64,000 nt of DNA from Candidatus Dojkabacteria bacterium (GTDB lineage Bacteria > Patescibacteriota > Dojkabacteria > SC72 > JAFGCJ01), in the NCBI GenBank assembly GCA_016932785.1, contig JAFGCJ010000003.1, forward strand, positions 104,971-168,970. The letters are read 5' to 3'. Every line of letters begins with the position of its first letter. The stretch's first letter is position 1. The notes under the pieces are model-generated. The model did no database searches. It saw nothing but the letters and a program-made list of their open reading frames with translations, and was not told the origin of the DNA. This document shows positions 1 to 64,000 of this stretch, in pieces. Both the position numbers and the translations under genes were made by a program.

Positions 1-1762
1 TTACAGCATCTACAAGCTCTCTGCTTGGCCTTTGCAACGTACTAATCCCAAGTCTACTCTCCTGTGCCCAGTGTGCCTTCTCTATTATCCTAGACCTTCT
101 GGTCTGATTAAGCTGAATTGTATCTTCACTCACAGTTAGCCTTCCACTTGCTATACCAACCCTCATCACAACACCCATTTTTCTCTTAACCTCTCTGCAC
201 ATTTCGATTGCCGAGCCATACGCAGAGAGTTCAGACCCATCCTTGGTCGGAAGAAAGTAATCAGAAAAACAACAATGAATCATATCTCCCCACGAATTTC
301 CCCAAACGGCACCATTTTTAACAACAATTCCCTTGAGCAGACGCTGAAATCTTTTCTGATCAATATTATGACCGCGAGAATCAACTGCGTCAGCGATCAG
401 GTACGTACCCTTAAAAGACTTACCGTCAAGATTACCTACACACTCGTTGAAATATTCCGAGTCAATAAATACCAATCTATCAACCATTTCCCGAAGGGCA
501 GAGCTTTTTTCCTCAAGTTCAATGTGGCTAAGCGCAAAAGACAAGTCCTCGGATACCTCTCTAAGCATCTCGCGAATAGTTGAATCCGACGCCATTTCTG
601 AATCCATTGTAAGATTGAGAAAACCATACAACTTTCCATTTACCATGAGACGAATACATGCGGTTTCCCTCATCAGACACTCACTCTGTAAAGGACATTT
701 CTCGCAGGTATCATGAGGCCTGCTCATGAAAACAGCCTCCGATTTCCTAGAAGCCATTCTCACACAACTTGGTTTCCCTCCACTCTTCAAAAACTCAGAA
801 AAAGGCAATATTACGTCTCCAACATTGGACGAAACTACATCTTCAACTAGGTTTACCCCATCAACAAGAGCTATCCAAACCGAATGAATTCCTCTTATTT
901 TGCTTAGAATATCACAGGTTCCCTGTATTAGTTCCCTTCTGTGACGTACCTGGACAATAAGCTTGTTCACACTTCGTATACCTTGGATAACATCGTTCAA
1001 AAGATTGACTCGTTCCTCAGTCTTCTTGATATCCGTAACGTCCTCACAGATACCAATTGTTCCCAGAGATTCGCCTTCAGAATTCTTCAGGGGAACCTTC
1101 ACAGTGTGGAGATACTTTACGCCTCCGGAATATCCCTTTGGCTTAACCTCGAAGATATTCTTCTTCATTCCCGAGTCCATTACCTCAAAATCCTTATTTC
1201 TGAACTTGTAGGCGTCTCCCTCAGAATAAAAATCGAAGTCCGTTTTTCCTATAATCTCCTCCTCTTTTCTTCCTATTGCCTCTTCATACTTGTTATTTAC
1301 CCTGGTAAAGCGAGACTCTTTGTCCTTTATCCAAATCATCGCGGGAAGGTTATCGATTACTAACTGAATCTCATCGTCCCTTCCCATTTTGTCACACGGC
1401 TCGACTATATCAAACTTCCGAAAAATAAAAGCCAAGTACTTCTGTTTTTCATCACCCGTTTCAATCCTGGAACCTCTTACAATAATCTCTCGCGATGATC
1501 CTTTCGCACAAATAACATAAACCTCTCCTTCAGATATTTTGTCCACATCCCAAAACCTCCTCAAGGAAATATCTATCGATTTTCCCTTAACGCTTTTACT
1601 TAAATCAAAAAACTTGAAAAACTGCTGACCCAAAACCTCTTTACGCTCAATATCCAGAATATTCTTGGCACAACGATTGATATATACTACTTCTCCAGAT
1701 TTGTTTATTATCACAATCGAACACTGGACAAAGTCCAGAATTCTAGGTTCAATACTGTTCAT
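1..1762 (-). CDS. Partial (3'-truncated by the window edge) multi-domain sensor: two PAS-like domains, a GAF-like region and a nucleotidyl-cyclase-like (GGDEF/class III cyclase palm-fold) C-terminal region
   Basis: I translated the minus frame by hand from ATG at 1762 to position 2, and it is open throughout (587 codons, no stop in window), so it is absent from the ORF track. PAS-like segments include MNSIEPRILDFVQCSIVIINKSGEVVYIN and IDNLPAMIWIKDKESRFTRVNNKYEEAIG...TDFDFY. The C-terminal pattern YLIADAVDS...WGDMIHCCF...MRVGIASGRL resembles cyclase or GGDEF palm motifs but is degenerate. Confidence 0.7.
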   Translation of the reverse strand, partial: MNSIEPRILDFVQCSIVIINKSGEVVYINRCAKNILDIERKEVLGQQFFKFFDLSKSVKGKSIDISLRRFWDVDKISEGEVYVICAKGSSREIIVRGSRIETGDEKQKYLAFIFRKFDIVEPCDKMGRDDEIQLVIDNLPAMIWIKDKESRFTRVNNKYEEAIGRKEEEIIGKTDFDFYSEGDAYKFRNKDFEVMDSGMKKNIFEVKPKGYSGGVKYLHTVKVPLKNSEGESLGTIGICEDVTDIKKTEERVNLLNDVIQGIRSVNKLIVQVRHRRELIQGTCDILSKIRGIHSVWIALVDGVNLVEDVVSSNVGDVILPFSEFLKSGGKPSCVRMASRKSEAVFMSRPHDTCEKCPLQSECLMRETACIRLMVNGKLYGFLNLTMDSEMASDSTIREMLREVSEDLSFALSHIELEEKSSALREMVDRLVFIDSEYFNECVGNLDGKSFKGTYLIADAVDSRGHNIDQKRFQRLLKGIVVKNGAVWGNSWGDMIHCCFSDYFLPTKDGSELSAYGSAIEMCREVKRKMGVVMRVGIASGRLTVSEDTIQLNQTRRSRIIEKAHWAQESRLGISTLQRPSRELVDAV

Positions 1763-1935
1763 TCCTATTAACTCTTAGGCAATTAAAATAGTGCCTCTTT
1801 AAAAGGACCTCCTTAAGCAACGACCACAAACTCAAGACAATCTCAAAACCCCAACCATTTTTAATAATGTCACAAAAAAGTCAGCTTCGCAAGTTTTCTA
1901 GTAGCTAAAAGAAAATTCTGATCTAGCCTATCCAT

Positions 1936-2598
1936 CTATTTCTTAGAAATCTTGACACTACCAGAGACCGTCAGGTTGTCTTTATCTTTTTCCTTCCAGC
2001 TAAATTCCGCTTTTGAGCAAAGGTTCTCGATATCTACAACAATATTCTTCTGCATTTCTTCCATAGAAGGAATTGAGACATAAACGTCCGAATGTTCCGG
2101 ATATGACAAAACACTTTCAAAGTTAATCAAAACCTTACCGTCCTTAATCGTCGCAAGCAGTGTACCTTCCTTATTTAATCCTGTCTCAACTTTCCCTTCA
2201 TCATTGTACAACTCAAGACTCCTTATCTTTACATCCTTTACCACACCCACCGCCCTGGGTTGTCCCAACTGTTCTAATACGGCATCCTTGTCATCACCTA
2301 AATCCACATCAAGGCCTTCCAGAGCCGCAGCCAAATCCCCTCCCTCAGAACTGGCAGCTCGAAGCACGGGTTCTAGTTCAATATCAAAAGTAATTGTCGC
2401 GTCGACCTTGTAATCATGACCTTCAATCTTCGCAGAAAGAACCACCTCCACCTCAATTTGATGATCCGGATTCATATCTTTAGCAACCTCCTTACCTGCT
2501 TTATTCATAGCATCCGTTCCACCTGAATAGGCATCCTGCATTTTTTTAGCAAGATCCCCAAGCTGGCCCAAATTTGATATATCCATAAAAATACTCAC
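1936..2598 (-). CDS. Hypothetical acidic protein, no family recognised
   Basis: 220-aa ORF directly upstream of the PAS sensor on the same strand. Composition looks coding and I recognise no motif. Confidence 0.55.
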   Translation of the reverse strand: MSIFMDISNLGQLGDLAKKMQDAYSGGTDAMNKAGKEVAKDMNPDHQIEVEVVLSAKIEGHDYKVDATITFDIELEPVLRAASSEGGDLAAALEGLDVDLGDDKDAVLEQLGQPRAVGVVKDVKIRSLELYNDEGKVETGLNKEGTLLATIKDGKVLINFESVLSYPEHSDVYVSIPSMEEMQKNIVVDIENLCSKAEFSWKEKDKDNLTVSGSVKISKK

Positions 2599-2812
2599 AC
2601 TTCAATTTAGAATTTCCAAAGCCAGATAATTCTAACGTAAAAGATACCCCGAACACCAGTCCGACTATTGAGCAGTCTTAATTAATCGGCTCGTGACTGA
2701 TGATCCGAGATGCGTGAAACAGATACAGATTTACCTCTAGGTATGCCCCTGTTTTCACAACTCACATACCTACTTCGTTGACAATACAGCCCAGTTCAAT
2801 TTATCATGATAT

Positions 2813-4378
2813 ATGATAAGTTGTTTAAATCACCTTATGTTTAAATCCAAACTGTTCTCAATTTTTGTTTCCCATTTGTTTATTCTCACTCTATTACTAT
2901 CTATATTCGCTCCGCAGGCGTTTGCTGCTAAGCGACAACTGTCTGAGGGATACACAATTGATGAGTACAACGTAACCAGCGGAGGAGCCATTTACATTAA
3001 TCCATCAGATATCAATACTCTTCAATTTCCAATGACAGATGGCGACTATGTTGTTTGGACCGACAGTATGGCAGGAGCTGGTGCAGACGATGATATCTAC
3101 TACCTTGATATAAGTACCTGGACTATCCACAATATATCCAACGAGTACGGTCTTGATACTGCCTTCGTAGGAGATCAACGATGGCCGTCAATATATAATG
3201 GCGTAATCGTATGGATGGATGATGCCAATGCAAGTTCAAACTTTGAAATATGGACCTTGGATCTCAATGATGTTACTCCCACTCCCGCAATGATTAGTGA
3301 TGGCAATCCAGTAAGTCAAAAAATGTTTCCTCATGTTAGCGCCAATCATGTAGTGTGGATGCAATCTTTTACATCATTCGACATTATGCTTTATGACCTT
3401 ACAACTACAGTTTCCACAAATATTACCAGCGACACAACTCAACAACTTTATCCCAAAGTTGATGGGAATTACGTCGTATGGCAGGAAAATCTTGTGAGCT
3501 CCGATATTATTCTCTACAATATTACAACATCCACAGAAACCCCGATCGTAGCTACTCCAAATAATGAATCATGGCCCTACATTAATGGAAATTCTCTCGC
3601 ATGGACCGAAAACGATGGTACAAGCGACAATATTTATTACATCGATGATGTAACGGTACCGTCACCAACCCCTGTTGCAATAGCAACAAGCTCGGAAACT
3701 GAAGCTGTGCCTTCAATTTCAGGAGATATTATAGCCTGGACTCAATGGAACTCGACAGATTCCGAATGGGACTTCTACTTCTATGATATTGCAGAAGATA
3801 CTACCGAAACGATTGATCGTTCTGCTGATAGAGGTGCAGTAACAGTTTATGGAAATATTATAGTCTGGCTTGATAGACAAGATACACCCTCAACAAACTA
3901 CGCTGATGTTCATCTGGGATTCCTTGATTGGGACGACAGCCCTCCAGTTTTCCTCAATTTACCAGGAAGTACACGACCAATAAACCTTGAAGATGATCAA
4001 GTTGTTGACCCTGGTTCGTCCTACAACATACGGGTTCGACCAGTTGATGACTTCGGAATAAGCTCCGTACGCTTTTATTTCAATGGTCAATTGATAGGTA
4101 CTGATACTTCTCCTGACGGCGAAGGCGTCTACAATGTTTCATGGGAAATTCCTAACACCTGCTCAGACATACGTGTCGAAGCTGAGGACACCGCTAATAA
4201 TGTTACTACTCTATCCAGAGGAAATATCTGTTCACTCCTTGCATCAACAGGATCACCAATAATAGTACCAGTTGCCGCAGGTGCGACTCTAGCTTTAGGA
4301 GGCGGGCTTGCTCTGTGGCTTCCTTCGGTAATATCAAGAAGACCGAAACTCGTATCAAAGATAGACAAGGAGGACTAG
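2813..4378 (+). CDS. Secreted repeat (beta-propeller-like) surface protein with a C-terminal LAxTG-type cell-wall sorting signal
   Basis: Signal peptide MFKSKLFSIFVSHLFILTLLLSIFAPQAFA/AK, so the likely true start is the internal ATG at 2837. At least 7 repeats of the pattern G(D/N)x(V/I)(V/A)W (DGDYVVWTD, NGVIVWMDD, ANHVVWMQS, DGNYVVWQEN, NGNSLAWTEN, SGDIIAWTQW, YGNIIVWLDR). The C-terminus is LASTG, a roughly 27-aa hydrophobic stretch, then RRPK. Confidence 0.75.
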   Translation: MISCLNHLMFKSKLFSIFVSHLFILTLLLSIFAPQAFAAKRQLSEGYTIDEYNVTSGGAIYINPSDINTLQFPMTDGDYVVWTDSMAGAGADDDIYYLDISTWTIHNISNEYGLDTAFVGDQRWPSIYNGVIVWMDDANASSNFEIWTLDLNDVTPTPAMISDGNPVSQKMFPHVSANHVVWMQSFTSFDIMLYDLTTTVSTNITSDTTQQLYPKVDGNYVVWQENLVSSDIILYNITTSTETPIVATPNNESWPYINGNSLAWTENDGTSDNIYYIDDVTVPSPTPVAIATSSETEAVPSISGDIIAWTQWNSTDSEWDFYFYDIAEDTTETIDRSADRGAVTVYGNIIVWLDRQDTPSTNYADVHLGFLDWDDSPPVFLNLPGSTRPINLEDDQVVDPGSSYNIRVRPVDDFGISSVRFYFNGQLIGTDTSPDGEGVYNVSWEIPNTCSDIRVEAEDTANNVTTLSRGNICSLLASTGSPIIVPVAAGATLALGGGLALWLPSVISRRPKLVSKIDKED

Positions 4379-4441
4379 ATATTCTGTAGAAAAGGGCTAA
4401 ACCCTTTCATCGCTACCAACCACATTCGGTGACCTACGATC

Positions 4442-4529
4442 CGGAGAGGGCGGGATTCGAACCCACGGTACCGAGACTCGGTACACCGCTTTTCGAGAGC
4501 GGCCCTTTCAACCACTCAGGCACCTCTCC
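4442..4529 (-). tRNA. tRNA-Ser, anticodon CGA, long variable arm, CCA not encoded
   Basis: The reverse complement GGAGAGGTGCCTGAGTGGTTGAAAGGGCCGCTCTCGAAAAGCGGTGTACCGAGTCTCGGTACCGTGGGTTCGAATCCCGCCCTCTCCG folds as a cloverleaf. Acceptor GGAGAGG/CCTCTCC, anticodon stem CCGCT/AGCGG with loop CTCGAAA, 7-bp variable arm GTACCGA/TCGGTAC, T arm GTGGG-TTCGAAT-CCCGC. Confidence 0.9.
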
Positions 4530-4613
4530 TAGATATACTTTTAACAGGATCCCTACTAGAGATATCCTTCCGGTCTATCACAGGTATCACTATTTGAAGA
4601 AAATCTAGCAAAT

Positions 4614-5192
4614 TTATTTCTTAACCCCAATCAAATCAACCCACGCACCATCAACTATTCTACTTAGCGTGCCCTGTTTCCTAAGATCCTTGTACATAAT
4701 CCTCTCCTTCAATATTCCGTGTACCTTCTTCATATTTTCTTCGCTAACCAACATCACCAACCGTGCAGGAAATCTCAATTTTGTCTCCACATTAAGAATA
4801 AGCTGGTTATCCTTTTTGGAGAACCAATACGACTCAACATCCGTCCAGTCCACCTTTTCATCGACCGTTTCTATGCCATGGGTTGTAATAACATGTTCAA
4901 TTCTAGCAGGAGGCACCGTTCCAACAACATAAATCAAAAACATGACAGCAGCCAAAGCGGCCATCAACCAATACTGCCCAAGAATGACCAGGATAACAAA
5001 GAATCCCAAAATTCCCGCCAGAATTATGAAAAATCTTTTCTTCTCAAGTTTCTTAAAATGCCTCATCGGAGCCATCCATTTATATATAATCTCTCTCTGT
5101 ACCACTTTCGTCTCTTGCTGACCAGTATTCGTACTAGAATTCTCGCCTACACTAGAATTTTCTTGACCCTTCTGCTCCGCCATAGAAATCAA
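4614..5192 (-). CDS. Hypothetical membrane protein (two TM helices plus a soluble C-terminal domain)
   Basis: 192-aa ORF with hydrophobic segments FFIILAGILGFFVILVILGQYWLMAALAAVMFLIYVVG. Confidence 0.55.
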   Translation of the reverse strand: MISMAEQKGQENSSVGENSSTNTGQQETKVVQREIIYKWMAPMRHFKKLEKKRFFIILAGILGFFVILVILGQYWLMAALAAVMFLIYVVGTVPPARIEHVITTHGIETVDEKVDWTDVESYWFSKKDNQLILNVETKLRFPARLVMLVSEENMKKVHGILKERIMYKDLRKQGTLSRIVDGAWVDLIGVKK

Positions 5193-5200
5193 AATTGAAT

Positions 5201-5587
5201 TTATCTAATAAGCATTATACCAATAATGACCACGACTAATAAAAGAAGCACCACAAAAACATTAAGAAAGTGAAATATATGAAGAACAAGAATAATAAGC
5301 AGTAAAATTCCAAACGCAACGCCTATCTTTATTGCACGGGCAGAACTGGGAAATTCTTTCTTACCACAATACAAAAGCTTCTCAGCGACAAAAACTACCA
5401 GAGACACAAGAAGTCCAAAATTTGAAGCAAGCATAAAAAGAAACAGAAAAATGTTCCAAAGCTCGAGATCACCATCCAGGTTGATAGGTTTAAAAAATTT
5501 CGAACCTACAAGATATCCCAGTAATGACAACCCGCAGATGAGAAGAACTATGATTGTAACAAGAAACCTCATTTCAAGTATTAACAA
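5201..5587 (-). CDS. Hypothetical small polytopic membrane protein
   Basis: 128-aa ORF that is almost entirely hydrophobic helices. Confidence 0.5.
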   Translation of the reverse strand: MLILEMRFLVTIIVLLICGLSLLGYLVGSKFFKPINLDGDLELWNIFLFLFMLASNFGLLVSLVVFVAEKLLYCGKKEFPSSARAIKIGVAFGILLLIILVLHIFHFLNVFVVLLLLVVVIIGIMLIR

Positions 5588-5645
5588 TTTACCAACTAGA
5601 AGATATTCACATCTATCATACTACATCATATAATCTATTCATATT

Positions 5646-5662
5646 CCCCTCGTTTCCCCTCG
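5646..5662 (+). promoter_or_regulatory. Tandem direct repeat CCCCTCG-TTT-CCCCTCG upstream of the response-regulator gene (possible operator)
   Basis: Two exact 7-mers at 5646-5652 and 5656-5662, a 10-bp period. They lie just downstream of a TATAAT at 5629-5634 and about 35 nt before the ATG at 5698. Confidence 0.3.
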
Positions 5663-5697
5663 ATTAAAATGATCAACGGCCAAGAGCCGGTTCCTCA

Positions 5698-6471
5698 ATG
5701 AACGTACTTATTCTTGCGGACTCATCTACAATATCCACAGTTGTAACCCAGACTTTAACATCCTATGGGTACAACACGAACAATGTAAATAGCAAAGATT
5801 TCTCAGTGGCTTTATTAGAGAATATGCCAACCGATCTTGTGATTATTGATACCCGACTAGACTCCAAAGACAGCATCAGCCTATGCAAAAGCCTTCGCGA
5901 AAAGAAACCCAAAATTTACATAATGGGAATAAACAGCAAAGGTTCATGGGAGGATAAAATTGAAATATTAAACAACGGAGCCGACGACTGCCTCACCTAC
6001 CCTTTCCCCACTAAAGAAATTCTTGCCCGAATTCAGGCCTTGCTAAGAAGACCGAGAGTCGAAACCTCCACTTCCTTAAAATACGGAAACATTAGATTAA
6101 ATCCGGCAAAAAGAAGAGCTAAATATAAAGATTCACGACTTAAGTTAACCAAGAAGGAGTTCTGCCTCTTAGAGTACCTACTGCGAAATAAAGAGAGAAC
6201 GGTGACCAGGTCTGAGCTTATGGATCACGTTTGGGATTACAGAAGAATAACCGGATCAAATACCGTTGATGTTCATGTGCAGAAACTTCGTAAAAAGATG
6301 AGATCGTGCGTGGAGAATTCTGATGAAACGTCTGATAATGGCGCCGACAGATACCTAAAGAGAGGGAATTTCAATTTTCCAACAGAGATTAAGACGGTTC
6401 ATGGTGTTGGGTATAAGTTGGATAAAATTGGGATGGTGAAAGATAAGAGGGTTATTCCGGAGTTAAAATAG
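5698..6471 (+). CDS. OmpR/PhoB-family response regulator (receiver plus winged-helix), atypical receiver
   Basis: Receiver layout with DLVIIDTRLD (phospho-acceptor Asp region) and GADDCLTYPF. C-terminal LTKKEFCLLEYLLRN...VWDY...VDVHVQKLRKK...TVHGVGYKL is a trans_reg_C pattern carrying an acidic insert. Confidence 0.85.
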   Translation: MNVLILADSSTISTVVTQTLTSYGYNTNNVNSKDFSVALLENMPTDLVIIDTRLDSKDSISLCKSLREKKPKIYIMGINSKGSWEDKIEILNNGADDCLTYPFPTKEILARIQALLRRPRVETSTSLKYGNIRLNPAKRRAKYKDSRLKLTKKEFCLLEYLLRNKERTVTRSELMDHVWDYRRITGSNTVDVHVQKLRKKMRSCVENSDETSDNGADRYLKRGNFNFPTEIKTVHGVGYKLDKIGMVKDKRVIPELK

Positions 6472-6517
6472 GCTTATGTCAAAGCTAAGCACTATGTTAG
6501 GTAGCTCAGAACAATCC

Positions 6518-7660
6518 TTAACTCAACCGCATAGGCATTATTATGTGAAGATAGCCATCATCCCCCTTAGTCTTGAACACCCCAGGGGCTGTAGCGGTAC
6601 TACCCTCAAAGACCATTGTTTCGCCATCAATACTATTAAGCATATCCGTTAGAAACTTGGCACTAAACCCTATACTAAGTGGATCACCCTCTACCTTGGC
6701 CTCAAAACTGCTTTCATTCTCACCTATTTCGACAAGCGCCGCAGATACCTTAACCTCATTCTTCTTTGGGTCAAACTCCATCACAGCTTTATTTCCAATA
6801 ACTCCTCTTGCGAAAATGTTAACAATCCTCACCGCATTCTGTACTAAGGCTGTATCCATCTCTGCCTTGACCTGATAGCCAGTAGGAATAATCTGTTTAT
6901 ACTCCGGGAATTTACCATCTATCAACCTTGAGACAAGATCAACCTCTTTATACCTGAAGATGACCTGATTTTTTTCCTTCAGGGTGTATACCTCTACCTG
7001 GTCCTTCTTTTTCTTCTCGCTCTCATCGGCTAAGTCAGCTATTATTCTGGACAGCTCCTGCATAGCTTTTGCGGGGACAAGAAGATCTGTCTTTTCCTTA
7101 ACAGCTTTCTCAAGTTCAACAAACTGCCTTGAGAGTCTAAACCCATCTACGGCAATAAATGTAAGACCAGTCGCCTCAGCCTCTATTTTAATTCCAGTAA
7201 GTACGGGCCGAGAATCATCTACGGCAGCAGCAAATGCAACTCTGTTTATGGCTCTCTCCATTTCATCAGGATCCACACTCATAAGAAGCTCACCATCCTC
7301 TACTGTAGGAACTGCCGGGAAATCGTCTGGCGGAAGGGTATTAAATTGGGCAGAGTTATTTACGGTAGTAACCTTGATCAGCTGTTTATCCAGGTTAAGA
7401 TCTACCTGCTCTGAAGGTAAAGAGTTAACGAATTCTGAAAAAGTCCTTGCAGGTATGGTTATTTTTCCTTCAGCTTTAACCTCGGTCCCGATCCATGTAT
7501 GAACTCCTATCTCAAGATCAGTTGCCGTCATTTTTAGCTTACTGTCCTCTGTCTCAAGCAATACATTGGCTAAAATTGGTAGACCAGGCTTGCTGCTTAC
7601 AAGTCTTCCAACTATAGCAAGCTGTTTCGCAAGACTAGATTGATTGCAGGATACTTGCAT
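6518..7660 (-). CDS. dnaN: DNA polymerase III beta sliding clamp
   Basis: 380 aa with the typical N-terminus (SLAKQLAIVGRLVSSKPGLPILANVLLE...KLKMTATDLEIG) and C-terminus (PMRL-type). Confidence 0.95.
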   Translation of the reverse strand: MQVSCNQSSLAKQLAIVGRLVSSKPGLPILANVLLETEDSKLKMTATDLEIGVHTWIGTEVKAEGKITIPARTFSEFVNSLPSEQVDLNLDKQLIKVTTVNNSAQFNTLPPDDFPAVPTVEDGELLMSVDPDEMERAINRVAFAAAVDDSRPVLTGIKIEAEATGLTFIAVDGFRLSRQFVELEKAVKEKTDLLVPAKAMQELSRIIADLADESEKKKKDQVEVYTLKEKNQVIFRYKEVDLVSRLIDGKFPEYKQIIPTGYQVKAEMDTALVQNAVRIVNIFARGVIGNKAVMEFDPKKNEVKVSAALVEIGENESSFEAKVEGDPLSIGFSAKFLTDMLNSIDGETMVFEGSTATAPGVFKTKGDDGYLHIIMPMRLS

Positions 7661-7740
7661 GGTTACTTGTTCACAATTTAGTATGGGCGGAAGTTTCTAT
7701 CCGTTAGTTTTTTTATATAGTGGTAGTATATAGTAGGAGC

Positions 7741-8126
7741 TGTGGATATGTCCAGAATTGTATAAAAGGTACTTTGATAGAAGGTATTTTGTATAGTTTT
7801 CTGTTGTAGATATATTGTATTGTTCGGGTATAGTTTGGTAGGTAGAGTTTTGGGTCTTTTTTAGCAGGTTTATACATATTTTCCGTCAGTAAATTTCCTG
7901 AGGTGGTGTATGATATCTCCTTTGTTGTGATCCAAGTTATCTATTGTGGATTTTTTTGCGGGTACTTCTACGAAAGAAAACGAAATATTTTCTGACTATT
8001 ATTTTCGGTCTTCTATTAAAGAATATTCATATGAGGAGGTTATTGTCCGATTGGATTCTACTGAAAGAACTATTCTTGTCACAAAATCATTCCTGGAGTA
8101 TCCACAAGTTCTCAAAGTTATCCACC
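7741..8126. promoter_or_regulatory. AT-rich region with four DnaA-box-like 9-mers upstream of dnaN (candidate oriC part or dnaN regulatory region)
   Basis: TGTGGATAt at 7741-7749, TGTGGATtt at 7945-7953, gTATCCACA at 8098-8106 and TTATCCACc at 8118-8126, against the consensus TTATCCACA/TGTGGATAA. Only short spurious ORFs occur in 7661-8117. Confidence 0.4.
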
Positions 8127-10445
8127 AAGAATCTCAGTATTATTTCCAGTAAGATTTTCTTTTCTGTATCTTGATATGCCAGTATTTTTTTGTTTCTTTG
8201 GGATTTCGAAGAAGAAAGTAGAACCTTTCCCCTCCCCTTCGCTTTCAACCCAGATTTTTCCTTTGTGTGAATCGATAACGTTCTTGGATACATAAAGGCC
8301 CAGACCGGTTCCACCCGGACGAACAAGGCTGTCGTTTCTGTCGCCAATATGGGATTTGACTCTGGAAAACTTTTTGAATAGCACGGCCTGATCTTCTTTT
8401 CTAATCCCTACTCCAGAATCTTTAATACTGCAGCCCACCGTTTCTTTATCCTCGTTTATTTTTACCTCTATGTATCCCTCTGTTGTATATTTAACAGCAT
8501 TGCTAAGTAGGTTGTCTATGACCTCACGCATTCTTGTAGTATCCATATCTACAAGTATCCGTTTATTTGGCGGGGTGTAGATTAATTTAAGACCTTTTTC
8601 TTCTGATGTGTGGGAAATATCTTCAACAGCCTTTGAAATAAGCTCAACAAAGTCTCCAGTTTCCATATTGAGCTCAAATTTCTTATTTTCTATACGAGCA
8701 GATTCAAGAAATGTATTGACTAGTCTTATCTGGCGTTCTGTGCTTTCTACGAGTCTCTCGAAGTATTTGTTAACTTTTTCATCTTTAACATTTTCGGGGT
8801 GGAGTTTTTCAAGACGGTTTTTGAGTAGATACAAGTTCGTTTTTAGTATTGATGCCGGCGTTCGGAGTTCGTGACCAGCAATGTCCATCAGGTCTTTCTC
8901 TTTTTTAAATAGTTCCTCGAGGTTGTCATATAGGTCCTGAAGTTCTTCATTTCGGCGTTGTAGCTCCTCTGTGGCATGGTCTACTTTTTGTTGAAGGTTT
9001 CTGTTTAAGTCTTGGAACTTTGAAAAGAAGATACAGCGACTAGCGGATATTGAGGTTTGGTTTTCGAAGTTCGATAGGAATTCAATATCCTCTCTTGCAT
9101 AGACTTCTGTTTGAGATCTGTCTTTGAGCAGTATTACACCGAGAATAGTCTCTTTGTTTGTTGTTTCCTCTCTACCACGTACTGGTATGGCTATAATGAT
9201 GCCATTCTTGTTCATAAATTTCAGTAGTTCTTCAGTTATTCTGGAAGAGTTTTCTCGAACTTTTTTCTCAAGTGATTCTGCTTCGATAATTTCCTGCTTA
9301 TCCGCAAATCCCTTTTTTATAAGGGACGTCTCGTGTGTGGATAGAGTAAATCCACTAAGTTCTCCGGAGCCATACTGCAGTATAGGACTGTTTTCATCTT
9401 CAGAATCAAAGAAAATAAAGAAAGACCCCTTGGTTCTAAGAGTTCTCTGTATTATATCCGACATCAAATCTGCAAGGCCTCTCAAATGAAGAATTTTTCC
9501 GGAAAGAGCAGTGTATTCTCTCAGTATTGCCTCAGAGTCGTACTCAGACGATATTATTTTTCGTCTTATAAAGCCTTGAATGACCTTAGAAGCACTTTCA
9601 TCGATCCATTTATATATGAAGGCAACTCCGAAGTTTAGTAATAAAATTTCAGGACGAATTATAGGATCAATATTTAGCTCGAAGATGGCGACGAGATAGA
9701 ATCCTACAAATGGCAAAATTGCGGTTAGGACTATGCTCAGGATGTTACCTATTAGTACATTAATACCAAATAGTTGATGTCGAATAACTGAAATCGTCGA
9801 AAAGAGAATTAAGAACAGGATAAACGCTGGACCCAAGAATACAAAAAGACTCTGCTTAAGAAAAACCACAAAGATAAGATTAGTCACCAGAGTTGGTACA
9901 ATTGTTAGCACGATACCTGTTACGAGGTATCTCATTCTTGTTTTGGAGAGACCGGTAGCCGTTCTCCATTTTTTTATTAATATGACAGAAGATACTATAA
10001 GAAGGATAAGGAGGTTGATGACATACATTATCATTCCTGGACCGAATGAAGGTATGATGTTACCATTCTCCATTGCAACGGATTTGACAACAAATCCTGT
10101 GAAATAAAGAGGGAATGTCAAAGATTGAATAGCTGCGAGGACATGTATTATTTTAGTGTCAATCTGGTCGTCGTTTTCTGGGTAATAATTACTGAAGTAC
10201 AGCAGGAAGGTAAGAAGCGGCACAGTAATGACAAGGACTGCTCTTATCCAGAAAAGAGTTTGAACTGTATTTGCGGAGGTGAGTGAAAACTGGTTAGCAA
10301 TCGACCACAAAAGTATAAAAAAAATGAAAAAAGAAAGACTTCGTTGTGTCTTTGAAAGGCGTTTATTTTCTCGCCTGGTCAGAATTAGTAATATGAAGAA
10401 TATGCAGGAAACAGATGTTATGATTGTGACAATATATACAATCAT
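8118..10445 (-). CDS. Sensor histidine kinase with a large polytopic N-terminal membrane domain
   Basis: About 8 N-terminal TM helices, H-box AGHELRTPASIL, N-box DNLLSNAVKYT, G1 DSGVGI and G2 GGTGLGLYVS. Confidence 0.9.
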   Translation of the reverse strand: MIVYIVTIITSVSCIFFILLILTRRENKRLSKTQRSLSFFIFFILLWSIANQFSLTSANTVQTLFWIRAVLVITVPLLTFLLYFSNYYPENDDQIDTKIIHVLAAIQSLTFPLYFTGFVVKSVAMENGNIIPSFGPGMIMYVINLLILLIVSSVILIKKWRTATGLSKTRMRYLVTGIVLTIVPTLVTNLIFVVFLKQSLFVFLGPAFILFLILFSTISVIRHQLFGINVLIGNILSIVLTAILPFVGFYLVAIFELNIDPIIRPEILLLNFGVAFIYKWIDESASKVIQGFIRRKIISSEYDSEAILREYTALSGKILHLRGLADLMSDIIQRTLRTKGSFFIFFDSEDENSPILQYGSGELSGFTLSTHETSLIKKGFADKQEIIEAESLEKKVRENSSRITEELLKFMNKNGIIIAIPVRGREETTNKETILGVILLKDRSQTEVYAREDIEFLSNFENQTSISASRCIFFSKFQDLNRNLQQKVDHATEELQRRNEELQDLYDNLEELFKKEKDLMDIAGHELRTPASILKTNLYLLKNRLEKLHPENVKDEKVNKYFERLVESTERQIRLVNTFLESARIENKKFELNMETGDFVELISKAVEDISHTSEEKGLKLIYTPPNKRILVDMDTTRMREVIDNLLSNAVKYTTEGYIEVKINEDKETVGCSIKDSGVGIRKEDQAVLFKKFSRVKSHIGDRNDSLVRPGGTGLGLYVSKNVIDSHKGKIWVESEGEGKGSTFFFEIPKKQKNTGISRYRKENLTGNNTEILGG

Positions 10446-10478
10446 GGGCTTTTTCTTATGTCATTGAAATAGAAACTA

Positions 10479-10487
10479 ATTATATCA
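10479..10487 (-). promoter_or_regulatory. Extended -10 promoter element (TGATATAAT) for the histidine kinase gene
   Basis: The minus strand reads TGATATAAT about 35 nt upstream of the ATG at 10445. Confidence 0.4.
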
Positions 10488-10548
10488 CGATAGTATACCC
10501 TATGTAGCAAAAACAGTCTGGATTTAGGTGAGAAATCCTTCTTTGAGA

Positions 10549-11715
10549 TTATTTCTTCATCTCTCTCAGTATTTCGATAATTATACCAATTCTCATGGGA
10601 ACTCTTTTTATTGACTGTATCCAGGTATCTAGTGCTCTTCTTGAACTTACTGAAGAGGATTTCCTCATCTTTTCTCCGGTTGAAATTCTGGTGAGAGCAT
10701 CGATTGCGAAGGTGCTAGTAAGCAATGCCGACGGAGCCTCCTGAGCGAGATAATCAACATTCCCTGAAACTTTAAGGAGAAAAAAACGGAGCATATCTCT
10801 TGGTATCCTTAGTAGGATATGATGCCTCATTACGTCAAAAACTATTTTGTCAAAGTGCCCCTCACGGATATCTTCCTCAGATACTCTCCCATTGAAGATT
10901 TTGGTTTCGGGGTCTCTGTAGTCGTAGAGATCGAAGGTGCTTCCCGATCCAGTGTCACTAATCAAGAGTACAGGCTTACCCTGCTCATGTGCATAGTAGT
11001 GGAGCCACCACATGGCCTCAGGGTTATCCAGTGAACTTATTACTACATCACATGAATCAACAAAAGCTAGAGCTGACTCTCTGTCAATACCACCAAAATA
11101 GTTAAACTCAGCATACGGATTGATTAATGCAACTTCCCTTCTAGTAACATCAATTTTTCTTTTTCCTAAGTCAGCCTGGGTTGCCGGCAAGAGTCTATTT
11201 AGATTATGATTCTCAACCCGTTCATCTGGTAGTTCTGCCACAGAAAATTTTTTGAATCCGACCCTGACTGCTGTTGCTGTGATATTCATGCCTACAGTTC
11301 CTAAACCCGCGATACCAACTCTAAGGTTTTCAATTTTATTAATCTTTTCATCTTCAGATCTTACTTGTTCGGGGTCATCACCATCTTTTACTCTTCTTAT
11401 TGATTCATCTGTAGCAAAAAGAATCCAGTGCCTACCTGTTAGTATTCTTTGATATTCATCTTCAGGAGGACATATTATTACTACTCCTGGGTCACTGACA
11501 TAAAATGGATGCACGGAGTCGACAGGTTCTTCCCCTTTTAAAACATCATAGACTTTTCCGTCTGTGTTATCTCTCCATGGAAATTGACGTAGTCCGGGGA
11601 GAGTTCTAACGTCAACGGGAAAAATCTTGAGGTCCTCGATGGGCGGTTCTGTCATAGACATTCGCTCAGCCGTTAAAGGGGCATTTATAAAGTCTCCTTC
11701 ATCTGTAGAAGCCAT
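10549..11715 (-). CDS. E1-like (ThiF/MoeB/HesA family) adenylyltransferase with an unassigned N-terminal domain of about 130 aa
   Basis: Rossmann and E1 motifs VGIAGLGTVGMNI...VENHNLNRL...DLGKRKIDV...VISSLDNPEAMWWL. I see no CxxC zinc motifs and no JAB or E2 motifs. Confidence 0.8.
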   Translation of the reverse strand: MASTDEGDFINAPLTAERMSMTEPPIEDLKIFPVDVRTLPGLRQFPWRDNTDGKVYDVLKGEEPVDSVHPFYVSDPGVVIICPPEDEYQRILTGRHWILFATDESIRRVKDGDDPEQVRSEDEKINKIENLRVGIAGLGTVGMNITATAVRVGFKKFSVAELPDERVENHNLNRLLPATQADLGKRKIDVTRREVALINPYAEFNYFGGIDRESALAFVDSCDVVISSLDNPEAMWWLHYYAHEQGKPVLLISDTGSGSTFDLYDYRDPETKIFNGRVSEEDIREGHFDKIVFDVMRHHILLRIPRDMLRFFLLKVSGNVDYLAQEAPSALLTSTFAIDALTRISTGEKMRKSSSVSSRRALDTWIQSIKRVPMRIGIIIEILREMKK

Positions 11716-11738
11716 TTGGATATCGGGATAAATTAATT

Positions 11739-12719
11739 CTAATTAGAAGAACTTTGCCATTGTCGAAAAAGATGGTCGATATTTTCTCGTAGCTGCTCAA
11801 GCGGATGGTAATATAGCTTTGGACTATCTTGTACTTCGGTGCGGATTCTCTCCCAGTTAGCCTCGACGGTCTCTCTGAAGAGCAAGAGATTACTCTTACT
11901 TGCAGTCACAACTCTCTCAAGACTACCGGGTTCCCCGGATACTTTGATAGAATCAAGTCCGTTTTCCCTGAGCCACCTTACAAGATCTGCTTTATCCATA
12001 AAATAAGGATAGAACTCTTTAAAATATTCGTCATTTGTGCCCAGAGGTCCTTCTGTCGGATTATTTCCCTCCCAATCTAGGCCTATACCATGAATTTCCT
12101 GAAACTCCAGACCCATCCTTTGTAGCGCTATAGCAAGTTTTGGTTTCATCATTGCTACACCAATAGTAGAACCCTTGTCTAGTCCCCAAGATATACACGC
12201 CCTCATTAGTTGCAAGAAAGTAGGGAGCATCTTTGGATTCCCAATTCCGGAAGCAGATACAAGTCCCTTGAATTCTATGTATTCTTCAGGAGATATACCA
12301 AGGATTTCTGCTAATCTACGTCCATCTTCCCCCACAGTAAGGTATGATGCCTCAGTATTGGCAGTGCTACCAGTAGTTTCCCCTCCCCAGGCTGCGGTCA
12401 TTGTAGATTCAATATATCTTGATCCTTGATCGCCGAATATTGTTGATAGAAATACCTGAGACTTTCCGTGGTTTTCTAGAAGACTTTCTTTTCTGAAATC
12501 AGCTGCACCATGCTCTCGGTAACCCTCGGTTAAAAGGTATAGCACGGGTTCAAGTACTGCTGGATCGGAGGTTAGTGCCTGGGCATCAACACGAATATTA
12601 CCGCCATTATTTGCGATTATGACAGGTGCTTGATAGTAGTTTAATTCTGCGTCTTTTTCTCCAGTCCCGCCTTGAGGTTCTACTACTAAATTTGAAATGC
12701 TTACAACGACAGGTGACAT
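11739..12719 (-). CDS. Hypothetical protein, possibly a GNAT/acyltransferase-like fold; co-oriented 23 nt upstream of the E1-like gene
   Basis: 326-aa ORF. The segment MLPTFLQLMRACISWGLDKGSTIGVAMMKPKLAIALQRMGLEFQEIHGIG resembles the helix-strand-helix core of N-acyl synthase and GNAT-like enzymes. This assignment is by eye only. Confidence 0.5.
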   Translation of the reverse strand: MSPVVVSISNLVVEPQGGTGEKDAELNYYQAPVIIANNGGNIRVDAQALTSDPAVLEPVLYLLTEGYREHGAADFRKESLLENHGKSQVFLSTIFGDQGSRYIESTMTAAWGGETTGSTANTEASYLTVGEDGRRLAEILGISPEEYIEFKGLVSASGIGNPKMLPTFLQLMRACISWGLDKGSTIGVAMMKPKLAIALQRMGLEFQEIHGIGLDWEGNNPTEGPLGTNDEYFKEFYPYFMDKADLVRWLRENGLDSIKVSGEPGSLERVVTASKSNLLLFRETVEANWERIRTEVQDSPKLYYHPLEQLRENIDHLFRQWQSSSN

Positions 12720-12789
12720 TAAATTTGTAATAAAATTACAAAACTACACAAATCCTCCAATGGTTGGAAGGTTTGATGACTACTAAATA

Positions 12790-12818
12790 ATTTTATCAAC
12801 GACGTGATAATAAGTCAA
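12790..12818 (-). promoter_or_regulatory. Sigma70-like promoter TTGACT-17 nt-TAAAAT for the 326-aa/E1-like gene pair
   Basis: On the minus strand, TTGACT is at 12818-12813 and TAAAAT at 12795-12790 with a 17-nt spacer, about 70 nt upstream of the ATG at 12719. Confidence 0.45.
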
Positions 12819-12895
12819 TATATTATAGGGTTTTTGGTGTTTTATAACTCGCAAAGATATTGATCAACAGAGTTATGCAGTTTTTGAAAGTGAAT

Positions 12896-12931
12896 CCATA
12901 CGCACTTGGGTGGGACAGAGAGTGCGTATGG
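12896..12931 (-). terminator. Hairpin (11-bp stem) downstream of the small membrane-protein gene; possible terminator of the dnaA unit
   Basis: CCATACGCACT-14 nt-AGTGCGTATGG. The downstream U-tract on the minus strand is weak (AUUCACUUUC). Confidence 0.35.
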
Positions 12932-12958
12932 ATTCTATTGTGGTTTGGGTCTTTGTGG

Positions 12959-13192
12959 CTAACTCTTGAACAGTAGCAGAATGAGCATACATAATATGAC
13001 AAGAAGTGCCAAAGGCCCCAGGACAACGAAAGCTATGCCCCCAATCAAAAGGTACCTTGCAACTTTGTGGGCCTTCTTTGAACGGAATAGACATGATAAG
13101 ACGATCGTAAATATGCCTATACCGACAAAGTACATCCACCCCACCGTAATTAAGACACAGATTGCTTGAAAGAACTCGGATGTTGATTCCAT
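12959..13192 (-). CDS. Small hydrophobic membrane protein
   Basis: 77 aa with 2-3 TM helices and a strong SD (GGAGGTGA, 5-nt spacer) immediately upstream of the ATG at 13192. Confidence 0.6.
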   Translation of the reverse strand: MESTSEFFQAICVLITVGWMYFVGIGIFTIVLSCLFRSKKAHKVARYLLIGGIAFVVLGPLALLVILCMLILLLFKS

Positions 13193-13389
13193 CTAAATCA
13201 CCTCCTCGTGTGGGTTGTCATCCTATAGTAATTATATCTAAAACTGGATTGAATGTCGATTCGATAGGTTGAAAAATTGAAGATTAAGGACTCTTCTGCC
13301 ATGAATTAAAAGTGATAGTGGTGTTTATATAACTGGATTATGTCTGATAAAAGATAACATTGAGTTGGCATCAAACTGTTATTTATTCC

Positions 13390-14832
13390 CTACCTTAACC
13401 CCTTAACCCTACCCTTGAATCCCTCATCCTCCTCCATCCTCTCCTCTACCCTCTCTATAGCATGTAAAACAGTAGTATGATCGCTCCGGTTTAGTTCTTT
13501 GGCGACCTGCTCTAATGGCAGTTCTAGTTCTGTCCGTAATAAATACATACATACCTGACGGGGAAGAACAATCTCGGCGGTCCTCCGTTTCCCGCGGACA
13601 TCTCTCACAGAAGCATTGAACTCTTTACATACGGCGCGGATAATTTCTCTTGGGCTTACCCTTTTCCGTTTGCTTTCTGCATCTATCTCGAGTATCTTGG
13701 CTACCTCATCTTCTGTTGGAACAACACCACCGTATTTCACGTGTGTTGCTACTCTAATCAGAGATCCTTCCAACTCGCGGATATTCTCCTCGAAAGATTT
13801 TGCGATGAAGGTTAGTAAATTCTCTGGAAGGACTATGCCCTTTTCTTCTGCTTTCTGTTTAATAATTGCGATCCGTAGCTCATAGTCAGGTTCGTTTATG
13901 TCCGCTACCATTCCGCCTCTGAAGCGTGACTTCAATCTGTCTGTCAGCCCGTCTATTTGCTCAGGCGGTCTGTCTGATGCGAGTATTATCTGTTTGTTTG
14001 CCTGATATAAAGTATTGAATGTGTGGAAAAGCTCTTTCTGGGCAGCTTCCCAGCTTGAGATGAATTGGATGTCGTCGATGATAAGGGTGTCCAGCTGTCT
14101 ATAGTTCTGTCTAAATTCAATAGTACGATCGTTCCTTATGGCCTCGACCATCTCGTTTAAAAATGTTTCACTAGGGCAGTATTGTACTTTTCGGTTGGGG
14201 TCTTTATTTAAGATTCGGTTTCCGATTGCTTGAATGAGGTGTGTCTTTCCGAGACCGACTCCTCCGTATACAAAGAATGGGTTGTATGCCCGACCTGGAT
14301 TGTCTGCGACTGCTTCAGATGCCGCGTGGGCAAGTTTATTTGAGTCACCGACTACAAAATTTTCGAATAGATAGCTTGGATTTAGTGCTCCTTTTTGCTG
14401 TGCTTCTTCAACTAGGTTCTGGTGGGTGTAGCTTATATTGAAAATTGGTGCTTCCTCAGGTGAAATCGATAGTCCCTCGTATCTGTTTTCAGTAGATGCA
14501 GGTTCTTTATAGACTCCAGCATCCTCTTCGTTTTCAACTGTGAATATTACTTCGTTGTCGGTTTTAGTTATCGATTGCAGAATAATCTTGATTAGCTTGG
14601 TGTGATTGGTGTCGAGCCATTCTCGAGCGTAGTTAGAGGGGCATGCCACAGTAGCTATGCCGTTTTCGATTTTAGAAAGATAAGTATTCTTGAACCAAGC
14701 TGAAAAATTTTGAGGTGAGACCCTGAGTTGGATTTGCTCAAGTGCTATCTTCCAGATTTCTTCGGTATTGACGGTTGGGCTACTTGTTCCTTGTTGGGCG
14801 GGTTGAGGCTCCTGGCTCATTTCTTGGTACAA
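13390..14832 (-). CDS. dnaA: Chromosomal replication initiator DnaA
   Basis: Walker A GGVGLGKTHL, DDIQF box, sensor and arginine-finger region, and C-terminal DNA-binding helix (DHTTVLHA). Confidence 0.97.
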   Translation of the reverse strand: MYQEMSQEPQPAQQGTSSPTVNTEEIWKIALEQIQLRVSPQNFSAWFKNTYLSKIENGIATVACPSNYAREWLDTNHTKLIKIILQSITKTDNEVIFTVENEEDAGVYKEPASTENRYEGLSISPEEAPIFNISYTHQNLVEEAQQKGALNPSYLFENFVVGDSNKLAHAASEAVADNPGRAYNPFFVYGGVGLGKTHLIQAIGNRILNKDPNRKVQYCPSETFLNEMVEAIRNDRTIEFRQNYRQLDTLIIDDIQFISSWEAAQKELFHTFNTLYQANKQIILASDRPPEQIDGLTDRLKSRFRGGMVADINEPDYELRIAIIKQKAEEKGIVLPENLLTFIAKSFEENIRELEGSLIRVATHVKYGGVVPTEDEVAKILEIDAESKRKRVSPREIIRAVCKEFNASVRDVRGKRRTAEIVLPRQVCMYLLRTELELPLEQVAKELNRSDHTTVLHAIERVEERMEEDEGFKGRVKGLR

Positions 14833-14960
14833 GGTATAAAAATATGATCGGTCTTTAGATTGGGCTAGTTTTTGAATGGTGATGCCAGAAATTTGAGTCG
14901 TCTTCCTTAAGTTCTGGCAGTCATTTTTTCAGAAATTCAATGTTCGGGAATCTAACACAA

Positions 14961-14969
14961 TGTGGATAA
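14961..14969. promoter_or_regulatory. Perfect DnaA box (TGTGGATAA) in the dnaA-rpmH divergent intergenic region
   Basis: Exact 9-mer about 130 nt upstream of the dnaA start. Coding strand bias switches in this intergenic region (14833-15522). Confidence 0.6.
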
Positions 14970-15184
14970 CTTTGCAAACAATACATGAAAAACCTTGTTA
15001 TTTCATTAAAATTTAATATATAGAAAAGAGTCCAGTTGTCATAGAGGACTGGGATCTGTAAAAAAGAACTAGAAGCAGTTGTAGGGTAGAGTTTAGACTG
15101 CTGCGTCTAGGTGTTTATCCCATAGTAATACAGGTGATTCCATAGTATAATTATAGATGAGCAAGAAAAACTATATGAAAGGAG

Positions 15185-15388
15185 GTGATCGAGGTGATCA
15201 CCACTTTGCTCAGGCCTGTGGGGCTGTTAAGGATCTTGAACAGGGAAGAAGGAGGACAAAAGCAAGATTACGTCTTGATCTCGGCTTGTATTCTTTTGGC
15301 ATTAGCGGCGGTTCTTTTAGTCGGCAGATATGTCGGAGAATTTCTTGTTAATCTGCTTGTTGACGTTATAAACTCCTTTGCTCCCTAG
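15185..15388 (+). CDS. Flp/Fap-type (type IVb, class III signal) pilin-like small protein
   Basis: Strong SD AAAGGAGG at 15177-15185. In-frame GTG starts occur at 15185 and 15194, and the latter has better spacing. The sequence LNREEGGQKQDYVLISACILLALAAVLLVG matches the Flp processing pattern G/XXXX(E/D)Y followed by a hydrophobic helix. Confidence 0.5.
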   Translation: MIEVITTLLRPVGLLRILNREEGGQKQDYVLISACILLALAAVLLVGRYVGEFLVNLLVDVINSFAP

Positions 15389-15522
15389 AACCATCGGCCC
15401 GGATGACCCGGCATAACGCTTTCATGCTTTGCCGGGCCATCCTGAACTTCTTACCTTCAATGACCCTCCCGATCCGTAACTCCTTGAGTATTCCTGCCCT
15501 ATTGTGATAAACTTGCGCAGCA

Positions 15523-15708
15523 ATGACAAAGAGAACATATCAACCCAAAAAAGTTAAAACACTTCGCAAGAGAGGATACCGTGCACGTGCATCAACACCT
15601 GGAGGTCGCAATGTACTTAAGCGGAGAAGAACTAAAGGAAGAAAAAAACTTACTGTTAGTGACCGGTACAGACTTATCAAGAAAACCCCAAAGTCGCGAA
15701 ACAAGTAA
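15523..15708 (+). CDS. rpmH: 50S ribosomal protein L34 with a C-terminal extension
   Basis: [45 protein letters not shown] is canonical L34. About 16 extra basic residues follow it. Confidence 0.95.
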
Positions 15709-15736
15709 GTTTCTTAATAACTGAGGAATAGAGTTA

Positions 15737-16087
15737 ATGCTCCCCAGGCAGAATCGCCTAAAAAATTCATCCGATTTTGATAAAGTCTACAAAAGTGGAA
15801 AATACGCTAAGGGCAAATACGGCAGGCTTGGTATTTATTCCCGTGGAGATGGTCTGCCAAGCAGATTTGGAGTCGTGGTTCCATCAAAATTCGGCAAAGC
15901 TGCAAAACGCAGTCGTGCCAAAAGACAGGTCAGGGAGATTTTCAAGCAATTACTCGTGCTGTCTCCGTCAGGCTTAGATATTACTTATATTGTTTGGGAT
16001 CTCGGCTTTGATTTCTCTTCGCTGGACAAAGAAATGACTGTACTTTTTAATAAATTAATGAAGCAGATCGATAAGGAGAAAAAATGA
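15737..16087 (+). CDS. rnpA: RNase P protein component
   Basis: Position after rpmH, plus basic RNR-type motifs ([15 protein letters not shown]...[12 protein letters not shown]). Confidence 0.9.
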
Positions 16088-16326
16088 TGAGGTATGTGCT
16101 TATGGGTTTCGTAAAAGTCTACCAGTTCTTTTTCTCATTTGATCACGGTATGCCGGGTAAAATGTTTCCGGGGAAAAGAGTCTGCAGATTGTACCCGAGC
16201 TGTTCGGAGTATGCTTATGAAGCTCTGAGAAAATACGGTTCTATCAAGGGGACTTTTCTTGCAGTCAAAAGAATTGTAAAATGCGGTCCGTGGACAGAGT
16301 TTGGTACTCACGATCCTGTACCTTAG
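16084..16326 (+). CDS. yidD: Membrane protein insertion efficiency factor YidD
   Basis: [37 protein letters not shown] motif. It overlaps the rnpA stop by 4 nt. Confidence 0.9.
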
Positions 16327-16365
16327 TAAAAGATAGATAAGTATCTTATTTAAATACATAAAAAC

Positions 16366-17190
16366 GTGCTAGCGACTATCTGGAATACTATTTTTTTTGA
16401 GCCCATTCTTAATGCGCTTCTTATTCTCTATGGATTTCTTGGTGAGAATCTTGGTATAGCAATTATTGTACTTACTGTTGCATTAAGGCTGCTCCTCTTC
16501 CCTCTGATGAGAAGTCAGCTCGATTCAACACGCAAACTTAGAAAGATACAGCCTCAGCTTGAGAAGATTAGAGAGAAGTATAAGAAAAATCCTCAGAAAA
16601 TTCAGGAAGAACAGCTGAAGCTTTATAAGCAAGTTGGCTATAACCCAATGGGGTGTCTTGCCTCTGTTGTACTTCCCTACCCTTTCCTTATCGCAATATA
16701 TCAGGCTATCAGGGCTTTTTCGGGTGGCAAAATTGGTTATATCTATCCGTTTGTTAAGAACCTTCTTGATATATCGGGCGATGTAGATATCAATACACGA
16801 TTTTTACTGTGGGATTTATCTAAGGCCTATCTTCCTCTTGCTAAGGAGCATGGCTACTTTACCTTGTGGGTGCTGGCGTATTTGCTTCTTGCTCTTTTAA
16901 CAGGACTGTCTCAGTATTTCTCTGTTGAAATTAATCAGAGGATGACCGGAACAGCTAGTCCAAAGAAGGATGACAAAAAGAAATCGAAGAAAAAGGACGT
17001 TCCAAGTCAGGATATGGGTGCAATGATGAATGAAATGGGTAAGTCCATGAAGTTCACATTTCCGTTAATGACGGTGTTCATTGCTTTGAGTGCTCCAGCG
17101 GCTGTCGCTCTTTACTGGATGGTCCAATCCTGGGTGATGATTGGTATTCAATATGTGTACTATAAATTTAAAAATAATAAAGATGAGTAA
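16366..17190 (+). CDS. yidC: Membrane protein insertase YidC (short form)
   Basis: Conserved synteny, TM pattern and the LLFPL...KLRKIQPQLEKIREKYK...YKQVGYNPMGC motifs. Confidence 0.9.
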   Translation: MLATIWNTIFFEPILNALLILYGFLGENLGIAIIVLTVALRLLLFPLMRSQLDSTRKLRKIQPQLEKIREKYKKNPQKIQEEQLKLYKQVGYNPMGCLASVVLPYPFLIAIYQAIRAFSGGKIGYIYPFVKNLLDISGDVDINTRFLLWDLSKAYLPLAKEHGYFTLWVLAYLLLALLTGLSQYFSVEINQRMTGTASPKKDDKKKSKKKDVPSQDMGAMMNEMGKSMKFTFPLMTVFIALSAPAAVALYWMVQSWVMIGIQYVYYKFKNNKDE

Positions 17191-17698
17191 GTCCAAAAAA
17201 GAATGGGACGGTATAGTTAAGCAGACAGGCAAGTTGATGTCTGAGATGTTAAAGACCTTGGATATTGATGCCGAAACCAAGATCGATAAGTCCAGCTACA
17301 AAGACCTAGAGGGTAATGAAGAAGATTTTATTGATGTAAATATTGAGGGTGAGGATCTCGGCGTTTTAATAGGATATATGGGTAAGAATTTGCGGTCGTT
17401 TCAGAAGATTTTCGGTATGATTTTAAATAAGGCCGTTGCAGCTGAGGGAGAAGAGGACAATTTTGTTCGTGTTGTTATCGACGTTTCCGGGTATCGAGAT
17501 AACAGGAAAGATTCTCTTGAGGCCATGGCAAATCGGATTCGCGACGAGGTAGTATCCTCTGAAGAGTCTGTTGACCTGCCGCCTATGAGTTCCTTTGAGA
17601 GAAGGGTGATCCATGTTACTTTGAGAGAACATGAAGACGTGACGACTGAGAGTTTTGGTGAGGGTCCTGAAAGACATGTAAGGGTTTCCCCTGCATAG
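17183..17698 (+). CDS. jag: Jag/KhpB-type RNA-binding protein (KH plus R3H)
   Basis: R3H motif SFERRVIHVTLRE and synteny after yidC. The start is most likely ATG 17183 (MSKSKKEWDG), which overlaps the yidC stop, rather than the track start at 17141. Confidence 0.85.
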   Translation: MSKSKKEWDGIVKQTGKLMSEMLKTLDIDAETKIDKSSYKDLEGNEEDFIDVNIEGEDLGVLIGYMGKNLRSFQKIFGMILNKAVAAEGEEDNFVRVVIDVSGYRDNRKDSLEAMANRIRDEVVSSEESVDLPPMSSFERRVIHVTLREHEDVTTESFGEGPERHVRVSPA

Positions 17699-17728
17699 AG
17701 GGCATGGACCTGATACACTGGTAAGTAA

Positions 17729-19051
17729 ATGAAATTCTTGAAAAATCTTGATAAAAACCGGCTTAGTTTTGTCGCTGTCCTTCTTATCGTTGCAGTCATT
17801 CCGTTCAATATTGTTTATCACTTCGATTCTACATATGCCTATATTGATGGCGCTTTTGTAAACTATCTTGATTTTGTTGTTCATATAATTGATGTGGCCG
17901 CTGTCGTAGCTATTGTATGTATTGTCATAGCCGCAGGATTCTATAAGGATAAAAACTTCTGGCTTGTTATAGGGACAGGACTTGCGGCATTGGTTGTTCA
18001 CAATCTGTTTTTCTTGGGTCCTGTAGTTTTATATTTTTCCTTTAGGCTTTTCCTATATTTTGTTTGCGGATTTACCGTATATATGTACATGGCAGGCATA
18101 AAATTGAAGGAAAAAAAGAAGCTGAGAAGATCAATTACTTGGGTTGTCGCTTCTGTTGCAGCGTTTCAGTCGACACTTGGTATTCTGCAGTTTTTTCTAA
18201 ATCGATCTCTTGGACTAGTCAGACTTGGTGAATCCGTAATTCAGGTTGGCGGTTATGACTCGAGCTCGGTATATCTGGTGAATGGGTATCACCTCAGGGC
18301 ATATGGAACATTCCCCCACCCAAATATTCTTGGAGGTTTTCTTACAATAGCGCTGATTCCGGTTATCCATACGCTTTCAAAAGAAAGAGGTAGGAGAAAA
18401 GTTTTGTTGGCTTTTCTTCTGTTGGTGATTCTGGTTGGAATTTTACTTACATGGTCAAGGAGTGCCTGGCTGGTTTCGGGTCTGAGTGTAGCCATCTATT
18501 TAGGTGTGAGAATTTATAGAGCCTCGAGGAAATATTTCTGGGTATACCTCTGTGGGGTTTTTGTATTTCTTGGGGTTGTTGGTAGTTGGGTTATGCTAGG
18601 CAGTGATTTTTTAAGTAGTTCGATTCGTGAACGAGTTGTAAACCAATCCACCGGATCTGATGTCAGTGTGGTAGAAAGGAAAGAGCTTACTTATCGAGCT
18701 TTCAAAATGATAAAAGAGTCTTGGCTTACCGGTGTCGGGATGGGCAATTTCATTAATGAACTCAGCGATAATCCTGTTTATAAAGGTGGAGGGATACGTT
18801 TGATGCAGCCGGTTCACAACGTATTCTTGCTTGTTATGTCTGAGGTGGGTTTACTTGGAGTGATCCTATTTGCAGGCGTAGGGGTTGTGTGGCGAAAGGT
18901 GGTAAGTTGCGGGAAGTCTCCGAAGGTATGTCCGTTAGATAACACTAAAATTTATGTTGCCATGTCAGTTCTTCTTTTGAGTTTGGTAGATCATTATTTT
19001 TGGTCCTTGCCTCAGGGTTTGGGTCTTATAGTACTAGCTCTACTTATATAG
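17729..19051 (+). CDS. O-antigen ligase/polymerase-like (Wzy_C family) polytopic membrane protein
   Basis: About 10-12 TM helices and a TWSRSAWL motif followed by a large loop, typical of the Wzy_C/O-antigen ligase family. Confidence 0.7.
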   Translation: MKFLKNLDKNRLSFVAVLLIVAVIPFNIVYHFDSTYAYIDGAFVNYLDFVVHIIDVAAVVAIVCIVIAAGFYKDKNFWLVIGTGLAALVVHNLFFLGPVVLYFSFRLFLYFVCGFTVYMYMAGIKLKEKKKLRRSITWVVASVAAFQSTLGILQFFLNRSLGLVRLGESVIQVGGYDSSSVYLVNGYHLRAYGTFPHPNILGGFLTIALIPVIHTLSKERGRRKVLLAFLLLVILVGILLTWSRSAWLVSGLSVAIYLGVRIYRASRKYFWVYLCGVFVFLGVVGSWVMLGSDFLSSSIRERVVNQSTGSDVSVVERKELTYRAFKMIKESWLTGVGMGNFINELSDNPVYKGGGIRLMQPVHNVFLLVMSEVGLLGVILFAGVGVVWRKVVSCGKSPKVCPLDNTKIYVAMSVLLLSLVDHYFWSLPQGLGLIVLALLI

Positions 19052-19168
19052 ACGGCTTTATTCTGTATGGGGGGACTGATTTCTCTAGAGAATATTTTGT
19101 GTTGACCTGTATTAGCGGAGTTTTCAATTTGGGTGTAAAATAGGCGAAAATAACTTAACTGCAATATT

Positions 19169-20083
19169 TTGATGGCAGAGAGTAAGAAAACAACCGTTGA
19201 TATTAAAGAAGCGTTTAACTCATTTTTTGGTTTGCCTGATTGGAAGAATAGAGTTTTCATGTTGGGGGGGTATGGGCTGGTTGTATTTCTTCTGTTTATA
19301 GCTTCGACTGTTATGTTCTTTATACCCATACTTGGGTGGCTTATCGGAGGATTATCTCTTTTAATTGTTATAGCCGGGATATTAGTTACTAGTGTTGTTA
19401 TAACGGGCTATCGACAAGATCTTGTTGATGCTGCGGCTTCTAGCCGTGACGCTTCGAATGTGAAGTTGTTTTCTTTTGCTCAGGAGCGGTTAAGAAAAGG
19501 ATTCCATCTATGTTTAGCAAGAATTGTCTACTCATTACCTATTATATTCGGATACATAATGATTTATGTTGTCATGATTGGAGCAATAATCTTGACTGAT
19601 TCCAGTTCGAGTGACAGCTACGATAACAACTATTATGATAATAATTATTACTACAACAATGATTATGGATATTACGAGGAGGATACTACGACAACCGAAG
19701 AGGACGTGGCGTCGATGATAGCTTTTATCTTTATGTGGGCGGTCAGCATTATTCTAATCCCTATTCAGTTAGTTGTTACTTACATTATCGATCCGACTCT
19801 TTTTGCACAATACAGTAAATACCAATCCCTTGCTTCACTGTTCAAGCTAAAAGACATGTGGGGATTTTTTAAAAGGAACATCATTAACTATCTTGTTTAT
19901 TTCGGCATAACCCTTGGAATGGCATTTGCTGCGAATTTTGTAGTTATGGCAGCATACGTTTCGGTCATTTTGCTTATTGGAGTGGTTCTTCTTCCTCTCG
20001 CGGCTGCGTTTGCCAGTCTTGTTTTTACGCATGTTCAGGCAAATATGTTGGGGCAGATGGTCGAGATGGACTCTGCCAGCTAA
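19169..20083 (+). CDS. Hypothetical polytopic membrane protein with an internal Tyr/Asn/acidic low-complexity loop
   Basis: 304-aa ORF with multiple TM helices and the loop SSSSDSYDNNYYDNNYYYNNDYGYYEEDTTTTEED. Confidence 0.55.
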   Translation: MMAESKKTTVDIKEAFNSFFGLPDWKNRVFMLGGYGLVVFLLFIASTVMFFIPILGWLIGGLSLLIVIAGILVTSVVITGYRQDLVDAAASSRDASNVKLFSFAQERLRKGFHLCLARIVYSLPIIFGYIMIYVVMIGAIILTDSSSSDSYDNNYYDNNYYYNNDYGYYEEDTTTTEEDVASMIAFIFMWAVSIILIPIQLVVTYIIDPTLFAQYSKYQSLASLFKLKDMWGFFKRNIINYLVYFGITLGMAFAANFVVMAAYVSVILLIGVVLLPLAAAFASLVFTHVQANMLGQMVEMDSAS

Positions 20084-20149
20084 CCCTTGTGGGGCAGTAT
20101 TGTTGTATAGGTTAAGTTCGTGCTAAAATTTCTTGTAACTAAATAGGTA

Positions 20150-20388
20150 GACCGCTTGACGGGACTTGTCATCCCGAAGGTCCGAAAAGAAATCAATAGA
20201 CAACTGGTCTATTGTGAGTAGAATTCGGTGAGTTACTTTCTCAATAAAAAAAGTACCAAATTCGCAAGAGTTTGGATCAGAGTCCTTTTAGGGTAACCTG
20301 GGAGGAGAAACAAGGTGGTACCACGATTTTCAAAGAAAATCCGTCCTTGCTAAACACAAAGAGTGTGTTTGGTAAAGACGGATTTTTT
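20150..20388 (+). promoter_or_regulatory. T-box riboswitch leader of valS (transcriptional)
   Basis: T-box sequence AACAAGGTGGTACCACG at 20309-20325. Antiterminator: AAGG (20312-15)/CCTT (20345-48), 7-nt bulge TGGTACC (20316-22), upper helix ACGATTTTC/GAAAATcCGT. A mutually exclusive terminator follows. Confidence 0.8.
20336..20388 (+). terminator. Intrinsic terminator of the valS T-box leader
   Basis: AAAATCCGTC (20336-45) pairs with GACGGATTTT (20377-86). A second helical segment is AAACACA/TGTGTTT, and a T-run follows. The 5' arm overlaps the antiterminator 3' strand. Confidence 0.75.
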
Positions 20389-20408
20389 AATTTATTAATT
20401 AAATAGAA

Positions 20409-22733
20409 ATGCAAAAGAAACCGAAAAAAGAAAGTACCGGCAAAGCCGGAGATGGTGCTAAACCTGGTATAGATATTCCCAAAGCATACGATTCCAGCAA
20501 GGAAATGGAGATTTATAAGCTGTGGGAAAGATCCGGTGCCTTTAATCCTGACAATATTAAATCAAAGAAGAAACCTTTTGTTATGACTCTACCCCCTCCA
20601 AATGCTAACGGAAAACAGCATGTGGGTCACATGTGTGGGTACTCATTCCAGGACTGCATGGGACGTTATCACAGAATGAAAGGTGAGCCCACCCTACTCC
20701 TTGCTGGAAAAGACCATGCCGGTATCCAGACCGAGGCGGTGTTTACCAAGTATCTTGCTGAACAGGGAATCGACAAGTGGGAGTTGGGCCGTGATGAATT
20801 CTATAAGAGATGCTACAAGTTCTGTATCGAGAATGCCGACTACGCCAGGGAGCAGGAGAAAAGAATTGGACTGTCGGCTGATTGGTCTAGAGAGAAATTT
20901 ACTCTTGATCCGGCACTTAATAAAGTTATCTATGAAACCTTCTATAAATTGTTTGATGAGGGTTTGGTTTATCGCGGTCAGTACATCATCAACCAGTGTA
21001 CGAATTGCAGAACAGCTTTGGCTAATGTAGACACTGAACATGAGCAGAAAAAAGGAATTTTCGCGTATATAAAATACCCGGTTGTTGGTGAGAAAGATAC
21101 ATATATCACAGTTGCTACAACCCGTCCGGAGACTATGCTCGGAGATACCGCAGTTGCAGTAAATCCAAAGGATTCTAGATATAAAAAGTTTGTTGGAAAA
21201 ATGGTAGAGCTTCCTCTAACCGATCGGCAGATCCCTGTTATTGCAGATAGGAAGGTAGATAAAGATTTGGGTACAGGTGCTCTCAAAATAACTCCCGCCC
21301 ACTCTGCCATCGACTTTGAGATTGGGATTGAGCATGAATTGAAAATAGTGAATGTCATAGATGAAGAAGGGCTAATGAACGAAAATGCGCCTGAGAAGTA
21401 CCAAGGAATGAAGACATCTGAGGCAAGCAAGGCGGTGTTGGAAGATCTTGATAAGGCAGGACTTCTTGAAAAGGTTGAAGATATTACACATGAAATTCTC
21501 GTTTGTGAAAGGTGCAGGTCTGTTATTGAGCAGATTATTTCAAAACAGTGGTTTGTAAATGTTGAGTCGCTGGCGAAGAATGCAATAAAAGCCATAGACA
21601 GCGGAGAGACAACCAATGTTCCCAAGTACTTCAATCGTGTACTGAAGAACTGGCTCAAGGACATAAGGCCTTGGTGTATTTCCCGTCAGCTTTGGTGGGG
21701 TCACAGGATTCCTATTTGGTATTGTGGTGGGAAAGAGCTCTACGATTGGCTGATTGATAACCCAGGTAAGACAGCTGAGGATTATGAGAAGGCGACTGGC
21801 AACAAGGCTAAGGGTTGTGGACAGGTTATCGCCTCAGATGAGAAGCCTAAGGGGGGCTGCCCTAAATGTAAGAATGCCGAATTGGAATCTGAAGAAGACT
21901 GTATGGACACATGGTTTTCGTCTGGGCAGTGGCCTTTCAGTACATTAGGAGGTCCTGACGGAGAAGACTATAAAAAGTTTTATCCCACTGATGTTATGGA
22001 GACAATGCATGATATTCTTTTTTTCTGGGTGGCGAGGATGATGATGTTGGGAATCTATCGTACAGGCAAGGCGCCGTTTCATACGGTGTATCTCCATGGA
22101 ATGATTCTGGCACCGGATGGACGTAAGATGTCTAAATCAAAAGGAAACGTCGTTGAACCCAAGGAAATCTTTGAAAAATATGGAGCTGATGCGCTTAGGT
22201 TGTGGTATTTCTCCGATGCCCTTCCTGGTAAAAATACGCCAATTCGTCATGAAAAACTTCAGGGAAATAGGAATTTTGTTAACAAAATCTGGAATGCCAG
22301 TCGGTACATTATGTTTCAGATATCAGACTTTTCTGATGAGGAGATTCAAGAGCTCGATAAGAGTATTGGCGAGAGATTGGCGGGTTTGTCCAAATCAAAG
22401 GATAAGTGGGAAAAAGAAACTTTTAATGTCGCCGAAAAGATAACCAAGTATCTTGATAAATATCAGTTCAATCTTGCCGTGGAACTTAATCGCGAATTTT
22501 TCTGGCATAAGCTTTGTGATGAGTGGATTGAGGAGACCAAAAATCTTGTCGCAAATAAACCAGAGAACAAGATTGAAAGCTTTGCTCGGTTGATAACGGT
22601 TCTTGCGGTTATGCTTAAACTGATTCACCCTTTTGCACCGTTTATCACGGAGCAGGTGTGGCAGAATCTCAGAAATCGGGGGTTACTGTCTGGTGAATCA
22701 GAACTGCTTATGATATCGGACTGGCCAGAGTAG
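20409..22733 (+). CDS. valS: Valyl-tRNA synthetase (short form, lacks the long C-terminal coiled coil)
   Basis: PPPNANGKQHVGH (HIGH region), TTRPETMLGDTAVAVNP (ValRS signature) and KMSKSKGN. Confidence 0.95.
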   Translation: MQKKPKKESTGKAGDGAKPGIDIPKAYDSSKEMEIYKLWERSGAFNPDNIKSKKKPFVMTLPPPNANGKQHVGHMCGYSFQDCMGRYHRMKGEPTLLLAGKDHAGIQTEAVFTKYLAEQGIDKWELGRDEFYKRCYKFCIENADYAREQEKRIGLSADWSREKFTLDPALNKVIYETFYKLFDEGLVYRGQYIINQCTNCRTALANVDTEHEQKKGIFAYIKYPVVGEKDTYITVATTRPETMLGDTAVAVNPKDSRYKKFVGKMVELPLTDRQIPVIADRKVDKDLGTGALKITPAHSAIDFEIGIEHELKIVNVIDEEGLMNENAPEKYQGMKTSEASKAVLEDLDKAGLLEKVEDITHEILVCERCRSVIEQIISKQWFVNVESLAKNAIKAIDSGETTNVPKYFNRVLKNWLKDIRPWCISRQLWWGHRIPIWYCGGKELYDWLIDNPGKTAEDYEKATGNKAKGCGQVIASDEKPKGGCPKCKNAELESEEDCMDTWFSSGQWPFSTLGGPDGEDYKKFYPTDVMETMHDILFFWVARMMMLGIYRTGKAPFHTVYLHGMILAPDGRKMSKSKGNVVEPKEIFEKYGADALRLWYFSDALPGKNTPIRHEKLQGNRNFVNKIWNASRYIMFQISDFSDEEIQELDKSIGERLAGLSKSKDKWEKETFNVAEKITKYLDKYQFNLAVELNREFFWHKLCDEWIEETKNLVANKPENKIESFARLITVLAVMLKLIHPFAPFITEQVWQNLRNRGLLSGESELLMISDWPE

Positions 22734-22758
22734 TAGTTTATCTGGTAAATTAGTAGGT

Positions 22759-23337
22759 ATGGATCTTACTGAAACAGCGAAATGGTTTCTATATCTGGCA
22801 AACATCCTTATTATTATTGGGTCGTTCTACTTTTCGATTAAGGTAATCTTCCTTGTTTGGACCTGGACTCCTTTTTATAGAGGAAATGCACCGTATGTTC
22901 CAACAAGAAAATGGGCTGTTAAGGCTGCGTTCGAAATGCTTGATCCCAAGAAAGGAGATCGAGTAATCGATCTGGGATGTGGTGATGGGAGGTTTGTTCT
23001 GTATACTGTTTCCCATTCGGATGCTGAGGTTACAGGGGTGGAGATCAGTTATCTTCTTATGGCGATAGCTAAGCTGAGGTCATTTCTAACTCGCAAGAAA
23101 GGTAATCTAGAACTCATTCTTGATGATCATAAGAGTATTAATCTGTCGCCTTATAATAAGATTTTTATCTTTGGGATTACAGGCCTTATCGATAGGTTGA
23201 AACCAAAGTTCAAGAAGGAACTTAAAAAAGGGACAAGAATTGTGAGTGTTATGTTCCCGATCGAGGTGGACTGGCTTAAAGAAATAAAAACGGAAAAAAG
23301 AGGCAACTATAGTTTGTATCTGTACGAGAGGATCTGA
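22759..23337 (+). CDS. Class I SAM-dependent methyltransferase with an N-terminal TM helix
   Basis: Motif I VIDLGCGDGRFV and N-terminal hydrophobic segment WFLYLANILIIIGSFYFSIKVIFLVW. Confidence 0.7.
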   Translation: MDLTETAKWFLYLANILIIIGSFYFSIKVIFLVWTWTPFYRGNAPYVPTRKWAVKAAFEMLDPKKGDRVIDLGCGDGRFVLYTVSHSDAEVTGVEISYLLMAIAKLRSFLTRKKGNLELILDDHKSINLSPYNKIFIFGITGLIDRLKPKFKKELKKGTRIVSVMFPIEVDWLKEIKTEKRGNYSLYLYERI

Positions 23338-23508
23338 TCTCTTGCTTGAGTTTCATTTAGTTTATTTTCTTCCCGCCTTGAAGTTCGTGATGAGATATGG
23401 GAAAAGGTTTCTAATCGTCAGAGGGAACGTAAGATCTCTTTGAAGGATTGACTTGAATCCTATAGTTATGTAGAATTTCCGCTGGATTTAGTTATTATAG
23501 AATTTGAT

Positions 23509-24015
23509 ATGTCTCATGATAGTATTGGAGCCCCGGGGGTTGAGGCTTTTATCGGTCAACATTCTTTTACAAACGATGAACTTGATGGTTGGTTTCATGC
23601 CTCTGGAGCAAGGTTTATTGCAAAGGTAGCTTCTCTTGAGAGCGAACCACAAGTGCTTCTTTTTGAGGTTATGGAAGATCCGCTTGAGTGTGAGGACAGG
23701 CTTTGGGTGACTGCTTTATGCCCTTTTGGAGCCTTCAGGTTTGGTCACCTTCAGGCAGCCGAGATGGGCCGAGTTGAGTTACTCCAGTTATGCCAGGATA
23801 TGGATCAAGGAAAATTCGTGGTTGGTTTGAACGATTTTATGGAGTCAGGTGAAGAGATTGGGGTGATAAATATTCCTAATATGACAGGAACAAATTCGAC
23901 GAACGTTTTAGTCAGACACTTTATTGAGGAAACAGCTCAAGATGTGTCAAGGATGGTTGGAAGAGACGATATTCCTTTTTTTGATTGGAGCGAGTCCGGC
24001 ACAAGTTCGATTTAG
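23509..24015 (+). CDS. Hypothetical protein (orphan)
   Basis: 168-aa ORF preceded by a TTGACT-17-TAGAAT promoter-like sequence (about 23449-23477). No family recognised. Confidence 0.5.
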   Translation: MSHDSIGAPGVEAFIGQHSFTNDELDGWFHASGARFIAKVASLESEPQVLLFEVMEDPLECEDRLWVTALCPFGAFRFGHLQAAEMGRVELLQLCQDMDQGKFVVGLNDFMESGEEIGVINIPNMTGTNSTNVLVRHFIEETAQDVSRMVGRDDIPFFDWSESGTSSI

Positions 24016-24103
24016 TGGTTTTCCTTAAATTATGCTCTTGAAGATTATATTTATCTAGATCCTATAGCCTTGTACGATGTCTCACCTGTTATCCTTGAGA
24101 GAT

Positions 24104-26377
24104 TTAATGCGAGGGATTGAGCCTGCTCAAAGATATTCCCAGATGTTCTTCCAAATGTTCTGGAAGAATCAAAATATCTTTTTTCTCATCCCCTACTCCC
24201 AACTCATATGTCCCGCAAAGCATGCCATCAGAGAGAATTCCCCTGACTTTTGATCTTTTTATCTTGTTCTTGCCTTTTCCATCGAGTGATCTCACTGTTG
24301 ATCCGGGTAATGCGACTGGAACGACCTGTCCGACTTGTAGATTTGTCGCGGTGCAAACTATTGTGAGGACTCCCGATATCCCCGTGTCGACTTTTACGAT
24401 TTTTGCCGAGTCATCCTTCGAATGTTTTTTCAGTTCCGTGATTTTCCCTATAACTACACCTAAGTCTAGTTTAGAGAAATCGTGACCGATTGGCTCTTTG
24501 ACTACAACTGATACGAGCTCTGGGTGATCAGCTTTTTCCAGTTCCTCTGTATATTCTAGTTTTGTAAAGAGTATCTCCGGTTCTCCTAGTTTGTGTCCCG
24601 TCGGGACTTCCTCGAACTTCCATTGATCTTCGTGTTTAGAGATTGATCCTTTCTCCTGAAGCTCTTTGTTTGGGTCGTATTTCTTGGGAGTATTAAGTAT
24701 AGAGCCAATTTTGTCGGAAGTAGAAGGAACTATTGGGTCGAGAATTATCTGGAAAGTGCGGATGATCTGGATGCAATTAAAGATTGTGTTGTGAAGAAAT
24801 TCCTTGGGCTTTTGGGGTGCTGGAAAATCTTCATCTTTCCATTCGGGTGTCTCTCCCTCAAAATATGAGGTATGCTTTATTGTAATCCACGGCTTTTCCT
24901 CATTAAGGTACTTATTGGCAAAATGTCCGAGATCCAGTGCAGCCTCTGCTGCTCGAGTGAATTCTGCCTTCTCAAAGTGATCGGCTACTGACGTTAGTGC
25001 CTTTTCTATAGCTTTTTGCACCTTTGAGTCAAGTTTTCCGTCTGGGACTTTTTCATCAAAATTCTTCACTGTAAAAGTCATCACCCTGTTCACGAAGTTC
25101 CCGATGTTTGCCACTAGCTCGTTATTGTTTGCATCAATCAAATCTTTCCAGATAAAATCTTTATCGTGATTCTCGGGGGCATTTCTTGTGAAGAAGTATC
25201 GCACCAGATCAGTGTCGTAGTCATCCAGCAGCTCGTTGGCAGTTATCAGTTTCCCTCTGCTCTTTGAGAGCTTTCTCCCCCTCATGTTGAGGAATTGATT
25301 AGATGGCACATCATATGGAATTTGCAGAGGATCGGCGTTTGTCTCACCGGGCAATGCCGGTTCAAATTTCCCCTTAGTATATTTAGAATTGTATGCCATT
25401 AACATTGCAGGCCACAGGAATGTGTGGAAAGGTATGTTGTCTTTTGCAATGAAATAATAGTGTTTTGCCTCTGGGTCTTTCCAGAAGTATTCCCATTTTG
25501 CTGGATCGCCAGACTTTTCTGCCCATTCGATTGCCGCACTCAGGTATCCCATGACGGCCTCGAACCAGACATAAATGTCCTGATCTTTATATTCTTCTAT
25601 CGGAACCTTGACGCCGTAGCCCAGCTTTCGGGTAACAGGTCGTGGGCGGAGGCCTTCTTTAAGCCATTTCTTGACGACACTAATAACACTTTTTCGCCAG
25701 ATGTTCTTACGGTCTTTGACCAGTTTCCCAATATCTTTCTGAAATTTCTCTAAATCGAAATACAAAATTGTGTGATCTTTGAGGACTGGGGTTGTTCCTG
25801 TAAGTTTACTTTTGGGATCGATGAGGTCGGTTGGATCGAGAGTTCGCTCACAGCCGTCGTTGCACTGGTCTCCTCGTGCCTTTGTGTTTCCGCAGTATGG
25901 GCATGTTCCCTCTATATATCTGTCGGCAAGATATTTCTTTGCCTCTTCGTCATAATATTGCTTTACATTCTTAGGAATGATAAATCCATAGGCATACATT
26001 ACTTGAAAAAGATTTCGTGCAACAGTTTTGTGATTTTCTGTTTCAGTAGTAGTGAATAGGTCCCAGGCGCAGTTTAATTTTTTGAATGTGTCGAGCTGGG
26101 AAAGGCGGAATTTCTCTGCCGTCTCTTCGGGAGTCAGTCCCAGTTCCTCAGCCTTGATAGTTACCGGGGTCCCGTGTGCGTCGGTTCCGGAAACCATCAG
26201 AACCTCGTTACCTCTCAAGCGGTGGTATCTGGCAAAAACGTCGCAAACAACGTTCTGACCTGCAAGGTGACCTATGGATAGATCTCCGTTTGCATATGGC
26301 CATGATACTCCTATAAAAATCTTTTGAGGATTAGATGACTTCGATTTAGAATTTGTATCTGACTTATGATTTGTCAT
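24104..26377 (-). CDS. metG: Methionyl-tRNA synthetase with a C-terminal tRNA-binding (Trbp111/EMAP-like) domain
   Basis: SWPYANGDLSIGHLAG (HIGH-type), zinc knuckles CPYCGN...CNDGC and KLSKSRG (KMSKS). The C-terminal segment is OB-fold-like (GKITELKKH...KIVKVD...GILSDGMLC). Confidence 0.95.
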   Translation of the reverse strand: MTNHKSDTNSKSKSSNPQKIFIGVSWPYANGDLSIGHLAGQNVVCDVFARYHRLRGNEVLMVSGTDAHGTPVTIKAEELGLTPEETAEKFRLSQLDTFKKLNCAWDLFTTTETENHKTVARNLFQVMYAYGFIIPKNVKQYYDEEAKKYLADRYIEGTCPYCGNTKARGDQCNDGCERTLDPTDLIDPKSKLTGTTPVLKDHTILYFDLEKFQKDIGKLVKDRKNIWRKSVISVVKKWLKEGLRPRPVTRKLGYGVKVPIEEYKDQDIYVWFEAVMGYLSAAIEWAEKSGDPAKWEYFWKDPEAKHYYFIAKDNIPFHTFLWPAMLMAYNSKYTKGKFEPALPGETNADPLQIPYDVPSNQFLNMRGRKLSKSRGKLITANELLDDYDTDLVRYFFTRNAPENHDKDFIWKDLIDANNNELVANIGNFVNRVMTFTVKNFDEKVPDGKLDSKVQKAIEKALTSVADHFEKAEFTRAAEAALDLGHFANKYLNEEKPWITIKHTSYFEGETPEWKDEDFPAPQKPKEFLHNTIFNCIQIIRTFQIILDPIVPSTSDKIGSILNTPKKYDPNKELQEKGSISKHEDQWKFEEVPTGHKLGEPEILFTKLEYTEELEKADHPELVSVVVKEPIGHDFSKLDLGVVIGKITELKKHSKDDSAKIVKVDTGISGVLTIVCTATNLQVGQVVPVALPGSTVRSLDGKGKNKIKRSKVRGILSDGMLCGTYELGVGDEKKDILILPEHLEEHLGISLSRLNPSH

Positions 26378-26427
26378 GATTATTGATTTTATCTTAAATT
26401 ATCTTCCTAGCGCTATAGGCAGTGATT

Positions 26428-26452
26428 AAAAAACCTCCCGTAAGGGAGGTTT
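26428..26452 (-). terminator. Intrinsic terminator inside the metG 5' leader
   Basis: The minus strand reads AAACCTCCC-TTAC-GGGAGGTTT followed by TTT (six T in total), ending 51 nt upstream of the metG ATG. No minus-strand gene lies upstream for it to terminate. Confidence 0.75.
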
Positions 26453-26479
26453 CGTCGGTTGGTTCCTAAATTGAATATA

Positions 26480-26554
26480 TCAACCCACAGGCCTCCCAAG
26501 GAGGTTGGACATCATCATTTCCATCATGCTGTTGGTCAATTTTCTTATTGTCAT
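26480..26554 (-). CDS. Candidate Met-rich leader peptide (24 codons) of the metG attenuator
   Basis: Hand translation of the minus strand gives ATG ACA ATA AGA AAA TTG ACC AAC AGC ATG ATG GAA ATG ATG ATG TCC AAC CTC CTT GGG AGG CCT GTG GGT TGA, which is MTIRKLTNSMMEMMMSNLLGRPVG*. There is no SD. The ATG lies 9 nt after the -10 element, so the mRNA would be nearly leaderless. Confidence 0.45.
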   Translation of the reverse strand: MTIRKLTNSMMEMMMSNLLGRPVG

Positions 26555-26563
26555 TATGGTTGG

Positions 26564-26592
26564 ATTCTATTTGATCAAGATACTAAAGTCAA
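26564..26592 (-). promoter_or_regulatory. Sigma70-like promoter TTGACT-17 nt-TAGAAT driving the metG leader
   Basis: On the minus strand, TTGACT is at 26592-26587 and TAGAAT at 26569-26564 with an exact 17-nt spacer. Confidence 0.45.
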
Positions 26593-26672
26593 ATTTGGCT
26601 TATATTTTATTCTTTACCTCACTAGTTGTATATCCTATAATATTTCCATATCTTATATTTATTCAATAAAAA

Positions 26673-27290
26673 ATGAGTGGTGGCCATCTGGACCAAGATG
26701 TATTCAGATTGGATTACATGCCGTCGATTGATGAGCTGACCTCTGTCGGCGATGTTCCTGTCATGTTCACCTTTCCGGAGCCCTCGGGCATTTCGGGAAT
26801 CGAGGATGACGGCATGGCAAGTCTCTGGTGCTGTAATATGGGAGGAGTACTTGTTGCTATGAGGCACTATAGAGGGGGAGATAAAAGATATGTTGATACA
26901 GTTTTCCTTTTTCACAGGGAATATGGATGGGAATGGAACAATCCCGGGTGGACCCTTCCTACTGATTTAGAGACTTTTGGATCGTGGAATACTTCCAGTT
27001 GTGAAATTGAGCTTCCTCAGTTCTGGGAAGGGGTGGACTTGAACGGTTTCACGTTGGGTGATCATCCTTTTTATTCTTATGCTAAGTCAATTTATATTGA
27101 TAAGTTAGGACTTGGTGCGCATCTTAGGTGGATGAGTGAGTTGAGTCGCTTAGATAGATTTTTTGCTGAATCTGACGGAGAAACTATGCAGTTACTACAA
27201 TCCATTTTGGTAGGATATGGGGAACTTGCTAGCCTGTATTTGAAGAAGAGATCACTTGCAAGAATGAAACTAGAAATCTCTACGAATTAG
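26673..27290 (+). CDS. Hypothetical protein (orphan), first gene of an apparent operon with two ABC-2 permeases
   Basis: 205-aa ORF with no Walker motifs and no recognised family. Confidence 0.55.
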   Translation: MSGGHLDQDVFRLDYMPSIDELTSVGDVPVMFTFPEPSGISGIEDDGMASLWCCNMGGVLVAMRHYRGGDKRYVDTVFLFHREYGWEWNNPGWTLPTDLETFGSWNTSSCEIELPQFWEGVDLNGFTLGDHPFYSYAKSIYIDKLGLGAHLRWMSELSRLDRFFAESDGETMQLLQSILVGYGELASLYLKKRSLARMKLEISTN

Positions 27291-27336
27291 TTTTTGAGTT
27301 TTAAATTCCGTATTTTTGTGATAAGTTTAGTTCCAT

Positions 27337-28122
27337 ATGTTAACTGTATTACGAAAATACCTGCTCACTACCAGGATGGGTTTTCAGGAGTTACTAGCTT
27401 TTCGTGCCAACCTGTTCGTATGGACTATTGTTGCTATTATACCAACCTTTTTGAGCCTTGTGATTTTCAGGACTTTTGGCAGCAAGGTCAATCAGGATTA
27501 CATAACAGCATTCTTTCTGTCGGCTTCTCTTATTAGAAATGTAACCATTCTTTTTGCGCACGATAGATTTGCGAACGATATCTATAATGGTAATCTATCC
27601 GGGTATCTTTTGAAGCCTTTCTCATATATTGTCGGCTATACATTCCGTCTTCTGACGGGACCGCTTATCAAGTTTTTTCTAGTGTTTCCTTTTGTAATTT
27701 ACATTATTTACTTCCTAATAAGTGGCGACTACCTTCCGTATTTGAATCTGGAAAGAGTTATTCTTCTCGTGATAAGTATGGCTGGAGGCTACCTTCTTTC
27801 TTTTGGGATATCTCTCGTTATTGGGTTCTTGGTTTTTTGGACAGAATTTATGTATTTTTTCGGTGATATGGTTGTTGCTACTACTCTACTCTTTAGCGGT
27901 GCCGTGTTCCCACTAAGTATTTTTCCAGATTGGGCGGAGAAAATTCTAAATTATCTGCCGTTTCGTTATGTGCTGCAGTTTCAGCTTGATATTCTGCTTC
28001 AGGAAAAGGTTCCCGGTGTGAGAGATTTTGCGGTTTTTGGATTTTATCTTGTTGTTGTATGGGTTGTTGCCTTTTGGATGTTCAGGTTAGGAGTGAGAAA
28101 ATATGAAGCATACGGTAACTAA
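27337..28122 (+). CDS. ABC-2 family transporter permease (ABC2_membrane_6/DUF990-like)
   Basis: Six TM helices and the motif IYNGNLSGYLLKPFSYIVGY, typical of this permease family. Confidence 0.65.
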   Translation: MLTVLRKYLLTTRMGFQELLAFRANLFVWTIVAIIPTFLSLVIFRTFGSKVNQDYITAFFLSASLIRNVTILFAHDRFANDIYNGNLSGYLLKPFSYIVGYTFRLLTGPLIKFFLVFPFVIYIIYFLISGDYLPYLNLERVILLVISMAGGYLLSFGISLVIGFLVFWTEFMYFFGDMVVATTLLFSGAVFPLSIFPDWAEKILNYLPFRYVLQFQLDILLQEKVPGVRDFAVFGFYLVVVWVVAFWMFRLGVRKYEAYGN

Positions 28123-28140
28123 TTTAGCTACATAAATGTC

Positions 28141-28917
28141 TTGGTTAGGTATCTGAAAATAGTCTGGATGATTTTTAAAGTTAGCATGGTTCGGGCTTTT
28201 CGTTCGAGGTTGAGCCTGGTCTTTGGCTTCCTGCTGACTACGGGATGGCTTTTACATAGTCTTATTGCGACCATTATTCTTCTTTGGAGATATAATGAAA
28301 TTGCCGGTTGGAACAGGAGCGAAATAATGGTTCTTTACTGCGTCTGGGGTCTTATAAACGGTGTTGTTGTGTTTTTCTTCTGGCCTTCTCTTACTCAGCT
28401 TTCAAACAAAATAGTCGATGGGGATCTTGATCTGATACTTACGAAGCCGGTCAACGAGATATTTCTTAGCTCCATGAATTATTTCGGTTTTCACAATCTG
28501 CTGAATGGAATTATGTATCTGGTGATAATGTTTTTCTTCCTGCCAAAAGTTGGAATCGTTGAGGTCCTTTTGTTTGTTGTTCTTTGTGTCATGGGTATGG
28601 TAATGCACTATTTTCTCTGGCTTATAATGGTGACGTTTAGCTTTAAGTTTGGGCGTTTGATGGGTACTTTTGATCTGGTCGCCGTATTCAGGTCGTCAGG
28701 GAGATTTCCACCTGAGGCTTATTCAAAGGTGCCGCTGGTTTATCTGGTTCTATTTGTGCCATTTGTTGTCTACTCTGCTGTTCCTGCTTCCATTCTTGTC
28801 GGCAGATCCGATTGGAGATGGATCACTGTTTTCATGTTTTGCTTTGTGATTGAAGTTGTGTTTGGGATGTGGTTTTGGAAACGGTCGGTTAAGGAGTACT
28901 CGAGCGCTTCCAGTTAA
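28141..28917 (+). CDS. ABC-2 family transporter permease (second, paralogous subunit)
   Basis: Six TM helices and the motif IVDGDLDLILTKPVNEIFLSS. It is paired with the preceding permease, as is usual for this family. Confidence 0.65.
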   Translation: MVRYLKIVWMIFKVSMVRAFRSRLSLVFGFLLTTGWLLHSLIATIILLWRYNEIAGWNRSEIMVLYCVWGLINGVVVFFFWPSLTQLSNKIVDGDLDLILTKPVNEIFLSSMNYFGFHNLLNGIMYLVIMFFFLPKVGIVEVLLFVVLCVMGMVMHYFLWLIMVTFSFKFGRLMGTFDLVAVFRSSGRFPPEAYSKVPLVYLVLFVPFVVYSAVPASILVGRSDWRWITVFMFCFVIEVVFGMWFWKRSVKEYSSASS

Positions 28918-28959
28918 TGCGATATAATTTGCAAAGTATTAGTTTTTATTATTGAAGGT

Positions 28960-29724
28960 ATGGAAATCAAGAGGATTCTTCTTACGGGTGATGATGGGTA
29001 TAACTCTCTTGGGATAAGAGTTCTGTGTGAGGTACTAAAGGATAAATACGAACTATTTATTGTGGCAACCAAGAGGCAACAAAGTGCCGTTGGCGGTCTC
29101 TTGACGATGAGTAAGGACCCGCATTGGGAAAAGACGAAAGTTGACGGTATAGATGCCATTTCTGTAGATGGCTCACCCGTTGACTGTATGGAGTTTGCTC
29201 AAGGATATTTTGACAAGAAATTTGATCTTATTATCTCGGGGATCAACTGGGGTGAAAATGTAACGCACTCTATTATTTCCTCGGGGACTTTTTGTGCTGG
29301 GGTTCGTGGAGTTGGGGTTGGTGTTGCACCGCGTGCCGTAGTGATGAGCCTTGTAACTAATAGTGAGAATTTTCTGCGGAACCATTCTTCGGATGATTCT
29401 ATTGAAGATTTCATTAAATATCCCGGAGAGGCCGTAAAGATGGTCCTAGATGGTTGTATTGAGAATAACTTTTATGGTTCGAAATATGTTAATGTAAATT
29501 TCCCGGATAAGCCATCGAGTGAGGTTAAGATTACCAGAGTGGCCGAGGATATAACCAGATATTGGTCATATCCTGTAAGAATCGATGAGAAGAAAGGGAT
29601 CTTCTCTGCACCTAGCAGTACATATTCCTCTAATCTAGAGACTAACGTAGAGTACGACTCAGGGGCTCTGAGTGCTGGGTTTATCTCGGTTTCTCCGATT
29701 AGGAAAGTTTTCGGGGGGAAGTAA
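28960..29724 (+). CDS. surE: 5'/3'-nucleotidase SurE
   Basis: N-terminal RILLTGDDGYNSLGIRVL and GINWGENV motifs. Confidence 0.85.
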   Translation: MEIKRILLTGDDGYNSLGIRVLCEVLKDKYELFIVATKRQQSAVGGLLTMSKDPHWEKTKVDGIDAISVDGSPVDCMEFAQGYFDKKFDLIISGINWGENVTHSIISSGTFCAGVRGVGVGVAPRAVVMSLVTNSENFLRNHSSDDSIEDFIKYPGEAVKMVLDGCIENNFYGSKYVNVNFPDKPSSEVKITRVAEDITRYWSYPVRIDEKKGIFSAPSSTYSSNLETNVEYDSGALSAGFISVSPIRKVFGGK

Positions 29725-29741
29725 TCTTTTTTAATATTGGG

Positions 29742-30740
29742 ATGGATACTAAGGGTACAAAAACGTTTATAAAAAATATCCTTCATCAAAACAGTCTTCG
29801 CACGGAGCAGGATTTCGAGCTGTTGCTAAGAAGGAGACTTGAAGAGAAAGAAAACAACATCCGATTTGAGGCAACTGATAGCAACGGAAAGAAGTGTATT
29901 GTTAAGGTCTCTATTTCCCACCTGGGAAATACCGTGCAGCACACCGGTATCCGGGCCAAGATGAACCTGAACAACGAAATCAGGTTCTACAATTATGTTA
30001 AAGATCTCAAATTCAAAGATCTTGTTATTCCAGAATTCGTTGCTGGTAAGGAAGGCAATCCTGCTTATCTCATTATTGAAAAAATGATGCCTGAGGAATA
30101 TGTAATATTCCCTGACGATATGGGTTATACCGGTGATCAATTCCCCGATTTCTTTGCGAAGTCTTTTGTTTCTGGAATGCATGAGTTCCAGCAGATTAAG
30201 GCAGATAAAGAATATTTTCTTGTTATGAGCGAGAATGACATAGCGACCTGGTTGGGTTCTATGTCTGAAGTATTTAGTGATTTCGAAAATGCAAAATATC
30301 AGAAGGTCGTAGATCTTTTTGAGAAATACTTTAATCTTTGGACGAATAGTATGGACACGCTTTCCCACTCCGATATTCTTCCGGATGCCCTAGGTTACAG
30401 TGTAAACACTAAGAAGCTTCTGCTTCTCGATTTTGAGAAAGTTCAAGTTTCCTATTCGTCGTTTGATTTCTCTGCCATGGTAAAAAGTCCTTTAATGAAA
30501 GACTGGATTGAGGACAAATTCGAGCCGGAGCTATTTTCTATATATAAAGAGGAGGAGTTCAGGATTCTATATAATTTGTCTAAGGCTCTCCGGCTTCTTA
30601 CGGGTTTGAAGAATCTTAAAACCGGTTTCATCGATCACGTTTTTGAAGCGATGTTGGGTAAAGATAAGTTTGAGAAGGTTAAACCGGTTGCCATGGATAT
30701 TGATGTAGAAATGTTGGGCAGGGCATTGGAGGAGTTCTAG
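29742..30740 (+). CDS. Phosphotransferase/kinase-like protein (APH/choline-kinase fold), catalytic loop partly degenerate
   Basis: A Brenner-like HSDILPDAL followed by LLLLDFEKV, where the kinase HxDxxxxN...D motif is expected. Assignment by eye only. Confidence 0.45.
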   Translation: MDTKGTKTFIKNILHQNSLRTEQDFELLLRRRLEEKENNIRFEATDSNGKKCIVKVSISHLGNTVQHTGIRAKMNLNNEIRFYNYVKDLKFKDLVIPEFVAGKEGNPAYLIIEKMMPEEYVIFPDDMGYTGDQFPDFFAKSFVSGMHEFQQIKADKEYFLVMSENDIATWLGSMSEVFSDFENAKYQKVVDLFEKYFNLWTNSMDTLSHSDILPDALGYSVNTKKLLLLDFEKVQVSYSSFDFSAMVKSPLMKDWIEDKFEPELFSIYKEEEFRILYNLSKALRLLTGLKNLKTGFIDHVFEAMLGKDKFEKVKPVAMDIDVEMLGRALEEF

Positions 30741-30742
30741 AG

Positions 30743-31543
30743 TTATTTTTCAATATTCTTTTCTGTACCAACATATGAAATTCCATAACGGTAATTCTTA
30801 ACAGCTTCCTCAGTTATATCTCCTCCTGGATAAAGCCTTTGTACAACACTTAAAATTGTTGGAACGTTAAGTATTCTGGCCTGTTGGAGTGTTTGGGCAA
30901 TCTCCGCCTTGGAAGAACGCGGACAATTAACACCAAGAATAGTTGTTGCTTGGTTATCATTCAACATCAAAGGTGGATATATGATTTTCTGCTCATCAGT
31001 AATATGAACCCCGGCCCTTTCGAGGATCTCGGCAATTTGGTTGTTTGATTTACTTGGTGATTCAGCACCTCCGATTACAAATACTATTTTTAACCCTAGA
31101 TCGATAAGTTTCTTTAATCTTTCAGGGATATTGGCCTTATTCTCCATTGCGAGATGACCACCTTCATCGAATAAGATGTAATCAGGTCTCTGGTCCTCTG
31201 CTGCATCAATAATTTCGTCAATATTTTTTTGAAGACCTCCTCTAATATGTGCTACATTCATGAACCGCCAAATCTTACCTCTTTCCTCTATTGCTTCAAC
31301 TATTCCTCCGGCTCTGAGATTCTTCCAGGAAGGCTTGTAAATCATATTTTCTCCAAGGAAAAGCTCGGTTTTTCCTAATCCTGATTGCCCGGCGACCAGA
31401 CATATGCCCGTTCGATCGACTACATCGAGTACTCTTGCTGTGAATCCGCCAAGCAGATCTTCTATCCCGCAATCTTCAGGCTGCATCTGCAGTACCGTCC
31501 CGTCATCGAAAACAAAATCAGTCTCATTTACTTCAGCACTCAT
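30743..31543 (-). CDS. P-loop NTPase (RecA/KaiC-like by motif), function unknown
   Basis: Walker A VAGQSGLGKTELF and Walker B DYILFDEGGH. The start overlaps the stop of the upstream TrmB-like gene by 4 nt. Confidence 0.65.
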   Translation of the reverse strand: MSAEVNETDFVFDDGTVLQMQPEDCGIEDLLGGFTARVLDVVDRTGICLVAGQSGLGKTELFLGENMIYKPSWKNLRAGGIVEAIEERGKIWRFMNVAHIRGGLQKNIDEIIDAAEDQRPDYILFDEGGHLAMENKANIPERLKKLIDLGLKIVFVIGGAESPSKSNNQIAEILERAGVHITDEQKIIYPPLMLNDNQATTILGVNCPRSSKAEIAQTLQQARILNVPTILSVVQRLYPGGDITEEAVKNYRYGISYVGTEKNIEK

Positions 31544-32394
31544 CCCCTTTTCTTTTTAGATTTTACTTTTTTATTCTTACTCTTTTTGAAGAAATCGGCA
31601 ACCGGCTCTGCAATTTTCCACATCATCTCAAATATGCTGGCGTGCATTTTTACAAGCTCTTCGTTCTCGATTTCAACTCCGATGGTTTCGTTTTTTCTCC
31701 AGTAACTTATTGAATAAATGTTGTTATAAAGGGAATGATCGCCGGTGCAGTAAAATATCTTTTTGGGAATAATCCTAATTCCTGTGGACTCGAGCTGATG
31801 TTTTTCTAGTTCTGTCAGGACGTGTTTATCCAGGTAGCCGAAGCAGTTTTCGTTGGCGATGACTCTATCTGTTAGTCCTCTTGCCCTGAACTCCTGTACA
31901 TAGTCGTTGTAGAAATTGCGACCGACAACCTCTATTCTCCCGAATTCTGAATACCCAAATACGCCCTTTTTTGCCTTTAGTGTGTTCCAAATAATCTGCC
32001 TAATTCCTTCTTTACCCTGGTAGTACCGAACCTGCGTCTTTGGGACCTTTGTGACTATGTTTCCAATCATGTCCTGCAGGTTATTGAGCGAGACCTCGGC
32101 TTCCTCCAGCTCAGTCTTCTTCTCTTTCACAACAAAGCCAAGATATTCCGGGGTAATAGCTCGTACTTTTTTACTGTTGTGTTCAATGATCCATTCAGCG
32201 AATTTTTTCTTTGCGAGTGATTCGGCTATTCTATATACGGTACTTCTTGGAATGTTGGTTGAGCGGCTGAGCTCCAGTATTGTCATACTTGGTGCTCCGA
32301 GCAGGGTCATATATACTTCAGCCTCATTTTCATCAAGGCCAAGCCGTATTAGATTTTGATGGATGTCCTCGGTGTCCACCATGATGGACGCCAT
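31540..32394 (-). CDS. TrmB-family transcriptional regulator (wHTH plus TrmB C-terminal domain)
   Basis: LGLDENEAEVYMTLLGAPSMTILELSRSTNIPRSTVYRIAESLAKKKF is the typical TrmB N-terminal wHTH. Confidence 0.75.
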   Translation of the reverse strand: MASIMVDTEDIHQNLIRLGLDENEAEVYMTLLGAPSMTILELSRSTNIPRSTVYRIAESLAKKKFAEWIIEHNSKKVRAITPEYLGFVVKEKKTELEEAEVSLNNLQDMIGNIVTKVPKTQVRYYQGKEGIRQIIWNTLKAKKGVFGYSEFGRIEVVGRNFYNDYVQEFRARGLTDRVIANENCFGYLDKHVLTELEKHQLESTGIRIIPKKIFYCTGDHSLYNNIYSISYWRKNETIGVEIENEELVKMHASIFEMMWKIAEPVADFFKKSKNKKVKSKKKRG

Positions 32395-32456
32395 TTTAAC
32401 ATAAAACTATAAGCCTTGTAAAATTATTCCAGAATTAGAATTAATTATGCCTAAAT

Positions 32457-33203
32457 ATGAAGAAATACGCTTTAGTAACAGGTGCATCAAAAGGTATAGG
32501 ACAGGCAATTTCGGTTGCTCTATCGGCGTGTGGTTATGACGTTTTCATTAACTACAATACTGATAAAAATGGAGCGAAAGAGACAAAAACTTTGGTTGAG
32601 GCTAATGGTCAACGGGGATACATACACAAGGGTGATGTGAGCAACCTTTCAGACATGAAAATCCTGTTTGAGGCCATTGCCAGGCGGACCGATAGGCTTG
32701 ATTTACTAGTTAATAATGCTGGTACTGATAACGATATTCTTATCGAAGATTATCCCTTCGATAAGATGAAGCGAGTCCTCGATGTGAATCTTTGGGGGCC
32801 TATGATTGTAACCAAACTAGCCCTACCCCTTTTGAAGAAATCCGAGAGTGGTCAGATCGTGAATATTTCCTCAAGGATGGGAAATGGAAAGTTAATTGAG
32901 GGTGTTGGGCCGTATGCACCATCAAAGGCCGGCTTAATAAGATTTACGAAGTGTTGTGCGTTGGAATTTCGTAAGTACGGAATTCGTGCTAATGCCGTTT
33001 GTCCTGGACTTACGGATACGGATTTAAATAGAAGCCTGTTTCCTGACCAAAATTTTTGGGATGAGATGGCTGAGAAGAATCCAAGAGGGCGGGTTGGTTA
33101 TCCCGAGGATGTGGCAAATGTGGTTTCATTTCTGGCTTCGGATAAAGGCGGGTATGTGAATGGTGAGGCTATTGGGGTTAATGGTGGGAGTAATTTGGTG
33201 TGA
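32457..33203 (+). CDS. Short-chain dehydrogenase/reductase (FabG-like)
   Basis: TGASKGIGQAIS, NNAG and YAPSKAG (YxxxK). Confidence 0.9.
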   Translation: MKKYALVTGASKGIGQAISVALSACGYDVFINYNTDKNGAKETKTLVEANGQRGYIHKGDVSNLSDMKILFEAIARRTDRLDLLVNNAGTDNDILIEDYPFDKMKRVLDVNLWGPMIVTKLALPLLKKSESGQIVNISSRMGNGKLIEGVGPYAPSKAGLIRFTKCCALEFRKYGIRANAVCPGLTDTDLNRSLFPDQNFWDEMAEKNPRGRVGYPEDVANVVSFLASDKGGYVNGEAIGVNGGSNLV

Positions 33204-33275
33204 GGGTGGGGATTTGAACGAGTTATTAGGGTTGGAGGTTCGGAAGCGAAGGAATGGGTTTTGTGAATTTTGTTC

Positions 33276-33914
33276 TTATGCGAACCTCCTCTTTCGAAGT
33301 GAATTGATCCCGCTGCTAAGTACAACAATTGCAACCACACAGGTTGCAGCAGTAGCGATTGTCGGAAGTAGCGTTGGATCTTTATAATCCAAGGTTAGGT
33401 CTACTATGCCGAACTCGAACGCCAGAGATAGAACCAACAGTTTGGTTGGGCACGGGATGTTTATTTCAACCTCTTTTTTAACTAGGTCATTGGCTCCGAA
33501 GAGCCAGTAGGTTAATCCTAACCCGCCTGGTAGGTATCCACTATAGCCCCAGGCCTCATGATACTTGGTCAGTGACAATGTTGCTTCGGAGAATTTCTCC
33601 GGGTTTGAACTAGTGTCTGTGACTTCCGTCACGATGACAATTTTGCACCAGTCCCCTTTCTGGTTTATGTGAATGCCTGATACCAAATTCCCGAGCATTT
33701 CCAAGATAGCTCTGAGCCATGGTCCACTCCCAGGTGTTGGAATTTGAGGTATAGGAACCTGCGCCTCTGCCTCGGTGTCTCTGAAGAGTCCGAAGAGAGG
33801 CTCCAGCCACTGGAATGACCCAGGTGCCGGGATTGTCTGCCTGATTACCGGAAATGGAACCTTGAACACCATCAGTATTACGAGGATGACTGTTACTATT
33901 CTTTGAATTTTCAT
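33276..33914 (-). CDS. Hypothetical exported protein with N-terminal and C-terminal TM segments
   Basis: The likely start is the internal ATG at 33914 (MKIQRIVTVILVILMVF), whereas the track ORF extends to 34013. The C-terminus TIATAATCVVAIVVLSSGINSLRKRRFA is a hydrophobic anchor with a basic tail. Confidence 0.55.
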   Translation of the reverse strand: MKIQRIVTVILVILMVFKVPFPVIRQTIPAPGSFQWLEPLFGLFRDTEAEAQVPIPQIPTPGSGPWLRAILEMLGNLVSGIHINQKGDWCKIVIVTEVTDTSSNPEKFSEATLSLTKYHEAWGYSGYLPGGLGLTYWLFGANDLVKKEVEINIPCPTKLLVLSLAFEFGIVDLTLDYKDPTLLPTIATAATCVVAIVVLSSGINSLRKRRFA

Positions 33915-34232
33915 CGCGAGTCTCCTTTTCTTTGACCCATTTTTCCTTCGCCTCCGCGGTCTTTTTAAAAGATCCGTAATAGTAATTCTATATGGGATAT
34001 CCCAAATAAGCAAATCTTCTCAAACCTGCCTAATTATGCTAAAATCCCTTTCTAATAACATTACTCGACCAATGATGGTAGCAACAAGAATCAAAGCTAA
34101 TGTCTCGGCATAAGCCTTGAGTCTTGTACGGCTAATCGTTTTTCATTTCCCGTCTAGAATTTTCAACACATAAGCAACTCAAGGGTTTGCCGGATCAATT
34201 TCCGTTTGATCTAAATTTAGGCAATAATTAAT

Positions 34233-35009
34233 TTGGAGTTGTATAAATATTCACAAAACAACCTGAAAGACAAAAACCTTGTACGAACGTTAGTCTCTGA
34301 ATCGTCCATATCTTCAGAGGATATCGTGCTTGATATCGGTGCTGGTGACGGCATTATTACCCAGGAGCTTGTGAAGGTCTGCAAAAAAGTCATTGCAATA
34401 GAGATAGACCCCATCCTCTGTAAGAAGCTGAGAAAAAAGTTTCGTCAATATGATAACGTCAGAATTGTTGAGACCGACTTTCTGGGCTACAAATTGCCAG
34501 AGCGCCTCTTTAAAGTTTTCTCAAATATCCCCTACTTTATCACCTCAGATATTGTTAGAAAGCTTACAGGTGAAGGATCGAAGATGACCGAGGCTTATGT
34601 CGTTATGCAGAAAGAAGCTGCAGATAAATTTTGCGGTAAACCAAAAGAATGCTTGTTCTCGATATTGATAAAGCCATTTTATGAGTTGAGACAGACTTAC
34701 GATTTCAAGAAGACAGACTTTTATCCAGTTCCGTCCGTTGAAAGTGTTCTAGTCAGAATAAGTAGGAGAAATAGCCCTCTGATTAATTTTGACGAAATAG
34801 ATAACTTTAGACAGTTTATTGGGTTTTGTTTCAAGAGAACTTTTGGTCCTCTTAGAAAAAGCCTTAAAAAGTTTCTTACCTATAATCAGATCAAGAAACT
34901 GTATGATTACCATGGAATAAAGAGAGATGCCATTCCCACAGATCTTACTATTGAGCAATGGCTTGGTTTATTTAGATTCTGGAGGAGTGTGGAATGCAAC
35001 GGCAGTTAA
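34233..35009 (+). CDS. Erm-like 23S rRNA (adenine-N6)-methyltransferase
   Basis: Collinear with ErmC-type proteins: YSQNNL, DIGAGDGIIT, AIEIDPILC, FSNIPYFITSDIVRKL (Asp where KsgA has Pro), PVPSVESVLVRISRR and C-terminal LTIEQWLGLF. TTG start. Confidence 0.75.
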   Translation: MELYKYSQNNLKDKNLVRTLVSESSISSEDIVLDIGAGDGIITQELVKVCKKVIAIEIDPILCKKLRKKFRQYDNVRIVETDFLGYKLPERLFKVFSNIPYFITSDIVRKLTGEGSKMTEAYVVMQKEAADKFCGKPKECLFSILIKPFYELRQTYDFKKTDFYPVPSVESVLVRISRRNSPLINFDEIDNFRQFIGFCFKRTFGPLRKSLKKFLTYNQIKKLYDYHGIKRDAIPTDLTIEQWLGLFRFWRSVECNGS

Positions 35010-35478
35010 TTATTCTGGGTTCTCCATCATTAAATTCCAGCAGTATATCGGACTCAAGGTCATTAATAACTGCATCAAAATCGATCTCGTATTGTCTTAG
35101 CGAGTAAGGTATACTTCTCGGCCGCTCGACACAGCTATTGACAACTGTTACAGAAACGAAATCTCTATCTCCGGTTCCCGGATCACCTGGCCAGTATTCT
35201 CCAGTTTCGTCAAAGACAGGTTCGAAATTCATATACTCCCAATGAGTTCCGGTTCTTGTTGCATTTGTGAATATTCCGCGAATTATTGCAAAAGTGATGC
35301 CTTTTATAATGATCGTACCAAGAAATCTTGTTGCATGTCTGCATTCATCTTTGGTAACGGGTCTGCTATCAGAAACGAGATTGAATTTGCGGTCCCATTC
35401 CTTTACTACGCCAACGTCTGTATATCTAGGAGGGAGAGGTTTCTTGCTTTCAAATTCTTCTTTATTGATTTCGTACAT
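34972..35478 (-). CDS. Hypothetical protein (orphan)
   Basis: 168-aa ORF. Its 3' end overlaps the erm-like 3' end convergently by 38 nt. Confidence 0.45.
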   Translation of the reverse strand: MYEINKEEFESKKPLPPRYTDVGVVKEWDRKFNLVSDSRPVTKDECRHATRFLGTIIIKGITFAIIRGIFTNATRTGTHWEYMNFEPVFDETGEYWPGDPGTGDRDFVSVTVVNSCVERPRSIPYSLRQYEIDFDAVINDLESDILLEFNDGEPRIINCRCIPHSSRI

Positions 35479-35703
35479 CTCTATGAAGATGAATTTATTG
35501 TAGCGAACGATTTTTAGTATTTTTGTGCATCTTTTGTATATTATAGGGTATCTGTGAGTAGGTTTTCAATAGTTTGTTTTTTCAGAGGTTTTGGTTGGTA
35601 GGTATTTAGTTTGATTTTTCTAGAGGTAATTTAATGTTTTGGGATATAGCTTTACAGCAGTAGTATAATAGTATTATGCCAAATAAATTTTCACCGGAAA
35701 CAA

Positions 35704-36444
35704 ATGGAACTCAAAGGTAAAATAGCCCTTGTAACCGGAGCCTCAAAAGGTATCGGGAAGGCAACAGCAGAATTACTTGGAAACTCAGGATGCAACGTTA
35801 TTGTTAATTATGCCAGTGATCAAAATGGTGCTGACGAAGTCGTTTCGGTATTGGAAGAGCTTGGTGTTCAGGCAGTTGCAATACAAGCAGACATCAGCAA
35901 CAAGTCCGATGTGGAATCTATGTTCTCGGAAATTAAGAAGCAATTTGGAACACTGGATGTACTTATTAACAATGCCGGTATATTTGACATGAACGATAGT
36001 CCCGAAAGCTTGGAAGCCTTCGAGAATGTTTTTAAAGTAAATTTCCTGGCCCAAGTTATGGTGACTAATGAAGCTGTAAAGCTTATGAAAACGGGAAAAA
36101 TCGTCTTTCTTTCGTCAGTACATGGCATGATTGGTCACGGCAGACCTGATGCTATTGCCTACTCTGCCATGAAAGCCGGGCTGGATTCATATATGAAAAA
36201 CCTGGCAAAACATCTTGCCCCCGATATCCTAGTGAACTCAATTTCTCCCGGGAAAACGCTCACTCCTATGTGGGGAGAGATGGATGATAAAACGAAGAAT
36301 GAGATGGCCCAGGATCACTTGACGGAGAGGTGGATTATGCCTGAAGAGATTGCCGATGGCATATTGTTTCTGTTGAAGAATGATTCGGTTTGCGGAGAGA
36401 TTCTTACCGTGGATGGGGGGATGGCGTTGAAGACGTTGGGGTAG
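35704..36444 (+). CDS. Short-chain dehydrogenase/reductase (FabG-like), paralog of 32457-33203
   Basis: TGASKGIGKATA, NNAG and YSAMKAG. Confidence 0.9.
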   Translation: MELKGKIALVTGASKGIGKATAELLGNSGCNVIVNYASDQNGADEVVSVLEELGVQAVAIQADISNKSDVESMFSEIKKQFGTLDVLINNAGIFDMNDSPESLEAFENVFKVNFLAQVMVTNEAVKLMKTGKIVFLSSVHGMIGHGRPDAIAYSAMKAGLDSYMKNLAKHLAPDILVNSISPGKTLTPMWGEMDDKTKNEMAQDHLTERWIMPEEIADGILFLLKNDSVCGEILTVDGGMALKTLG

Positions 36445-36491
36445 CTTCTCATATTGGGTAAGAATGGGGTGCTAGTACTATCGACAATATT

Positions 36492-37151
36492 TTAATACTG
36501 TGAGCAAATACCTTCAATACTTACTTGCTGAAAAAGCATCTTTGGGCAAAGGGTCGTAGATATTTTATGATAATCGCCAGTCTTAAGGTAAGACTGAATC
36601 TTCTTGTAATCATAATCGATTTCAGACCACCACTTTGCTGGACTACCGGTATCCTTAGGTTCTTCTGGAAACGCCTCTGTGATATTTTGCTTAACAATGT
36701 AATGTGCCAGTATTGTACGAGCGACGATACTGCAGGCTAATCGACTGTAAATAACATCAAAAAATGTTAAATCATCAACTGAACGTAACTTTTGTTCTAG
36801 TTTGTTGTGAGCGCCCTGCTCACTAAGGTGTTCTCGTGCAATTGTAATTCCTGGAAAATCATCTAAAAAGAAATAGCCGTGATTAATGAGATGGGTCTCT
36901 GCCGATGATAGGTTTACAGTAATGGGGGGAGCTTCTCCTGCTTCACATAATCTCAGTAATTCTATAAGTTGGTCAAAATGTTCTCTTCTGTTGGGTGCTA
37001 TCCGATAGGTTGGGACATTTTCAAGAATTAGGTCAGAAGTATATTCTAATGCAGCAACTGGATCACATAAGTCAAAAGGAAAGGTTTCTTCTAGGCGATC
37101 GATGTCTGATTCTATACTTAGGTTAAATGTTTTAGCTTCGGCGCTCATCAA
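36492..37151 (-). CDS. Hypothetical protein (orphan)
   Basis: 219-aa ORF with no recognised family. Confidence 0.5.
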   Translation of the reverse strand: MMSAEAKTFNLSIESDIDRLEETFPFDLCDPVAALEYTSDLILENVPTYRIAPNRREHFDQLIELLRLCEAGEAPPITVNLSSAETHLINHGYFFLDDFPGITIAREHLSEQGAHNKLEQKLRSVDDLTFFDVIYSRLACSIVARTILAHYIVKQNITEAFPEEPKDTGSPAKWWSEIDYDYKKIQSYLKTGDYHKISTTLCPKMLFQQVSIEGICSQY

Positions 37152-37445
37152 GATCTTGAAAAATCTTAACTATAGGATAATTGTAACAAAGAGGAAAGTG
37201 AAGTACCACATGTATTTCTTTGAGCAAATTGTAATTTTGTGAGATGATTGTGGTGTAGATTATTATTAAAATTGGAGTGGGTATATGACTCAATACCGGA
37301 ACATGCAAGAGGAAAATTTTTCGAGGATATAGTTCTTCCGTATGCCTTTGAAAGAGATGGGAATTTAAAGAAAAACAGGAGAGTGATTGCAGAATATATT
37401 TCTGAGTTTGTTAATAGGGTTTGGAAATAGGAATTCTGTAAAAAC

Positions 37446-37867
37446 TGGTGGAGACGGGGGGAATCGAACCCCCGTCCAGAAGATTCATTCCGTAACATCA
37501 TTACAAGCGTATCTGATTTAGTATACGACATGCATCGTAAAAATCAGCAAAATAAGATGCAGCGTTGACGATTTAAGTTTCGTAGATTAGGCTCGTCAAG
37601 TTACCTAAGCTATATATCCTGAATGGTTAAAAGCTATGGCGGCTCTATCAGGAAAGAGCCATCCGAGCCTGCAGTCGCTAATTATGCAACTGCCATGTTG
37701 TAAGCAAATCCTTGCTGTAGAGACTGGAAACCAGCCTTTACTGAAGCAACGAATGATTCAACACGTTTTGCAAGTGAGTTGACACTTGTTTTGTGCGTTT
37801 TTACAGAGCTCGCATCTGGCTTGATGCTATGGAAATCACAGTCTTCCGTCGAATCCTGTACATCCCC
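37446..37867 (-). ncRNA. ssrA: tmRNA (ssrA), one-piece, CCA encoded
   Basis: 5' GGGGATGTACAGGATTCGACGG and 3' GGACGGGGGTTCGATTCCCCCCGTCTCCACCA. The acceptor pairs with a G3:U. The tag frame ends ...GFAYNMAVA-TAA (stop at 37684-37682). A TATAAT lies about 10 nt upstream of the 5' end. Confidence 0.9.
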
Positions 37868-37975
37868 AACGCTATTATTATAGCATAAATAAGGGTTTTT
37901 CTCAAGATAGAGACTGTATTTGGTTCGGGGTAAATAGAGGTAGATTTTCTGCCAAAATTTTAGCTTTTATGTACT

Positions 37976-38905
37976 CTATTTCCCCTCAAAATCAGCATAT
38001 GCCTCATTCAAGAATAGTATGAACTCCTCAGTAGCTATCCTGTTCCCCTCCATGCTTGGATGATCGTCGTACTCATCGTCATAGTACTCTAGATAGTTAG
38101 ACTCTCCGTTGGCAGTTAATATGTCGAAGAAATCAAAGACGGCTACGTTGTCGTATTCATAATCTGTAATCCAGTCGTTTTTGAGCCAGTTATTGAATGC
38201 TCGTGCATTGCTCGAGTGCTTACTATCTGAATTATTTCGGCCTAGAGGTGGGGCCGTTACTACGATAAATAATTTATCCTGCTCGGTCTCGAAGTATTTC
38301 AGTAAATCAATGTATATGCCTTTTGCGTTGGCGACAGTGTGATACTCCGAGTCTGCTGATTGGCCGACAAGCGGATTATCAGATATGGACGGAACTGATT
38401 CCGAAGTGCTTCCTCCCAGATAAGAGTTTGGAAAGCATGATTTAAACATCACAATAGTATTTTCTCCACCTGGATCTGAACTTAATCTTGAGTACTGTGA
38501 GTTCTGGCCAGACTCTGCATATAATGCCTGTAGAGGTGTCTGACTTTGCGGACCACGGAACCATTCCCACCAGTTACCAATGTCTGTCCTGTCCCCTATC
38601 GAGTCCGGTCCCCATCCGTAGTTTGTGTCGCTGACAAAATAACCGGCATCACGGAGTTCAATTCCGAGCCTTCCGTTTTCATCTGAGAGCCAGTTCTCAC
38701 CTGTTGAGTGATGGATAAAAACGAGTTTTACAGTTTCTGTACTATTTTCTTCGTTTCTATTTGCGATTGATTGGTTGGGTTTTGAAGTATCATTTGAAGT
38801 TGAGGATGATTTTCCACTGCGTACAAGAGCAATCACAAAAGTGGCAATACCTAGTATCATGAAAAATGTAGTTATCGTAACAACTATCTTCTTTTGGTTT
38901 TCCAT
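37976..38905 (-). CDS. Hypothetical exported protein (N-terminal TM anchor); possible hydrolase fold
   Basis: 309-aa ORF with N-terminal TM KIVVTITTFFMILGIATFVIALV. Motifs FIHHSTGENW and MFKSCFPNS. No secure family assignment. Confidence 0.6.
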   Translation of the reverse strand: MENQKKIVVTITTFFMILGIATFVIALVRSGKSSSTSNDTSKPNQSIANRNEENSTETVKLVFIHHSTGENWLSDENGRLGIELRDAGYFVSDTNYGWGPDSIGDRTDIGNWWEWFRGPQSQTPLQALYAESGQNSQYSRLSSDPGGENTIVMFKSCFPNSYLGGSTSESVPSISDNPLVGQSADSEYHTVANAKGIYIDLLKYFETEQDKLFIVVTAPPLGRNNSDSKHSSNARAFNNWLKNDWITDYEYDNVAVFDFFDILTANGESNYLEYYDDEYDDHPSMEGNRIATEEFILFLNEAYADFEGK

Positions 38906-39012
38906 ATAGCTTAGTACAAAATTATCTTTTATTAGTATACACGAAATGGGGTTGTCTGGAGCAATATCTTAGAGGGTTGTTCTACCTGGAGTAGACATAG
39001 ATACCCCCTCGT

Positions 39013-39053
39013 GGTGTAGGTGTCAGGCATAGGCCATGCCTGGCACCTACACC
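39013..39053. repeat. GC-rich 18-bp inverted repeat (hairpin or operator) in a divergent intergenic region
   Basis: GGTGTAGGTGTCAGGCAT-AGGCC-ATGCCTGGCACCTACACC, with 17 Watson-Crick pairs plus one T/G. No U-tract on either strand. Confidence 0.7.
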
Positions 39054-39092
39054 CTGACATAAATTTCCAAAAGTGATATTCTTATACCAGAC

Positions 39093-39647
39093 ATGCCTAA
39101 GAAACCGCCCAAAAGTTTAAATCTGCTCGAGCCGGCTGCTGCCCCTCAAAGCACGTGGGATAAAATCTACGAATGGGTTTTTAATATCGGAAGATATCTC
39201 ATGGTGGGAGTTGAGATTGTGGTTCTGATCGCCTTTGCAAGTAGGTTTATCCTCGACCGCCAAAATAATGATCTTAAGGAAAGTATTGACGCGAAGGTTA
39301 GTATAATCAAGGCTCAGACAGAGGTTGAGAAAGAGATACGTGGTGTTCAGACGACACTGGACAATATTTCTGTAATTATTAGAAGTCAGGTTTCTGGTGC
39401 CGAAAGGTTTGATAATGTTTTCAGTAACATTCCGGATGAGGTTCAGGTGGATAATCTTGCTATGGATCAGGAATCAGTTAATATGACGTGTAGAGCTCCT
39501 AACTTTGATGCGGTTAAAGAGCTCGAGGATAACTTTAAGCTAGATTCGAATTTTAATGATTTGAACCTTTCTCTTTCCAAGTCAGGACAGGAGGGGTCAC
39601 AGGTTGATTTCTCAGTGACGGTTAAGTTTGCCGGGGTTGGAGAATAA
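39093..39647 (+). CDS. PilN-like type IV pilus assembly protein
   Basis: N-terminal SLNLLEP (compare the PilN INLLP motif), a single TM helix, then a coiled-coil and alpha/beta periplasmic part. Confidence 0.5.
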   Translation: MPKKPPKSLNLLEPAAAPQSTWDKIYEWVFNIGRYLMVGVEIVVLIAFASRFILDRQNNDLKESIDAKVSIIKAQTEVEKEIRGVQTTLDNISVIIRSQVSGAERFDNVFSNIPDEVQVDNLAMDQESVNMTCRAPNFDAVKELEDNFKLDSNFNDLNLSLSKSGQEGSQVDFSVTVKFAGVGE

Positions 39648-39692
39648 ACACGATTTAAAATGAAAGACTTTTAATATTTATTCAAAAAATAA

Positions 39693-40316
39693 GTGGCAGT
39701 AGTATCATATAAAGACACATTACAAAGATTATTGAGATCGCCGAGAAGAAAGACCTACACAATGCTGGGCGCTACCTTGGTAATTATTCTAGTCTTTCTT
39801 CTTGGTGCTATTCGTCCTACCATATCAACGATATCGAAGCTTCGCGGTGAGATTAAAACTCGCCGGAGTGTAAACTCTGCACTGCAGACAAAGATAAACA
39901 ACCTTCAGACCTTGCAGGATATTTATTATGAAAAACAGGATGATCTTGAGTTCATTGATGACTATTATCCGGCGAATTCAGATTATAGTCTGTTGATGGC
40001 TAATCTTGAGAGAATTGCGAACTCATATGATTTTGAAGTTATTCTAATTCATGTTACTTCGGCGGGAGAATCTAATGTGGGTGAGTCAGTCGATTATACC
40101 GGTATGGAAAGAATGGAGATGAGGATGGTTGTAGAAGGTGATAGAAACGATTTGTCAGCGCTCGTTAGGCATATAGAGAATCTCCCCGTAGTTCCAGAAC
40201 TTGCAAGGATTGCTATGTCCCCAACCGGTGCTGAAGGTACTACGTTTGTAAGATGTACGATTGATATGTTCATGTACAAACAGTCCTCTAAGGATGTTAG
40301 CGCAGAGGAAAGTTAG
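39693..40316 (+). CDS. PilO-like type IV pilus assembly protein
   Basis: Short cytoplasmic N-terminus, a single TM helix, a coiled coil (RGEIKTRRSVNSALQTKINNLQTLQD) and a position after the pilN-like gene. Confidence 0.45.
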   Translation: MAVVSYKDTLQRLLRSPRRKTYTMLGATLVIILVFLLGAIRPTISTISKLRGEIKTRRSVNSALQTKINNLQTLQDIYYEKQDDLEFIDDYYPANSDYSLLMANLERIANSYDFEVILIHVTSAGESNVGESVDYTGMERMEMRMVVEGDRNDLSALVRHIENLPVVPELARIAMSPTGAEGTTFVRCTIDMFMYKQSSKDVSAEES

Positions 40317-40359
40317 TTTGTTATTATGTTTTGAGTAATAAATATTTAGGAGACAAAAA

Positions 40360-40578
40360 ATGACCGGAAAATGGATAACCTTGATAACTTTTACTATTGG
40401 TACAGTAATAATATGGATTGGCCTCGAGATTCTATGGGGACTTACGGATACCAGTTTGAAGGAAAATTATACTGCATATGAGACGGCAATCACTCCGTCC
40501 CTAAACCAGGATTCTATTGATGAAATCAAGTATAAGGAAGAGGAATTCATACTCGTGGACCGGGATGACTTAGAGTAA
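40360..40578 (+). CDS. Small single-TM protein, third gene of the pilN/pilO-like unit
   Basis: 72-aa ORF with N-terminal TM WITLITFTIGTVIIWIGLEILWG. Confidence 0.4.
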   Translation: MTGKWITLITFTIGTVIIWIGLEILWGLTDTSLKENYTAYETAITPSLNQDSIDEIKYKEEEFILVDRDDLE

Positions 40579-40637
40579 TACTCTACTCAGAGTATACGTA
40601 TTCGTTTTAGATAACGATCTTGTCTGGAAGATTTTTC

Positions 40638-41753
40638 TTAGCTGTTTTTGAGATAGTCCTTCAGCTGTTTTTCCATTGAAGCAATCTTTAGTTTCTTGAG
40701 AGCCTTTGCTTCGATCTGACGAATTCTTTCTCTGGTGACCCCGAATTCTCTACCGACTTCTTCAAGGGTGCGGGTTACTCCATCCTGAAGCCCGAATCTT
40801 AGTTCAAGAACTCTTTTTTCTCTGTCTTGGAGGCCTGAAAGAATCTGCTGCATTTGGCTTCTAAGAAAAGCGTTGGTAGCTATAGTCTCTGGAGAAGCGG
40901 CCTTTGTGTCCGGAATGATGTCGGATAATTCACTATCCTGCTCTTTGCCGATTTGTGCAGAGAGGGATTTCGGATGTTGAGATATTTTCAGTATTTCGTT
41001 GACTTTTTCTACCTCGATCTTCATAGCATCTGCTATCTCTTCTGGTTTCGGTTTTCTTCCAAGTTTTGTAGCAAGTTGAGCAGATATCTTGCTAAGTTTA
41101 TTTATTGTCTCGTGCATATGGACAGGAATACGTATTGTGCGGGCCTGGTCCGCTATTGATCTGGTGATGGCCTGTCGTATCCACCATGTTGCATATGTCG
41201 AAAACTTGAAACCTCTTTTGTAATCAAATTTCTGTACAGCCCTCATTAGACCGATGTTTCCCTCCTGAATGAGGTCCAGTAACTGAAGTCCCCTGTTTGC
41301 ATATTTTTTTGCTATGCTGACAACAAGACGGAGGTTAGCTGTAACAAGTAGTTGTCCTGCTTCCTTTTCTCCCTTCTCTATTCTCTTGGCAAGAATGACC
41401 TCCTCCTCTGCCGTTAGGAGCGGTGTCTTTCCTATCTCTTGAAGATATGATCTGATGGCATCTGTTGTAATGTTGGACTGAATGGATTTGAGTATTCTAA
41501 TCTTGTGTTCGAGTGTCATCTCCTCTTCGTCAATCTCGTCTCCATCAGTACTTGACTCTTCAAGAACTTCGATCCCGTTGTTTTGAAGTGTTATAAAGAT
41601 TTCGTCTAGTAAATCAAGATGGTTCTCGATATGTGGAAATTCGTACAAAATATCTTCCTGGGTAAGGAAACCCTGCTCCTTCCCTTTCTTGACTAGCTGT
41701 TTGATTGTTTTTTGGATTTTTTCTTTTCTGGCAGAAACTTTGGTCTTTGCCAT
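40638..41753 (-). CDS. rpoD: Primary RNA polymerase sigma factor (sigma-70)
   Basis: Region 2 [27 protein letters not shown] and region 4 [23 protein letters not shown]. Confidence 0.95.
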
Positions 41754-41780
41754 TTAGCACTGTGGTATAATTATTTTATT

Positions 41781-42155
41781 ATGAAACTAAATAATGGTTC
41801 TGGAGATACAGACGAAAGAACAAAGAAACAATTTTTTATTGAGAATATTGCACGCTTTTGTGATAAATGCGGTAAGGCATATGATATAAATGATGTAGAG
41901 ATTCTCCAGCACGATGATTACTCGACGATTATACACTTCTCATGCCAAAATTGTAAAGCCAGACATCTTGCTACATTCATAAAACCGCTGGGTGTCTCGA
42001 GCAGGATGCCTGTCAATACAGACCTGTCAATTAAGGAAATCAAAAAGTTTGCTGGTAAGAAGAGTATTTCGTCAAACGATATAATTGATGTGCACGAGCT
42101 CTTCAAGAATAGCAAATTCTCGATTACTGATCTTCTTGAGGATGGTGAAGAATAG
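41781..42155 (+). CDS. Small zinc-ribbon protein
   Basis: CDKCGKAY...CQNCKARH (two CxxC pairs). The likely start is ATG 41781 (MKLNNGSG) rather than the track start at 41712, which overlaps rpoD. Confidence 0.5.
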   Translation: MKLNNGSGDTDERTKKQFFIENIARFCDKCGKAYDINDVEILQHDDYSTIIHFSCQNCKARHLATFIKPLGVSSRMPVNTDLSIKEIKKFAGKKSISSNDIIDVHELFKNSKFSITDLLEDGEE

Positions 42156-42173
42156 CTTTCGGTAAAGGTTTTT

Positions 42174-43796
42174 CTAGAAACTAGATATCTCCAATACGTA
42201 GTTTAGCAGGTTGGCGTTTGTTGAACCTTCAGCAAACCGCGGCTGGCAGTAATCGTAGAGTATGGTAGGTTTTATTTCTATATTACGAATTCCCTTGTCG
42301 TAAATATGAATTGAGAGTACTAATCCTTGACGGGTTTCTGTTGACCACATCTGATCAAAAAGGAAGTTGCCAAGACCATAGAATACTGGTTTACCGTGGT
42401 AAAAAGTTGCACCTTGGATTTCGTGAGAAGATACTCCGGTGACGATGTCTGCCCCCAGATCTATTGATTCCTGAGAGTGTTCAACTTGGTCATTTCCCGG
42501 GGTTGTTCCGTATTCTGGCCATAGATGAGTATCGACCCAAACAATGTCGGCCGATGATGAAGCCTGTTCTATTGCAGCTTCAAGTTTGGCTTCATCGTAA
42601 TATGCTGATCCGGCTAGTTGATCGGTTGCTATGACACCGTCCGGACCCATTTTGTTAAAACCTATGAAGGCTATCTTTCCTGCTTGAGTGTTATAGATAA
42701 GTGGGGTCCATGCCTCTTGGCTATTGGCCCCGGCTCCAAAGTAGGCGATATCGTTATTGGTGTAGGTCGACATGGTATCTGCGTATACGTTTCGTCCATA
42801 ATCTGCCATGTGGTTTCCTGTCAGACTGACTATATCGATTCCCATAGTTTTGAGGTTTTGGAGGTATTCAGGTTTTCCGCAGAAAGCTGTAGTTCCGGCA
42901 GATTGTGAGCAGCCCTCTACAAAAGATGACTCGTTGCTGAGGATTGCTATATCGGATTCAGAAAGAAAGTCTTTCACGTCTTTGATGGGGTACTCCATGC
43001 TGTGAGTTCTCTCGCACAGTTCCCATCCTGGACCGCCGGCGACTGAAGTGCCTGTTTTGGCTACTGTGACAAAATCTTCTGGACTTGGGAGTTTTTCCAG
43101 GTAGTCGAAATTTTCAAGGAATTCTTGAAACAAAGTGTCGCTTGTGAATTTATTGATGAGGTCCTTATCGCCGGAGATCTCTATGGTATAGGCCAGGGGG
43201 TAGTCTGGTTTCTTCCACCATTCTTTGTCGAAAACGACTTTGTTGTCTACAGGAACTACAATCCTTGTAGCGTCTAGCTCGTGAAGTGTGTCAAGATGAA
43301 TTCCTTTCTCATCGGAGTCGTTCTTTACATTGAGGGTGAATCTTTCTCCGATGATTTCTTCTAGATTCGGTGTGTCTATTTTGCCAGATTTGTAGGTTAT
43401 TTCTGATGGTTTTTGTGTTAATAATTTCCAGTTCTTGGTTGGAACAATTATTTGGTAAAAAGACTTTGTATTTTGTTCAGAGTCGTCATAGGCAATTCCG
43501 GGGCTTGCCTCTATTTTTAAATCCGCATCTTTCTCAGTGTTCGTTTGTTTCCACTTTTTATTCTCAGCAATATCATAGACTGTTTCTTTCAAAGATTCAG
43601 AAATACTATCTGAGATGAAGTATGTTTCATTTTCTTTATCCTCCTGATGCCCAGAGCTGTTATTTGAAGTGTTTAAAAAATGTGAGTAAATGAAAAAAAA
43701 TCCTATTCCCAGTAGTACAACTGCGACGACAACAAAAAGTACGATGAATACCTTTTTTCTATTTTTTGAAGCTTTTATATCTACTGATATGTCCAT
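42174..43796 (-). CDS. CapA/PGA_cap-family metallophosphatase-like protein, membrane anchored
   Basis: N-terminal TM helix, LTGNHMADYG, VDTHLWPEYG and GADIVTGVSSHEIQG...YGLGNFLFDQ. Confidence 0.8.
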   Translation of the reverse strand: MDISVDIKASKNRKKVFIVLFVVVAVVLLGIGFFFIYSHFLNTSNNSSGHQEDKENETYFISDSISESLKETVYDIAENKKWKQTNTEKDADLKIEASPGIAYDDSEQNTKSFYQIIVPTKNWKLLTQKPSEITYKSGKIDTPNLEEIIGERFTLNVKNDSDEKGIHLDTLHELDATRIVVPVDNKVVFDKEWWKKPDYPLAYTIEISGDKDLINKFTSDTLFQEFLENFDYLEKLPSPEDFVTVAKTGTSVAGGPGWELCERTHSMEYPIKDVKDFLSESDIAILSNESSFVEGCSQSAGTTAFCGKPEYLQNLKTMGIDIVSLTGNHMADYGRNVYADTMSTYTNNDIAYFGAGANSQEAWTPLIYNTQAGKIAFIGFNKMGPDGVIATDQLAGSAYYDEAKLEAAIEQASSSADIVWVDTHLWPEYGTTPGNDQVEHSQESIDLGADIVTGVSSHEIQGATFYHGKPVFYGLGNFLFDQMWSTETRQGLVLSIHIYDKGIRNIEIKPTILYDYCQPRFAEGSTNANLLNYVLEISSF

Positions 43797-43806
43797 TTAT
43801 TGAGGA

Positions 43807-46800
43807 TTATTTTTCCCAGGTCAGAACGAGATCTTCATCTTTCTCGAGGTTGGTTCTTTTTACGAGGGTATTTATCTCTCTCTGTATATCTGAGAGATCA
43901 GTTGGCTCCCATAGGTCTGGATAGGAGACCTGGATCGTGATTGGATCGGCATCCAGTCCGGCCTGTTTGATGAAGTTCAGTCTGTACGTCAGCTTGCTCC
44001 CTGGACCTATTTCTAAAGGAAAGTCAGTCATGTCCTCTCTTTCAAGTCGGTATGTTACTGAGATACTGTGCTGACCCTTCGTTGGAACAACAATGTGTCC
44101 GGACAAGGTCTCGAGCTGAAATGAAGAACTCTCTTTAACAGTGTAGGACTCTATTCCCTCGACTCTTACCAGGGTAACACCCTGTGGAAGAAATATTCGT
44201 ATGAAGCACTCATAGTCACCCTCTGGATAAATATTCTGTGTGCTCGAATTTTCATAGTTTATTGTAAGCTTTTGTTGGATCGTGTTTTCATCAATTATAT
44301 TTGTTGCAACAGTTGTGGATCTATCGATGTAGTAGTTAGCTTTATTTCCTCCGTAGTTCCATTCAACAGGATAGATGATATTTGTTTTAGGCTCTAGGTG
44401 GCCGCTCCACCCCAAATTATCAAGAACTTCTGCAACTTGAGAGTTGTGCATGTATATTTGAATATGGTTTTCATCAAGGGCCTCGGTTGTTACTTTTGAT
44501 ACCTCTGATATCTTGGATTTTCCGTCTGACAATAATTTTTTGAGAATCTCATTGGCCAGGTTTGATAGGAAGACAGGTTTGTTTGTGCTTCCCGGCGTGA
44601 ATTCCTTATGGATCTCAATTACCTTGTCATATATGTTGTCCTTGGTTACTGGATCGGATTCTCCCGGGACTTTTATTTCACCCCAAATATCAATAAGTTC
44701 GCTTACATACTGAAGGTCTATTGCTATTACTCCATCAACGTTTACGACCTTGTCCTCAAGCTTGAGGAAATACTCTGCGGCCTCAGCTGACTCTGGGAAA
44801 TCAGGTGACCAGTTTGAAAGAGACAGATTCCATTCTTTGGTTCCCAGTGCTTTTTGCATGGATTCTGGAGGATCGACTTTCTCTGTGAGTTGACCGTCTG
44901 CATTGTAAACATCGTCGACGGTCATCGTTCTAATTTGACCATGCTCAATTCCTATAACAGCATAGCTGGTGAGCCAACCTCCTGTGCTTCTGAGTTCCAT
45001 TGGGTTTTGGAATAGAACAATATAAGTTTTTCTATCATCCTCACCAAGAATCTCGGGCATATACGATGAAAACTCATTTACCGTACCTATTGTCTCATCC
45101 AGTTTTGCGGTTGTGTCTTTTAATTTCTTAATGTAATTCCTTATTGAAGCGGGGTAAATAGAGGTGTCAACATCATTTAGGGACTCTGTGGCTAGTGAAA
45201 TTTCAATGCTTGCGCTTTCAATATACTGAACCCCGTCTTCCATACTCCGTAGCTCATTTAGGTACTCTCTGGAACCTCCTCCGGTATTCTGATCAAAGGT
45301 TGTGATAGGTTCGAAGTTGTTGAAATATTCAGCGTAAGGGTCGAATCCCTTAACTAGATAATTTCCCGCTTTAGACAAATGCTCTGCCCCGTCAGCTATA
45401 TTTGAGGTATTTTGGTAGAGGTTTTTTACTCCGGGAACGTAAGACACCCATCTTAGATTTTGAAATCCGGTATTTGCGAGAGAGGTGAAGTAGCTTGATC
45501 GTTCGAGTGATTTCTGTGCAGCATCTGTATCGAGGCTATAAGCCTGTTTGTACCCCTTATTTCCGAAGTAATATCCAAGTGACGCGCCTAGCAGAATCTG
45601 AATTATTGGTGCAATCAGTAGAAAGTACACGGCTACCACGGCTAGAGATATTCCTACCCATTTAAAAACCTGCCCGAGGGATACCTTCTGAGTTTTGGAA
45701 GACGAAAGAGTACTTGTGATGACTTCTTTAAGTCTGGAAAATGGAGAAGTAACAGAACTGATAATTTTGCCGACTGTTGTAACTCGTTCGGACCTTGGGG
45801 CCTTTGCTTTTAACGATTCTTGCTTGTCTGTCAGGTCTTTTTGAGAAGGTTTATCCTCCCACTTCAGATTGTATTCGTCATAGAAATACTGAATTGATTC
45901 CATGAGGGACTCTTCAAAAGAAATTCTTGGGTTCCAGCCGATTTTTGTAAGATTTTTGGCAGGCACATAAATTTGTGGAGGTCCTTCATCTCCTGAGCTT
46001 TCAGTAAAAACTATCTCTCCTGCTTTTGGGTTCATTTCAAGTGTCCTGTAGGCTAGACTAAGGGTTGAGATCTCTTCTGGATATGAGAGGGAAAACACCT
46101 CTCCATTTGTTTTTCCGCTAAAAGTTGCTTTTATCAAGCCATAAACGGCATCTAAAGAGTTGATATAGTATGAGAAGTCGAGTCCCTCACCGGTTATTGT
46201 TATTCTCGGTTTAGTAATAGATTCCTTTATCATATCAACGAAAGTAGTGTTCGAGTCCAAAGGCATTCCTTTTCCGATTACTTCACCAAGTCGGCAAATT
46301 CTGATATTGAGGGCTGCATTGTCGTGGTATTCTGCCGCAAGATTTTCGGCATATCTTTGAAGCTCCATAGGTGTGTACGGATTTTGAGATCTATCAGAGG
46401 AAAGCTTATCCGTGTCTTGAGGTTTTATGGTGGAAAGCTTTCTGTGTCCAGAGATGGTTGTTGTAAGAGTTACCTTTGCGGATTGTTTGAGAGCAATTTT
46501 AAACAATGCGTCGATTGAGTTTGTTTCTGATAAAAACTTCTTACTTGAAAGATTCTCTGTTGTGACTAGATACTGGTCCAGCAGGATAAAAATATAGTCT
46601 ACGCGCTTAATCTCGGTTGAAAGTCCAGGTACTCCAGAGAGATCATAGATTTTGGCTTTGTGTTTTGACTTAAGATCCTGAAGTGTCTTTTTGGTCTTTC
46701 GAGTGAATTCATCAATAACTATGATGTTTGTTTTCTGGGAGGATAGAATTTCGGCTAATTTTTCGCCGAGGAAGTTGGCACCATGTACAATAATTGCTGT

Positions 46801-46830
46801 TGGTTGTTTTGTGTTTAGTTGATCATTCAT
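43807..46830 (-). CDS. Fusion protein: NAD-dependent epimerase/dehydratase-like N-terminal domain, TM helix, DUF4012-type extracytoplasmic domain
   Basis: The N-terminal roughly 330 aa has an SDR/epimerase layout. TM WVGISLAVVAVYFLLIAPIIQILLGA. DUF4012 hallmark FQNPMELRSTGGWLTSYAVI. Confidence 0.75.
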   Translation of the reverse strand: MNDQLNTKQPTAIIVHGANFLGEKLAEILSSQKTNIIVIDEFTRKTKKTLQDLKSKHKAKIYDLSGVPGLSTEIKRVDYIFILLDQYLVTTENLSSKKFLSETNSIDALFKIALKQSAKVTLTTTISGHRKLSTIKPQDTDKLSSDRSQNPYTPMELQRYAENLAAEYHDNAALNIRICRLGEVIGKGMPLDSNTTFVDMIKESITKPRITITGEGLDFSYYINSLDAVYGLIKATFSGKTNGEVFSLSYPEEISTLSLAYRTLEMNPKAGEIVFTESSGDEGPPQIYVPAKNLTKIGWNPRISFEESLMESIQYFYDEYNLKWEDKPSQKDLTDKQESLKAKAPRSERVTTVGKIISSVTSPFSRLKEVITSTLSSSKTQKVSLGQVFKWVGISLAVVAVYFLLIAPIIQILLGASLGYYFGNKGYKQAYSLDTDAAQKSLERSSYFTSLANTGFQNLRWVSYVPGVKNLYQNTSNIADGAEHLSKAGNYLVKGFDPYAEYFNNFEPITTFDQNTGGGSREYLNELRSMEDGVQYIESASIEISLATESLNDVDTSIYPASIRNYIKKLKDTTAKLDETIGTVNEFSSYMPEILGEDDRKTYIVLFQNPMELRSTGGWLTSYAVIGIEHGQIRTMTVDDVYNADGQLTEKVDPPESMQKALGTKEWNLSLSNWSPDFPESAEAAEYFLKLEDKVVNVDGVIAIDLQYVSELIDIWGEIKVPGESDPVTKDNIYDKVIEIHKEFTPGSTNKPVFLSNLANEILKKLLSDGKSKISEVSKVTTEALDENHIQIYMHNSQVAEVLDNLGWSGHLEPKTNIIYPVEWNYGGNKANYYIDRSTTVATNIIDENTIQQKLTINYENSSTQNIYPEGDYECFIRIFLPQGVTLVRVEGIESYTVKESSSFQLETLSGHIVVPTKGQHSISVTYRLEREDMTDFPLEIGPGSKLTYRLNFIKQAGLDADPITIQVSYPDLWEPTDLSDIQREINTLVKRTNLEKDEDLVLTWEK

Positions 46831-46838
46831 GCTTGGTA

Positions 46839-47492
46839 TTAATCAAGTTGTACCGGCCTTGCCATAAGTTCTATTTCGGCGATGAGAGTATAGCCCTCAC
46901 GTAAAATTAAGGCGGCATCTTCGTCCTCATATCCGTCCAATGAGATTTTCATCTCATGTCTTCCGTCGTCAAGTTTTTGTGTTGTTACGGGAGTATCTCC
47001 GTATCGGATATTGTCTATCCATACCGTGGCACCTGGCGGGGAAGATTTTATATATAGCTCGGATTCGTTCGTCTTTATTTTTTTATAATAAAGAGTTTTT
47101 AACGAACTGAATTGTTTGCTTGGTCCAATTTCCGCTTCAACAAATGTCCTTGTGTTCTGCTCAAGATGAATCAGCTTTGTAATATCGGTATAGAAGTCTT
47201 CACTTCCTGAGATTCGTGAAACCTTAAGTTTATAATCGCCTGGGGCAAGATTCTCCGACGATAATGGAGTCTCTCCTATTTTTTTCCCGTCTAGAAACAC
47301 TTCTGATTTTCCAGCTGTTGTATTAACTGTAAGGGCGGCGTTTTTTCCTACAATAGGAAGATAAGCAAGGTATGACCATGGGCGTAGGATCGCTGCCGCA
47401 ATTGCAAGGGCAGCAATAAAAACTATAATTATTATGCGGTAGCTCTTTTTCATTGGTGATTTCATTATAGTTTTTGGAGCATGAAAAGGCAA
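46839..47492 (-). CDS. PEGA domain protein, membrane anchored
   Basis: TM helix followed by two PEGA-like repeats (VFLDGKKIGETP, PPGATVWIDNIRYGDTP). Confidence 0.75.
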   Translation of the reverse strand: MPFHAPKTIMKSPMKKSYRIIIIVFIAALAIAAAILRPWSYLAYLPIVGKNAALTVNTTAGKSEVFLDGKKIGETPLSSENLAPGDYKLKVSRISGSEDFYTDITKLIHLEQNTRTFVEAEIGPSKQFSSLKTLYYKKIKTNESELYIKSSPPGATVWIDNIRYGDTPVTTQKLDDGRHEMKISLDGYEDEDAALILREGYTLIAEIELMARPVQLD

Positions 47493-47521
47493 TTGGTTTG
47501 CGTCTGGAAGCAGTTAGAGTA

Positions 47522-48700
47522 TTAGTATGAATATTTTGACTCTGGACTTTCCTTATCTGTAACTTCTTTCTGAGAGGGTTTTTGCCGTCTTTTGACAATT
47601 TGTGTTATGGCCCCAATGAAAACTACAATTAGTAATAGTGCAATCAACGATGAAAATGCCCTCATAGCTCCGAAGGAGGCGAGAGCTACGGCACCGAGAA
47701 TTGCTGAAAGGCCATATTCGACTAGAGCAAGTTGAGGTTCAGTAAGCCCAAGGTCGAGCATTTTGTGATGTAGGTGAGTTTTGTCGCTTATCGAGAGAAC
47801 AATACTTGGGTTTAGGGTTTTCGTCTTTATTATCCTGGAGGCTATAACCCAGACAAAATCTATAAGCGGAAGCATAAGAATGATTAGACCTATCGCTATC
47901 TTTGCACCACTCATAACACTTAGAACAGCAAGTACAAAACCGTAAACAGATTTTCCCGAGGAACCGGAGAATATCTTTGCGGGATAGAAGTTGAAGATTA
48001 GAAATCCCAGGGCAAGTCCCGCAAAAATAATGCTTAGGGTTGCAGATTGATCGGATTGTGTTCTAACACTGAACAGAAAAAGCGTGAGCGAAGCAATTAT
48101 AGAATTTCCCTCCATAAGGCCATCAGTTCCTGCGACGAACTTCACAGCATTAATACATATCAGAGTCCATGCAATAAACAAGAGATCACCTGGAAGTACG
48201 AGTTCTATAGGAATGTTGAGAAGCTCTGTTTTAAATGTGAAGAGATCGAGATTTATTACTCCGTTTATGGGATTGTTTATAAATGAGAGATTGATTGGAG
48301 ATAAAGCAATAATAATAGCAGCGGCTATTTGAGCCGTAAGTTGAAACTTGTATGAAAATTCAAACTTATCGTCGAGAATGCCCATAACAAGCAGCAGAGA
48401 TGTTGCAAGGACGAGATAAAGGACTTCGGGACTGTACTCAAGAGTGATAAGTGTTAGTAGGATAAAGGGGAGAACAACAGCAGCACCTCCAAGCCTTGGG
48501 GTAGGGGGTTTTTCGAGATGTCTGAAGTCTGATGCCTTATTCCCTTCTCTCATACTTGGTGGATATGCAAGAATTTTGAATTTTCGCGCAATGTAACCAA
48601 CTATTGGTGTAAGTACAAGCCCTGAAAGAAATCCAATGGCAAGTAGTGGCAGGTAATCAAGATATTTTTGGTAATTTTCAGGGATGTTGAGATTAAACAT
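47522..48700 (-). CDS. Polyprenyl-phosphate sugar-1-phosphate transferase, MraY/WecA (GT4) family
   Basis: ILDDKFEF, NAVKFVAGTDGL and about 10 TM helices. Confidence 0.85.
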   Translation of the reverse strand: MFNLNIPENYQKYLDYLPLLAIGFLSGLVLTPIVGYIARKFKILAYPPSMREGNKASDFRHLEKPPTPRLGGAAVVLPFILLTLITLEYSPEVLYLVLATSLLLVMGILDDKFEFSYKFQLTAQIAAAIIIALSPINLSFINNPINGVINLDLFTFKTELLNIPIELVLPGDLLFIAWTLICINAVKFVAGTDGLMEGNSIIASLTLFLFSVRTQSDQSATLSIIFAGLALGFLIFNFYPAKIFSGSSGKSVYGFVLAVLSVMSGAKIAIGLIILMLPLIDFVWVIASRIIKTKTLNPSIVLSISDKTHLHHKMLDLGLTEPQLALVEYGLSAILGAVALASFGAMRAFSSLIALLLIVVFIGAITQIVKRRQKPSQKEVTDKESPESKYSY

Positions 48701-48704
48701 GCAT

Positions 48705-49166
48705 TTATCTAACTAGACTTAAGGGTTTATATATGGAAATAAATAGTGCCAAAGTTGTGATGATCGATATTGTTTGAATAAAATAGGCAAGAGTTTTTGA
48801 TTTAAAGTATAGTCTTCCGCCAACAATTATTGCAAATAGCTGGACGATAAGATTAGTAAGGACAATTAATATAACGTTTGTACTGTTGATAAATCTCTTT
48901 GACGGGGATTGATAGTAGTAAAAAAGTGCTATAGAAGAGGGTATCTTCGTAATATTATTATAGAAATACACTGCGGTTATTATCGAAAGGGAGGTATTCA
49001 GAAATATAGCAAGCCACAGAACTGGAGATCTCCAGTAGCTAAATTGATCCATTATTCTGGAAATTCTCCTATACCTAAGGGAAACACGTTGTAGAAACGG
49101 ACTCCCTTTGTACTTAATTCCAAGGCCTAATTGTGACGGTTTTTCTTTAATCTGTTTTTTCTTCAT
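48705..49166 (-). CDS. Hypothetical membrane protein
   Basis: 153-aa ORF with 4 hydrophobic helices. It overlaps the rsmA 3' end by 20 nt. Confidence 0.45.
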   Translation of the reverse strand: MKKKQIKEKPSQLGLGIKYKGSPFLQRVSLRYRRISRIMDQFSYWRSPVLWLAIFLNTSLSIITAVYFYNNITKIPSSIALFYYYQSPSKRFINSTNVILIVLTNLIVQLFAIIVGGRLYFKSKTLAYFIQTISIITTLALFISIYKPLSLVR

Positions 49167-49971
49167 TATTCAGGACGTTATTATACAACATAAATACTTT
49201 TTGAAATTCTTCCAGAGAGAGTTCCTCGGGTCTCTTTTTTCGGACTATCTTGAAATTATTCTCTTTAAGGCATTGCTTTAGACGAAAATGGTACTTTTTT
49301 GGAGTAATCCTTAAAAGATTATTTTGGATAGTTTTTCGTTGAGATTGAAAGCAATCCTTAATAAAAGCAGACAAATCTGTGCCATCTTTATGCGGATTTT
49401 TAAGTATAAATTTTATGACAGCACCGTCCACCTTGGGAACCGGACTGAAAGATTTTGCAGAAACCGTAAATTCATACCTGCAAGTGGAGTAAATACTTGC
49501 GAAAAGTGATAAAAATGTTGATTTCGGGGTCTTAGCCGTATAGTCATCGGCAACTTCCTTCTGAACCAGAAAAGTGAGAGAAACCGGGTGAGGCAGATTT
49601 TCTTTTCTAGGAAAAGTAATAAATTTGGCTATTATTTTTTTTGAAATATTGTAAGGGAGTGAACCTACTACGAAAAAATCATTCTTGAAATTATCAGCAG
49701 GGTTATAATTCAAGATATCCATATTTACAACTTTGAAATTCTGATGCGATGTTAACTCAAGTTTTTGCTTTAGTAAAAGGGCTAGTCTGGGATCGCGTTC
49801 TACGCACACAAGTGATTGAACGAGGTTTATAAGTTCAAAGGTAAGAGCTCCCTTCCCTGGTCCTATCTCAAGCCAGTCTTGATCAGAAGACGGGTCTGCT
49901 ATGGAAACCAATTTTTGTATTATTGCTTTATCTTTTAAAAAGTTTTGACCAAGATATTTTAGAGCTTTCAT
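49147..49971 (-). CDS. rsmA: 16S rRNA (adenine1518/1519-N6)-dimethyltransferase RsmA/KsgA
   Basis: LGQNFLKD, EIGPGKGALT and GSLPYNISKKI. Confidence 0.9.
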   Translation of the reverse strand: MKALKYLGQNFLKDKAIIQKLVSIADPSSDQDWLEIGPGKGALTFELINLVQSLVCVERDPRLALLLKQKLELTSHQNFKVVNMDILNYNPADNFKNDFFVVGSLPYNISKKIIAKFITFPRKENLPHPVSLTFLVQKEVADDYTAKTPKSTFLSLFASIYSTCRYEFTVSAKSFSPVPKVDGAVIKFILKNPHKDGTDLSAFIKDCFQSQRKTIQNNLLRITPKKYHFRLKQCLKENNFKIVRKKRPEELSLEEFQKVFMLYNNVLNNEEKTD

Positions 49972-50022
49972 GTTTTATATTCTATTTCTATACATTGAGA
50001 TCCAAAAAACTAAGCAAGAAAT

Positions 50023-50970
50023 TTATTCCGGTGCAGGGTACCGCAAATCATAAACCTTGTTTTTTATATTGAAGGAGATGTTGCATTTGGAACACAGAAG
50101 ACTTGATGGTTTTCTGTCTAATTCACCTTTACACTTGGGGCAGCACAGTAAGTCCTCAACATCTGAAAAGTGCTGTTGTGACAAGCCGTTTTTTTTGTAT
50201 GACTGGTAAATTATGCTTGGAGTAATCTTAGTCCAGCCTAATACAACTTGAAAAAATTTTTCCACTACTTTAAGTAATACCGAGGGTACAAATTTTTTGA
50301 TAAAAGGGATTCTCAGAAAGGATAAACAATATGATCTTTTGATATTTATTTCATGAGAAACAAGAAGATTTCTAATATGTCTTGGTGAATAGTTATAAAT
50401 AATCCCGGGAACCGTTGCTTCGGTACCCTCGGGAGATTTTGAAGTCTCTATTTTCGAAGGCTCACCTGAAAAAATATATTTGAAATTAAATTTGAGTATT
50501 GCTCTGAGAATAGCTTTGATATTATGCTTGTTGGCAAATTCCAATACGAAGAGGGCTTTGCTAGAAAGGATTCTTGAAACTTCTGATATGGCTGTGTCCC
50601 AATCCTCCAGGTGATGAATTACTCTTACCATGAGAGCAGAATCAAATGTTGCTGTTTTAAAGGGAAGATTATAAACATTTGCTGCTACCAAATTTACGTT
50701 TTTTATTCCTCTCTTCTTAAAGTCCTCGCGTGCCTGTTCTAGGGCCTTTTCCGAATAGTCACACAAAACACAATTGTGGAACTTTTGGTAGTATAAATCT
50801 GTTAATCTTCCGTACGAACCACCTACATCTAGGATCCAGTTCCCAGTGGAATTCTTGAGAATCTTCTTCAGTACGTTAGTCTCAGAAAAGTTCTCGTAGT
50901 CTCGGTCCTTCCAAAATTGGGAGTAATCGTAATCGTATTTATCGTAGTAGGTAATATCTTGTGAGCTCAT
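50023..50970 (-). CDS. Class I SAM-dependent methyltransferase with a C-terminal Trm112-like zinc ribbon
   Basis: ILDVGGSYGRLT (motif I) and C-terminal CCPKCKGEL...CSKCN. Confidence 0.8.
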   Translation of the reverse strand: MSSQDITYYDKYDYDYSQFWKDRDYENFSETNVLKKILKNSTGNWILDVGGSYGRLTDLYYQKFHNCVLCDYSEKALEQAREDFKKRGIKNVNLVAANVYNLPFKTATFDSALMVRVIHHLEDWDTAISEVSRILSSKALFVLEFANKHNIKAILRAILKFNFKYIFSGEPSKIETSKSPEGTEATVPGIIYNYSPRHIRNLLVSHEINIKRSYCLSFLRIPFIKKFVPSVLLKVVEKFFQVVLGWTKITPSIIYQSYKKNGLSQQHFSDVEDLLCCPKCKGELDRKPSSLLCSKCNISFNIKNKVYDLRYPAPE

Positions 50971-50993
50971 TGTAAGGTTGCGAAAATTAAAAA

Positions 50994-52790
50994 CTATTTA
51001 GATTGCAGAGCTTCTAGTTCCTGTATTTTTGAGTTTATCAGATTTAGTACCGAATTTGCCTTTTCTGATGAATCAGTTTTTTCAAGCTTTTCAAGCTGTT
51101 CCTTTAAGTCAGCTATTTCAAATCGAATAGCACGCTCCTTAATCTTGCGTATTGTTTCCGTGATTTCCAAGATAATTTCTTCTTGTGTAGGCTCTTCAGA
51201 CCAAATTGGACGCATATTGGAGTCTTCACATAAAGATCTTTCTTTGTCGTCGAGTTTTTCAATAAAGGAAGATATTGAAAAGTCTTTATCTTTTTTAAAT
51301 TGAGAAATAAGCTTATTAACAATTACTGAAACAGTAGGATTTTTGAGCTCTTGAAGTGGAATCTTTTCAATTGTCCAGGGAAGCGCCTTAGGACTCTGAA
51401 AAAGCAACGAGAGCAGGTATATCTCCAGGGGAAGATCTTGGTCTTTAGCTTTGGTCTCCTCCTCAATATCTGCAGTAGTAAAAGTGTTAGAAATTATTTT
51501 TTTCTTGATTGTAGATTCCGATATTCCAGTGAGCTCGGATATTTCCTTAATGTGGTGCTCTCGTATTAGTAAATCTGATATCTCTGAAATTATTGGGAAT
51601 ATCTTTTTTACCACCAATTGCTTGAATTTCAGGCTTTTTGGGTCTGAACCACTTAATAGTTTCTCGAGAAAATATGTTATTGCTGGTTGTTTGGAATTTA
51701 TAGCCTTAATCCATAGGTTTTTATCCTTTTTGATACATTCGTCAGCGTCGTTTCCGTATGGCAACTCGATCGCTGAAACATTGAAGCCCTTCTTGTAGGC
51801 TAATCCAGCAACTCTTGCTGCGGCAGATTGGCCGGCAAAGTCTCTGTCAAAACACAAGGCAATGTTTTGTGTAAATCTCTTAATTCTATCGAGTTGGTCT
51901 GAAGTAACACCTGTTCCCAGGGGGGCTGTGATGTTCTTTACTCCTGCTTGGAATGAGGATATTACATCTGTCTGGCCTTCGACGAGGATGCAGAAATCCC
52001 TGTCGTTAATTGCTTTTTTGGTCTGAAAAATCCCGAAAAGGTTCCTCCTTTTCTGAAAGATCAGGGTCTCTGGCGAGTTAATGTATTTGGGCCTCTTATC
52101 GTTCTTATTAATTACCCTTCCGCTAAAACCAATTACAGCTCCTGAGGTAGAAAAAATTGGGAACATTAGTCTGTCGTAGAACCTATCTGTAAGTCGTCCT
52201 TGACGTTTTGTAAGAATGCCGTAATTCTCAAGTTCTTTGTCTTGGTAACCTTTTTTCTTTAAGAATGAATGTAGAGAATTATTAGCGGAGGTGGGAGGTG
52301 CATAACCAATTTGAAATGTCTTTATCGAGTCTTTTGTCAATCCCCTTTTACGAAGATATATTCGGGCTTTTTCACCCAAATTATGTTTTGTTAGGATGTA
52401 ATTGTAATACTTTCCTGCAAGTTCATGAATTTCTTTTGCCCTGAGAAACCTTTTTGCAGACTCTGGATCAGATTTGCCCAATTTAAGCTTAACGCCGGCC
52501 TCTTTGGCAAGCTGCGTAAGGGCTTCATAGAATTCGATGTTTTCATTTTTCATCAGGAACTCTATTACGTCACCGCTTTCACCACACCCGAAACATTTGT
52601 AAATTCCTAGTTCGGGGTTTACTGAAAAAGATGGAGTATCCTCTTTATGGAAGGGACAAAGACCAAATAGGTTTTTACCTACAGGCTTGAGACTTACATA
52701 TCTTTTGACTACATCTTCAATATTTATTCTCTGTTTAATCTCCTCTATTTGAGATCTATCAACTCCAGAAGAATGGATGATTTCCGCCAT
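50994..52790 (-). CDS. dnaG: DNA primase
   Basis: Zinc finger CPFHKEDTPSFSVNPELGIYKCFGCGESGD and TOPRIM region ILVEGQTDV...DRDFAGQ. Confidence 0.95.
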   Translation of the reverse strand: MAEIIHSSGVDRSQIEEIKQRINIEDVVKRYVSLKPVGKNLFGLCPFHKEDTPSFSVNPELGIYKCFGCGESGDVIEFLMKNENIEFYEALTQLAKEAGVKLKLGKSDPESAKRFLRAKEIHELAGKYYNYILTKHNLGEKARIYLRKRGLTKDSIKTFQIGYAPPTSANNSLHSFLKKKGYQDKELENYGILTKRQGRLTDRFYDRLMFPIFSTSGAVIGFSGRVINKNDKRPKYINSPETLIFQKRRNLFGIFQTKKAINDRDFCILVEGQTDVISSFQAGVKNITAPLGTGVTSDQLDRIKRFTQNIALCFDRDFAGQSAAARVAGLAYKKGFNVSAIELPYGNDADECIKKDKNLWIKAINSKQPAITYFLEKLLSGSDPKSLKFKQLVVKKIFPIISEISDLLIREHHIKEISELTGISESTIKKKIISNTFTTADIEEETKAKDQDLPLEIYLLSLLFQSPKALPWTIEKIPLQELKNPTVSVIVNKLISQFKKDKDFSISSFIEKLDDKERSLCEDSNMRPIWSEEPTQEEIILEITETIRKIKERAIRFEIADLKEQLEKLEKTDSSEKANSVLNLINSKIQELEALQSK

Positions 52791-52805
52791 TTTTATTCTT
52801 TTAAC

Positions 52806-53810
52806 TTAAGGTTGATGGCAGTCAAGACTATCGTTATTATCGATTTCACAAAGTATTGAGGCAACGCCTGCCTCGCCTATAAAAAGTTGCCTTTCCTGTC
52901 CATTAACGATTACTTTCGTAGAAGAAACTTTGCCAGTAATTATATAAACGCTTGTTTCAAAGGTATATTCTATTGGTGTTCCAGGAGAAACTACAGCAGC
53001 AATCTCTTGGTTTCCATCGATTTCAACCTGAATCCAGGCTGCCTCTGGTGATATTGTGATTTTTAAAGTGTTTCCTTCAATATCGCTCTGTGACTCCTGA
53101 CTATCCTGTTCATCATTTGAAGACCTGCTTTCTGGTGCTGTTTCGGACTCTTCGACTGTGTCATCTTGACTCTCTTTAACATACTCAATGTTTCTTGTGA
53201 CTACTGCTTCTTTACCAATATTATCAGGATGTCTGGACTTAACGATGATGGTGTTGGCTCCTTCGCTTAGTGATAATTCAACTTCAAAATGACCATCCTG
53301 AGAGATTTTTACAGCCTCGTCATTAACAGTAACAAACATATCCGGGTCAGTTTTACCTTTCAGTGTAATTTCTGACTCTGTCACGGTGGAATTATTTTCT
53401 GGATCAGTGACCTCAAGAAATGGCGGCTTCTGGAAGTTGTAAAATTGATAGATCAGATATGCCACTGTTGCCAAAGCAAAAAGTGAAACAAGTGAAATAA
53501 TTATAATACTTGGAGTTAGAACAAATTTTGGTTGCTTGATTGGCTTGGGGCCCTTCTCTACAGGTTGAATTGGTGCCTCCCCTACGCTTCTTCTATACAA
53601 TGCTAATACTCTGTGACTGTTAACCCCAAGGAATTTTGCATAGTTCTGCAGAAATCCTTTCGCGTAAACAGAGGAAGGAAATTTTTCGAACTGATTCTTC
53701 TCCAGAGCCTCTAGATAGTGGCGTTGAATTTTCGTTGCAGTAGCAATCTCCTCTAGAGAGTAATTTCTCCTGAGCCTTTCTTTTTTAAGAATTTCACCAG
53801 CCGTTAGCAC
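52806..53810 (-). CDS. RodZ-like cytoskeleton-associated protein (XRE HTH, TM helix, extracytoplasmic domain)
   Basis: LRRNYSLEEIATATKIQRHYLEALEKNQF...YAKGFLQNYAKFLG, then TM IIIISLVSLFALATVAYLIY. GTG start. Confidence 0.7.
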   Translation of the reverse strand: MLTAGEILKKERLRRNYSLEEIATATKIQRHYLEALEKNQFEKFPSSVYAKGFLQNYAKFLGVNSHRVLALYRRSVGEAPIQPVEKGPKPIKQPKFVLTPSIIIISLVSLFALATVAYLIYQFYNFQKPPFLEVTDPENNSTVTESEITLKGKTDPDMFVTVNDEAVKISQDGHFEVELSLSEGANTIIVKSRHPDNIGKEAVVTRNIEYVKESQDDTVEESETAPESRSSNDEQDSQESQSDIEGNTLKITISPEAAWIQVEIDGNQEIAAVVSPGTPIEYTFETSVYIITGKVSSTKVIVNGQERQLFIGEAGVASILCEIDNNDSLDCHQP

Positions 53811-53828
53811 ATTTAAGAGGTATTGAGA

Positions 53829-56036
53829 TTATGTCTCGGATTCTTCCCCAGACAGTTTTGAGAGAAAAGCCTCAGCATCAGAAATCAGTACATCTCTGGG
53901 TTTACTTCCGTCTGCTGGACTCACGACTTTTGCCGCATACAGTTCGTCAATAAGTCTTGCAGCACGATTGTATCCTATTCGTAGTTTTCTTTGTAGTAAT
54001 GATGAGGATGCTTTTCCTGCAGCAACAATAATTCTTACTGCGTCAGGAAATAATTCATCCTCGGAAGCACTTCCGGCTCCGGTTGTAGCTCCCCCAGATC
54101 CCTGAGGTTTAGTCACTTCCTTGTTATAGTCTATGTCTTCAACTTGTGATTTAAGATGACTCGTTACTCTTTCGACCTCCTCAGGTGAGACAAATGCGCC
54201 TTGAATTCTATATGGTCTTGAGACGTCTGGGGCTTTGAATAGCATGTCCCCATATCCAAGAAGGTTTTCAGCTCCTATCATGTCGAGAATGACTCTTGAG
54301 TCTATCGATGTAGCTACATTCATACCGATCCTAGCAGGTATGTTGGCTTTGATTAGGCCTGTTAAAACGTCAACAGAGGGCCTCTGAGTGGCCAAAATGA
54401 GGTGAATTCCGACAGCTCTTGCCATTTGAGCCAGGCGGACAATCTTTGATTCTACGTTCAATCCAGCGGTTAGCATTATGTCTGCCATTTCGTCTACGAC
54501 CAGAATGATATATGGTAGCGCAGGGAATCCCATGGATTTATTGTAGTCTTCGATATTTCTTACTCCTGCTTTGTTTAAGATTCGGAATCTCTGTTGCATT
54601 TCTGTTGTTAGCCACTCTAGTGAATATGCTACCTTTTCAACGTCAGTAATAACGGGTGTTAAAAGATGAGGAATGCCATTGTAAGGCGGAAGTTCTACCA
54701 TTTTGGGATCAACAAGGATAAGCCTTAAATAGTCGGGAGAATAAGTCATTATTAGACCACATAAAAAGGCATTAACACAGACAGATTTCCCTGATCCTGT
54801 TGCTCCTGCAATGAGAATATGGGGCATTTTTGCAAGATCTTTTACAATGGTTTTGCCGGAAACGTCTTTTCCGAACACAAGAGGTAAAATTCTATCCCTG
54901 GACTTCATCTCTTCTGACTCCATTACATCACGTAAAGAAACCATGGAAGATACCTCGCTTGGCATTTCAATGCCTATTAGTGATGTTCCGGGTATGGGGG
55001 CCTCGATTCTTACTGAACCCGATGGGGCTGCGAGGGCTAATGCAAGGTCATTTTGTAGTGCTCTAACTTTTGATACCTTTGTTCCAACAGTAATGCTAAG
55101 GGCGTATTGGACAACTCTGGGACCGACTGAAATCTCAGATACTTTTGCCTGTATCCCAAAGCTTTTTAGAGTATTTTCTATTATTTCAGCCTTTTCTTGA
55201 TGTTTTGCAGGATCGGATTTAACTTTTTTGGTGACAGATAGCAGCTCAGTTGAAGGATTTACCCAGTTGGGATATTTAATTGTTTCCTCTTCAGATGGTG
55301 TTTCTAAGTTGCCTTCTGAAGAATCATCAGTTTTTTTGTGTGTCTCTGTGGATGTCTTAGAGCTTGTATCTTGCATAGAATCTGTTGAATCAAGACCACT
55401 AATCTTTGGCTCTCCCGCATCGGAAGTACCGTCTCCTATGTATTTATTTTCTGCTGTTGCATCAGTTTCGTTGACGCTTTTTTCTGAGTTTACCTTTATA
55501 TCTTTGTTTTTCTTGAGTAAAGAAAAGGCTTTTTTGATACCCTCTTTAATCTGATCCCACGATGTGTCTGTTATCAATATTATTGCTATTGATGTAGCGA
55601 TTACCAGTAATACAATTCCTATAAACCTTCCAAATGAGCTTATTAAAAAATTGCTTAAATAGTACCCGAGATATCCTCCGCCATTACCCTGTTCTGCAGA
55701 AGATAAAGAAAGGGTCGTTGGAATTATAAAGTGTGAAATTGCTGATATCACCGATGTTAGAACGGTTATACCTGTTATTATCTTAAAGCCGTTTATTCTT
55801 GACTTGTAACCCAGGATAGTTGTTCCCAAAAGGATAAATACTAGTCCTCCGGGTATGGAGCCTATTCCCAGAGGTTTTTTCACAAATAGAAAAAAGCTGC
55901 CATCTATAAACTGAGAGAGTATTAGAGAAACTCCTAAGGCTATTGTTAAGACACCAAAAATTATTCTGGTCTCTCTGCTTTGAATTGTAAGACCTTTAGA
56001 TTTGGGTGGTCGGCCACGCTTTTTCTTTTTAGCCAT
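53829..56036 (-). CDS. ftsK: DNA translocase FtsK/SpoIIIE
   Basis: N-terminal TM helices, Walker A GATGSGKS, Walker B VVDEMADI and a C-terminal gamma domain (SSLLQRKLRIGYNRAARLIDEL). Confidence 0.95.
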   Translation of the reverse strand: MAKKKKRGRPPKSKGLTIQSRETRIIFGVLTIALGVSLILSQFIDGSFFLFVKKPLGIGSIPGGLVFILLGTTILGYKSRINGFKIITGITVLTSVISAISHFIIPTTLSLSSAEQGNGGGYLGYYLSNFLISSFGRFIGIVLLVIATSIAIILITDTSWDQIKEGIKKAFSLLKKNKDIKVNSEKSVNETDATAENKYIGDGTSDAGEPKISGLDSTDSMQDTSSKTSTETHKKTDDSSEGNLETPSEEETIKYPNWVNPSTELLSVTKKVKSDPAKHQEKAEIIENTLKSFGIQAKVSEISVGPRVVQYALSITVGTKVSKVRALQNDLALALAAPSGSVRIEAPIPGTSLIGIEMPSEVSSMVSLRDVMESEEMKSRDRILPLVFGKDVSGKTIVKDLAKMPHILIAGATGSGKSVCVNAFLCGLIMTYSPDYLRLILVDPKMVELPPYNGIPHLLTPVITDVEKVAYSLEWLTTEMQQRFRILNKAGVRNIEDYNKSMGFPALPYIILVVDEMADIMLTAGLNVESKIVRLAQMARAVGIHLILATQRPSVDVLTGLIKANIPARIGMNVATSIDSRVILDMIGAENLLGYGDMLFKAPDVSRPYRIQGAFVSPEEVERVTSHLKSQVEDIDYNKEVTKPQGSGGATTGAGSASEDELFPDAVRIIVAAGKASSSLLQRKLRIGYNRAARLIDELYAAKVVSPADGSKPRDVLISDAEAFLSKLSGEESET

Positions 56037-56283
56037 GACCCAATTGTATTAAAAGGGATAATCTTTTGCAATCAAGAGGCTGTTAAGTGTTTCACGGAAG
56101 GCAATTAATAGGGGTTGAATTTATCATTTTTTTGTGGCACGATATTAGTGTATTAAACCGGCCAATTCATTTGTTGACAAGTGCCGGTGTATATGATACT
56201 ATTCTGCGAGTTTTCCGGAAATTCCTATAACAATAATGTTTTTTGCTCGCGAAGTTTCTTAAAACAGATTTTTACAGAGAATA

Positions 56284-56311
56284 GGCTCCTATAGAGTGAG
56301 CCGTTTTTTTT
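56284..56311 (+). terminator. Terminator-like hairpin plus T8 tract inside the rpoB 5' leader (possible attenuator)
   Basis: GGCTC-CTATAGAGT-GAGCC followed by GTTTTTTTT, 29 nt before the rpoB ATG. A TTGACA-17-TACTAT promoter-like sequence lies about 110 nt upstream (about 56174-56202). The stem is only 5 bp. Confidence 0.4.
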
Positions 56312-56339
56312 GATATTTGTTATATTAATAGGACAATTT

Positions 56340-59300
56340 ATGTTTAAACCAAGAGTAAATTCCGCTGGGAGGTTAGACTTAGGTCTTTCAGAAAGAATAC
56401 TTCCCCCTCCAAACCTTATAGAGGCTCAAAAGAAGTCTTATGAATGGTTTAAAAAAGAAGGAATGGATACGCTTTTTGATGAGATTAATCCTGTCTCTGA
56501 TACTTTGGGGAGGATGTGGGATCTTGAGTTTTCTGATTTCGAATTTGGTGATCCTAATCGCACTCCGGAAGAAGCCATTATTAAGAGTTCAACTTATGAT
56601 GCTCCCTTGTATGCTAAGGTTAAGCTAACCAGCAAGAAGACAGGCGAAATTAAGGAGCAGAAGATGTTTGTAGCTGATTTCCCCCTCATGACCCCGAGGG
56701 GGTATTTTATTTTCAACGGTATTACAAAGACAGTTGTTCATCAGATCGTTCGTTCTGAGGGTGTTCTGTTCGAGGAGAGTAAAATCAGTACAGCAGATAA
56801 GAGGCTCTATTTTGCGAGGTTAATGCCTATGAGAGGACCCTGGTTTGAATTTGAGGTTAGCAAATATTACACAATGGCTGTAAGACTTGTTAACAAGAGA
56901 CCAAAGATACTTGTAACTACACTTTTGCGAGCTTTCGGCTTTTCGGGCGATGATGAAATTAGGAAATTGTTCCAGGATGTGCTTGGTATGGATAAGGATT
57001 TGATCGAGGCAACTCTTGAAAAGGATCCAACCAGCAATAGGGAGCAAGCCGTCATACATATATATAGCAAAATTCGGCCTGATGAATCTGTAACAATTGA
57101 GTCTGCAGAGAAATATATTAAAGGTTTCTTTTTCAATCAAAGAAGATTTGATTTGGGTAAGGTTGGCAGGTATCAGCTTAATAAAAAGTTAGGGCTTGAT
57201 TATGATATGAAGCCCGAGAATTATCGACTTTTTATTGACGACATTATTGCCGTTATTAAAGCATTAGTGGAGATTCACAATGGTAAGAGAAAACCTGATG
57301 ATATTGATCATTTAGGAAACAGGAGAATTAGAAGTGTAGGAGAGATTATTAGTGATGAACTTCGTGTTGGTATAAGGAGAATGGAGAAGACCATTAGGGA
57401 TAGGATGAGTATGCATGGCGAGGATGCTAGAGTAACACCGTCTATGCTTGTAAGCACAAGACCAATAGCAGCTGCAATTAATAGTATGTTTGGTACTGGT
57501 CAGTTGTCCAGGTTCATGGATCAGGACAATATTCTAGGAGAGATTGAGCATAAACGGGAGGTTACTGCAAGCGGTCCCAAGGGTCTTACCAAGGAGAGAG
57601 CAACTTTCTCTGTAAGAGATGTTCATTTCTCTCATTACTCAAGGTTTTGCCCTGTCACTACACCTGAAGGTCAATCAATTGGTGTTGTTGTTCATCTTGC
57701 TCTTTACGCTAGGGTCAATGACTACGGATTTATTGAAGCACCGTATAGGAAAGTACTTCAGGAGGCAAAAAATAATAAAACGTCATTACTGAATAGAATT
57801 CCTATTGATGATGTTAAAAACCCTAAGACGGGTAAAGTTCTTGCAAATGCTGGAGAACTTATCGACGAAAAAACTGCAGACAAGATTTCAAAAGTTAAAG
57901 AGATTAAGAAAATTTCCGTCATCTCGTACAAGACTGATGACGTGATTTATGTTTCACCTTCTGATGAAGATAAATATGTTGTGACAATGTCTACTGTTGA
58001 TATGGATGAACATGGAAACCTTATTGGAAAGTTGGTTTCAGCTAGAGCGGAGGGCCATTTCTATATGAAACCTGTTCAAGAGGTTCAACTGATTGACGTT
58101 GTTCCTTCTCAAGTCTGTGGACTTGGTTTATCTTGCATACCATTTATTCCTCAGGATACTTCTGAGCGTGCATTAATGGGTTCTAACATGCAAAGACAGG
58201 CTGTTCCTTTAGTCAAAAATGAGTCTCCAATTGTAGGTACAGGCTATGGAGAGCTTGTCGCACGTCAATCGGGTTGGGCGACATACGCAGAAGAGGATGG
58301 GGAAATCACTTATGTCGATGCAGGTCAAGTCAGGGTTAGATATAAGGGTAAGAAAAAGGAAGAAACATACGATATTACTACTTTCCAGAGTACTAATCAG
58401 GACACCTGTTTTACTCAAAAGCCTGCTGTTGATCTTGGACAAAAAGTAAAAAAAGGTGAGCTTCTAGTTGATGGTCCAAGCATGCAGAACGGTGAATTAG
58501 CCTTAGGTACAAATCTTCTTGCTGCATACATGATTTTTGACGGTTATGTATATGAGGATGGTTTTCTTATATCTGAAAGACTTGTTAAGGACGATGCTTT
58601 AACTTCTATTCATATAAAGAAGTATGAGCAGAATATTCAGGAAACAGAGCTTGGACCTGAGATTCTTACAAATGACATTCCAAATGTTAGCGAGAGAACT
58701 CTTCGGAATTTAGATGAGCGAGGTATTGTCAGAGTCGGTGCGCGTGTCCAATCACAAGATGTTCTTGTGGGAACGATCGCTCCCCGTGGTGAAAAAGAGC
58801 TCACCTCTGAGGAAAGGCTTCTTAGAGCTATTTTTGGGGAACATGCACGAGAGGTTAGAGACAACTCACTTCGTGTTCCTCATGGTCAAAGCGGTGTTGT
58901 AATAAATACACAGGTTTTATCTATTGATGAGGGGGATAAGCTACCTGCTGGAGTGATTCATCAGGTAAATGTGTGGGTTGCTCAGACAAAGAAAATTGCA
59001 CTTGGTGACAAACTTGCTGGAAGACATGGAGATAAAGGAACAGTTTCTGCCGTTTTACCGGTTGAGGATATGCCATTCCTTGAGGATGGGACTCCGCTGG
59101 ATATTATCATCAGCCCTATTTTGATAAAAAGAATGAATATAGGTCAGCTCATGGAGGTTAAATTTGCCAAACTTGCAAAAGAACTTGGAATAAAGATTTC
59201 CATACCTAACTTTGAGGAATCAAATATTCAGTGGCTCTATGATGAATGTGAGAAGAACGGTATTGATACAAACGAACGTGTCACTCTCTATGACGGACGT

Positions 59301-59726
59301 ACAGGTAAAAGATTCCCGAGACCTGTTAAGGTTGGGCCAAAATATACTAACAAGCTTAAGCACATTGCTGATACGAAGATACACGCTCGATCAACCGGTC
59401 CTTACACACTTGTTACACAGCAGCCTCTCGGAGGTAAGGCGCAAATGGGAGGCCAGAGATTTGGAGAAATGGAAGTTTGGGCACTGGAGGCTCATGGGAC
59501 AGCGAATATTCTACAAGAGATGCTTACTATTAAATCAGATGATGTAAAAGGTAGATCAGATGCTTATAAGGCAATTATCCATGGTGAAAAAATTGAGACT
59601 GTAACTACACCGGAGTCATTTAAAGTTCTTATAAGAGAGTTGAATGCTCTTTCGCTAAATATCGATCTAATTTATAAAAAGACCGAAGAGGAAGATGAAC
59701 CAGACGCAGAACAAAAGGATGAATAA
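56340..59726 (+). CDS. rpoB: DNA-directed RNA polymerase beta subunit
   Basis: Canonical motifs throughout (GRYQLNKKLG, NMQRQAVP, GDKLAGRHGDKG, GGQRFGEMEVWALEAHG). The start is most likely ATG 56340 (MFKPRVNS) rather than the TTG at 56310, which lies in the T-tract. Confidence 0.97.
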   Translation: MFKPRVNSAGRLDLGLSERILPPPNLIEAQKKSYEWFKKEGMDTLFDEINPVSDTLGRMWDLEFSDFEFGDPNRTPEEAIIKSSTYDAPLYAKVKLTSKKTGEIKEQKMFVADFPLMTPRGYFIFNGITKTVVHQIVRSEGVLFEESKISTADKRLYFARLMPMRGPWFEFEVSKYYTMAVRLVNKRPKILVTTLLRAFGFSGDDEIRKLFQDVLGMDKDLIEATLEKDPTSNREQAVIHIYSKIRPDESVTIESAEKYIKGFFFNQRRFDLGKVGRYQLNKKLGLDYDMKPENYRLFIDDIIAVIKALVEIHNGKRKPDDIDHLGNRRIRSVGEIISDELRVGIRRMEKTIRDRMSMHGEDARVTPSMLVSTRPIAAAINSMFGTGQLSRFMDQDNILGEIEHKREVTASGPKGLTKERATFSVRDVHFSHYSRFCPVTTPEGQSIGVVVHLALYARVNDYGFIEAPYRKVLQEAKNNKTSLLNRIPIDDVKNPKTGKVLANAGELIDEKTADKISKVKEIKKISVISYKTDDVIYVSPSDEDKYVVTMSTVDMDEHGNLIGKLVSARAEGHFYMKPVQEVQLIDVVPSQVCGLGLSCIPFIPQDTSERALMGSNMQRQAVPLVKNESPIVGTGYGELVARQSGWATYAEEDGEITYVDAGQVRVRYKGKKKEETYDITTFQSTNQDTCFTQKPAVDLGQKVKKGELLVDGPSMQNGELALGTNLLAAYMIFDGYVYEDGFLISERLVKDDALTSIHIKKYEQNIQETELGPEILTNDIPNVSERTLRNLDERGIVRVGARVQSQDVLVGTIAPRGEKELTSEERLLRAIFGEHAREVRDNSLRVPHGQSGVVINTQVLSIDEGDKLPAGVIHQVNVWVAQTKKIALGDKLAGRHGDKGTVSAVLPVEDMPFLEDGTPLDIIISPILIKRMNIGQLMEVKFAKLAKELGIKISIPNFEESNIQWLYDECEKNGIDTNERVTLYDGRTGKRFPRPVKVGPKYTNKLKHIADTKIHARSTGPYTLVTQQPLGGKAQMGGQRFGEMEVWALEAHGTANILQEMLTIKSDDVKGRSDAYKAIIHGEKIETVTTPESFKVLIRELNALSLNIDLIYKKTEEEDEPDAEQKDE

Positions 59727-62700
59727 CAATAGAAGGTACCAGGACTTCACTTCTTTGAAGATTACTTTGGCATCGCCAGATCAGATTTTGGCTTGGTCTC
59801 ACGGCGAAGTAACAAAGGCTGAGACTATTAACTATCGTACTCTGAAACCAGAGGTAGATGGTCTCATGTGTGAAAAGATCTTTGGACCTACCCAAAACTA
59901 TCAATGTTACTGTGGGAAATACAGAAAGGTTCGATATAAGGGGATTATATGTGATAAATGTGGAGTTGAAGTAACAAGCAATAAGGTAAGAAGAGAAAGA
60001 ATGGGGCATATTAAGCTTGCAGTCCCTGTCACTCATGTGTGGTTCTCATACAGTATACCTAATAAGATTTCCATAATTCTGGATATTCCTCAGAAGAGAT
60101 TGCTTTCTGTTGTTTATTACACGAGATATATGATTACTGAGGTTGATAATCAGCGCAAAAAGGAGATAATTCCGATAATTCATCAGGAACTTGATACAAA
60201 GAAGAAGGAATTAGATGCTGAGTTGAAATCTCGTATTGCTGAACTCGAGAAAGGTCTTGATGATGAGTCGAAGAAAATTAAGAAACAAGTCAAAGATGAG
60301 GTAAAGGCCGAGTTCAAAATTGAGACACTGACAAATGATCATAAGAAATCAATTGCAAAGTTACATAAGGAATATGCAGAGAGAGAGGAAGAAACTGAAA
60401 GAGAATACAACGATCTTGAGAAGCTTGTCGAAAGAATCAAGATTGGTGAGGTGCTTACTGAAGATGAGATTATTTTACTAAGAGAAAAGAATTTTGTTTT
60501 CTTTTCGGCGAAGATGGGAGCAGAGGCAATTAGAGAACTTTTATCAGTCCTTGATCTAAAAAGTATTTCCAGAAAAATCAAGAAAGCAATTTCTAGTACA
60601 CAGTCTTCTGCCAAGAGGGCTAGACTTATCGCAAGGGCCAGACTTATCAGTGGTATGCTTGAAAATAATTTAAGGCCCGAATGGATGGTACTTGATGTAT
60701 TACCGGTAATTCCTCCTGATTTGAGGCCGATTATTCAGCTTCCTGGTGGTAAATTTGCAACTTCGGATCTTAACGATCTATATAGGCGGGTTATTAATAG
60801 AAATAACAGACTTAAGAGGTTGATACAGATTGGTGCACCTGAGGTTATTTTGAGGAATGAAAAGAGAATGCTTCAAGAGGCTGTTGACGCTCTTATAGAT
60901 AATAGTCACAGACCGAACAAACCGTTTATTAACCTGAGGAGAATGCCATATAAAGCATTAACAGATAACCTTCGTGGAAAGAAGGGTCGTTTTAGAAGGA
61001 ATCTTCTTGGCAAGAGGGTCGACTATTCCGGACGTTCTGTAATAATAGGTTCTTCAACTTTGACTCTTAACCAGTGTGGTTTACCCAAGACAATGGTCCT
61101 TGAAATGCTGAAACCGTTCGTTATTCGGCATCTTATTGATAACGAGGATGCACCAAATATTCGTGTAGCCAAGCAGATAATAGATGATATGGAACCTATT
61201 GTTTGGGATATTCTTGAGGAGTTAATAAAGGACAGACCGGTACTTTTGAATCGTGCTCCTACTCTTCATAAACAGAGTATCCAAGCTTTTTATCCTGTTC
61301 TTATTGAAGGTAATGCCATAAGAATTCATCCGTTGATCTGCGCTGGGTATAATGCTGACTTCGATGGTGACCAGATGGCTGTTCATGTACCTCTGACCGA
61401 TGAAGCAGTGAAGGAAGCCAAGGAGATAATGCTTGCTCAGTACAATATTATAAGTCAGGCCGATGGGAGTATTCTTGCTATACCGGCAAAAGATATGGTT
61501 ATTGGTATTTATCTTCTTACTGCTCTTGAGGAAGAGGGTGAACCTATTACAGCGTTTTCAAGTGTGAACAGAGCGATCTCTTCGTATGATGTGGGTGAAA
61601 TAACAATCTCGCAGAAGATTCTTGTTGATATTAAGGGAGAAACAGTAGAAACTTCAGTTGGAAGACTTATTTTTAATGAGACTCTACCTGATGATTATAA
61701 ATTTGTTAATGACCAAGTAGATAAATCTATTCTTGCTGATGTAATCAAAGATATTGTTAGAAACTATCCACTCGAAACGGCAGTGCAGGTTTTGGATGGC
61801 TTGAAGTATCTTGGGTTTAAATATGCAACTGATCTTGTTTATGATCTTGCTGTCGAAGACTTTGAAATTGACGTTGATAGAGAAGAGCTTCTTGACAAGG
61901 GTAATCAGAAAGAGCTCCAGCTGCAGGAGGATTATATGATGGGTCTTTTGACCTATGATGAAAAAAGACAGCTAAGTATTGACATGTGGAATTCAATAAC
62001 CTCTGAAATGAGTGATAAGATTTGGGAGAGGATAGAGCCTGATAATCGTGTGTTTCAACAGATCAAGTCAGGCGCTGCAAAATATCCCGACCAGGCACGT
62101 CAGATTATTGCTATGAAAGGAATGATCCGTGATCCACGAGGAGATTGGGTAGAGCTTCCAATTCAAGGAAATCACAATATCGGGTTGTCAGCATTTGAAT
62201 ATTTTGCGGCAAGTCGAGGTGGTAGAAAAGGTCTAGCTGATACGGCTTTGCGTACTGCAAGTAGTGGCTATTTAACAAGGAAACTTGTTGATGTAGCACA
62301 GGATGTCATTATCAGAACAGAGGATTGTGGTACAAAATCCCCTGGACATACCATTGTTCGTGATGACGAAATGGTTTCAAGGAGAATCCCGTTTGTTGAA
62401 CTAATCCATGGAAGATGGACAGCGGATACGGTTAGGGATCCTAAGACTGATAAGGTAATTGCTAAAGCAAACCAGGAGATTGATTTAGAGCTTGCAAATA
62501 AAATAGACAAGGCTGGTGTTCAGAGTATTAGTGTTCGCTCGCCTTTAACCTGTGAGTGCCCACTGGGTATATGTGCGAAATGCTATGGATACGATATAGG
62601 AAAGAACCAACTCGTTGATATTGGTAAGGCTGTTGGTGTTATAGCGGCACAATCTATGGGTGAGCCGGCAACACAGATGGTCCTGAGAACCTTCCATACC

Positions 62701-63630
62701 GGGGGAGCTGTTGAGACTGATATTACGCGTGGTCTTCCACGTTTGAGTGAGCTTTTTGAGGCAAGGTTTCCTAAGAAAGCTGCTTTCATAATGCCTTTTG
62801 ATGGCAAAGTTTCTGTTGAAGAGTTTGAGGATGGTACCTATAAAGTAGTCATAAAAGGTAAGCAGGATAAGACAAGGATTTTCTATCTGGACGATATAAA
62901 AGAGGTTCAGGTTAAAGATGGTGATACTGTGAAGGATGGTCAGGTTTTGTATGTATCGAAAGATAATAAGGAACATCAAGCCTCCTTTGCGGGTAAGGTT
63001 TCGATAATTGGTGATTTGCTCGAGCTTACAGGGAAGGTTGAGACCGTAGAAGAGCTTAAAATTCCTTCAATTTATAAGGTTGTTGTAGAGGACAAGGCTG
63101 AGTTAAAGGCAGGAGAGAGCATAACAGATGGTAATATTGATCCAAAGACTTTCTCTGAAGTTGTAGGGCTTCTTCCCGCACTAGAATATGTTATCGATGG
63201 AGTACAGAGGGTATATACGGAACAGGGTATATCGATGGACGACAAGCATATAGAGTGTATAGCCAGGCAGATGGGAAGAATGTCTAAAGTTATTGCCCCT
63301 GGGGACACTGATTACCTAATTGGATCGTTTGTAAACAAACATATTGCTGTTGTTAAAAATAATAATCTTTTGAAAGAGAGCAAGAAACCTTCATATCTTG
63401 GTGATCAACTTTTAGGTATAACATCTGCATCTCTTAAGACTGAGAGCTTCCTTTCAGCTATGTCTTTCCAGGAGCAGGTCCGTGTTCTCACTGAGGCATC
63501 GTTACTTGGAAAGGTCGATTATTTGCGTGGTCTCAAGGAAAATGTTATTATAGGCCGTCCAATCCCGACAGGTGAGGATGCGCGAATTGATGATTTCTCA
63601 GCCCTAGAAGAATTTAGTAGTAAATATTAA
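59719..63630 (+). CDS. rpoC: DNA-directed RNA polymerase beta' subunit
   Basis: Zn motif [23 protein letters not shown] and catalytic NADFDGDQM. The likely start ATG 59719 overlaps the rpoB stop by 8 nt; the track start at 59695 is also possible. Confidence 0.97.
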
Positions 63631-63635
63631 AGAAT

Positions 63636-64000
63636 ATGCCTACAGTTAACCAGTTAGTAAGAAAACCAAGAAAAAACAAGAGAGAAGCGAGAAAAAGAAT
63701 TGCCTTGGCTACTAACAGAAATACGGTAAAACATAGAGTGAAAGTTGCAAAAAACCCTTTTAAAAGAGGAGTTTGTCTTCAGGTCAAAACCGTAACACCC
63801 AAAAAACCTAACTCAGCGCTCCGCAAAGTTGCTAGGGTGAGACTATCGAATGGTATGGCTGTTACGGCATACATCCCTGGGGAGGGTCATAACTTACAGG
63901 AGCACTCTGTAGTTTTAGTAAAAGCTGGTAGGAAAAGAGACCTTCCAGGTGTTAGATATATTGTTGTTAGAGGCAAGTATGATACACAGGGGGTTGAAGG
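63636..64000 (+). CDS. rpsL: 30S ribosomal protein S12 (3'-truncated by the window edge)
   Basis: Hand translation from ATG 63636 gives [15 protein letters not shown]...[53 protein letters not shown]. It is not in the ORF track because no stop falls in the window. Confidence 0.95.

Follow-up and report, generated by a model that had tools for sequence, protein, structure and literature searches.

Why is metG, the gene for methionine--tRNA ligase, preceded by its own promoter, a very short open reading frame crowded with AUG codons and an intrinsic terminator? The segment lies in the 64,000-nucleotide stretch of DNA analysed here (the window), which comes from an uncultured bacterium of the Candidate Phyla Radiation (CPR). 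We consider it likely, with a probability of roughly 0.75, that the segment works as a transcription attenuator of the classical, ribosome-mediated kind and adjusts metG transcription to how much charged elongator Met-tRNA is available, a function predicted from comparison of related sequences. A ribosome-mediated attenuator had been proposed at this position in the first-pass annotation, and the proposal is supported by a geometry that is conserved, and by base changes that are compensatory, across six loci. The segment combines a leader ORF, a cluster of cognate codons, an intrinsic terminator, a mutually exclusive antiterminator and a placement of the stall and stop sites to match, which are the features that characterize an attenuator. 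Much of the layout in Table 1 had been described in that annotation, all of whose readings of the sequence are confirmed. The promoter agrees to the base, the TIGR00398 match identifies the downstream gene, with its ATG at 26377, as metG, and the 24-codon ORF carries its five AUG at codons 10, 11, 13, 14 and 15. A repeat search likewise recovers the CCUCC/GGGAGG/CCUCCC/GGGAGG series in its described positions, with the two arms of the 9-bp terminator hairpin, the complementarity of regions 2 and 3, that of regions 1 and 4, and the direct repeat formed by regions 1 and 3.

Table 1. Window coordinates of the elements of the metG leader and of two genes.
Feature	Position	Strand	Remarks
Sigma-70-type promoter, TTGACT-17-TAGAAT	26564..26592	minus	-35 at 26592-26587, -10 at 26569-26564; 10/12 consensus matches
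Leader ORF, MTIRKLTNSMMEMMMSNLLGRPVG*	26480..26554	minus	24 codons + UGA; starts 9 nt after the -10, predicted to be effectively leaderless
Putative regulatory Met-codon run, AUG AUG GAA AUG AUG AUG	26510..26527	minus	codons 10-15; conserved in relatives
Region 1, CCUCC	26500..26504	minus	5' arm of the 1:2 hairpin; 3' end 12 nt after first base of last Met codon
Region 2, GGGAGG	26492..26497	minus	pairs with region 1 (1:2 hairpin) or region 3 (antiterminator outer helix)
Region 2b, UGUGGGUUG	26481..26489	minus	5' arm of the antiterminator inner helix; covaries across six leaders
Region 3a, CAACCGACG	26453..26461	minus	3' arm of the antiterminator inner helix
Intrinsic terminator, AAACCUCCC-UUAC-GGGAGGUUU + U run	26428..26452	minus	hairpin 26452-26431; region 3 (CCUCCC) 26449-26444; region 4 26439-26431
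metG, methionine--tRNA ligase, 757 aa	24104..26377	minus	TIGR00398, 452 bits (cutoff 336)
RpoD-type sigma factor gene	40638-41753		same genome

The same layout is seen upstream of metG at six loci, namely that of the window and those of five Dojkabacteria-like relatives (L007, L011, L013, L014 and L015) whose MetRS proteins are 47-66% identical to that of the window. Conservation of the Met-run ORF, the paired repeats and the terminator had been named in the first-pass annotation as a check on its reading, and all three are present at these five additional and divergent metG loci, together with compensatory changes. The leader is absent from eleven other relatives, the sister subclade included, and MetRS scans of public genome and metagenome contigs returned only relatives of about 50% identity that are without it; a search of viral contigs for the pattern of a Met run plus hairpin gave no matches. 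The upstream neighbours differ between the six loci and are divergently oriented at four of them (the window and three others), and the terminator is therefore not one that serves the upstream gene, a role that was considered for it and rejected.

The leader ORFs of the five relatives occupy the same position and are 18-24 codons long. In all six leaders 4-6 AUG codons fall within 5-7 consecutive codons, situated between codons 10 and 17, and the runs in the relatives read MMMSMMM, MSMMVM, MSMMM, MMVMMM and MMSMMM. Outside the Met run the leader peptide is not conserved. The codon that interrupts the run shifts between lineages (compare MMEMMM, MMMSMMM and MSMMVM) while the AUG count is kept, an indication that selection acts on the Met codons and not on one fixed RNA word. 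Moreover, at all six loci the AUG run is read in the frame set by the first start codon 3' of the promoter, the other frames reading UGA or GAU, and the chance of six in-frame starts is (1/3)^6 if the loci are taken as independent. Runs of this kind are rare. Across 166 kb searched on both strands (the window and 17 loci), at least four ATG within seven in-frame codons occur nowhere but in the six metG leaders and a single conserved ARMMMM motif, which lies inside a large class-I aminoacyl-tRNA synthetase (aaRS) gene beside metG at three loci; the shuffled window yields 0.17 such runs. The string CCTCCCNNNNGGGAGG occurs once in the window, where 0.09 occurrences are expected.

The Met run is thus the sole conserved part of the peptide, and this would also suit an arrest peptide, in which a Met-rich nascent chain, perhaps together with methionine or SAM, stalls the ribosome in the manner of TnaC or SpeFL and the signal is something other than tRNA-Met charging; the same ORF, terminator and antiterminator evidence fits such a device. 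The known arrest peptides need a defined sequence conserved around the stall site, however, whereas the residues that flank the Met run here vary freely. Stalling at high methionine would also raise MetRS when it is least needed, and the fact that the controlled gene is the charging enzyme fits codon-level sensing, by analogy with pheST. We regard an arrest peptide as highly improbable.

No other minus-strand site in the interval from the divergent gene to metG matches the consensus as well as the promoter in front of the window leader, and at each of the six loci the strongest promoter (10-12 of 12 consensus matches) is the one that precedes the leader. The start codon of the ORF is placed 8-11 nt 3' of the -10 element in all six (9 nt in the window), a spacing that indicates leaderless initiation and hence a leader that is predicted to be translated; L011 and L013 have predicted starts, UUG and GUG respectively, that are less suited to leaderless initiation. 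That the ORF has no Shine-Dalgarno sequence (SD) had been entered as a caveat in the first-pass annotation. It no longer counts as one, because the genome is, by its sequence, essentially SD-less, with an SD-like motif before only two of 43 ORFs in the window and SD-independent initiation apparently the norm. GGAGG itself was considered as an SD and rejected, since the genome makes no use of SDs and neither copy of the motif is followed by a conserved start codon.

With a promoter and a terminator of its own, the leader could in principle be an independent small gene or small RNA, metG being expressed from a separate weak promoter past the terminator. The terminator is strong, and the 50-75 nt that separate it from metG are AT-rich and contain -10-like hexamers; by eye, TAAAAT lies 8 nt before the metG ATG of the window, and by a manual count the site TTGATT-17-TAATAT at L007 has 8 of 12 consensus matches. 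Nevertheless, no promoter-like site with at least 9 of 12 matches is found between terminator and metG at any of the six loci, and the element stays with metG at loci whose upstream neighbours differ. The window promoter aligns as a homologue of the promoters at L006, L008 and L009, relatives in which the leader element is absent and the promoter directly precedes metG. A peptide that is unconserved apart from its Met run, and an alternative pairing scheme that would be purposeless in a free-standing gene, also count against this arrangement, which we consider very unlikely.

The attenuator reading fits how the ORF is positioned on the RNA. In all six leaders the 3' end of region 1 falls 9-12 nt past the first base of the final Met codon, and the distance from the end of region 2 to the stop codon is -6 to +10 nt, within one ribosome footprint; region 2b shares bases with the last sense codon and with the UG of the UGA stop. 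With ribosome footprints of the sizes generally known, the 5' arm of the antiterminator would be accessible while a ribosome is stalled on the Met run and covered once a ribosome reaches the stop codon.

The RNA helices themselves were compared among the six leaders, three of which (window, L007 and L015) show clear homology in their nucleotide sequences. The terminator does not vary among the six. In the antiterminator 89% of cells are paired, and five pairs and seven cells are changed on both sides, counts that come from a structural alignment hand-fitted to the model, N-padded and unchanged by MAFFT, which inflates them towards the model. This degree of covariation is reached by one of 500 shuffles, and controls in which the arms are slid are 40-55% paired. 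The 1:2 hairpin is 96.7% paired with two compensatory pairs. Shuffling of the interior gives a Fisher combined p = 0.001. The outer 2:3 helix shows no double changes, and its outermost positions are lost in some leaders. Changes in the core of region 2 fit both of its partners; at L013, where GGAGG has become GGGGG, region 1 compensates (CCCCC) and region 3 still pairs by way of G-U. Since both hairpins are built on the CCUCC/GGAGG motif, 2:3 complementarity is an automatic consequence; the inner helix, which covaries, can exist in either state. In an automatic MAFFT alignment of the six leaders the helices do not fall in register, and RNAalifold applied to it gives only a weak nested consensus of 1:4 and 2:3.

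Folding of the 141-nt leader as a single sequence gives a z-score of only -2.4 and the 1:2 stem is short, so that taken singly the leader might pass for a functionless accident of AT-rich intergenic DNA that happens to contain a hairpin. Six lineages with the full set of features, in the same geometry and with covariation, effectively refute such an accident and leave it next to no likelihood.

The energies of the alternative folds bear on how the putative attenuator would operate. The 1:2 hairpin is weak (-5.7 kcal/mol in the window, -2.4 to -9.8 kcal/mol across the six leaders), and the terminator, which in the window has a 9-bp stem, a U6 tail and a U run extending to 26428, and lies 51 nt before the metG ATG, has hairpins of -9.4 to -13.9 kcal/mol. 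When the RNA is folded at full length, all six leaders show the 1:2 hairpin together with the terminator. The first-pass annotation had cautioned that the 2:3 pairing is only 6 bp, which is true of the outer helix, but the adjacent inner helix extends the antiterminator to -18.9 kcal/mol in the window, against -13.7 kcal/mol for the terminator hairpin alone. Modelled with a ribosome on the Met run and with region 4 not yet made, the extended antiterminators of the six leaders come to -12 to -20 kcal/mol. For full-length free RNA at equilibrium, the terminator is still preferred over the 2:3 outer helix in five of the six leaders, even with region 1 masked. On these models the switch must therefore be kinetic, with read-through decided by the order in which the helices form. 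The trp attenuator is under kinetic control, and its terminator is more stable than its antiterminator.

The following course of events may be envisaged. Transcription would start about 7 nt after the -10 element, the mRNA would begin almost at the AUG and the leader would be translated without an SD. When Met-tRNA(Met) is plentiful the ribosome would pass the five AUG codons, reach the UGA and cover regions 2 and 2b; region 3 would then be free to pair with region 4, the terminator would form and RNA polymerase would stop 51 nt short of metG. When Met-tRNA(Met) is scarce, through low methionine or low MetRS activity, the ribosome would stall in the AUG run; when the last AUG occupies the A site, the leading edge of the ribosome would lie over region 1 and not over region 2. 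The inner helix 2b:3a would form as soon as 3a is made and would hold region 2 near region 3, and the 2:3 helix would form before region 4 exists, pre-empting the terminator and allowing metG to be transcribed. MetRS would in this way be placed under homeostatic feedback from its own substrate, the tRNA whose charging is sensed. Translation of the leader, stalling, the coupling of transcription to translation and the regulatory response are all predictions from the sequence. The fMet-tRNA required for leaderless initiation also depends on MetRS, and a severe shortage might suppress translation of the sensor. Were the attenuator reading to be true, it would imply tight transcription-translation coupling in ultra-small, SD-less bacteria, and the sensor could respond in opposite directions to initiator and elongator Met-tRNA, because its initiation and its elongation both depend on the product of the regulated enzyme.

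To our knowledge no leader-peptide attenuator has been described for methionine, and the experimental case of one on an aaRS gene is limited to pheST. Our literature searches found no description of a Met/metG leader peptide, and nothing relevant on attenuation or T-boxes in CPR/Patescibacteria. E. coli pheST (pheM) shares with the metG element a leader with cognate codons before an aaRS gene, a terminator/antiterminator switch and negative feedback through the charged tRNA, but it uses Phe codons in an SD-led ORF and belongs to the gamma-proteobacteria, whereas the metG element uses Met codons, is predicted to be leaderless and belongs to the CPR. The trp and his attenuators have the same 1:2 / 2:3 / 3:4 scheme, with regulatory codons inside region 1 or directly before it and the stop by region 2; they differ in serving biosynthetic operons, in their longer and stronger 1:2 hairpins and in not being leaderless, and neither has an Rfam match here. 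No Met/metG case was found, but the first-pass statement that leader-peptide attenuation of an aaRS is established only for pheST has to be qualified by a few predictions such as those for Streptomyces, where a classical attenuator has been proposed in front of trpS and of leuS (Seliverstov et al. 2005, PMC1262725). These are likewise comparative predictions from outside the proteobacteria, with cognate-codon ORFs and an antiterminator and terminator, for other amino acids and in another phylum; for methionine genes the same authors report no RNA structure that is conserved.

A further point of resemblance is with the polycysteine leaderless sORFs of mycobacteria, in which stalling in a codon run is reported to remodel the downstream RNA (Canestrari et al., bioRxiv 10.1101/834739). 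These too are leaderless sensory ORFs with a run of a single codon, but they sense Cys and control Cys metabolism, and the type of output they represent, a sequestered downstream ribosome-binding site, is not what is seen in the metG leader. The metG gene has no SD to be sequestered, and the output element is the intrinsic terminator upstream of an aaRS gene.

The predicted Met/metG attenuator would extend the leader-peptide mechanism to a new amino acid and to the CPR, a large, uncultured and poorly understood group in which regulation, SD-less initiation and coupling are essentially unstudied, and at about 170 nt the element is a compact and transplantable test object for all three. On balance we lean towards viewing it as both the first Met-specific leader-peptide attenuator and the first classical attenuator of the CPR, an ancestral, SD-independent and leaderless sensor of Met-tRNA charging that would govern metG across Dojkabacteria-like lineages and in which the inner helix would act as a clamp that pre-positions the antiterminator.

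Searches of Rfam bear on whether the leader might instead be an RNA switch that works without translation, binding a ligand, a tRNA (as T-boxes do) or MetRS, with the AUG repeats serving as an RNA motif, for example one that pairs with the CAU anticodon of tRNA-Met. At gathering thresholds the window contains only tmRNA and one tRNA, and between 26300 and 26750 no leader family and no T-box (RF00230) is found at E up to 10. The best match, to the related Phe-codon leader family Phe_leader (RF01859), scores 22.1 bits against a gathering score of 55 and involves the terminator part only; the terminator resembles those of Phe_leader, istR or RNAI, nothing else in the leader does, and there is no homology of sequence or model between Phe_leader and the metG leader. 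T-boxes on aaRS genes (such as metS in Firmicutes) do follow the same logic, low tRNA charging leading to antitermination and more synthetase, but there uncharged tRNA is recognized without a ribosome, by direct contact with a specifier codon and the conserved T-box sequence. In favour of such a switch, the alternation of terminator and antiterminator is real, an AUG triplet can pair with the anticodon of tRNA-Met, and between the window and L007 leaders, where nucleotide identity is as high as 78%, conservation at the RNA level is hard to separate from conservation at the codon level. Still, the metG leader is only about 125 nt long, the AUG positions shift between lineages while their number is kept, and the fixed distance of 8-11 nt to the start codon, the in-frame AUG run and the stop by region 2 would be unneeded in an untranslated RNA. 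A switch of this type therefore appears unlikely.

The same genome does have a T-box-like leader, however, which is found on valS, the other aaRS gene of the window. It ends in a terminator, matches the T-box model with 25.8 bits (E = 5.7e-4) and carries AAGGUGGUACCACG; the valS T-box sequence GGUGGUACCACG is absent from the metG leader. Intrinsic terminators thus probably serve this organism to attenuate aaRS genes, and with the Met leader on metG and the T-box-like leader on valS a reduced genome would carry at least two attenuation devices on its synthetases. The neighbouring 774-aa synthetase is valS according to NCBIfam, and not leuS.

The 295-nt gap between metG and a divergent open reading frame (ORF) contains a leader element that is read on the minus strand (see table). 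The promoter, leader ORF, four repeats and hairpin listed by the first-pass annotation are all present there, and its identification of the downstream gene as metG is confirmed by TIGR00398. An independent repeat search recovered the terminator arms, the complementarities of regions 2 and 3 (2:3) and of regions 1 and 4 (1:4), and the direct repeat of region 1 as region 3; the leader hairpin motif has an expected count of 0.09 per window.

The metG leader element of the window and the leader peptides of five relatives
Feature	Position	Strand	Remarks
metG	24104-26377	minus	TIGR00398 452 bits vs cutoff 336; best homologues named methionine--tRNA ligase
Divergent ORF upstream of metG leader	26673-27290	plus	
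Promoter TTGACT-17-TAGAAT	26592-26564	minus	
Leader ORF MTIRKLTNSMMEMMMSNLLGRPVG*	26554-26480	minus	Begins 9 nt past promoter; AUG at codons 10, 11, 13, 14, 15
Region 1 CCUCC	26504-26500	minus	
Region 2 GGGAGG	26497-26492	minus	
Inner helix 5' arm (2b) UGUGGGUUG	26489-26481	minus	Overlaps leader UGA stop codon
Inner helix 3' arm (3a) CAACCGACG	26461-26453	minus	
Region 3 CCUCCC	26449-26444	minus	
Terminator hairpin (3:4) AAACCUCCC-UUAC-GGGAGGUUU, then more U	end at 26428	minus	51 nt before metG ATG
Leader of L007			MetRS P0002, 66% identical to window's; peptide MTIKVTTNSMMMSMMMHLQGEDVG*
Leader of L011			MetRS P0006, 56% identical to window's; peptide (M)KELRNSNQNSMSMMVMCSFHMGD*
Leader of L013			MetRS P0017, 48% identical to window's; peptide (M)SNSNTSSQAMSMMMSSPHRG*
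Leader of L014			MetRS P0010, 50% identical to window's; peptide MKTLNNSKLMMVMMMQNL*
Leader of L015 (NCBI GCA_054922035.1)			MetRS P0011, 49% identical to window's; peptide MKILNQPKKMMSMMMHISKGRL*

At Rfam gathering thresholds only tmRNA and one tRNA are found in the whole window, and a scan of the leader at E values up to 10 returns terminator look-alikes only. The best of these is Phe_leader, at 22 bits against a gathering score of 55, but the similarity is limited to the terminator. A T-box acting on metG was rejected, as the T-box sequence is absent from this leader, unlike that of valS 6 kb away.

The same device is present at the metG loci of five of the 17 relatives compared, and eleven relatives lack it; the Met-run ORF, paired repeats and terminator that the first-pass annotation had described all recur in these five. 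At all six loci the best upstream sigma-70-like site (10-12 of 12 matches) ends 8-11 nt ahead of the leader start codon, which is in frame with the AUG run. The Met run is the sole feature common to the six leader peptides, and because the interrupting residue shifts its place within the run, the sequences point to selection on the Met codons. When 166 kb were scanned on both strands, at least four ATG per seven in-frame codons were found only in the six leaders and in an ARMMMM motif, which is conserved and lies inside the large class-I aaRS gene beside metG. The upstream neighbours vary (a divergent hypothetical gene, ABC-2 permease or metallophosphatase genes, or co-directional genes), and the leader element moves with metG and not with the upstream neighbour. 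The hairpin could alternatively be the terminator of the upstream gene, but in the window that gene is divergent. An independent small gene is also unlikely: the element is tied to metG, the peptides are alike only in the Met run, and none of the six loci has a site with at least 9 of 12 promoter matches between terminator and metG.

The relatives without the leader include the sister subclade L006, L008 and L009 and the reference WS6 genome GW2011_GWF2_39_15. The leader is present on both main branches of a MetRS neighbour-joining tree, which suggests an old element that was lost repeatedly. L006, L008 and L009 have a homologous promoter, TTGAAT-17-TAGAAT (…AAATAGAATC…), alignable with that of the window and 24-36 nt from the metG ATG, the roughly 160-nt attenuator having been lost from the sister subclade or never present in it; these loci represent a natural 'deletion series' that could serve to date the loss. 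Many of the relatives' MetRS proteins (P0002, P0009-P0011, P0015, P0017, P0018) are about 935-950 aa long and carry an additional B3_4 (PheT-like) domain at the C terminus, whereas the 757-aa window MetRS has the tRNA_bind domain only, and leaders accompany both architectures. L007 contains a perfect 22-nt inverted repeat (TAGGTCCGACCTACGGTAGGTC at 2761-2782, GACCTACCGTAGGTCGGACCTA at 3018-3039), absent from the window, that flanks the promoter, leader and first metG codons, so that its second arm falls within coding sequence of metG. Both arms are themselves partly palindromic, and the repeat may represent a REP-like or mobile element or an invertible segment.

Folding of the full-length leaders gives the small 1:2 hairpin and the terminator in all six. 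When the RNA is masked to 12 nt beyond the first base of the final Met codon, as for a stalled ribosome, and ends at region 3 so that region 4 is still absent, each of the six forms an extended antiterminator, in which a 2:3 outer helix of 5-6 bp and an inner helix of 6-9 bp are stacked across a 1-3-nt internal loop. Its stability is -12 to -20 kcal/mol, and that of the terminator hairpins -9.4 to -13.9 (-18.9 and -13.7 in the window), and with a ribosome set on the stop codon the terminator alone remains. Counted from the opening base of the final Met codon, region 1 ends at 9-12 nt in the six leaders, which places its end within the front edge of a ribosome stalled at that codon. Region 2 begins 3-4 nt beyond this, and the stop codon lies at -6 to +10 nt relative to the end of region 2, such that a terminating ribosome would cover region 2 and/or 2b.

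The first-pass annotation proposed that region 2, when freed, sequesters region 3. In the folds the extended antiterminator forms when region 4 is absent; the equilibrium structure with region 1 masked and region 4 present still contains the terminator in five of the six leaders. Since the terminator is favoured at equilibrium and the 1:2 hairpin is weak (-2.4 to -9.8 kcal/mol), the switch must be kinetic. The equilibrium preference is the weakest point of the attenuator model, but we do not count it as a refutation because in the trp attenuator the terminator is likewise more stable than its antiterminator by published stabilities.

The analysis demonstrates the sequence elements, how they are conserved and how they can fold in alternative ways; we infer that the leader is translated and that ribosome stalling, coupled to transcription, elicits a regulatory response. 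With ample charged Met-tRNA the ribosome would get to the stop codon and occlude regions 2 and 2b, upon which the terminator would form and little metG mRNA be made. When it is scarce the ribosome would stall in the AUG run, covering region 1 and leaving region 2 free; 2b:3a and 2:3 would then pair, and transcription would read through to give more MetRS. The inner helix would form first, holding region 2 beside region 3, and 2:3 pairing could then precede the synthesis of region 4. The five further loci, conserved geometry and compensatory changes support the attenuator interpretation, and we put at roughly three in four the probability that the leader works essentially as a Met-tRNA-charging attenuator of metG.

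Covariation was counted on a hand-curated alignment, fitted by hand to the model, of only six leaders, three of which have closely similar nucleotide sequences. Pairing in the 1:2 hairpin reaches 96.7%, and two of its pairs show compensation (C-G to U-A in L015, U-A to C-G in L013); the terminator is invariant. The antiterminator is 89% paired, with changes on both sides in five pairs (seven cells), a level reached by 1 of 500 column shuffles; slid controls are 40-55% paired. Against shuffles of the interior with regions 2 and 3 held fixed, the added stability of the inner helix has a combined p of 0.001; this helix is compatible with both states. Changes in the region 2 core stay compatible with both partners, only the outermost 2:3 positions being lost in some leaders. 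The 2:3 outer helix has no double changes in the six leaders, and its complementarity is automatic because both hairpins use CCUCC/GGAGG.

By its MetRS homologues the window belongs to the Patescibacteria/CPR and is nearest to Dojkabacteria (WS6), although the best database protein is only 66% identical. Among the genes of the window are those for an RpoD-type sigma factor, RpoB, RpoC, DnaA, DnaN and tmRNA. An SD-like motif at -22 to -4 precedes just two of its 43 long ORFs, and for several genes a -10-like hexamer precedes the ATG by a few bases (e.g. 23509, 48705-49166), from which SD-independent and leaderless initiation appears to be the rule in this genome. The main caveat of the first-pass annotation, that the leader ORF has no SD, is therefore not evidence against its translation.

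We assign the element, as a new member, to the well-known class of ribosome-mediated transcription attenuators; the Met codons, metG, the CPR lineage and the leaderless ORF are what is new, and they add no new principle but a new specificity, within a phylum as yet unexplored. A full-text search of open-access papers and preprints, which is suggestive only, found no Met-codon leader peptide, metG attenuator or leader-peptide attenuation in CPR/Patescibacteria. The first-pass annotation's restriction of aaRS attenuation to pheST stands for experimentally established examples but not for predictions, as the trpS and leuS genes of Streptomyces have predicted classical attenuators (PMC1262725). 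Mycobacteria are known to have short leaderless ORFs whose codon runs sense cysteine and which act at the level of translation (bioRxiv 10.1101/834739). The comparative support for the metG leader is unusually clean, and the element offers a direct route to experiment.

Among other features of the window, we note a T-box-like leader at 20187-20392 (+) upstream of valS (20409-22733), which has the canonical T-box sequence AAGGUGGUACCACG and a long, U-tailed terminator hairpin. It scores 25.8 bits with the Rfam T-box model (gathering score 93, E = 5.7e-4), the model alignment lacks the greater part of Stem I, and the 306-nt region has a folding z of -5.5; it could be a T-box of divergent or reduced form that falls below the Rfam threshold. 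No long ORF occurs in the 1.5 kb (14833-16365) next to dnaA (13390-14832, -), the sign of the GC skew switches near 14 kb, and dnaN is at 6518-7660 (-); 13390-16365 is likely the replication origin region. Two paralogous KsgA/RrnaAD-type rRNA adenine dimethylase genes (34233-35009, +; 49147-49971, -) sit within this one 64-kb window of a reduced genome. The tmRNA gene (37446-37867, -) scores 98.6 bits and has the predicted tag peptide AGFQSLQQGFAYNMAVA.
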